Assembly: GCF_001194135.2 (NCBI RefSeq)
Contig: NC_068996.1
Span: 35,599,319-35,645,190, forward strand
Reading direction: 5' to 3'
DNA: 45,872 nucleotides
Source: Octopus bimaculoides
Taxonomy: Eukaryota
The notes beneath the pieces were generated by a model. The model was not told the DNA's origin, did no database searches, and saw only the letters and a list, made by a program, of their open reading frames with translations. Position 1 is the first letter of the stretch. The number at the start of each line of letters is the position of its first letter. The translations under genes were made by a program, and so were the position numbers. Below, piece after piece: positions 1 to 45,872 of the stretch.

Positions 1-72
<72 letters not shown>

Positions 73-1400
73 TCTGTGCTCCCATACAATCTTGTAAACC
101 ATCCACTCATTTCTACTTAGTTTCTGCTTAGAGGAGGCACCTTGTTGCCATTATATATCTCTTTGAAGCTCCATTTTTCTTTTCTCTTTTTCCTCCTCTT
201 CTACATGTGAGTAGCCATGCAGATCCTCTCCAAGAACTTGCTCTTCTACTCTTCTCTCTCTCAAACCATAACATATTATCTCCCCTGGTGTAAAAGTGAC
301 TTCCACCTCCCCAGGGAGTTCATAGTCCTGAAAGCTGCATGGTGACCTAAGCAGTTCTGGTAGCATGAAAAAAAAATCACCCAGTATACACTGTAAAACA
401 GTTGGTGTTAGGAAGGGTATCCAGCTATAAAAGCTATGCCAAAGTAGGCACTGGAGCACAATGTTGATAATGATGATGATGATACACACACATGCACACA
501 GAAGGGGAACATGCTAGTAAACAGAGCATCATGGGATGATGACAGGCATACAGCAGTAATGAGGTGGGTTGAAGTATGCTGATGTAGCCACCCACACATC
601 AATAAGGGTTGAAGGAGTTGGGTGATGAAGGCGGGGGCATGGTGAATGAAAAGTTGTTGAGTCCTATACCAGAATGCTGCATCAGGGAGTGCAAAGTTAG
701 GTTCAGAACAAGTGCAGTGACATCCTAACAAGAAGCAGTATACAGCAAACAGAAGGGATCCATTGCTATCCTCAGTCATATTAGAAACATGGTACAGCAA
801 GCGTTGAGAAGAGGAGGGAGTAATGGCAAGAAGAGTAGTGGGTATAGGTTAGAGGAGCAATGAAGGCAAGAGTAAGAGTAAGAGAGTGCAATGTATGGGG
901 AACAAAAGAGAGAACCAGTGTTGTCCTTAGTCTTGCTGACATTACAGTTCAGTTGTCAATACAGCTGACAAAGAGAGAGAGTGGAGTGATAGGGATATAG
1001 TTGTAGAGAGCAGGAACAAAAGAGATAAATATGTGAGTGATAGTGGTATGAACAATAGACAAGTATGTGATAGGGAGGAGAGATAAAGGGGGTGAGTGAT
1101 ATTGCTGGATGTTAGAGGGGTGAGAGGTCATCAAAGACGTCAATGATGTACATTAGATAATAGGCAGGCATACACATGTACATACATACATATGCCTTGT
1201 AATATATGCTTGTGCAGTGCTGGATTAACCATTAAGGAAAATAAGCATGTGTTTAGGACATCAAGGGAAGTAGAACACCAGAAAAATGGTAAATGGTTTA
1301 CAGCACAAAGAAAATGACTTTGAACTTGTTAAAATAATATCTGAAGTGGTTTATATAATTTCAAAGTGTTCATGGTGTCATAGTGAGAATCTGATTAAAA

Positions 1401-1630
1401 GGCTGTGAGCTGGCAGAAACGTTAGCATGCCGGGCGAAATGCTTAACGGTATTTCGTCTGCCGTTACGTTCTGAGTTCAAATTCTGCCGAGGTCGACTTT
1501 GCCTTTCATCCTTTCGGGGTGGATAAATTAAGTACCAGTTACACACTGGGGTCGATGTAATCGACTTAATCCGTTTGTCTGTCCTTGTTTGTCCCCTCTA
1601 TGTTTAGCCCCTTGTGGGCAATAAAGAAAA
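1401..1630 (+). mobile_element. tRNA-derived SINE family A, full length with TSD
   Basis: A/B-box-like agctggcaga / gagttcaaattc; core gcctttcatcctttcggggt..aagtaccag; 16-bp TSD gagaatctgattaaaa (1385-1400, 1631-1646). Confidence 0.9.
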
Positions 1631-2577
1631 GAGAATCTGATTAAAAGGCAATTACCAAAAGTAGGAGAAAACTTTTCAAATATAAATAAAGTGGAAGTAT
1701 ACAAAAATAAACGTTATTTTCTATTGAACTGTTAGTTTTGTTTCATCTTGAAAAATAAATATTTATTTTATAGATTATTATTGTTTATATTTTGAATTAC
1801 TCATATATTGGGGCACCAAAATCTTTGTGCTTGTGTATATACATAACAATTTTAACATCCATTTTTCCACACTTCAGCAGGAGAATGACTATTCTCCCAT
1901 ATAATACATCACCACTTAATTCAATGCTTTGTCATCTCCTTTGAGAGGTATTACAGTTTTTGAACTGTGTTCCTCAGTTTTTCTCTTCTATAGGTTTTAT
2001 TTATTTTGGGTGCATGTTACATCTTTATACAGCTGTCAAAACTTCCTGTCTGTGGGCTCCACCTTTTTCTCATCTCTTGGATCAGTAACCTGCTATTGGA
2101 TCACACTATTCCCACATACGTTAGCAGATCTCTTGTTTCTCATTCTATCATTTCTGGTGTGTCCTAAGTTTTGGTTTCCTTCCTGACTCTCTTCCTTCAA
2201 TGATTTACTTCCCACTCTATCCATCAGCAACACCCAACCCTTATGTAGATGTTGTCAACCTTCATTTCTTCCTAACATTCTCCAATTACACATGATCCAC
2301 TTACATCATAAACACCACAGGCCAAACTCACAGTGACTCCGTGGACAGAGACTGGAACAAAAATGCAATAGAGGCATTAAAATGTTCGGACAGGTAGACA
2401 ATACAAAGGCAGACAAGAGAAACAACAATTAGGACAGGCAAAAAAAATGGGTCATTCTTGGCTTTCTTTCATCAGTCAAGTCCCAGAAGTCACAACCATT
2501 TTGGGCAGTTACGCTTGAGATGGTTCGATCTGGTTGCTCCCCAAAAAGTCTAAGCTAAGAGCATTAGACCCCTTTAT

Positions 2578-2625
<48 letters not shown>

Positions 2626-3319
2626 NNNNNNNNNNNNNNNNNNNNNNNNNNNNNNNNNNNNNNNNNNNNNNNNNNNNNNNNNNNNNNNNNNNNNNNNNNN
2701 NNNNNNNNNNNNNNNNNNNNNNNNNNNNNNNNNNNNNNNNNNNNNNNNNNNNNNNNNNNNNNNNNNNNNNNNNNNNNNNNNNNNNNNNNNNNNNNNNNNN
2801 NNNNNNNNNNNNNNNNNNNNNNNNNNNNNNNNNNNNNNNNNNNNNNNNNNNNNNNNNNNNNNNNNNNNNNNNNNNNNNNNNNNNNNNNNNNNNNNNNNNN
2901 NNNNNNNNNNNNNNNNNNNNNNNNNNNNNNNNNNNNNNNNNNNNNNNNNNNNNNNNNNNNNNNNNNNNNNNNNNNNNNNNNNNNNNNNNNNNNNNNNNNN
3001 NNNNNNNNNNNNNNNNNNNNNNNNNNNNNNNNNNNNNNNNNNNNNNNNNNNNNNNNNNNNNNNNNNNNNNNNNNNNNNNNNNNNNNNNNNNNNNNNNNNN
3101 NNNNNNNNNNNNNNNNNNNNNNNNNNNNNNNNNNNNNNNNNNNNNNNNNNNNNNNNNNNNNNNNNNNNNNNNNNNNNNNNNNNNNNNNNNNNNNNNNNNN
3201 NNNNNNNNNNNNNNNNNNNNNNNNNNNNNNNNNNNNNNNNNNNNNNNNNNNNNNNNNNNNNNNNNNNNNNNNNNNNNNNNNNNNNNNNNNNNNNNNNNNN
3301 NNNNNNNNNNNNNNNNNNN

Positions 3320-4030
3320 GCCGCGGTGGTTTGGATTGGTGTACATAGAAAGTCGTGTAGACGCTGGTGGAGATTGATGCTGCTTAGTAGTAATTGTAGA
3401 AGCGTGTTGGTCATGACGATGATGCTGGTTAGTAGTCGTAGACTCGTGTTGCTGATGTGGCGACGGCGGTGGTCATCGTTGGCTGGACGAAGCTGTTGAT
3501 GTGTCGCTGGCTGCCGCTGCTGCTGCTGTCGTGTGGTACACGGCACAGTCTCTATAGAGAAACTGGACCGAGACAAATTTGTTGGGTATAAGTTGCTCTA
3601 TTTAAAGTGTTAAGAGGCCGTCGTACAAAGAAAAGTATGTATGTGAGTGATACATGTATGTGTATGTGTATTATTACAGCAGATAGAAAGAGTCATTAAC
3701 ACATGAGCATTTATACCAGTTCTTGCGTACACAATAATATGAGTCTGTATGTGAAGTGAGTTGGCTGTGTGTGGCAGAGCTGATCACTAGTTGTGATGTG
3801 GTGGCTTCCATGCCAGGCCGTGATTGGTCAGTTTGCGTTCTGGCGGGAACGGTTCGAAGAAGTTGCCGCTTTGAATATTAATCAGTCACGTGATGACAAG
3901 GAATGGGTTCTCCGCTATGCTCGCGTGTGTTTATATTTAAGTGAGAAGAATGGCGATAGCAGTTTTGTATCTAATGGCGATAGGTAGAAGAGACGATAGG
4001 TAGTTTCGTATGTAATGGCGATCGAGGTGT
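3320..4030. promoter_or_regulatory. CpG-rich promoter-like segment
   Basis: About 37 CpG in about 710 bp by hand count; GATTGG (CCAAT), GTCACGTGAT and three AATGGCG motifs. Confidence 0.45.
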
Positions 4031-4374
4031 TAGTTTCACTACATATATATAGATATATATATACACGCACACACACATATATATATACACAAATATAGTA
4101 AGAGGAGGGATATAATTATCTAGGCAAATACTGAATTTCTCAATGTAAAGTACCAAGGCTGGTTACTTCAGATGGTGTGTTTTATGGTAAATTTCCTTTA
4201 ACTCCCATCCGATATTAGTTTTTTCCTGGCTACTAGAGTGTAAAGTATGATGCTGATAATAAGCAGAATGAAGAATTTGAACATTCAAATTTTGTTTATT
4301 TACAGTTGGTTTATTCATATTAATTGTCTGACACATGTTTCAATTGCATATCTATATGCAACAATAAATATATA

Positions 4375-4682
4375 TCATCATCATCGTTTAACTTCCACTT
4401 TCCATGCTAGCATGGGTTGGACGATTTGACTGAGGACTGGTGAACCGGATGGCTACACCAGGCTCCAATCTGATTTGGCAGAGTTTCTACAGCTGGATGC
4501 CCTTCCTAACGCCAACCACTCTGAGAGTGTAATGGGTGCTTTTAAGTGCCACCGGCTCGAAGGCCAGTCAGGTGGTACCTGCAACAGCCACGCTCAAAAT
4601 GGTGTATTTTACGTGCCACCTGCACAGGAGCCAGTCCAGCGGCACTGGCACGATCTCGCTTGAATGTCTTTACACATGCCAC
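4375..4682 (-). mobile_element. RTE LINE 3' end fragment
   Basis: Reverse complement of the 3'UTR/tail seen at 21950-22156; CpGs retained. Confidence 0.85.
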
Positions 4683-5229
4683 NNNNNNNNNNNNNNNNNN
4701 NNNNNNNNNNNNNNNNNNNNNNNNNNNNNNNNNNNNNNNNNNNNNNNNNNNNNNNNNNNNNNNNNNNNNNNNNNNNNNNNNNNNNNNNNNNNNNNNNNNN
4801 NNNNNNNNNNNNNNNNNNNNNNNNNNNNNNNNNNNNNNNNNNNNNNNNNNNNNNNNNNNNNNNNNNNNNNNNNNNNNNNNNNNNNNNNNNNNNNNNNNNN
4901 NNNNNNNNNNNNNNNNNNNNNNNNNNNNNNNNNNNNNNNNNNNNNNNNNNNNNNNNNNNNNNNNNNNNNNNNNNNNNNNNNNNNNNNNNNNNNNNNNNNN
5001 NNNNNNNNNNNNNNNNNNNNNNNNNNNNNNNNNNNNNNNNNNNNNNNNNNNNNNNNNNNNNNNNNNNNNNNNNNNNNNNNNNNNNNNNNNNNNNNNNNNN
5101 NNNNNNNNNNNNNNNNNNNNNNNNNNNNNNNNNNNNNNNNNNNNNNNNNNNNNNNNNNNNNNNNNNNNNNNNNNNAGGATAATGAAATTTGGCACGCACA
5201 TTCTAATGTACATTGTCAATCCATTGCAG

Positions 5230-6066
5230 TAATTGCCTTTCAAAATGACCACCTTTTGCCTTGATCATAACCTGCAAATGAGTGGTACCACTTCTTCATC
5301 CAATTTGACCCATGAAGACGCTAGGGCTTTCTTCAGATTTGATACATTTGAGTAGGAGCGAGCAGAAACATTACTCTCTAAGATGGACCAGATTGCAAAG
5401 TCCATGGGACTGATGTCTGAACTTTAGGGAGGCCATATTGTCTTGTCCCCCAAACTGCTGAAATGCTCTTTGCACCACCTCTGTATCAAATTGGATGTGT
5501 GGGCCAGAGCCCCATGTTGAGTGACAGTCACCAAAGATTTCTGTGACTGAGGATAACACTTTCTCATCCAATATTTTTACCTAAACTTCACTGTTGACCT
5601 TGATGCCAGTATCCGCTTTAAAAATCCAGTGCATTGACGATTTCGAAATATCAAGAGCTTTTGCAGTTTTTCTTGCACTCCTGCAGGGATTTCGGTTCAT
5701 TCACTTCTTCACAGCTTCAACAATTTGTTTGGTACGAATTGATCGTTTTCTACCAGGAGTTGGCTTGCTAGAGGTAGTAGTGGATTCCATATATCGTTTC
5801 CAGGCATTGAACACTGTTTTACGGCACGCGTTCAACTGTTTTGTTATGTCTTTGTTGCTCACCCCAGTTGTTTTCAAAACGACAATCTGGTCACGTTTTG
5901 CTTTTGACGCCATGTTTGTTTACAAACCTGTTATAGACGAACGAAACAATAGACACATGAACAAAAGACATATGCAGATCTTTATGTAAAATGTAGATAA
6001 TATTACCTGAATCGATATTCTTTAGGAAGAGTTTTAAACATGGGTAAATCTTTCTGGGACACCCTG
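5230..6066 (-). mobile_element. Tc1/mariner (DDxD, maT-like) fragment with internal deletion
   Basis: Terminal TA|CAGGGTGTCCC at 6066; HTH MASKAKRDQIV...PGRKRSIRT; WPP*SSDISPMDFAIWSILE. The other end probably lies in the gap. Confidence 0.82.
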
Positions 6067-6679
6067 TATAGGGCGGGTAGAACAAACAAAAGAACAAGAA
6101 CTCAGCATATGAATATATATACATATTTATTTATTTCTTAATCGACTGAAAGTTTCAGAAGGAACTTATGGACTGAGAATTTCGTGTACAGATTAATGCG
6201 CGCACGCGCGCCAACACAGACACATTTGTATGACATTGCTGTAACAAATACTTCCGCGTTGTAGATTTCACTTATTATTAACAAGCATAAGCATCTGACA
6301 GAAGGCCTTGCAGCATTTCTTCCGGCACTTTAAGTTCTGATTTCAAATCCCGTTGAGGTGAATCTTTGCCTTTCATCCATCTGGTGTAGTACTCAGGTCA
6401 ATGGTATCGACTATTAAACCCACTCCTTTCAATACTGCTCAACTCGTGCTAAAATTATGAAGACAATTATTAAATGAAGGGTTATTTCCCGACACATGGG
6501 TAACTCCTGATTAGCAGTCTGCAATCCGTCCTTAGTAAATAAAACGTACTATTTCAGGCTACACCGTATTCTATATAACCGACCGTCATTTATGTAAGTT
6601 ACCGTTTTGTATGCAAGTGTATAAATATAAATATATATCCATATATACATATGTATGTGTGTGTATATATATATATATG

Positions 6680-6735
<56 letters not shown>

Positions 6736-7403
6736 CTGTTCTGTAATGTTTATTTCAGTAAATATAATTTTTTTAGCTCATTCATTCAATGATATTCGTT
6801 AAACGTGTATAAAAATAAATTTTCCTTGAAACTTAAAAAATTTTATTGATCTTTCCCATTTGATTTACATTGTAAACAAATGCTGTTTTGTTTTTAAACG
6901 ACATCCTTTCTCATCCTAATATCATTAAACCTGAGAGCTTCCACCAGGTTGGCCGCCCTCCTAGAAACAGCAGCAAAATCTCATCATTTAGTTTCATTTT
7001 CAAACAATAGGGAAGAATGTTCCATGACGTGGTGGTAAATACGACTATAAAGTCTCTGCGGTCACGGTTGAAGTGACTTTTCCGCGTAATTTTGCTAAAC
7101 AATGATATATTATTAGGCATTCTTTCGAATTGATTGGTAGTTTATATGTTGAAATAAACTTAACAATAACATTACTGGGAGAACTTTAATCGAAACCACG
7201 TGTTCCGTAACGTTTGATAAATCTTTGTCTTAGAACCGCTTAAAAGATAATTATTTATATTCTGGAATTTACTAATGAAATAATGATTTAGCTTTATTTG
7301 AACTCAGGTTTTTTCTTTCATAATAAGGTTGATTATTTTGATTTTTTTTTGCTCAAATTAACATATCCGGCTAACGTAGTGTTATAGATTTTTAGTACGT
7401 GTT

Positions 7404-7880
7404 GTTGTTTAGCCCATGGTCAGTCATGAAGCAGCACGAAGACATTCCAGCTGCGATCATCTCATGTTTTATTCAGGCAAAATATATTTAGGACTACGTT
7501 AACGAATGTGTACTATAGTTGATAGTATTAATTGCTATAGTAGTTGTTCAGTCCCAGTTCGATCCTGATCCGGCAAATTTATAACTGAAGATGTCCCAGC
7601 TATGATTTTTAATCAGATATAGTGTATCTAGGACTACATTAACCAATGTATAGAATAGTAGTTAGTATTAATGGGTATAGTTGTTTAGCCCTAGGTCAGT
7701 CCTGATCCAGACAGACATGATCAAAATTGTTCCAGCTGTGACCATTCCAACCTTTATTTAAACAGAGCATTTCGAACAGCATTATCTAGTGTTAGTGACT
7801 GTAGCTGTTGTTGTTCAGTCTTGATCTAGCCGATCTATGACGAAAGATGGTCCAGCTGTGACCATCCAACCATTAGACGG
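7404..7880 (+). repeat. Degenerate tandem array, about 130-140-bp unit x 3.5
   Basis: gttgtttagccc/gttgttcagtc starts at 7404, 7543, 7680 and 7810. A related array lies at 35515-35760. Confidence 0.75.
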
Positions 7881-8202
7881 TGCATCTAACCATTATAACT
7901 CATCGGGTTTCTGAAAGATGGGATGTGATTTGAAGAAAAAAAAACCCCTCATATATATATATATATATCTCACGGTGGTGCACCAGCATGACCGCAGCCA
8001 CTTGGCTGAAACACATAAATAAATAAATAAATACACACACACACACACACACAATGTGTGTGTGTATGTGTACATATATACATATCTCATTCCATACTTA
8101 CGTATGCATGATTATGGGGTGTGAATTTTGATGTGTGCCATGTTTCCTTATGTGTGTGTGTGTATATATATATGTATATGTATATATATATATATGTATA
8201 TG

Positions 8203-8261
<59 letters not shown>

Positions 8262-8279
8262 GTGTATATATATATGTAT

Positions 8280-8317
<38 letters not shown>

Positions 8318-8642
8318 GTATATGCATGTATATATGTATGTGTGTATATATATATATGCATATATGGGTACAGGACATCACTAACAGTAAACAACATGAA
8401 ATATGTAAATGAATGAGTTAAATATGCAAATACAGAGAAAAAAAAGGGACAAGTGATACAAAGAATGACCCTTTATAAGTTGTCGGCTGTCTATCTACTT
8501 NNNNNNNNNNNNNNNNNNNNNNNNNNNNNNNNNNNNNNNNNNNNNNNNNNNNNNNNNNNNNNNNNNNNNNNNNNNNNNNNNNNNNNNNNNNNNNNNNNNN
8601 NNNNNNNNNNNNNNNNNNNNNNNNNNNNNNNNNNNNNNNNNN

Positions 8643-8873
8643 ATATATCAATTAGAAAATGGAGGATAATATGCTGAAACCAACGACTTGCAGACAGTGT
8701 ATTCTGTTGAATTCATTAATTAAATTCATAGCTAAAGTGACTGTCATAAACACCTGTACTTTGTGAGTTTTTTTGTCACTTTAGCTATGAATTTAGTTAA
8801 TGAATTCAATGGGATACACTGTCTGCAAGTCGTTGGGTTCAGCATATTATCCTCCATTTTCTAATTGATATAT
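8643..8873. repeat. Fold-back element: 99-bp inverted arms, 33-nt spacer
   Basis: 8643-8741 is the reverse complement of 8775-8873 with few mismatches. Confidence 0.9.
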
Positions 8874-9021
8874 AAATTTAGGGTAACCCCCACCTTTACC
8901 CGCTCCCATTTATTGCATTTGGTATAACACCAGTGTAACAATAATTGGGTACCCTCCCAGCCGTATATTGGATAGATACTATCCCTTAGTGGGTTGAATC
9001 CTCAACCCCTAACTCTCTCGC

Positions 9022-9051
<30 letters not shown>

Positions 9052-9054
<3 letters not shown>

Positions 9055-9425
9055 TTTCTTTTACTTATTTCAGTCATTTGACTGCAGCCGTGCTGGACCA
9101 CCGCCTTTAGTCGAGCAAATTGACCCCAGAGCTTATTCTTTGTAATTCTAGTACTTATTCAATTGGTCTGTTTTGCCAAACTGCTAAGTTACGGGGACGT
9201 AAAAACACCAGCATTGGTTGTCAAGCGATGTTGGGGGGACAAACACAGACACACAAACATACACACACATACATATATATACATATACGACGGGCTTCTT
9301 CCAGTTTCTGTCTACCAAATCCATTCACAAGGCTTTGGTTGGCCCGAGGCTATAGTAGAAGACACTTGCCCAAGGTGCCATGCAGTGGGACTGAACCCAG
9401 GACCACGTGGTTGGTAAGCAAGCTT
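9052..9425 (-). mobile_element. tRNA-derived SINE family B
   Basis: Head tggttcc/ctgggttcagtcccactg, core gcaccttgggcaagtgtcttctactatagcc, tail agcatggccgcagtcaaatgactgaa. Confidence 0.82.
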
Positions 9426-9528
9426 ATATATATATCTATATATATATAAAGTGAATGAAATTCCAACATAGCCTGGTTTTTATGTTTTATTTTTGTTTTT
9501 TTCTCAATTTTACAATATTACATACTGT

Positions 9529-9574
9529 GATAAGACAAGTAGTTTCATGCTTTCTGCAATCTTCAGGTTTATAT
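9529..9574 (-). ncRNA. Type I hammerhead ribozyme core (minimal) in the Penelope 3' tail
   Basis: CTGAAGA-t-TGC agaaa GCA-t-GAAAC tactt GTC. Core is complete; stem I is poorly paired. Confidence 0.7.
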
Positions 9575-10761
9575 AGAAGCAATATTAACCGATAGTTATA
9601 CTATGTACAACTGTAGTGGAATGCTTGAATTTATTCTTTAAATACTTTTCAGTTGGCTCAAGCAAGCTGTATCTTACAAACTGTATTTCAGCCAATCACA
9701 GTGTGGCTTAGACATCACAGTTTTGTGTGTGCCAACATAGTTCATACTGACATCATGCAATTTAGCTGTCATGTCTTGGGTAGCATACCAAAATAGTTGG
9801 CATTATCAGGTCTTATTCATAAAAAAACATTTTAACCAATCAGTGTACGTCTTAGCCATCACTGTTGACATTGACAGTGCTTATTCATAGAGACATTTTA
9901 ATCAGAGTCATCTCTAAAGGATTCAGCTTTATTGGGATGGTGAAGGACACTTGATACTGTAAACAGTATTCCTGCCTTAAATGAATATAATATTACTGTT
10001 AAAATTTCTAGCATTTTATTGTTACTGCTACTACTACCACAACCATCACTAATCAACATCATTATTATTATTGTCCATTTTGAAGGGGTTTGGATTCTTC
10101 AATGAAAGTCTTTTCTCTTATTCTTCCCTCAACTTCACTTGAGTTGTACAGTTTGTAAAATGAGAATATCACAAACATTTTCTGACATGTTTCTCAATGG
10201 TTGCTTAATGCTATCTAATGAACACCAGGGTCCCTAAATTGTTGTCACTCATGAGCATTTTGATGATGAGTTTTCTGTCTGGCCAAGATATGTCTCTTCA
10301 CAATTCAAGCAGCTGATGCAGTAGATTAGATTTCTGCTTTTACAGTTCATATTTGCATTTGTAAATATTCTTCTGAGTTTTGTATTGATAAGTATGAACT
10401 GGCATGTACCATATCAATTGTCATTTCATTTGGATACTGTGAATGTTTTATCATTGTTGTTTACGTCAAACTTTGTCATTGCCGAAGATTATTTCAAATT
10501 TTTTGGTTGCTTTTACTTTGAATCAGTTTTTGCTCCTTTGACCAATGACAAGCAAATTTAATTTGGCAACATTAAAGATATTGTGGTACCATGAGTTGTG
10601 TTTCACTATAAAGAGTATAATGTTCTCATTTTTGTGTTCCTCTTCTTGGGCTGTTCTAAGTTCTGTAGGGCTTTGTTTAACATGTTCTATACTACTAGTT
10701 TCCAACTGGGGTCTGCATAAGGTTTTGTTGTTAAAGTTTATCTGCAATAAATTTTCTGTAA

Positions 10762-11305
10762 TTCTTTTACTTGTTTCAGTCATTTGACTGTGGCCATGCT
10801 GGAACACTGCTTTGAATTGTTGTTAGTTGAACAAATCGACACCAGGACTTTTTTAAAGTCTGGCACTTATTTTATTGATCTCTTTTGCTAAACTGCTGAA
10901 CACACAGATCAATAGATACATACATACACATACATACATACATACATACGTACACACATACATACACACATACATACATACATACACATACACACATACA
11001 AATGACAGGCTTCTTTCAGTTTCTGTTTACCAAATCTGCTCACAAGGGTTTGGTTGGCCCAAGGCTATAGTAGAAGACAATTGTTCAAGGTGCAATGCAG
11101 TGGGACTGAACCTGCTTGCATGCATACATACATACATACATACATACATACATACAAATGACAGGCTTCTTTCAGTTTCCATCTACCAAATCCACTCACA
11201 AGGGTTTGGTTGGCCCAGGGCTATAGTAGAAGACATTTGTTCAAAGTGCAATGCAGTGGGACTGAACCTGGAACCATGTGGTTGGGAAGGAAGTTTCTTA
11301 CCACA
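10762..11305 (-). mobile_element. SINE family B with internal ~120-bp tandem duplication, inserted in the Penelope ORF
   Basis: acaaatgacaggcttctttcag...gtgggactgaacctg occurs twice around (TACA)n. Confidence 0.8.
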
Positions 11306-12734
11306 CCACCATGCCAACACCTATAATACTCAAAATATCTTAACACTTTGTTATAAAATTCCTAATAATATTTAATTATGAAAGCAAAAGATTTTAAAAA
11401 ATATTAAATGGTTAGTAGGGCACATCCAAGTAAAATAGGAATAAAAGGGGTTCATAGATGAAAAAAAAAATGGTTGAGGAACACTGTTCTATACCATTTT
11501 CTATAAGTATGGGTGGATGTTTTCATTTGAGTAGAAATCCTTTAACTTCTGTTTCTGGTATCTCTGTGATCAACAATGGCACAAATTTTTCTGGCTAGAC
11601 AGTATGGGATATTATTTTTTGTATATGTTGGGTGGCATGATTTAAAGTTCAGGTACTGATGTGTATCTCTGTCTTTGTAATATACATCATTGGTGATAGT
11701 GGTGTCATTTTTAGTTGCCATTATCTTGAGAAATGGTAATTCTGTGTTGCTCATTTCCTTTTATAGATTTCAGAGTTGGGTGCAGATTGTTCAGGTAAGT
11801 ACTGAATTCTTCCAAGATGTCTAGAAATTTTGTCCAGATTTTGAAACAGTCATCCTGGTATCTCTTCCATGCACCTGAAATATACCTTCTAAAGTCAGTG
11901 CCATAGTTTTCTTCTACTCTTTGATATAGTTATTCTAAGTATTCTATTACTGAGTTCGCATAAACTGGAGCAAACCTGGTTCCCATTGCTGTACCTCTAA
12001 TTTGAAGATAATTCTTCCAATTGAAAAAGAATATATTATTTTCAAATATAAAGGCCATGGTAAATCCACTGGTAATCATTTCTCTTAGTTTTTTCACCCA
12101 ATGTTTAATCACTTTTATTCCTAAATCATGTGGAATATTTGTATAGAAGCTTACTATATCAAAACTAAATACGAATGAATTCAATTCTATTGTTTTGGAA
12201 AGATGGGAACAGGAAGTCAGTGTCATCCTGAATGAAACTTGGTATGTGAGTACATAATGGTTTCAAAATGATGTTAACTAAATTACTTAGATGATCAGGG
12301 CATACTGGACCAGCTATAATAGGTGTAAGTTTTAGCTTTGTTGGTTATAGTAATCTTATATATTCACTTATCTTGTTCCTTCAATTTATGTATTTTTGGT
12401 AAGCCGTAAAAGATGCCGGGTGTGGGCTCAAAATTGTGGGGTGGGGGAGTTATTGGTGATAAGGGAGGTGTAGTGTTGTAGGTTCAAAATTGTGGGTGAT
12501 AAAGTGAGTTGTGTTCTGAAACCAAATTACTGAACTTCATGATGCTGTAATTTAGATTTGAAGGTATTTCACAGTAAAATGTTGCATCCATCAATTGATC
12601 CTCAGCTAAATCTTGGTAATATTCAGCATCTATTGTGACAATAACATTCCCTTTATCTGCTTCTTTTATAACTATTGTGTTACTGTTTTGGAGGTGTTTA
12701 AGCACAGACTTCTCTGGTTTGGTAATATTTGTGA

Positions 12735-12888
12735 TGGCATTTCATCTGTCTTGAGTTCAAATTCTGCTAATGTCAACCTTGCCTTTCATCCTTGATGAAA
12801 TAAGTACCAGTTGAGTACTGGGGTTGATGTAATCAATTTACCCCTCCTCCAAAATTGCTGGCCTTGTGCCAAAATTTGAAACCAATAT
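12735..12888 (+). mobile_element. SINE family A (partial) inserted in the Penelope ORF
   Basis: gagttcaaattc..gcctttcatcc..aagtaccagtt. Confidence 0.75.
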
Positions 12889-13930
12889 TTGGTTTGACTA
12901 ATATTTTACCAAAGTGGGAATTTAGAAAGGATATTAATGTATTGGTCCTGTTGAGTATTTCTTCCTTTTGGCAGGGTGAATTTTGAATTATTCTTTATCA
13001 GGTATTCATCAATCTCACTATTTTTATTGGTGAAAGACTCAACAAGTCATAACTTCTGAAAAAACTTTTGGATATCCTCTTCCAGTTCTTGGTGGTTGAC
13101 TGTTGATGTAGATTTGAATTTAAGTTCTTTTGATAAAAGTTGGAATTCATCATTGTCTATATCCCTTTTCGGTAAATTAGTTGTATAACATCAGATTTTG
13201 AAATTCTATGGACCAATGTAGATATGGTTAATTCATAGTGCTAGTTAATCAAAATCTTTTTTCTTAAGTCTTATCATTGTCATGCAGGAAGATATTTGAT
13301 GAGACTCAGGAAGTTGAGACAATGACATGGCATCACAAACTGGAAGTGCAGTTGGTGTGGTGCCGGTCTTCATTGGATGCTCGAATGAAATTGGCATAGG
13401 GAGATAAGAGGGAAGATTGAATAAATAAAATATATACCTAAGAAAAAAAAAAAAAATATATATATATATATATATAAACATTTATTAACAAGGAATGAAA
13501 TATGTACACTGAATAAAGAGAACATGCTACCATTGGATAAGAAAAGTAGGTAGAATAAGAAACAAGAAAGACTAGAAAAATTGGAGATTTGGTATTGGTC
13601 AGAATGAAAAGAAATATTGAAGGTGTCAAAGAATATAAGATGGGTTCATGAGTTGTATGAATAAAAATTGGTAAAATGGAAAGAAATTAATTTAAAGAAA
13701 GTTAATGAGGGAATGAATCAGAAGATAAAAATACATGAAACTCTATTTTAAAGAATATGGAAGTGAGGATATGATCATGGTGTGGAACTTCAAAGAATGG
13801 GCATGAAGGAATTGAGATAGGTAAGTTTATGCACAACTCATGTTTACAATTATTGGTAACACTCCAAGAAAGACTGATGTATTCCTGGAAAAAGAGTAAG
13901 AGTATGAACTTTAGATTTTCTACCACTGGT

Positions 13931-15467
13931 AGAAACTAGGGATAGACGAGTGGTTGTGAGGGTTGGCAATGAGTACAGTGAAGAATTCAGGGTACAAGTA
14001 GGGATTTACCAAGGATCAGTCCTCAGCCCACTTTTGTTCATCATAGTCCTCCAGGCATTAACAGAGGAATTGAAGACAGACTGCCTCTGGGAGCTCCTCT
14101 ATGCTGATGACCTTGTTATTATAGCTGAATCACTATCAGAACTAGAGAAGAAATTTGAAGTATGGAAGCAAGATCTAGAATCAAAGGGCCTTAAGAGTTA
14201 ACTTAGCAAAAACCAAAGTCTTAGAAAGTAAGAAGAAATCACAAATCCCTTCAGGTAGATGGTCTTGTTCGATCTGTAGAAGAGGCATAGGTAGAAAATC
14301 CATTGGATATACCTAGTGTAAACTATGGACACATAAGAGGTGTTGCAATATCAGAGGAAGGTTAACAGAGAAAATAGTTTTTGTGTGTGGCAGATGCACA
14401 GGTACAATAAACACCCAAAATGTACAGAAAATGAACTCCATCAACTGCTAGGTGGGTAGCTTGGAGTAGTAGATTGCTTCCGTTATCTAGGTGACCAAGT
14501 TAGTAGCGGAAGTGGATGCTCCAATAGCATAGCTGTGAGACTACGAAAAGGGTGGGTAAAGTTGAGAGAGCTCCTATCTCTGCTGGCAACAAAGGGCTTC
14601 TCCCTCAAAGTGAAAGGTAGATTGTATGATACCGTGTGTGGACAGCTATGCTACATCACTGAAACATGGGCTGTGACTGCTGAGGACATGAAAGAAATGA
14701 AGCCAATATGCTTTGCTGGATGTGCAATGTCAGTGTGCATGTTCAACAGAGTGTAAGCATCTTGAGAGAAAAGTTGGGCATAAGAGGTATCAGATGTGGT
14801 GTGCAAGACAGATGTCTGCATTGGTATGGTCATGTGATGCATATGGACAAGGACAACTGTAAAATAGTGTTGATCTCTAACTGTGGAGGGAACCTGTGGT
14901 AGAGGTAGACCCAGGAAGACATGGGATGAAGTGGTGAAGCATGATCTTCGAATTTTGAGTCTCACAGTGGTAATGACTAGTGAATGAGACTTTTGGCAAT
15001 ATGCTGTGCTGAGAAGACCCGTCAAGCCAAGTGAAATTGTAGTCGTGGCTGATGCTGGTGTCAAGTAACTGGCACCCATGTAGGTGGTATGTAAAAAGCA
15101 CCTTTTGAGCATTGGGCCTCAAGAGGCAAAGCGGCTGATGCTGGTGGGACGTGAAAAGCACCTATTGAGAGTTGGGCCTCTCGGAGGTAATGACAAATGA
15201 CCTTTGGTATTGTGCTGTGCTTGAGAAGAAGGTCCATCAAGCCAAGTAAAACTGTAGTTGTGGCAGATATTGGTGTCATGCAAATGGCACCCACGGCATG
15301 TAAAAGCACCCAGCACACAGTCAAATGGTTGGCATTAGGAAGGGCATCCAGCTGTAGAAACCATGCTAAATCAGACTGGAGTCTGGTGCAGCCTTCTCGC
15401 TGGCCAGCCTGGGTCAAACTGTCCAACTCATGCCAGCATGGATAACGGATGTTAAATGATGATGATG
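13931..15467 (+). mobile_element. RTE-clade LINE, 5'-truncated (RT C-half, PHD-like insert, 3'UTR, (GAT)n tail)
   Basis: GIYQGSVLSPLLF, ELLYADDL, KLGIRGI..RCLHWYGHV, GRGRPRKTWDEVV; several frameshifts and stops. Confidence 0.93.
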
Positions 15468-15499
15468 GTATTTTCTTTAATGGAGGTGAGCCAACAAAA

Positions 15500-16380
15500 A
15501 GCCATTATGTGGATGTCTGACGGGGTGGTAAAGACACTTTTGAACTGGTCATTCAGTACCTCACTGATCCTAGTTGGACTGTCTGTGAGGAAGCCATCCT
15601 TTTGGAAGAGGAGTACTGAGGCTCTTTCTTTGGCATAATGAAAGAAGGCCTTTGGGTTTGACTTAATTTTTTTTATAACCCAGGCTTCTTTGTCTGCTCT
15701 TTCTTGCACATTGGATTGTTGCAGGCTTTTTTTAATCTCCTTTCGCTATTTTTGGCATGTTGGTTGAGGTGATTTGCAACCTTCGTCCATTGTCTCATGA
15801 GAATCTTCCTCTCCCTTGGAATGTTGTTCCTTTTTGTACTGGCCTTGTGCTTGGGGACATATTTCTAGTATATGGTTTGCATAACAGACTTCAAATATTC
15901 TAGTTTCATGCTAATGTCTGGTGTGGAGAGACATTTCGGCCAGTCCTGTCTGAGGATCTCTTTTTGGATTGATTTCCAGTCTGCTTTGTGGAAGTTCAGA
16001 TTGGAGAGATTTTGGGCACTTCCTTTAGGCTGTATATCTCTGACTACTTTCGGCCTATACATAGACAGCTCTCTTATGTTGTAATCCGAAACTAATGTCG
16101 GCATCACTTTCACATCATGAACAATGATGTCCATATTGTTTGTGAAGCAGAGATCCAAAATGTCATTCGCCCTAGTTGGTCTGTGTACAACTTGTTCCAT
16201 GAATAGAGCATTGGTGAGGTTGAGCAGGGACTCCACTTGTGCTTGTTTGCAATGAGTCATTATTGAGAGCATGAGGCCTTCAGGCCATTTGACATTGGGG
16301 AAGTTGAAATCACCTGTAAGAAATATGCTCACATGGTGTTCTAGTTTCATGAGGATTTCTTTAATTGTTGTGAGGCAACC
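15500..16380 (-). mobile_element. CR1-type LINE fragment (AP endonuclease C-half and linker)
   Basis: LTGDFNFPNVKW, QVVHRPTRANDILDLCFTNN, VSDY, LNFHKADW, IKSNPKAFFHYAK, EVLNDQFKSVFT. Confidence 0.88.
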
Positions 16381-16452
16381 TTCAACCTATATATATATAT
16401 ATATATATATAAATTGTAAATGCAAAAATAACAACAAAAACACAAAGGATTC

Positions 16453-16519
16453 TGCGGTACACGTGTTTCAAGCTTTATATCAGTGTATAATTGACAATAT
16501 AAAGCTATCTTCAGCCGCA
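16453..16519 (-). ncRNA. Type I hammerhead ribozyme, intact minimal fold
   Basis: TGCGG CTGAAGA t AGCTTTATAT..ATATAAAGCT t GAAA CACGTGT A CCGCA: 5-bp stem I, 10-bp stem II, palindromic stem III, GUA triplet. Confidence 0.9.
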
Positions 16520-17520
16520 AATGTATTCTCTCCCAAGAATTANNNNNNNNNNNNNNNNNNNNNNNNNNNNNNNNNNNNNNNNNNNNNNNNNNNNNNNNNN
16601 NNNNNNNNNNNNNNNNNNNNNNNNNNNNNNNNNNNNNNNNNNNNNNNNNNNNNNNNNNNNNNNNNNNNNNNNNNNNNNNNNNNNNNNNNNNNNNNNNNNN
16701 NNNNNNNNNNNNNNNNNNNNNNNNNNNNNNNNNNNNNNNNNNNNNNNNNNNNNNNNNNNNNNNNNNNNNNNNNNNNNNNNNNNNNNNNNNNNNNNNNNNN
16801 NNNNNNNNNNNNNNNNNNNNNNNNNNNNNNNNNNNNNNNNNNNNNNNNNNNNNNNNNNNNNNNNNNNNNNNNNNNNNNNNNNNNNNNNNNNNNNNNNNNN
16901 NNNNNNNNNNNNNNNNNNNNNNNNNNNNNNNNNNNNNNNNNNNNNNNNNNNNNNNNNNNNNNNNNNNNNNNNNNNNNNNNNNNNNNNNNNNNNNNNNNNN
17001 NNNNNNNNNNNNNNNNNNNNNNNNNNNNNNNNNNNNNNNNNNNNNNNNNNNNNNNNNNNNNNNNNNNNNNNNNNNNNNNNNNNNNNNNNNNNNNNNNNNN
17101 NNNNNNNNNNNNNNNNNNNNNNNNNNNNNNNNNNNNNNNNNNNNNNNNNNNNNNNNNNNNNNNNNNNNNNNNNNNNNNNNNNNNNNNNNNNNNNNNNNNN
17201 NNNNNNNNNNNNNNNNNNNNNNNNNNNNNNNNNNNNNNNNNNNNNNNNNNNNNNNNNNNNNNNNNNNNNNNNNNNNNNNNNNNNNNNNNNNNNNNNNNNN
17301 NNNNNNNNNNNNNNNNNNNNNNNNNNNNNNNNNNNNNNNNNNNNNNNNNNNNNNNNNNNNNNNNNNNNNNNNNNNNNNNNNNNNNNNNNNNNNNNNNNNN
17401 NNNNNNNNNNNNNNNNNNNNNNNNNNNNNNNNNNNNNNNNNNNNNNNNNNNNNNNNNNNNNNNNNNNNNNNNNNNNNNNNNNNNNNNNNNNNNNACACAC
17501 AACGAAAAGAAAAAGAGAAT

Positions 17521-17894
17521 GAAAATTCTTTGACACATCTTTCATTATAAGTTTCCGTACCGTCTCCATTTGCGACGCCAGTGTATGTGAAAATTCTGAA
17601 AGAAAAGCTACATAAAATTTGCGGTTTAGGCATTGAAGAGGCACATCCTCAGAATTGCATCGGAAACCTGCTAATACATTGTGCATCTATTAGACCTTGT
17701 TATGAAAAAGGTCTCATAGATGCACAATGTAATAGCATGTTTTCAATGCAATTCTAAGGAATGCCTCTTCAATGCCTAAAACCGCAAATCTTACGTAAAT
17801 TTTCTTTTAGAACTTTTGTGTAAACTGGTGTTGCAAATGGAGATGCTACATAAACATGTGTAACTTATTATTAAAGATGTGCTAAAGAATTTTC
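17521..17894. repeat. Fold-back element of about 370 bp, 9-nt central loop
   Basis: ggtttaggcattgaagaggca / tgcctcttcaatgcctaaaacc and acattgtgcatctat / atagatgcacaatgt arms around 17699-17707. Confidence 0.9.
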
Positions 17895-18079
17895 TGTGTC
17901 TTCTCTTCATTGGATTATTTAGTCTTCGCCAAACCATATGACAATATAATTGTTGTGAAACTTGGATTTTCTACTCCAGATATATTTCCACACTGGCTTG
18001 GATCCTGACTGTGTGGATAGCCCAGTATTCAGGTTGAGTGCTTCTCTGGAAACACCCCAACTTCACACACCAGGTGACT

Positions 18080-18121
<42 letters not shown>

Positions 18122-18124
<3 letters not shown>

Positions 18125-18430
18125 CTATCATCATCATCATTGTTTAACATCCACTTTCCATGCAGGCATGGGTTGGACAGTTTGACTGAGGTCTGGAGAG
18201 CCAGTGGCCATACGAGGCTCCAATCTGATCTGGCAATGTTTCTACAGGTGGATGCCCTTCCTAACATCAACCACTCCAAGCGTGTAGTGCGTGCTTTTTA
18301 CATGCCACTGGCACGGGCCTAGCATCGATCACATTCGGATAGTGCTTTATGTGCCACTGGCATGGGACCAGTTGTGGTTACTGGCATCAGCCACGTTTGG
18401 ATGGTGCTTTTTATATGGCACCGGCACATG
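18122..18430 (-). mobile_element. RTE LINE 3' end fragment
   Basis: catcatcattgtttaacatccactttccatgc...ggatgcccttcctaac motif. Confidence 0.85.
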
Positions 18431-18458
18431 GGCCACACAAACACACACACACACACAC

Positions 18459-18504
<46 letters not shown>

Positions 18505-18988
18505 NNNNNNNNNNNNNNNNNNNNNNNNNNNNNNNNNNNNNNNNNNNNNNNNNNNNNNNNNNNNNNNNNNNNNNNNNNNNNNNNNNNNNNNNNNNNNNNN
18601 NNNNNNNNNNNNNNNNNNNNNNNNNNNNNNNNNNNNNNNNNNNNNNNNNNNNNNNNNNNNNNNNNNNNNNNNNNNNNNNNNNNNNNNNNNNNNNNNNNNN
18701 NNNNNNNNNNNNNNNNNNNNNNNNNNNNNNNNNNNNNNNNNNNNNNNNNNNNNNNNNNNNNNNNNNNNNNNNNNNNNNNNNNNNNNNNNNNNNNNNNNNN
18801 NNNNNNNNNNNNNNNNNNNNNNNNNNNNNNNNNNNNNNNNNNNNNNNNNNNNNNNNNNNNNNNNNNNNNNNNNNNNNNNNNNNNNNNNNNNNNNNNNNNN
18901 NNNNNNNNNNNNNNNNNNNNNNNNNNNNNNNNNNNNNNNNNNNNNNNNNNNNNNNNNNNNNNNNNNNNNNNNNNNNNNNNNNNNNNNN

Positions 18989-19043
<55 letters not shown>

Positions 19044-19499
19044 ATATACATATATATACATATATATGTGAAGTATTATTACTGTTTTAAACAGTAATAA
19101 TGAAGTGGCTAGCAAGACTACACGTGGATGTATATTATACCTATACAGATATAATATACAATAATTGAAAGAAAGAAGGGTAAAGATACCACTTTCTAAA
19201 AATCCATCAATCTTACAATAAATATACACACAAGCAATGCAATGAATATTTTAAAAAATAGGCCTACCTTCAAAATGGAATAGGAAAATAGATAATACAT
19301 GTCCTAATATCAATTGGTTTCATACTCTGCAATCATTGGTTGGAAATAGTATTTAACATCTATTTCTAAAATAATAATACTTCACATATTCACATTTTTA
19401 TTGTTTATGATAGTTTCTTTTTAAATGGAGCAGGACGTTTTAAGTTAGAAACAAATGCGTGCTAACATAGTGAATATAATCTTGTATTTTGGGATACTC

Positions 19500-20963
19500 T
19501 CGAATGCCGACCCAACAGAGGGACCAGCTATCCGAATTGACAGTGCCTTGGTAGATAAAGCAATTAAGGGTATGAAGACAGGGAAAGCTCCTGGCTCATC
19601 AGGAATCACCACAGAGATGCTCAAAATATCTGGCAGTGTCGGCTATAGCCTAGTCACCCGTATTGTTAACCAGGTGATACACGAAGGAGTCATACCCAAT
19701 GATTGGTGTAGCAGCACCATAGTCAACAAGTACAAAGGTAAAGGTGATGTATTAGATACAAATAATTACAGAGGTATCAAGCTGTTAGATCAGGTAATGA
19801 AAGTCACGGAGAGGGTCACAGCCCAACTAATTAAGGAGAGAGTCAGTTTAGATGAGATGCAGTTTGGGTTTGTGCCAAGGAAAAGCACCACTGATGCTAT
19901 ATTTCTGGTAAGACAGCTGCACGAGAAATACCTAGCCAAAGATAAACTTCTGTACCTGGCTTTCATTAACATGGAGAAAGCCTTCAACAGGGTCCCCTGA
20001 TCCCTTATCTGGTGGTCAATGAGGAAACTAGGGATAGATGAATGGTTAGTGAGAACTGTGCAAGCCATGTACAGAGATGCTGTCAGTAAGGTGAGAGTAG
20101 GTAGTGAGTATAATGAAGAATTCCGGGTAGAGGTAGGGGTCCACCAAAGTTCAGTCCTCAGCCCCCTCCTATTTATCATAGTCTTTCAGGCAATAACAGA
20201 GGAATTGAAGACAGGATGCCTCTGGGAGCTTCTCTATGCTGATGACCTTGCACTAATTGCTGAGTCACTATCTGAACTAGAGAAGTTTCAGGTGTGGAAG
20301 CAAGGATTAGAATCAAAGGGCCTTAGAGTCAACCTAGCTAAAACCAAAGTCCTAATAAGTAGAAAGGCAGACAAACCACAAATCCCTTCAGGTAGTGGCC
20401 CTGCTCGATCTGTAGAAAAGGCGTAGGTAGAAACTCTATAAGATGTACCCAGTGTAATCTATGGACACATAAGAGGTGCAGCAATATCAAAGGAAGGCTA
20501 ACTGGGAAGATAGTTTTTGTATGCAGCAGATGTTCAGGTGCAATAAACACTGAAAATGTTCAGAGAACAACTTCTGCCACATTCCAAGGAGAGAAACTAC
20601 AAGTTGACAGCTTCCATTACCTAGGTGACCAAGTCAGTAGCTGGGGTGGGTGCTCTGAAAGTGTAGCTACTAGAATAAGAATAGCCTGGGCAAAGTTCAG
20701 AGAGCTCCTACTTCTGCTGGTGACAAAGGGCCTCTTGCTCAGAGTAAAAGGTAGACTGTATGACACATGTGTACGAACATGTTTATTACTGTTGTACGAA
20801 CAGTTTGTGTACGAACTTGTTTATTACAGTTATTTTTTTATTTTAATGCCTGTTCATAGTCCAGAAATCTTTTGTCACACACTAGTAGTCCCAGTAACAC
20901 TTTTCATTTCCATATCTGTTCTTGCTCTACTTACTCCATTCTGTTCTTCTATATGTATATATA

Positions 20964-21001
<38 letters not shown>

Positions 21002-21160
21002 GGAAAATGAACTCCTTCTTCTTGATAATTTGCTCCATCGCAATGAAAACCAGTTAGAAAAAATCTTTATTAAATTATGCTTCCAGTTCAGCATTCTGGC
21101 TTTTTTTCATTTTCCTATTATTTCTCCACGTGCGGTTAACACAACCCCACTATTTACTGA

Positions 21161-21209
<49 letters not shown>

Positions 21210-22156
21210 GTGAAACATGGGCCGTGACTGCTGAGGACATGTGTAAGCTTGCAAGGAATGAAGCCAGTATTCTCTACTGGATGTGTAATGTCAGTGTGTA
21301 TACATGACAGAGTGTAAGTGCCTTGAGATAAAAGTCGAACCTAAGAAGCATCAGTTGTGGTGTGCAAGAGAGATGACTGCACTGGTATGGTCATGTGGTA
21401 AGAATGGATGAGGACAGCTGTGTGAAAAAGTGTCACACCCTAGCGGTTGAGGGAACCTGTGGCAGAGGTAGACCCAGGAAGACCTGGGATGAGGTGGTGA
21501 AGCACGACCTTCGAACATTAGGCCTCACCGAGGCAATGACTAGTGACCGAGACTTTTGGAAATATACTGTGCTTGAGAAGACCCGGCAAGCCAAGTGAGA
21601 CCATAACCCGTAGCCTATGCCAGTGGTGTAACCATCCCACTTATGTGTACCTCTGCTTGCGAAATCCTGTTGAGGCAAGTAAAATCGAAATCAAATTCGC
21701 TGGCGTGACCGATGACAGCACCGCATGACTGGCATCCGTGCTAGTGGAATGCTAAGAGTGTGATCTTGCCAGGGCAGCTGACTGGCTCCTGTGCCAGTGG
21801 CATGTAAAACGCACCATTCGAGCGTGATTGTTACCAGCATAGCCTTACTGGCACTTGTGCCAGTCATTTCAGCAAGGTCGTTGCCAGTGCCACTGGACTA
21901 GCTCCTGTGCAGGTGGCACATAAAAAACACTTTTTGAGCATGGCTGTTGCCAGTACTGCTTGACTGGCCCAAGTGCCAGTGGCACGTAAAAGCACCCACT
22001 ACACTCTCGGAGTGGTTGGCGTTAGGAAGGGTATCCAGCTGTAGAAACTCTGTCAGATGAGATGGGAGCCTGGTGCAGCCATCTGGCTCGTCAGTCCTCA
22101 GTCAAACCGTCCAACCCATGCCGGCATGTAAAGCTGACATTAAATGATGGTGATGA
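19500..22156 (+). mobile_element. RTE-clade LINE, 5'-truncated, interrupted at about 20790-21203
   Basis: KAPG..GIT.EMLK, NYRGIKLL, QFGFVP..STTDAIF, GVHQSSVLSPLLF, LLYADDL, PHD-like insert, HGSETW, GRGRPRKTW, 3'UTR repeats, GAT tail. Confidence 0.95.
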
Positions 22157-22669
22157 AGATATATATATATCTTTATCATCATCATTTAATCAGAGGTGCA
22201 ATCTGTGTGGGTGTTTTTTCAAAACACTGTCTGGTTNNNNNNNNNNNNNNNNNNNNNNNNNNNNNNNNNNNNNNNNNNNNNNNNNNNNNNNNNNNNNNNN
22301 NNNNNNNNNNNNNNNNNNNNNNNNNNNNNNNNNNNNCTCCAACTGATATATGGAATTATGGACCTCACTAAAATGTAAGACTATTGAATTAATGAACATT
22401 TTACTTCTTTTTTTTTCTTTTCCTTTCCTTACATCTTTTTCCCTATTTCCTTCTATTTATCTTTGCCACTTAATCATTCTGATGATGTCTATCAATTGCA
22501 AGGAAGTAAATATAAATTTACCCCAGTTTTACCTTTTAAATTACCTACTACTCTTTACCTTATAATAAAGACCATATATACTGAGGTGATACCAGGAGTG
22601 CCTTTGGATACATCTATCTCTTAGATGGTTACATTACCTCACAACTTATGTTTGTGTGTATATATATAT

Positions 22670-22935
22670 ATCTGACTCCTGTGCAGGTGGCACATAATAA
22701 ACACCATTTGAGCGTGGCCATTGCCAGCACCAGCGGACTGGCCCTTGTGCCGGTGGCATGTAAAAAGCACCCACCACACTCTCGGAGTGGTTGGCATTAG
22801 GAAGGGCATCCAACTGTAGTAACTCTGCCAAATCAGATAGGAGTCTGGTGTAGCCATCCGTTTTGCCACTCCCCAGTCAAATCGTCCAACCCATGCTAGC
22901 ATAGAAAGCGGACGTTAAATGACGATGATGATGAT
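22670..22935 (+). mobile_element. RTE LINE 3' end fragment
   Basis: ggcattaggaagggcatcc...ggacgttaaatgacgatgatg. Confidence 0.85.
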
Positions 22936-23149
22936 ATATATATATATAAATATATATTTTTCCCTTGTTTACAATTAACACGGAAAAAATTGATAAACAG
23001 TTACCAGGGTAGCAAAAAATTGCACAAATAAAAAGGCCGTAACACCTTGTTTTTAAAGGTAGAAACACTGAGTTTATGTGAAATATTTTGTATAATATAT
23101 ATAAATAAATAAATGGAGTAAAACGTAGGTGTTATTCAAATTCTTTTAC

Positions 23150-23229
23150 TTCCGACACGTTTCAAAGATGTCAATGGTATTATTCCAAAGGAATAAAATG
23201 GTGTAAAACAATGTAATCTGTTCAGGGAA
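23150..23229 (-). ncRNA. Decayed hammerhead, homolog of the 44313 copy
   Basis: ttcc ctgaa-cagattaca...ttattcc ttt ggaataa...atctttGAAACgtGTCggaa. The flanks taaaatgtctta and cgttttactccatt are shared with the 44280-44437 copy. The core has lost GA. Confidence 0.6.
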
Positions 23230-24029
23230 ATGAAGAAATAAAACTCATCAATAAGACATTTTATGATGGATATGTATTGTGATGAACTGAACGCTATTAA
23301 GTTAAAAAATGTTAGAGGATATAACGTCAAAGGTAGCCTATAGAAAGAGGAGTGGTAAAGGAAAGAAAAAATCAGAAACCAAATAAATGAGAAGTATAGA
23401 ATGATATGTGAATTAAATAAAACCCTAAAGTCTTGGAACAAGATATATCTAGTAGAAGTGAAATGTAAGAAGAAAATCAATGTTTAAATTATATATAGTG
23501 GTAGATATTACTTATATGAACTAAAGGTGTGTTTCTGCCAATGTTTACATTGATCAGCATGTTTTCTAAGTCAATATTTTAATCTTTTTCTTTTGTCATT
23601 TGTCTCTTTGTTTTCTCAACATCTCACACTATCTCTGCAGTTTGGTAATCTTGCTCTGACAATCTTTAGTTTTATTCATAATTTTCTCACCTTTGGTTGA
23701 AGAAACAAAACCATTATATTCCCTTAATTTTACACCAAATAAAATTTATCAGTCTACCAAATTTTATATTTAATGAATTTTTTTACGACATTGCCTGTCT
23801 TCAGTTTCCTCAGATTCAGGCATTTTTCTGAAATATTTTATTGTTGAATTCACATTTTTTTAATACAGAACCCATAGTTAAAATTTTGGTAGCTTTGGAA
23901 ACCAATTGTGAGAATCATTGCTGTCTCTTCTTTTGACATCTAATATAAAAGATGACTTCTTTTTGATCTGATATTTTGAAATTTAAACTAGCAAGCGACT
24001 CTCTAGTATTAGCAGGTTATATGAGCATC

Positions 24030-24295
24030 TTCTGCTATAGCCTCGAGCTAAACAAAGGTTTGTGAATGGATCTGGTAGATGGAAACTGAAAGAAGCCCAT
24101 CGTATGTGTGCATGCAACCAGTGTTGGTGTGTTTATGCCCCTGTAACTTAGCAGTTAAGAAATAGAATGTCATAGAATAAGTACCAAACTCAAAAAAATA
24201 AGTACTGGGGTTAATTCATTCGACTAAAAATTTTTCAAAGCGGTGCTCCAGCATGGCCACAGTCTAATGACAGAAACAAATAAAAAATAAATGAT
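24030..24295 (+). mobile_element. SINE family B (5' truncated)
   Basis: ggaaactgaaagaagccc..agcatggccacagtctaatgac. Confidence 0.75.
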
Positions 24296-24689
24296 AAAAG
24301 AATGTGATCTGAAGTGGGTGCATCATCATCATCAATACTTATTGGTGGCTTTATGTTCTCAAGCAATACTTTCTGATGTCATATGGGTCTTGAGATTCAT
24401 TATCCTGATATTCAGTTACATCACCAATATATCAGTTTTGGCTGAATGGTGGATGCTTTAGTCTATAAAACAATCTGTGCTGTGGATCTGGGATATGATC
24501 TTCAAACATTTAGCACTTACCATATTTTAACATATATAAGGAACCCTTTTCTGTCAAAAATTAGGTTAAAAATATGGGAATTTCTTATACATGGATAGTA
24601 TTATAATCCTTTACAAAAGTTTTTTTTCCAAATTTGAAGCCCCCTTCCCCCCAAAAAAAATTAGGGGGTTCCTTATACATGTTGAAATA

Positions 24690-25110
24690 CAGTAAATTGG
24701 CCACAGTTGGTCCAAATATTCTACCCATTTTATGTTGAGAATGGCCAGATCTGGTCTCTCACACCTACTTTACAATGTCATTCTAAGACTAGAACATTCA
24801 CATTACTGAAATCTCAAAGGTACAAAATAATACGTGATTAATTGAAAACAATGTGAATAAATAATCCTTATATTTGATAGAATACTCTGAATGTTAGCGA
24901 GTTAAACCTTTTAATACCAACCTACCTGAAACCTCCCCTGGTTCTACAATGCAATCTTCCTGGTTTAAAAGAATCTAAATTTAAACCTTCCATTCAAAAT
25001 TTCATGTTTAAGTTGTTCCAAACACCAGCTTAATTACAAAAATATATTACTGACTTTATCATTATTTTCAGAATTAATTGAAATAAGGCAGTATATTTCA
25101 ACAGAAATAT
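24690..25110. mobile_element. Two TTAA-type MITE remnants joined at a shared TTAA (24902-24905)
   Basis: Left part resembles the 28437 family. Right part is the reverse complement of the ...ggttggtatcaaaggggttaa family seen at 28975-29358. Confidence 0.6.
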
Positions 25111-25384
25111 CCTACTCATATAATTTAGCTTCCAGATCTTTCCATCATGTTTGTCTTAACTCTTCTGATACAAACCTGCCTGAAGCTGCTTCTCATTCTA
25201 TGACATAAACTTCCTGTTTTAATATAATCTTAACAAAAATCTTCCATCAAAATTTTATGTACTAAATACCAGCTTAGTAATGACTAAGGCCATATCCAGC
25301 CTGAATATTCTACTTGTTTTATGTTCTAACTAGCCAGATCCAGCCTATCACATTTACCCTTCAATGCCATTATAAAATATACAA

Positions 25385-25790
25385 TCATGACAAAGTGGTG
25401 AGAAAGGATCTGCAAACATTAGGATTCACAGAGGGGATGACAGGGACTGAGACTCCTGATGGTTTGCTGTGCTTGAAAACACACTTCAAGCTAAGTAAAT
25501 GCATGGTTGTCCTTGCATATGAGCTTTTCCCTTGCAACCCTCTCCTGCTGAGCCATCCCTAATCTTGTGGGCTCGTAAGTGCTGGTGTGATGTAAAAAGC
25601 ACCCATGCTGCTGCTGTGTAAAAACACCCAGTACACTGGGTAAAGTGGTTGGCGTTAGGAAAGGGCATCTAGCCATAGAAAACATGTCAAAATAGAGAGG
25701 GAGCCTGAACAGCCTTTCAGCTGGTCAACTCTAGTCAAACTGTCCAGTCCATGCCAGCATGGAAAATGGATGTTAAATGATGATGATGAT
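25385..25790 (+). mobile_element. RTE LINE 3' end fragment (older)
   Basis: DKVVRKDLQTLG remnant plus 3'UTR and GAT tail. Confidence 0.75.
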
Positions 25791-25829
25791 AATTATCATC
25801 ATCATCATCATTTGTAATTGAACCATACT

Positions 25830-26290
25830 CTATGACTGGCACCGCGCCAGTGGAACACTAACAGCACTGTCGAGCGCGTTCATTGCCAGAGCAGCTGTCT
25901 GGCTTCAGTGCTAGTGGACCATAAATAACACCATTTGAGCGTAATCCTTACCAGCGTCGCCTTCTAGCACTTGTACTGGTGGCACATTAGAAAATTATTC
26001 GAGCGAGGTCGTTGCCAGTACCGCTGGACTGGCTCCCGTGCAGGTGGCACATAAAAAACACCTTTTTGAGCGTGGCCGTTGCCAGTACCGTGTGACTGGC
26101 CCTCGTACCAGTGGCACATAAAAAGCACCCACTACACACTCGGAGTGGTTGGCCTTAGAAAGGGCATCCAGCTGTAGAAACTCTGCCAAATCAGATTGGA
26201 GCCTGGTGCAGCCTTTTGGCTTGCCAGTCCTCAGTCAAATCGTCCAACCCATGCTAGCATGGAAAGTGGACGTTAAACGATGATGATGAT
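25830..26290 (+). mobile_element. RTE LINE 3'UTR fragment with internal tandem units
   Basis: Repeated gccagtacc..gtggcacataaaaa..cacc units followed by the standard tail. Confidence 0.85.
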
Positions 26291-26614
26291 GATCATCATC
26301 ATCATCAAAATTTTGAAGCTACAAAGTAACGTGTGATTAATTAAAAACATTTTGAATGAAAAAGCATCACATTTGATAGAATAATCTAAATGCTAAAGGG
26401 TTTAAGTAGATGGAGCCTGTGGGAGAGAGTAACCTCAGAAGACATGGGACAAAGCGAAGAAGAATGGTCTTGGGATATTGAACCTCTTAGAGAAGATGAT
26501 GAAGGATTGTAGCAATTGCCAATATGCAGTACTGGAAATAAATCACCCTCCTACACAAACAAATGTGTACAAAATGCTAAAATGATAGAAGCAATGGAAA
26601 CTGGAAGTTGTATA

Positions 26615-26808
26615 TATATTTATTTCTTTATTGCTCACAGTGGGGGGTTAAACATAAAGGGGACAAACAAGGTCAGACAAAGGGATTAAGTCGGTAACTG
26701 ATACTTATTTAATCGACCCCGAAAGGACGTAAGGCAAAGTTGAATGGCAGATGTAATACTGCTAAGCATTTCACTCGGCGTGCTAACTATTCTGCCAGCT
26801 TGCTGCCC
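26615..26808 (-). mobile_element. SINE family A
   Basis: Reverse complement of the 1401 copy. Confidence 0.8.
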
Positions 26809-27495
26809 TGAAGCTGTATATATATTGTCATATGTCCCTGCTATTCTACCATTTGCTACCCCCACCTACATTTATCATATATTACTTAGCTCCTTGATGC
26901 CCTCTCATCTACATACTTATCCATTTGTCTGTCTGTCTGTTTGATTCTATGTAACACTGACATCTCTGTCACTAACACTTCCTTTTCATTCTTCTTGAAA
27001 TCTCCCTTATCTGCTGCACTGCCACCCTGTTTCCCACATCATATCCTCACTCAAGCACTGTATCTCCACTATTACTGCCTCCACACTCCATTCATTGTTT
27101 CTCTCTATAATCTTCTCCCCCACCCCAATTTTGTCTTCTGTTCACTGCCCTCTTCCTCACCTTGGCAGTCATGTTACCTTGAGTGAATAGAGTCACCTTA
27201 AAGCAGCTTTGACGCTTTTGTTTCTTTGTGGAGTTTCAACAGAGTTGGTGCCAAATAAAATACACCCAGAATATTCCTAAAAGGATTAATGAAGGAGTGG
27301 AGACAACTAAAGCTGAAAGGACCCTCTAATCTTCAAAAGCAAGACTTGTTCTGTTGATGCCACATCAGAATAATTTATCCAGTCTACCCAGTCAAGTTAT
27401 TGATGTTAGGACATCCAGTCATAGAAACCATGATAAAAAGGGAATGTTTTGAGTGACATGATGCTCCTGCATGTCTAGAAGGGCAGAAATTCCAA

Positions 27496-27733
27496 GGTTG
27501 AAGGCTGTGAGCTGGCAGAAACGTTAGCATGCCAGGAGAAATGCTTAGTGGTATTTCATCTGCCGTTACGTTCTGAGTTCAAATTCCGCCAAGGTCGACT
27601 TTGCCTTTCATCCTTTCAGGGTTGATAAATTAAGTACCAGTTGCATACTGGGGTCAATCTAATCGACTTAATCCCTTTGTCTGTCCTTGTTTGTCCCCTC
27701 TGTGTTTAGCCCCTTGTGGGCAATGAAGAAATA
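27496..27733 (+). mobile_element. SINE family A with 11-bp TSD
   Basis: TSD agaaattccaa (27485-95, 27734-44). Confidence 0.9.
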
Positions 27734-27829
27734 AGAAATTCCAAATTAAGAACTAACTCAGCATGGAAAGTGCTCCAACTTTCTTGTAACTTATTTATTT
27801 TTAACCTTACTTTTCAGATAAATAATACT

Positions 27830-28945
27830 AGATATCAGGCTGACTCAGCCACTGAAAAGGCCTGCTGTAGTAGCTGCCTTTAAAGTACTGCTTAGTGATA
27901 TAGAGATAGTTTGCTTCCTGGAAGTTGCTCAATCCTTTGTTGTCATAGTTCAAAAGGAAGTGGAAGCTAAATGCAAAATGCATGCACAGGATCCTAATAC
28001 CATTAGAACACATAACTTTTTATAAAAAGTCCAAGAAATAATTGTTAAAATCACTGGAAAGTCAATCAGTGCCACTGCAAAGGACCTCACAGTTTCAGAA
28101 TGCACCAACAGAAGAGTTGTGCATGTGGACATCCAGTATAAGTTGTATGTGATGTGGAGGGGGTCTGTCGAATGTGACAAGAATCATTATATCCATGAAA
28201 ATCACTTGCTAAACAAGTTAGAACACCAAGAGGCTGGAATGCTTTGGTTTTACTCCAATGAGAAAATCTTTGATTAGGGTCAAAAGGTAAACTGAAGGAA
28301 TGACAGATGGTTATGCAGCAACCTGAATGAGGTTCCATAGGTCATGCATATCAAGTTCCCAGCAACTGTAATGGTTCTGTGAGTGATTAGCGATGCTGAT
28401 GTCATACCCCATCACTTTTTTTTTCACAGGACTTAACCCTTTAGCATTTAAACTAGCCATATCCACCCAGACTATTCTACTTGTTTTATGTTCAAACTGA
28501 CCAGATCCAGGCTCTCACACACCTACTCTAAAATGTCCTCTAAAGAGTAAACAGTCACATTATTGAAATCATGGAGCTACAAGATTATGCATAATTAATT
28601 CAAAACATTGTGAATAAATAAGCATTACATTTAACAGTAATCTGAATGCTGAAGGGTTAAGAGTCAATGCTGCTGTCTACACAGAGGTGTTGGAGAAAGT
28701 TGCAAGACCCTAGATAGACACAGTATGCAATGCAACACTATGTCTTCCAACAAGACTCTGCACTGTCCCATAAACTGAGACAATCTAAGATGCATGCCAA
28801 TCGTCATGATTATGTTCTTCCAGACACATGGCCTCCTGGCTCACTAGACCTCAGTCTACTGGACTATTACGTATGGGGTGTAGTTGAGAGAGAGGTCAAT
28901 CAACACCCCCATAACACCATTCAATCTCTCAAATCAATCAATAAT
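27830..28945 (+). mobile_element. Tc1/mariner (maT/DD37D-like) decayed transposase, split by a MITE
   Basis: LLNKLEH..GMLWF.SNEKIF, HIKFPATVMVL, QDLRVNAAVY, YVFQQDSALSHK, WPPGSLDLSLLDYYVWGVVEREVNQHPHNT. Confidence 0.88.
28437..28656 (+). mobile_element. piggyBac-like MITE (220 bp) with TTAA target-site duplication
   Basis: TTAA|CCCTTTAGCATT...AATGCTGAAGGG|TTAA. Removing it restores the host transposase frame QDLRVN. Confidence 0.88.
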
Positions 28946-28974
28946 GAAGAATTTAGTAAAATGTCTTTGTAGTT

Positions 28975-29358
28975 ATTAAGCTGGTGTTTGGAACATAAAT
29001 TGACATAGAATTTTGATGGAAGATTTTAATTTAAATCACTTTAAAAACAAGATGTTTAAATCATGGAACCAAGGGCAGTTGCAGGTGGGGTTGGTATCAA
29101 AGGGGTTAAAACAGACACAAGGTAAAGATCTGGAAGCTAAGTCATATGACTTACTGAAATATACTATCTTTATTTCAATTAATTTTGAAAATAACGAAGT
29201 ATTTAGTAAAATATCTTTATAATTTTTAAGTTGGCATTTGGAACATAAATTAACAAGGAATTTTGGTGGAAGGATTTAATTTAGATCACTTTGCAACAGG
29301 AACTTTGTATTACAGAACCAGGGGTTGTCTCAGGTGGAGGTTGTTATCAAGGGGTTAA
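28975..29358 (+). mobile_element. Two tandem partial copies of a second TTAA-ended MITE family
   Basis: ggaacataaatt..gaagattttaattt..gaaccagggg..caggtgg..tatcaaggggttaa occurs twice. Related pieces at 36700-36990 and 38380-38526. Confidence 0.65.
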
Positions 29359-29437
29359 AGAAACTAAATATTTGAATCTGATATTGCAAAACTGAGGTAA
29401 ATTGTAACGATGGTTTTGTTTTATTTTTCTATTTCAG

Positions 29438-29490
29438 ATTTCACTCGTTTCTTTACTGTTTCCGCATATGTATATCAATGGTAATCCACA
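29438..29490 (+). other. GSTCD: 5'UTR part of the first GSTCD coding exon
   Basis: Lies between a strong acceptor (ttttatttttctatttcag) and the ATG in acaATG context. Implies at least one upstream non-coding exon. Confidence 0.6.
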
Positions 29491-29853
29491 ATGTCTACTG
29501 AAATATATCTTTCTGGACAGAAAACAAACAAAGAAACTTTTGCTCTACCCTTAAATTCCTGTGCTGTCATATTTGCCATTCACTACTGTCATTTAGAAGG
29601 GGTCATTCTGAACTTTGTGGATGATGAAGTATGCGAAGAACTTCAGATAACTATCACCCATCATGCCTTGCATTCTCTGAACATTAATTTTATAACACAA
29701 AATGCAGTCCCTTCTTTGGTTAATGTCTGCTCCTTACCAGTTCTGGTCACATCTAACAGCAATCTCATCAGATCAGGACTGTGTAATGTCATTCGGCAGA
29801 TTACAATGGTGGCCCATAGTTTGTATCCAAAAGAACATTTCAAGGATTTGCTG
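29491..29853 (+). CDS. GSTCD: GSTCD (glutathione S-transferase C-terminal domain-containing protein), first coding exon, 121 aa
   Basis: MSTEIYLSG...FALPLNSCAVIFAIHYC...VCSLPVLV...RSGLCNVIRQI...FKDLL matches the GSTCD N-terminus as I recall it (human ...CIFPLHTSVTLFLLSYC...CCLPAVV...RAGLAVVLRHII...LLELL). Acceptor tttcag at 29437, phase-0 donor CTG|gtaagt at 29853. Confidence 0.9.
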
Positions 29854-30059
29854 GTAAGTAGGTTATTGTTGTGTTATAGTCGCTGTTGCTGTTATTGTTA
29901 TTGTTGTTGTTTTTCTTATCTTTTATCTTTCCATAAAATTAAATTTGGGGGAAAACCATTATTAGTAATGTTGTTGTTTAACTCCCGGTCAGCTTTAGCC
30001 TAAGCCGATCACTATGGCTAGAGATATAACTGCTGGGTGTCTGGTAGTGGTGGTGGTGG

Positions 30060-30123
30060 CAGTGGTTTTTGTTATTATTGTTGTTACTGCTGTTGTTGTT
30101 AAGTAGTAGCAGTAGTAGTAGTG

Positions 30124-30167
<44 letters not shown>

Positions 30168-30305
30168 TGTAGCAGTAGTAGCAGTAGTGGTAGTGGTGGT
30201 AGCGGTAGTAATAGTAGTAATAGCAGCAGCAGTAATAGTAGTGGTAGTAGTAGTAGCAACAGCAAAAGTAGTAGTGGTAGTGATAGTAGTAGTAGCAGTA
30301 GTAGT
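30060..30305. repeat. Compound (AGT/AGC/GGT)n trinucleotide tract in GSTCD intron
   Basis: Visible directly; it explains the poly-S/V/T/L ORFs in the track. Confidence 0.95.
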
Positions 30306-30610
30306 GGACAAAGTGCTTTTACATGGCACCAGCACTTGCTCCACTCTGAGGAGTGGTTGATGTTAGGAAAGGCATCTAGCTGTAAAAACCATGCCAAAAC
30401 TGACCTCACCTGTGCTGGTGCCACATAAAAAGCACTCAGTCCTCTCTGTAGAGTGGTTGGTGTTAAGAAGGGCATCCAACTGCAAAAACCCAGCCAAAAC
30501 AGACACAAAAGTCTGGTGTAGTTTTTTGCCTGGCTAGCTCCTGTCAGATTGTCCAACCCATGCCAGCATTGAAAGTAGGCGTTAAACAATGATGATGATG
30601 ATGATGATGT
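30305..30610 (+). mobile_element. RTE LINE 3' end fragment
   Basis: Two gagtggttgg..aagggcatc units and a (GAT)n tail. Confidence 0.75.
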
Positions 30611-30838
30611 CTTAAAGGATGTTTGGAATTTCATGTCTGAAAGGTTATTTGGAATCGTGGGATGGTGGCTAGTGTCACAGAGGCTTGGATTTCATTATTT
30701 GGTTTGAGGGAGGGGCATTGGCCTCAGTGCTCAACTGGTACTTATTTTATTGACCCTGTAAAAGCGAGAGGTAAAGGTGGATCCAGTGGCATAAGTCAGC
30801 AGAAATGCTGCTAAACATGGTAACAACTCTGCCAGCTT

Positions 30839-31063
30839 AGAGTGGTGAGCTGGCAAAATTGTTAACACACTGGGCGAAATACTTAGGGGTATTTCACCTG
30901 CCGTTACGTTCTGAGTTCAAATTCTGCCAATGTAGACTTTGCCTTTCATACTTTCGAGGTCAAGTACCAGTTATACACTGGGGTCGATGTAATCAACTTA
31001 ATCTCTTTGTCTTTCCTTGTTTGTCCCCTCTATGTTTAGCCCCTTGTGGGCAATAATGAAATA
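30839..31063 (+). mobile_element. SINE family A with 14-bp TSD, nested in an older antisense SINE
   Basis: TSD aactctgccagctt (30825-38, 31064-77). The flanks are a minus-strand SINE remnant. Confidence 0.88.
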
Positions 31064-31104
31064 AACTCTGCCAGCTTGCTGCCTTAGTTTTGCCTTTCAT
31101 CTTT

Positions 31105-31520
31105 CCATTTGAGAATCAGATCATTCCTGGCTCAACAGGATGCCTCAGCTTATTCAGGAGCTTCTTTGCCTTGATCAAATTGTTCTCTTTAGACTTGGCT
31201 GTCAGAATTTGCCCCTTGCACCTCTTGTATGAGTGGTAGTGAAAGGTCCTTGTTCAGGGCCAGCTTCATGGTGGTGACTCCAATATCCATCTCTCCCTTA
31301 CTAAAGACCAGATTCCTTTGATCAGATCTTCCATCACCTTGACTTACAGCTTTCCAGCATACAGACAGTCAGAATGACTGCTGTGTCCTTTCTTGCTGCC
31401 TATGACTTCGCAGTCTCTATTGCAGTTGTTCATGTCATGTGTTACAGCCTTTACAGTGTTCACAGATCATTGAGCAATAATCATGATACAGGTGACTCTT
31501 TTCCAATATTCAAATAGCTT
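31105..31520 (-). mobile_element. Tc1/mariner (maT-like) N-terminal fragment
   Basis: YHSYKRCKGQILTAKSKENNLIKAKKLLNKLRHPVEPGMI resembles the family at 27830. Confidence 0.7.
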
Positions 31521-31624
31521 CCAGTCCTCGCCATTGACTGTTCACCAACACATCAAGCTATTCCTGAAAAAGAGACACAAAATGTAAAATTTTTATGACA
31601 ATATTTTATGACAAATATTGTCAC

Positions 31625-31850
31625 CCTGTGTGTATCTATCTACCCGTGTCTGTGTTTGTCCCCCCTAACCATCGCTTGACAACCGGTGCTGGTGTGTCTA
31701 CATCCCTGTAACTTAGCGATTCGGCAAAAGGGACCGATAGAATAAGTACTAGGCTTACAAAGAATAAGTCCTGAGGTTGATTTGCTTGACTAAAGGCGGT
31801 TCTCCAGCATGGCCGCAGTCAAATGACTGAAACAAGTAAAAGAGTAAAAG
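31625..31850 (+). mobile_element. SINE family B 3' half
   Basis: tgtgtttgtcccc..aataagtactaggc..agcatggccgcagtcaaatgactgaaac. Confidence 0.8.
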
Positions 31851-32039
31851 AGTACATACATATACATATACATAAGCATTATATTTGATTGTGCAATCTG
31901 AATTCTAAAGGGTTAAGGGTTTTGGTAGATTTCTCCCACAACTATGACATCTAAAAACATTTTAATTTTTGTTTAAACTGTTTTAGGTTTGGTTTTGAAA
32001 TAATTTAATCTAAACAAATGTTGCTTTTACTGTTTTCAG

Positions 32040-32075
32040 GGTTTTCGTGGTGGAAGTCTGAAAGCTTGTGCAGAA
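32040..32075 (+). CDS. GSTCD: GSTCD coding exon (36 nt, GFRGGSLKACAE)
   Basis: tgttttcag|GGT...GAA|gtaagt, phase 0/0. Continues the previous exon and matches the GSTCD motif GFKKTCLKACAE. Confidence 0.9.
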
Positions 32076-32104
32076 GTAAGTATTTCACAATGAACGGAAA
32101 CATA

Positions 32105-32490
32105 TGTACATGTGCACTAACACACATGCACTCACACATACACACACTCACACACATACACACACACATTCGCACATAGACTCATACATACACTCACATC
32201 CACACACACACATACACACTCACACATAGACTCATACATGCACTCACACATACACACACTCATACACATACGTGCACACACTCATACACAGATACACACA
32301 CATATACACACACTCATACATATGCTCACATACATACACACACTCACACAGACGTACATGCACACACTCACACACATGCACACACACATTCGCACATAGA
32401 CTCATACATACACTCACACACGTCCACAAACTCACACACAGATACACACACTCTCACATAGACTCACACATACACTCACATACATACATA
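32105..32490. repeat. CA-rich minisatellite (cacacatagactcatacatacact variants)
   Basis: Visible directly, immediately downstream of the 36-nt exon. Confidence 0.9.
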
Positions 32491-32699
32491 CATTTTATTT
32501 GGAGATTTTGTTCTCGTAGATGGGTTGTCTATGCTGTTGTGGTTTGTTGAATCAACAGCTCCTCTATTCATACCTATACATATACACACTCATTAACACA
32601 CACACACACACACATCAGACTGTTTGTCTCTCTCTGCCTCATATACTTTCAAGCAAACATTTCCTGTTGTTGTTCTCTCCTTTCTTACTCTTTTTACTC

Positions 32700-32973
32700 T
32701 TTACTCTCTTTTACTCTTTTACATGTTTCAGTCATTTCACTGTGGCCATGCTGGAGCAAGGCCTTTAGTCGAGCAAATCAACCCCCAGGACATATTCTTT
32801 GTAAGCCTAGTACTTATTCTTTGTAAGCCTAGTACTTATTCTTTGTAAGCCTAGTACTTATTCTTTGTAAGCCTAGTACTTATTCTATTGGTCACTTTTG
32901 CCGAACCGCTAAGTTACAGGGACGTAAACACACCAGCATTGGTTGTCAAGCAATGCTAGGGGGACAAAGACAA

Positions 32974-33008
<35 letters not shown>

Positions 33009-33165
33009 CATACGACGGGCTTCTTTCAGTTTCCGTCTACCAAATCCACTCTCAAGGCTTTGGTCAGTCCAAGGCTATAGAAGACACTTGCCCAAGTTGC
33101 TACGCAGTGGGACTGAACCCGGAACCATGTGGCTGGTAAGCTAGCTACTTACCACACAGTCACTC
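32700..33165 (-). mobile_element. SINE family B with internal 22-bp x4 expansion
   Basis: tattctttgtaagcctagtact x4 (32793-32880). Confidence 0.82.
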
Positions 33166-33419
33166 TTGCACCTTTACTAACAAATTTGCTAGACTCCCTT
33201 CCTCCAATCTTTATTCTCTCTCTTTTTCTCTTCTTTCCATCTCTTCCTTTCTTTTTCTTCTTTTTTCTCCTTTATTGTTTATTTTTATTTTTTCTATCTT
33301 TTTTTTTTACATTGTATATCATGCTTTTTTTTTATCATTATAACTAAAAGCTTCAAATTAAATTAAATTTTTACCTGGAAGCTTTTAAATCTTTCAATAT
33401 ATGAACCTTGTTTTGATCA

Positions 33420-33600
33420 AATTTGTAACACCCATATAAACTTGCACATCATACCAGTAACATTCATATCCTGTATAAACTTGGATGTCATTCTGGGTAG
33501 ATTTGTACCCTGTATAAGCTTGTGTGTCATACTGGGCACATTTATACCTTGTATAAATTTGTGTTATAATGAGTACATTTATAACATGTATAAACTTGTA
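33420..33600. repeat. Degenerate minisatellite of about 38 bp (tgtataaacttg core) x5
   Basis: Recurrent ccctgtataaacttg..tcat motif. Confidence 0.65.
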
Positions 33601-33636
33601 CTCTTATCAGTTTTTATTCGGAATTCCTATTCTGCT

Positions 33637-33840
33637 TAGGCAGCGAGCTGGCAGAAATGTTAGCTCACCAGGCGAAATGCTTAACGGTATTTCATCTGTC
33701 TTTATGTTCTGAGTTCAAATTCTGCTGAGGTCAATTTTGCCTTTCATCCTTTCGGGGTCGATAAATTAAGCACCAGTTGATCTAATCGACTGGCCACCTC
33801 CCCCAAAATTTTGGGCCTTGTGCCTAGAGTAGAAAAGAAT
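33637..33840 (+). mobile_element. SINE family A
   Basis: Same head and core. Confidence 0.82.
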
Positions 33841-34789
33841 TTCTGTTCTGTTAGAAAGGTTACCTCTATTTGTGCATTCATTATTTTTGTGTGGTTTTTA
33901 ATGCTGGATGACTTTCCTTTTTGTATGCACACATATATGCACCTCTTCTAGCAACAAAACTGAGGGTCAGCTTAGATGGTACTTGCGTATGAAGTGCAAC
34001 GCTGTATAGTGGTGAGACATGGGCACTAAATGCAGAGAATGTGTAAAAAGTTAGAAAGAAACAAGGGTAGTATGCTCTATTGGTTGGGTAACAACAGTGG
34101 TTATGGTTAATAGAACAAAAAAAATGTGTGTGTGTGTGTGTGTGTGTGTCTGTGTGTTTGAGTGTGTGACAATGGAATAGGCATGGCTGTGTGGTAAGAA
34201 GTTTGCTTTCCAACTATATACTTCTGATTCAGTTCCATGGCATGGTATCTTGGGCAAGTGTCTTTCTACTATTGTTTCAAAATGACCCAAACTCTTGTGA
34301 GTAGATTTTATAGATGGAAACTGAAAAAAGCTTGTGCTTTGTGTATATGTATATGTATGTATCTATGTGTATCTTTGTTATTTCTTTTTGTCCTCCACCA
34401 CCACTAGGCAATCGGCTTCACATTGTTAAGTACAAGACTCATCAAAATAAATAACTTCTAAGATCAAGTCATCTGACTGAGACCTTTCAAGGCAATTACC
34501 TTGTCATGGCAGCAACCTGATGACTGAGGCGAATTAGATGAAAGATGTGTTTTAGTGAAGTGAATATTTATTTAGTTCATGTTCAAACAAGACACTGTGA
34601 TTATCATAAACGAGCAACAGGATTGTTGATCACCTGGACTTAAAAGTTCAGGTTTTAACATATTGTATTATGTATATTATGTATTGCACCACCTGGCCAA
34701 GATACATATCTATGCTTGTCCTACTTCAGTTATCTAAAGGAAAGATAGAAAATGTTACAAAAAAAAAAAAAAAAAAAAAAAGCAAAAGA

Positions 34790-35125
34790 AAAATCTTTTA
34801 CATGTATCAGTCATCTGACTGTGGCCATGCTGGAGCATCACTTTGAAGAAATTGAGGTGAACAAATTGACCTCCAGTTCTTTTGTCTTTAAACCTGGTAC
34901 ATATTTTAAGTTACGAGGATGTAAACAAGCCAACACCAGTTGTTAAGCATTGATGGTGGTGATCGGGGGAAACACACATCTATATATGTGATGGACTTCT
35001 TTTAGTGTCTGTCTACCAAATCCTCTCACAAGATTTTGGTCAGCGTGAGGTTATAGTAGAAGACACTTGCCCAAGGTACCACGCAGCGGGACTGAACCAA
35101 GAACCATGTGGTTGGGAATCAAACT
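34790..35125 (-). mobile_element. SINE family B (left arm of inverted duplication)
   Basis: Family B core in reverse orientation. Confidence 0.8.
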
Positions 35126-35257
35126 TATTTCACAAAACCATTCACATTTAAATCATGTTACAGTAAGAAGATCTGCGAGTTTTTAAAACAGTTGCTTTAA
35201 CAAATAAATCAGCCAACCGCTTCTAAAAGTATATATATGTGTGTGTATGTGAGTGTG

Positions 35258-35297
<40 letters not shown>

Positions 35298-35410
35298 TAC
35301 ATGTATACACACACACACATATACATGCATATATACATATACACATATGTAAATATTTGTTAAAACTTGTCTCTCCTGGATTGTCTTTTTGTGGTCATTG
35401 CTTTACATAT

Positions 35411-35441
<31 letters not shown>

Positions 35442-36029
35442 AATGTATAAAATACAAAGAAAAATGGATCATTAATGTACATTTATAATACTGAGTCAGA
35501 TTCTATAAATTTATTGTTGTTTAGCCCCAAGTCAGCCCTGAGCCAGTAGAGTTACAAGATGTCCCAGTTGTGACTGATCCATTTTCTTATGTAATGTATC
35601 TAAGACTATATTATAATAATGTACCGTATAGTAGTTAGTATTAGTGGCTGTAGTTGATGTTGTTTAGCCCTGCAACCATTCCATCTTTTATTCAGACATA
35701 GTGTATCTAGGACTATATGATATAATGTGCAATATAGTTGTTAGTATTAGTGGCTGTGTTAGGATTACATTATATTGTAGAGAAACCAATTTCACAAATA
35801 TTTGAATTGAGAAATAAAAAAGAAAGTTTTATGTACCTTCATTTGGATGATGTAGTCTTTCTGCCAGAGACACAATCGACATGAGGCTATGTCTGTTGAT
35901 ATTTGCTGTAGTTTCAATCCTCTGTTATGTGTGTGTATATATACACATGTATGTATGTATGTATGTATGATGTATGTATGTATGTATGTATGTGTATGTG
36001 TGTGTGTCTATATATATATTGTTATATAT

Positions 36030-36232
36030 CATTAGCATGCTGGGCGAAATGCTTAGCAGTATTTTGTCTGCTGCTACGTTCTGAGTTCAAATTCCACCAA
36101 GGTTGACTTTGCCTTTCATCCTTTCGGGGTCGATTAAATAAGTACCAGTTATGCACTGGGGTTGATGTAATTGACTTAATCCCTTTATCTGTCCTTGTTT
36201 GTCTCCTCTATGTTTAGCCAGGCCATAAAGAA
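36030..36232 (+). mobile_element. SINE family A
   Basis: Same head and core. Confidence 0.82.
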
Positions 36233-36364
36233 ATATATATATATACACACACATATATATACTTTTAGAAGCAGTTGGCTGATTTATTTGTTAAAGCAAC
36301 TGTTTTAAAAACTCGCAGATCTTCTTACTATAAAATAATTTAAGTGTGAATGGTTTTGTGAAAT

Positions 36365-36600
36365 AGTTTGATTCCCAACCACATGGTTCTTGGTTCAGTC
36401 CTGCTGCGTGGTACCTTGGGCAAGTGTCTTCTACTATAACCTCACGCTGACCAAAGTCTTGTGAGAGGATTTGGTAGACAGGCACTGAAAGAAGCCAGTC
36501 ACACATATATACATGTGTGTTTGCCCCCATTACCACTATCACTGCTTGACAACTGGTGCTGGTTTGTTTACAGCCTCGTAATTTAGAATACGTACCAGGT
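36365..36600 (+). mobile_element. SINE family B (right arm of inverted duplication)
   Basis: Shares an idiosyncratic junction (aaacctggtac..taagttacgagg) with the 34790 copy. Confidence 0.8.
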
Positions 36601-37061
36601 TTAAAAACAAAAGAACTGGAAGTCAATATAGTAAATTTATCTGACTCACACACCTTTTACCTTATTGCTACCCTATATTCATCAAAATACATTACCTTTA
36701 TTTCACTTAATTTGATAAAATAATCTTGTCATTCTCAAACTGGTGTTTGGAACTTAAATTAACATGAAATTTTGACAAAAAGTTTAATTTAGATCAAATT
36801 AGCTCTTTCTTTACCATATTTCCATTGAAATATACTGCCCTTTTTCCATATAATTTTATCATTATTAAGCTTGTGTTTGGAACATAAATTAACAATGAAA
36901 TTTTATTGAAAATTTTAATTTAGATCACTTTTAAATGGGAAATTTATATCACCGAACAAAGAGTAGTTTTAGGTAAGCTGACATCAAAAAGATTTATACA
37001 GTTTTTTTTTTTCATTCAATCAAAAGAAAATACATCACATACTCTTCCTCCTGTACACTAA

Positions 37062-37270
37062 CTCTTTAGCAATCAGATTATTCTGTCAAATGCAATGCTT
37101 ATTTATTCACATTGCTTTGAATTAATCATGTGTTATCTTTTTGGGTTGAAATTTTGATGATGTGCTTGTTTATTTTTAGTATGACCTTATAGGGTAGGTT
37201 GAATATGGCCAGTCTGTACATAAAACGGATAATATTTGGGCTGGATGTAGCCAGTTTAAATGCTGAAGGG
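37062..37270 (-). mobile_element. Second copy of the TTAA MITE family
   Basis: ctaa|ctctttagcaatcagatt...tttaaatgctgaaggg|ttaa; reverse complement of the 28437 element. Confidence 0.75.
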
Positions 37271-38931
37271 TTAATGACTTGCTCATTGTTACCACTAGCA
37301 ATGCTCACTCCTATACAGTTTAAAATACCCTTCACTCATTAGAACATCATCTCACACATTCTCACACAGCATCAAGTAGACATCATATGCATACAACTGA
37401 AGGACCTTACATGAAACCTACACCACCTGCATGAACAAACATCTTCAAAAACATTTTCCAGTGGAGACAAGACTATCTCATCTCTATGGCAATGCATGCT
37501 ATTACTGTAAATTTCTATAGTTTTGGACAATACACTCAGACTTAAAAAACTTCCATGTATATTTGGAAACACAATTTCTTGCTGCCACATACACATAGGC
37601 CCATCGTCAAACTTTGGTGCATGGGGGTGCTTCAGAATATTCAGGGTGAGCACTAATTTATATTGTGGGAAAATTTTTGTAAACTGTATATTCTAAATCT
37701 GAAGGTGCACCATTGAATAGTGAGGGGGAAGTGCCGTCCATTGCACCTCTTTAGTGATGGGCATGTTAGTCAGACTTCAAGAAGTGTATTGCAGGAAGAT
37801 TTTTGTAAATTGTATTGTCTAAATCTGTGGGTGTACCATTGAATAGTGAGGGGGTAGTGCCATCCTTTGCACCCTGCCTCCTTAGTGACAAGCATGCATT
37901 CATTTTAAAATTAAGACTACATCTCCAAAGAGTGGCATCCAGAAAATACTGCAGTCATGGTCAGCAACTGACTCTCTTGTGTAACATCCACAAAGGAGTA
38001 TTGTTGAGATATCTATGACCATGTTGCCGATACTCATCCAGACATCCTAAATTCACTATGGATCACAACACAGGCATTCTAGACCCACAAAGCAGTACTG
38101 CTGACATGATGCTACTCTAGACTATATCTAAAACAAAGCTCTACACTGTCTCCTCTTTCTACCTTTTTCACCACTACTACAACAACCTCTGTTTCTTTGA
38201 ACCAGCTGGTTGTCCACTATCTTCACCTTACTTTGTATGTATTTCCTTCCCTCATCATTTCTACTGCACCTTTCTCCATCTTAGGCCTTGCTATAAACAA
38301 CCACCACAGTCTCATTACTATATTTTTGATGAAATATACTTTCTTTGTTTCAATTAAGTTTTAAAATAATTTAAAATTTAGTAAAATAATTTTGTCATTA
38401 TTAAACTTGTGTTTGGAATTTCATTAGCATGAAATTTTGATGGAAGATTTTAGACCACTTTAAAACAGGATGTTTGTGTCCTAGAACCAGGGGCAGTTTC
38501 AGGTGGGTTGGTAACAAAAGGGCTAACACTTCCTTCCTATAGTGACATTTCTCTGAACTTTATTTCCTGTTCATTATTTTCCTGTAAGCATTGATTTACA
38601 GATGTACAGTTTGTACAGTCAATCTCATCAATCTTGGTGGAAGGCCCCTGAAGGTCATAAGACTTCCCCCTTCCTCTTGTCTCAACCATAGAAATATATT
38701 TATTTTCATGTGCCCTGCAGACCGTCACAATCTTTTCTTTTATGTTTTAACAGTAAATACTATCCATTCTGTGATAATACAGTTCTGTATTGTATTAGCT
38801 TTCCGTCTTTCGGAGTCAATAAATTAAGTACCAGTTGATCACTAGGGTGGATGTAGTCAACTAGTTCCTGCCCACAAAATTTCAGTCGTCCTCATGCCTA
38901 TGGTAGAAATGATTGTTATTTTATTATTAAT

Positions 38932-39150
38932 AGGGCAGCAAGCTGGCAGAATTGTTAGCACTTTGTGTGAAATGCTCAGCAGTATTTTGTCTGTCTTTAC
39001 ATTCTGAGTTCAAATTCTGCTCAGGTCAACTTTGCCTTTCATCCTTTCAGGGTTGATAACATAAGTACCAGTTGAACATTGGGGTCGATGTAATCGACTC
39101 ATCCCCTTCCCATCAAAAATTGCTGCCCGTGTGGCAAAATTTGAAACCAT
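38932..39150 (+). mobile_element. SINE family A
   Basis: Same head and core. Confidence 0.82.
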
Positions 39151-39210
39151 CATCATCATTATTATTATTACTATCATTGTCATTATTATTATTATTGTTA
39201 TTAGTATTGT

Positions 39211-39450
39211 GGAGGCGCGTGGCTTAGTGGTTAGGGTGTCAGCATCATGATCGTAAGATTGTGGTTTCGATTCCTGGACCGGGCGACGCATTGTGTTCTT
39301 GAGCAAACCACTTCATTTCACGTTGCTCCAGTCCACTCAGGTGATAAAAATGAGTAATGCTGCGATGGACTGGTGTCCTGTCCAGCTGTAGAACACATAT
39401 ACCATGGAAACCGGGCCCGTGAGCCTGGCTAGGCTTTAAAAGGGCGCATT
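39211..39450 (+). mobile_element. tRNA-derived SINE family C (young), followed by an (ATT)n tail
   Basis: A box TGGCTTAGTGG, B box GGTTTCGATTCC, gtgttcttgagcaa core, ctgcgatggactggtgtcctgtccag segment. Confidence 0.82.
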
Positions 39451-39464
39451 TATTATTTGTTATA

Positions 39465-39526
<62 letters not shown>

Positions 39527-39551
39527 CATCATCATCTCCTTCTTCTTCTAG

Positions 39552-39622
39552 GTGTCCAGTTGGACAAAACTGTGTGAATTAGAATTTCCTGAAGCGATAA
39601 TGTCAGTAATTACTCAAGGGAG
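39552..39622 (+). CDS. GSTCD: GSTCD coding exon (71 nt, VSSWTKLCELEFPEAIMSVITQG+2 nt)
   Basis: tcttcttctag|GTG...GAG|gtaaga, phase 0/2. Matches GSTCD VSQWTRLCELTIPLAI. Confidence 0.87.
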
Positions 39623-40499
39623 GTAAGAATAATTTATGAATTATTGAAAGCCGACATGAAAATGCTGATGTCCCTCACTTACCCATTCATTTGTTTTCCT
39701 TAGAATGAAATTCCAGTGGACCATTTGATTCAACTGACACCTTTTATTTTCAATGTTGTTTTCTAGTTCTTTCATTAAATGAATTTAAATTCATAGCACC
39801 AACATTGGTGTGGTTTTTCAGTCCTCTACAAAACAAAAGAGTCTTTTCTGCTCTTCATTTTCTCCATGTGATACCAATGTGACTAAGTCGGTGAATAGAA
39901 AAAAGAGTGATAACCCAACAGGTGAAGGAAGAGTAAGTAGGAGTATGAAAAGTCAAAACAGTACTAAAAGTAAGAGGATAGTAGGAGAGGGAGTAATGGA
40001 AGAGACACAGTGATAGGCAGTTACATGTTGGTTATTGGTAAAGTTGAATACAAAAACAATGTAGATGACATGATGGAATGGTAATAAAGGAGAGTGATGG
40101 TGACAGAGAGTGATAAAAAAGGGGCATGGGAATGGGAGTAGTAGATGTAGGGAGTACATGAGGTGGACAAAAGAATGATTAGTGGTGCTGAAGGATGATG
40201 GTAGGGGATACTGAATATTGGTCATAACAGATGCCATTCCTTGTTACACAGGTATCATGATGGAAGAAAGGTAAAGTGATAGATGGTGATGATGGACGAC
40301 AAAGTGACAGCAAAGTTACAGTGACATAAACATGCCTACACCAGTTGTTGAGCAGTGGTGGGCAACAAACATGGACACAAAGACACATACACAGATATAT
40401 ACATGATGGACTTCTTTCAGTTTCCATCTAACAAATCCACTCACAGGTAACATAATAAAGTGAATAGAAGAAGGGTAAGTGATGGATGAGAGAATAAGA

Positions 40500-40647
40500 A
40501 ACGGGTCAGTAAAATTTTAACAGCGAGTGACTGGAGCAACATGAAATAAAGTGTCTTGCTCAAGGACACAACACACAGCCCGGTCTGAGTATCGAACTCA
40601 CTACCTCATGATTGTGAGTCTGACACTTTAACCACTGAGCCATACAC
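40500..40647 (-). mobile_element. tRNA-derived SINE related to family C
   Basis: Reverse complement reads tggctcagtggttaaagtgtcagactcacaatcatgaggtagtgagttcgatactc..gtccttgagcaagacact. Confidence 0.75.
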
Positions 40648-40648
40648 C

Positions 40649-40685
<37 letters not shown>

Positions 40686-40686
40686 T

Positions 40687-40733
<47 letters not shown>

Positions 40734-40754
40734 ATACATATATATATATATAAT

Positions 40755-41120
40755 CTTTTTCTTGTTTCAGTCATTAGATTTCCGCCATACTGGGATGAAC
40801 GAATTGATCCCAGTACTTATTCTCTTGCTAAGCCTGGTACTTATTCTATCAGTATCTTTTGTTGAACCACTATGTTACAGGGACATAAACACACCAACAC
40901 CAGTTGTCAAGCAGTGGTGGGTGACAAACATGGACACAAAGACACATACACACATAGATATATATGATGGGCTTCTTTCAGTTTCCATCTACCAAGTTCA
41001 CTCACAAGGCTTTGGTCAGCCTGAGGTTATAGTAGAAGACACTTGCCTAAAGTGCCATGCAGTGGGACTGAACCCAGAAGCATGTGGTTGGGAAATAAGC
41101 TTCTTACCACATAGCCACAC
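40755..41120 (-). mobile_element. SINE family B
   Basis: Family B core and tail in reverse orientation. Confidence 0.8.
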
Positions 41121-41149
41121 CTACACCTAAATATATGTGTGTGTGTCTA

Positions 41150-41162
41150 TATCATCATCATT

Positions 41163-41227
<65 letters not shown>

Positions 41228-41420
41228 TTAACATCTGTTTTCCATGCTGGCATGGGTTGAATGGTTTGACCAGAGCTAGCAAGTAGGAAAGATGCATGAA
41301 GTTCCATTCTGATTTGGCTTGGTTTCCACGCTGGATGCTCTTCCTAATGCCAACTACTATTGGCATTAGCTCTTTATTGGCTGGAAGCTCTTTACATGGT
41401 GCTGGCATGGAAGCCTGTTT
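41150..41420 (-). mobile_element. RTE LINE 3' end fragment with expanded (CAT)n tail
   Basis: tttaacatctgttttccatgctggcatgggttg..ctggatgctcttcctaatgccaac. Confidence 0.75.
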
Positions 41421-41554
41421 TGTGCCACCAACAAAGGGCTCTTGCAGGCAAATCCTCTTCAGCAGGGGTGGTGGTGGTGGTGGTGGGGTAGCACTAACAC
41501 TTCAGCTACGGAGGATGGGTCTTTTTGAATACACCATGGTGCCAAATATCTTAG

Positions 41555-41712
41555 TCAGGCTGGCAGAAATGTTAGCACACCGGGCGAAATGCTTAGCGGT
41601 ATTTTGTCTGTCTTTACGTTCTGAGTTCAAATTCCGCTGAGATTGACTTTGCCTTTCATCCTTTTGGGGTCGATTAAATAAGTACCAGTTACACACTGGG
41701 GTTGATGTAATC
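41555..41712 (+). mobile_element. SINE family A (3' truncated)
   Basis: Same head and core. Confidence 0.8.
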
Positions 41713-42644
41713 TTAGTCCTTTGTCATCCTTCAGTACTTCATCCCATGTCTACACATACATATATGTGTAGTATGTGTTTGTATGTGTGTGCATTTTGTC
41801 TCTGCATGTTTTTGTACTGACACTCCTTGGGCAGCATTTATATTTGTTTATGTTTTGCATAAACAATATGTTCAGCAATTTGGTAGTATAAAGACTTGGA
41901 ATATAGTATCTTATTTTTAAAGTAGCAAGGGTTGGCATCAGTAAGAGAATCCATCTTTCATAAAGCACGACACTCAAAATCCTATGGTATGTTCATTTAA
42001 TTATTTCACTTCTACTGTCAATTAGATTGTGGGCAACATCTATTTTTATATTAATATGGAAGATGTGTGGAGAATTGAGAGAAAAAAAAACACAAGCATT
42101 GTTTTTGTTGTCTATTCTATATGAATACTATAGATTACACAAGATTGTTATGCTATCTCTGAAGATTTGACAATACAATCATAAGATTTTTCCTTATATA
42201 ACTGGAATTTTTCATTGTTAATGAAATGGACGTAAGCTGTTTCACATATATATATATATAGAGAGAGTTTTTCATATTTTCATTGGTTTATTTCATTGGT
42301 TTATTTCATTGGTTTCCAGAATATGAATTGTTTCTTTTTCTCTTTTCCTCTTTTCTTGTCTGAGAAGTTCAGCTGTTTCAAACAGCTACTTAAATACGAA
42401 TAGCTATAGATACACAGGTAGATTTATAATCTACATAGGTTTTTAACCCTCTTGATGGTTGAAAATTGAATAAAATAGAATAAAGTAAAGTAAGATAAAT
42501 AAGATAAGAATGAAGACAAAATTGAAAAAATAAATGAAAATAGATTAAGAATATTTTCCCCTTTCTTTGTCATATGTTTTCCCTATCATCACACCCTATG
42601 ACTAAAGAAAATTGTATGTAATGTGTTAACCCCCATCAGTTTTC

Positions 42645-42710
42645 CAGTCACAACTTACCTGAAGATCCTGTGCACCTTCAGGTGAAACTCATCAGAGTTG
42701 CAAGAGACTG
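42645..42710 (+). ncRNA. Type I hammerhead ribozyme fold with full stem III
   Basis: CTGAAGA (42659-65); stem II CCTG/CAGG; GAAA (42684-87); stem III ACTC-atca-GAGT; GUU triplet; stem I cttac/gcaag plus cagtc/gactg; AATAAA about 10 nt downstream. Confidence 0.75.
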
Positions 42711-42734
42711 ACTCACCTGAAATAAAAATAGGTG

Positions 42735-43038
42735 CAAGCATGGTTGTGTGGTAAGAAGCTTGCTTCTCAACCACATGGTTCTAGATTCAGTCCTACTGTG
42801 TGGAACATTGGGCAAGTGCCTTCTGCTGTATTTTCAGGCTGACCAAAGCATTGTGAGTGGATTTGGTAGGTGGAAACTGAAAGAAGCTCTTCGTATATAC
42901 GTATATATATATATATGTATATATATANNNNNNNNNNNNNNNNNNNNNNNNNNNNNNNNNNNNNNNNNNNNNNNNNNNNNNNNNNNNNNNNNNNNNNNNN
43001 NNNNNNNNNNNNNNNNNNNNNNNNNNNNNNNNNNNNNN

Positions 43039-43072
<34 letters not shown>

Positions 43073-43330
43073 AAAATTCACAAAAAAAAAACAAAAGATG
43101 AAGACAGGTGGTGTAGACAACATATATATATTATCTGTTGGTGGGGTGTCTTTGAGCCTGCATTTGTCCCCTCTACCCACTACTTGGAGGCTTGTGTTGG
43201 TGTGTTTACGTCTGGGTAACTTAGCGGTTCAGCTAAAGTGACCAATAGAATAACTACGGGGTTCATTTCATTTGACTAAAAATTCTTCAGCATGGCCACA
43301 GCCTAATGGCTGAACCAAATAAAAGATAAA
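42735..43330 (+). mobile_element. SINE family B spanning an assembly gap
   Basis: Head at 42735-42890, tail at 43140-43330. Confidence 0.65.
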
Positions 43331-43769
43331 AGGTATAAAACTCTACCATGGTATTGAGTACTCTTTCTTTTTCTGATAGTTAATGCTAAACATATACATA
43401 CTTACATGCCTAGATGTACACATACATTTGGTGTGTACACTTTTGTGTGTGTGTATGTATGTATGCGTGTGTGTGTATGTATGTATGCATGTGTGTGTGT
43501 GTGTGTGTGCACGTGTGTGCTTGTATCAGTTGGTCAGATAGCAAGCTGTGCTATTTAGTTTTACTAAACACAGTATTGACATGTTGCACAATAGACTTAA
43601 CACCTGGAGAAATATTGATCCCATGGCAGATATCACTGGGATCAATATTGCCATGAGAGACATGTGAATCATTGTTAAGTTGTGTACCTTTAAGCATGTA
43701 ACTTATTTCCATTTTTTATTCATGTAAGTTATATGCTATATACAATTGAGGCAGTATCTAATAAAAATT

Positions 43770-43970
43770 ACGGGCGAAATGCTTAGCGGTATTTCGTCTA
43801 CCGCTATGTTCTGAGTTCAAATTCCGCCGAGGTCGACTTTGCCTTTCATCCTTTTGGGGTCGATTAAATAAGTACCAGTTACGCACTGGGGTCGGTATAA
43901 TCGACTTAATCCGTTTGTCTGTCCTTGTTTGTCCCCTCTGTGTGTAGCCCCTTGTGGGCAGTAAAGAAAT
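43770..43970 (+). mobile_element. SINE family A (young, CpGs retained)
   Basis: gggcgaaatgcttagcggtatttcgtc..ccgccgaggtcgac. Confidence 0.85.
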
Positions 43971-43971
43971 A

Positions 43972-44128
43972 ACACAGTTGATAAGACAGTTACTATGGTA
44001 TTTGTCCTAAGATAACATCTCTTTATGGACTTGTCTCTCTCTGATATTTATTGTTTTTAACACAGCAAGTCTATCGGAGATGTTATCTCAGGTCAAATAC
44101 TGTGGTAGCTGGGCTATCGACAGTGTGT
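43972..44128. repeat. Fold-back/MITE-like element of about 157 bp
   Basis: gtatttgtcctaagataacatctc / gagatgttatctcaggtcaaatac arms. Confidence 0.8.
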
Positions 44129-44150
44129 ATTCATTAAGTATGGCACATGG

Positions 44151-44189
<39 letters not shown>

Positions 44190-44312
44190 TATATAGACAT
44201 ATATAGATGATGATATATATACACATATATATAATAAATTACGTAATAACCTTCTCCAACTATAGTTCTCATATTCGGTTAAAATGTCTTACGTTTAAGC
44301 TGGTTCCCATGC

Positions 44313-44399
44313 ATTTCCCTGAAGACAAGATTACATTTTTAACATCGCTGATTCCTATGGAAGGTATAATTTGTAATCTTCGAAACATATGTTGGAAAT
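44313..44399 (+). ncRNA. Type I hammerhead ribozyme, minimal stem III, long stem II
   Basis: ATTTCC CTGAAGA c AAGATTACA...TGTAATCTT c GAAA CATATGT T GGAAAT: 6-bp stem I, 9-bp stem II, palindromic ACATATGT, GUU triplet, overlapping AATAAA. Confidence 0.87.
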
Positions 44400-44562
44400 A
44401 AAAGTATGCAGTTAACATATGCGTTTTACTCCATTCANNNNNNNNNNNNNNNNNNNNNNNNNNNNNNNNNNNNNNNNNNNNNNNNNNNNNNNNNNNNNNN
44501 NNNNNNNNNNNNNNNNNNNNNNNNNNNNNNNNNNNNNNNNNNNNNTATATATATATATATAT

Positions 44563-44998
44563 AGGCGTGGCTGTGTGGTAAGAAGCTTGCTTCCCATCTA
44601 CATGCTTCTGGGTTCAGTCCACTGCATGGCACCTTGGTCAAGTGTCTTCTACTACAGCCTCAGGTCGACCAAAGCCTTGTGAGTAGATTTGGTAGACAGA
44701 AACTGAAAGAAGCCCATTGTGGTATCTATCTATCTATCTATCTATCTATATATATATATATATATATATTTATGTATGTGTGTCTTTGTGTCTGTGTTTG
44801 TCCCCTCACCTTTGCTTGACAAGTGATGTTGGTGTGTTTATCTCCCTGTAACTTAGCAGTTTGGCAAAAGAAACTGACAGAATAAGTACTAGGCCTATAA
44901 AGAATAAATCCTGGGGTCGACTTCTTTGACCAAAAGCCTTTAAGGTGGTGCTCCAGCATGCCCACAGTCAAATGACTGAAACATGTAAAAGAATAAAA
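44563..44998 (+). mobile_element. SINE family B, full length
   Basis: ggcgtggctgtgtggtaagaagcttgcttccc...aaatgactgaaacatg. Confidence 0.85.
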
Positions 44999-45029
44999 GT
45001 ATATATATGTATATATGTATGTGTACCAT

Positions 45030-45435
45030 ATGGTTTTTGGGTTCAGTCTCACTGCGTAGCACCTTGGGCAAGTTTCTTCTGCTATAGCCTCAGGCCGACT
45101 GAAGCCTTGTGATTGAATTTGGTAGGTTGAAGTTTCTGTTGTGTGTGTACATGTATAAGTGCTTGTGCTTCCTAACAGGGAGGAGAGGAATAAAAAATAT
45201 GTATGTACATGTTTGTGTGTGTGTGTGTGTTTGTCTGTGTGTATGTTTGTATGTGTTTTTCCCCCACAACACCACTTAACAACTGGTGTTGGTGTGTTTA
45301 TGTCCTCATAACTTAGCACTTTGGCAAAAGAGATCGCTAGAATATGTATCAGGCTTAAAAGAAAAAGAACTAAAATTCTTTGAGACAGTGCTCCAACATG
45401 GCCACAGTCTAATGACTGAAACAAGTAAAAGATAA
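45030..45435 (+). mobile_element. SINE family B (decayed)
   Basis: gggttcagtctcactgcgtagcaccttgggcaag; tail atggccacagtctaatgactgaaac. Confidence 0.7.
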
Positions 45436-45463
45436 AAGATTTATATATATATATAAATACATA

Positions 45464-45872
45464 CAGGGGTTGGACAAAATAATGGGAACACCTTAAAATT
45501 TCAAACAAATTTAATTTAAAAATGAGGTTGGACTGCCTTTGGCAGTAATTACAGCTTGAATTCTATGAGGTATGGACTTGTACAAAGTTTGAATTATTTC
45601 CAAAGGAATTTTTGTCCATTCTTCAGCTAAAACAGTCTCCAGTTCTTGTAGTGATGATGGTGGAGGATATCGACTCCTTACTTGTTTTTCTAAATTGCAC
45701 CATAAATGTTCAATAATATTGTGATCTGGGGACTGTGGTGGCCAGATAAGATGTTCAACTTCACTAGAATGTTCCTCGTGCCATTCAGTTACAACTTTAG
45801 CAGTGTGAATTGGTGCATTATCATCCTGAAAGATTGCGTTTCCCTTTGGAAATAGTTCCACAACCATAGGAT
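45464..45872 (-). mobile_element. Tc1-type transposon 3' part (transposase C-terminus 45511-45867), runs off the window
   Basis: IFQDDNAPIHTAK...WPPQSPDHNIIEHLW; terminal TA|CAGGGGTTGGACAAAATAATGGGAACACC at 45464. Confidence 0.92.

What the first reader, a model, noticed from the sequence alone, without database searches (positions are those of the whole stretch)
42645..42710. Complete, monomer-competent hammerhead ribozyme fold, sense strand, in a putative GSTCD intron, with a built-in competing hairpin
Seen: the conserved core nucleotides are present (C3-A9 = CTGAAGA at 42659-65, GAAA at 42684-87, U16.1 plus H17 = GUU). Stem II is CCTG/CAGG, stem III is a true 4-bp ACTC/GAGT with a tetraloop, and stem I is bipartite with an internal loop. 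Predicted cleavage is after 42699, and AATAAA follows at about 42720. A perfect 8-bp alternative hairpin, ACCTGAAG(42657-64)/CTTCAGGT(42676-83), would sequester the core, suggesting a two-state switch. Known: Penelope-associated hammerheads usually have a minimal stem III that needs dimerisation, and intronic hammerheads exist in amniote genes such as RECK. Inference: this could self-cleave GSTCD pre-mRNA co-transcriptionally. No Penelope ORF is visible nearby, and its location inside GSTCD assumes the gene continues downstream.
Basis: partly seen in the sequence, partly recalled or inferred. Interest (0 to 1): 0.85.

Follow-up and report, generated by a model that had tools for sequence, protein, structure and literature searches.

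The report
Chance hammerhead look-alike in octopus intron
A 66-base stretch inside an intron of an octopus GSTCD gene can be drawn as a hammerhead ribozyme, but it is missing from the same intron in Octopus vulgaris, matches no ribozyme model and is predicted to fold as a plain hairpin, so it is most likely a coincidence.

Summary
"Complete" overstates it. Stem II starts with a U-U mismatch, which is a known tolerated variant. Stem I has a C-A mismatch next to the cleavage site. The competing hairpin is 10 bp, not 8.

The gene context holds. Exons 1-3 of a GSTCD orthologue lie on the + strand, and the site sits in intron 3, sense strand.

Function is not supported:
- No Rfam hammerhead family matches, even at E<=10.
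- A model built from four experimentally active animal hammerheads gives 9.7 bits (E=1.4); seven other places in the window score higher.
- The site is single-copy in the window and not in a tandem repeat or recognisable Penelope-like element.
- The hammerhead fold costs 12.5 kcal/mol over the best fold, against 3.1-7.6 for the real controls.
- The roughly 1.9-kb segment that carries it has no counterpart in the orthologous O. vulgaris intron, whose flanks align at 84-89%.
- Motifs of this quality are expected about 0.001-0.002 times per window, so roughly 100 times in a genome of about 2.7 Gb.

Verdict: a chance look-alike. A residual chance of weak, lineage-specific cleavage remains. A better hammerhead-like motif lies at 16458-16514 on the minus strand.

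The parts
42645..42710 (+).
   Evidence: Sequence read; pairs listed; only hit of the fitted descriptor in the window
42659..42665 (+). CUGAAGA, which fits core positions C3-A9 (N7 = A)
   Evidence: one of 35 CTGANGA heptamers in the window counting both strands
42666..42683 (+). Stem II hairpin: U42666 x U42683 mismatch at 10.1/11.1, then CCUG/CAGG (4 bp) and an 8-nt loop
   Evidence: pairing probability about 0 in the unconstrained ensemble
42684..42699 (+). GAAA (G12-A15.1), stem III ACUC/GAGU with loop AUCA, U16.1, and H17 = U42699 (notional cleavage after 42699)
   Evidence: the stem III hairpin is predicted to form (p about 0.9)
42655..42685 (+). Competing 10-bp hairpin (42655-64 / 42676-85, 11-nt loop) that buries CUGAAG and the G and first A of GAAA; it is the predicted dominant fold
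   Evidence: MFE -22.1 kcal/mol against -9.6 for the hammerhead drawing; forms once position 42683 is transcribed; p = 0.65-0.77 in a 266-nt context
41035..42927 (.). Segment between two conserved anchors that has no counterpart in the orthologous O. vulgaris intron. It contains repeats (41193-41358, 41550-41725), 1 kb of sequence that is single-copy in the window (41726-42727, holding the motif) and a SINE-like repeat
42728..42927 (+). SINE-like interspersed repeat (at least 10 copies in the window at 72-80% identity) ending in (TA)n and an assembly gap. The AATAAA at 42721-26 lies just before its 5' edge
   Evidence: ARAGORN finds no tRNA in it
29491..29853 (+). GSTCD exon 1 (ATG to the donor CTG|GTAAGT)
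   Evidence: 94% aa identity to O. vulgaris P0050 and 61% to Argonauta hians GSTCD; family named
32040..32075 (+). GSTCD exon 2 (GFRGGSLKACAE), flanked by AG and GTAAGT
39552..39622 (+). GSTCD exon 3, flanked by AG and GTAAGA; intron 3 runs from 39623 past the end of the window
   Evidence: In O. vulgaris exon 4 lies 11 kb downstream of exon 3, and the window end corresponds to L003 22908

Best explanation
The motif is a coincidental hammerhead-like arrangement of letters in non-conserved, repeat-rich sequence of GSTCD intron 3 of an Octopus species. It is transcribed as part of the pre-mRNA because it lies in an intron on the sense strand; that step is inferred from gene structure. The RNA most likely folds into a plain 10-bp hairpin (42655-64 / 42676-85) followed by the small stem III hairpin. 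It is then removed and degraded with the intron, with no self-cleavage of biological consequence. The competing hairpin is an ordinary short inverted repeat, not an evolved switch. Part of the hammerhead resemblance comes from that inverted repeat: its 5' arm supplies CUGAAG and its 3' arm supplies CAGG.
For: (1) No Rfam family reaches threshold in the window. No hammerhead family appears even at E<=10 on 161 or 70 bases. The motif at 16458-16514(-) does draw a weak hammerhead-family match in the same mode. (2) A covariance model built from four experimentally active animal type-I hammerheads (sequences from PMC7229834, Suppl. Table 2) gives 9.7 bits and E=1.4 over the window. (3) Orthology: flanking intron aligns to O. 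vulgaris at 84-89%, but window 41035-42927 has no similarity to the corresponding interval L003 19258-20377 or to anything else in the 64-kb locus. L003 has neither the descriptor hit nor the inverted repeat. (4) The site is single-copy in the window, with no tandem array and no homology to the other hammerhead-like sites. (5) Energetics: the hammerhead-compatible fold lies 12.5 kcal/mol above the MFE (ensemble fraction 2.7e-10). The four real controls, computed the same way, give 3.1-7.6 kcal/mol and 2e-6 to 1e-3. The competing hairpin forms before stem III and the 3' strand of stem I are transcribed. (6) Chance rate is 1.4-2.0e-8 per base, or about 70-110 such motifs in an assumed 2.7-Gb genome. 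A review warns that relaxed hammerhead descriptors mostly return false positives (PMC6155905).
Against: All 11 core nucleotides, the A15.1-U16.1 pair and an allowed H17 are present, and about 0.001-0.002 such motifs are expected per window. The U10.1-U11.1 mismatch is a documented natural variant that retains activity (PMC3088659; axolotl HHR_Amex2 in PMC7229834). Nearest-neighbour folding also fails to predict the active fold for real hammerheads: the controls have helices with p close to 0. The energy argument is therefore relative, not absolute. The Rfam models and my model are dominated by hammerheads with a short stem III and may under-score one with a 4-bp stem III. Only one other species could be compared, so a young lineage-specific element is not excluded. 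Cleavage was not assayed.
Confidence: 0.8

Rival explanations
1. It is a catalytically competent, lineage-specific hammerhead. It arose recently, by chance or by insertion, and cleaves a fraction of GSTCD pre-mRNA in this Octopus lineage. The 10-bp hairpin acts as a brake that some factor or kinetic window relieves.
For: The core is consensus-compatible, stem III is 4 bp and H17 = U. The U-U mismatch is tolerated in natural ribozymes (PMC3088659, PMC7229834). The site is on the sense strand in an intron. About 0.001-0.002 such motifs are expected per window. Real hammerheads are also poorly predicted by MFE folding.
Against: It is absent from the O. vulgaris orthologous intron. No hammerhead model supports it. 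Its energy penalty is about 5 kcal/mol larger than the worst real control. There is a C-A mismatch at 1.2-2.2 next to the cleavage site, and only one G-C pair before it. No loop I/loop II signature is recognisable.
Confidence: 0.12
2. It is a decayed relic of a retroelement-borne type-I hammerhead (Penelope-like element or retrozyme) that inserted into the intron and has since lost its partner copies and activity.
For: Type-I topology is the animal retroelement type (PMC4209133, PMC7229834). The segment is lineage-specific and sits among transposon fragments. The window holds a better hammerhead-like motif at 16458-16514(-) that shares CUGAAGA-U...U-GAAAC. The O. vulgaris locus holds a relic-like site.
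Against: There is no homology to those sites beyond the core letters. There is no tandem repeat, pseudo-LTR or reverse-transcriptase/GIY-YIG reading frame nearby. Stem III is long and not palindromic, unlike animal retroelement hammerheads. The G10.1-C11.1 pair typical of those families is missing (PMC4209133).
Confidence: 0.06
3. The functional unit, if any, is the 10-bp hairpin itself (a protein-binding or editing substrate), and the hammerhead resemblance is incidental.
For: The hairpin is the dominant predicted structure; the 77-nt fold has z = -2.2 against shuffles.
Against: Seventy-two comparable perfect 8-bp inverted repeats occur in the window. It is absent from O. vulgaris. From general knowledge, 10 bp is too short for known double-stranded-RNA editing or microRNA processing substrates.
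Confidence: 0.02

Closest known systems
Canonical animal type-I hammerheads of retrozymes and Penelope-like elements (e.g. coral Amil224, mussel Mg353, axolotl HHR_Amex1/2; Rfam Hammerhead_1)
   Same: Type-I topology. CUGANGA...GAAA core, A15.1-U16.1 pair and H17. A 4-bp stem II. A U-U mismatch at the base of stem II, as in axolotl HHR_Amex2 (PMC7229834).
   Different: Those occur in hundreds to about 100,000 copies, in tandem repeats or pseudo-LTRs. They have a contiguous 6-bp stem I, usually G10.1-C11.1, and a short palindromic stem III (PMC4209133, PMC7229834). This site is single-copy in the window. Its stem I is interrupted by a C-A mismatch, its stem III is non-palindromic and 4 bp, and it scores 9.7 bits on a model of those ribozymes.
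Domesticated intronic hammerheads of amniotes (HH9/HH10, e.g. in RECK; PMC6155905)
   Same: An isolated motif on the sense strand in an intron of a protein-coding gene.
   Different: Those are defined by deep conservation of sequence and position across birds, reptiles and mammals, and by canonical loop-loop contacts. This one is already absent in a congeneric species whose flanking intron is 84-89% identical.
False-positive hammerhead-like motifs from relaxed pattern searches (discussed in PMC6155905)
   Same: Core letters plus minimal stems found by pattern. No family, no conservation, no model support. The rate is compatible with chance at genome scale.
   Different: None found; this is the category the evidence favours.

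Membership tests
Hammerhead ribozyme (any type) | Conserved core: C3 U4 G5 A6 N7 G8 A9, G12 A13 A14, the A15.1-U16.1 pair, and H17 (not G) | tested here: met
   CUGAAGA 42659-65, GAAA 42684-87, A42687-U42698, U42699
Hammerhead ribozyme (any type) | A 10.1-11.1 base pair closing stem II; it is usually G-C and is the most conserved pair after 15.1-16.1 | tested here: not met
   U42666 x U42683. U-U is the best-tolerated mismatch and occurs in natural active variants (PMC3088659, PMC7229834), so this weakens the case without excluding it
Hammerhead ribozyme (any type) | Three helices that actually form around the core | tested here: inconclusive
   The helices can be drawn, but stems I and II have p about 0 and the hammerhead fold lies 12.5 kcal/mol above the MFE. 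Four real controls give 3.1-7.6 kcal/mol and also show some unpredicted helices
Hammerhead ribozyme (any type) | Match to curated covariance models (Rfam hammerhead families) | tested here: not met
   No hit at gathering score. No hammerhead family at E<=10 on 161 or 70 bases
Hammerhead ribozyme (any type) | Site-specific self-cleavage | not testable with these tools
   Needs in vitro transcription and a cleavage assay
Hammerhead ribozyme (any type) | Loop I / loop II tertiary contacts that give activity at physiological Mg2+ | not testable with these tools
   Loop II (UGCACCUU) and the stem I internal loop show no resemblance to the control loops in alignment A1, but contacts cannot be judged from sequence alone
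Animal retroelement type-I hammerheads (retrozyme / Penelope-like) | Similarity to validated members: 6-bp stem I, short palindromic stem III | tested here: not met
   Model R1 built from coral, mussel and two axolotl ribozymes gives 9.7 bits, E=1.4, rank 8 in the window, in a different register
Animal retroelement type-I hammerheads (retrozyme / Penelope-like) | Multi-copy context: tandem repeats of 150-450 bp, or pseudo-LTRs flanking an RT/GIY-YIG reading frame | tested here: not met
   41726-42727 has no other copy in the window. No tandem array. The RT fragments in the window are elsewhere and one sits beside an endonuclease-reverse transcriptase domain match. Genome-wide copy number could not be checked
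Domesticated intronic hammerheads (amniote HH9/HH10 type) | Conservation of the motif at the orthologous intron position in related species | tested here: not met
   The O. vulgaris GSTCD intron 3 lacks the segment, the motif and the inverted repeat, while its flanks align at 84-89%

The most novel reading that the evidence does not exclude
A very young, lineage-specific, monomeric hammerhead with a U-U base in stem II and a built-in inhibitory hairpin, which self-cleaves GSTCD pre-mRNA in one Octopus lineage. It would be an example of a gene-embedded ribozyme caught at birth.
Probability: 0.04. Interest if true: 0.6.

Novelty: not a real feature. Interest (0 to 1): 0.12.

Why it matters
If real, this would be a protostome counterpart of the amniote intronic hammerheads, and a rare isolated, monomer-type ribozyme inside a host gene with an intrinsic on/off structure. 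The evidence points the other way, and the case is useful mainly as a calibration. A full consensus core with drawable stems turns up by chance about once per several hundred windows of this size. Nearest-neighbour folding alone cannot confirm or refute a hammerhead, because the real controls also look unfavourable. Here the orthologous-locus comparison was the most informative computational test.

Tried and rejected
- **Orthologous DNA through spurious reading frames.** The two minus-strand ORFs over the site are not on record. A chimeric six-frame query of 41.7-42.7 kb against 5.8 billion proteins found nothing.
- **Exact-pattern scan of metagenome contigs** for the core and stems: 0 hits. 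This was expected and carries little weight.
- **Argonauta hians GSTCD locus (L002).** The gene is intronless there, so no orthologous intron exists to compare.
- **Related-species contig L001.** It covers exon 1 only.
- **Minus-strand readings.** CUGAUGAG at 42687-42694 has no GAAA partner in hammerhead register. The weak C/D-box snoRNA matches (E = 3-9) are not significant and lie antisense to the host gene.
- **An absolute thermodynamic argument** ("ensemble fraction 1e-8, so inactive"). I dropped it after controls showed that active ribozymes give 2e-6 to 1e-3. Only the relative gap is used.
- **The U-U mismatch as disqualifying.** Rejected after reading PMC3088659 and PMC7229834.
- **A Penelope-like endonuclease upstream of the 16.5-kb motif.** Pfam finds nothing, even at E<=10.
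- **Homology between the candidate and the other hammerhead-like sites.** There is none beyond the core letters.

Full report
**What is in the sequence**

The stretch 42645-42710 (+) reads CCAGUCACAACUUAC-CUGAAGA-U-CCUG-UGCACCUU-CAGG-U-GAAA-CUC-AUCA-GAG-U-U-GCAAGAGACUGA.
- CUGAAGA at 42659-65.
- GAAA at 42684-87.
- Stem II: CCUG/CAGG.
- Stem III: A87-U98, C88-G97, U89-A96, C90-G95, with loop AUCA.
- U16.1 at 42698 and H17 = U42699.
- A two-part stem I.
- AATAAA at 42721-26.

Three details were left out:
- U42666 and U42683 separate the core from stem II, so the 10.1-11.1 pair is a U-U mismatch.
- The second pair of stem I, next to the cleavage site, is a C-A mismatch.
- The competing hairpin is 10 bp (42655-64 / 42676-85), not 8, and it is the minimum-energy structure.

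**Is it more than chance?**

A descriptor fitted to this motif allows the 10.1/11.1 mismatch and one mismatch in the first five pairs of stem I. It finds only this site in the window, and a strict descriptor finds none.

In 800 Mb of random sequence with the window's trinucleotide statistics the relaxed descriptor hit 11 times. A planted-core estimate gave 2.0e-8 per base. That is 0.0012-0.0017 per window and about 70-110 in a genome of about 2.7 Gb; the genome size is my assumption.

The motif is therefore notable within one window, but many are expected per genome, and the descriptor was fitted after the fact. AATAAA occurs 55 times on the + strand. Non-periodic perfect 8-bp inverted repeats with short spacers occur 72 times. 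Neither adds anything.

**Gene context**

The reading frame at 29491 is the N-terminus of a GSTCD orthologue:
- It is 61% identical to Argonauta hians GSTCD over 124 residues. That protein carries GST_C and Methyltransf_32 domains.
- It is 94% identical to the O. vulgaris protein P0050.

Exons 1-3 lie at 29491-29853, 32040-32075 and 39552-39622 and have canonical AG/GT borders. In the O. vulgaris locus L003, exon 4 lies 11 kb beyond exon 3. The window's end corresponds to L003 22908, which is still inside intron 3.

From 42728 a SINE-like repeat begins, with at least 10 copies in the window. The stretch 41726-42727 has no other copy in the window.

**Model-based tests**

Rfam gives no hit at gathering score in the whole window. 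No hammerhead family appears at E<=10 when only 161 or 70 bases are searched.

I built a covariance model from four animal type-I hammerheads whose self-cleavage was shown experimentally: coral, mussel and two from axolotl. The sequences come from Supplementary Table 2 of PMC7229834. Against that model the candidate scores 9.7 bits with E=1.4 over the window.

Both kinds of model are dominated by ribozymes with a short stem III, so this is evidence against membership of the known animal families. It is not proof of inactivity.

**Folding**

The hammerhead drawing has -9.6 kcal/mol against -22.1 for the MFE. In growing transcripts the 10-bp hairpin forms once 42683 is made, before stem III and the 3' strand of stem I exist.

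I first read this as decisive, then ran controls. The four real ribozymes, treated identically, also sit 3.1-7.6 kcal/mol above their MFE, with ensemble fractions of 2e-6 to 1e-3. Some of their helices are predicted with p close to 0.

The candidate's penalty is 12.5 kcal/mol (fraction 2.7e-10). It is worse than every control by about 5 kcal/mol or more. The argument is relative only.

**The U-U mismatch**

The literature shows that it is not disqualifying. Perreault et al. report natural hammerheads whose stem II starts with U10.1-U11.1, and note that this mismatch supports more activity than any other (PMC3088659). About 60,000 axolotl HHR_Amex2 motifs carry it and cleave weakly as monomers (PMC7229834). 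G10.1-C11.1 remains highly conserved in Penelope-type hammerheads (PMC4209133).

The O. vulgaris GSTCD locus (L003, 64 kb) aligns collinearly with the window:

| Window | L003 | Identity |
|---|---|---|
| 39496-40696 | 17093-18258 | 88.8% |
| 40653-41034 | 18905-19258 | 84% |
| 43041-43767 | 20377-21109 | 86.5% |

Between the last two anchors the window has 41035-42927 plus an assembly gap, and O. vulgaris has 1.1 kb at 19258-20377. The two intervals share no detectable similarity (blastn, word size 7, E<=0.1). The window segment matches nothing else in L003. L003 contains no descriptor hit, no copy of the inverted repeat and no Rfam hit.

So the segment carrying the motif was either inserted in this lineage or lost in O. 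vulgaris. Either way the motif is not a conserved feature of the intron. Only this one species could be compared.

**Conclusion**

The best-supported reading is a coincidental hammerhead look-alike in non-conserved intron sequence, folding as an ordinary hairpin (confidence about 0.8). The rivals are:
- A weakly active, lineage-specific ribozyme (0.12).
- A decayed retroelement hammerhead (0.06).
- A functional hairpin (0.02).

Cleavage itself was not tested, so the first rival cannot be excluded.

**Side observations**

The same scans turned up a more convincing hammerhead-like motif at 16458-16514 on the minus strand:
- Stem I is 6/6 pairs (UUGCGG/CCGCAG).
- The core is CUGAAGA, followed by a U-U mismatch and a 12-bp stem II.
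- GAAACACGUGUA is the same 12-mer as in the axolotl Ax353 ribozyme.
- A (TA)n tract lies about 60 nt downstream, and an assembly gap lies 29 nt upstream.

Its chance rate is about 5e-5 per window. Rfam gives it a weak RAGATH-1-hammerhead match of 12.1 bits, E=9.

Two further partial look-alikes lack a stem I: window 9530-9572 (-) and L003 25295-25333 (-), the latter at 25.7 bits on my model.

Noticed in passing
window 16458-16514 (minus strand): A better type-I hammerhead-like motif. Stem I is 6/6 bp (UUGCGG/CCGCAG). The core is CUGAAGA, followed by a U-U mismatch and a 12-bp stem II. GAAACACGUGUA is the same 12-mer as in the axolotl Ax353 ribozyme, with H17 = A. A (TA)n tract lies about 60 nt downstream; an assembly gap lies 29 nt upstream, and an endonuclease-reverse transcriptase ORF about 108 nt downstream. 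Chance rate is about 5e-5 per window. It scores 12.9 bits on my model (local alignment) and 12.1 bits on Rfam RAGATH-1-hammerhead (E=9). No Penelope-type endonuclease could be shown upstream.
   Followed up: partly
window 9530-9572 (minus strand): The best hit of the hammerhead model in the window (17.9 bits, E=0.0045). It has CUGAAGA, a U-U mismatch, a 3-bp stem II with loop AGAAA, and GAAAC...GUC, but no proper stem I. It shares only a 10-mer with the candidate.
   Followed up: partly
L003 25295-25333 (minus strand; O. vulgaris GSTCD intron 3, antisense): UUGAUGAGGUCUAAAAGACUGAAACAUGUC scores 25.7 bits (E=2.7e-5) on the model and closely resembles axolotl Ax330. It has U in place of C3 and no stem I, so it may be a decayed retroelement hammerhead. 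Rfam lists no hammerhead there. A sub-threshold Twister-P5 match (17.9 bits, E=0.09) lies next to it at 25237-25276.
   Followed up: partly
L002 5001-7091 (Argonauta hians): The annotated A. hians GSTCD coding sequence is one uninterrupted 2091-nt reading frame. The Octopus gene has at least 13 coding exons over 44 kb. The Argonauta copy may be a retrogene or an annotation artefact.
   Followed up: no
window 42653-42661: ACTTACCTG on the + strand is the reverse complement of the consensus 5' splice site CAG|GTAAGT, so a perfect donor consensus lies on the minus strand inside the motif. From general knowledge, the same 9-mer matches the 5' end of U1 snRNA. A given 9-mer is expected about 0.3 times in the window by chance (my rough estimate).
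   Followed up: no
window 42728-42927, with copies at 40946-41129, 11124-11324, 44565-44756, 9259-9425, 32992-33173, 36350-36495 and others: An abundant SINE-like repeat of about 190 bp (72-80% identity between copies) that ends in (TA)n. Several assembly gaps follow such microsatellites. ARAGORN finds no intact tRNA in the copy at 42728.
   Followed up: partly
L003 19431-19950 and 19645-20294: The O. vulgaris sequence that occupies the position of the candidate-bearing segment contains direct repeats (219 bp at 92% identity, 87 bp at 91%). This suggests a different transposon insertion at the same place.
   Followed up: no
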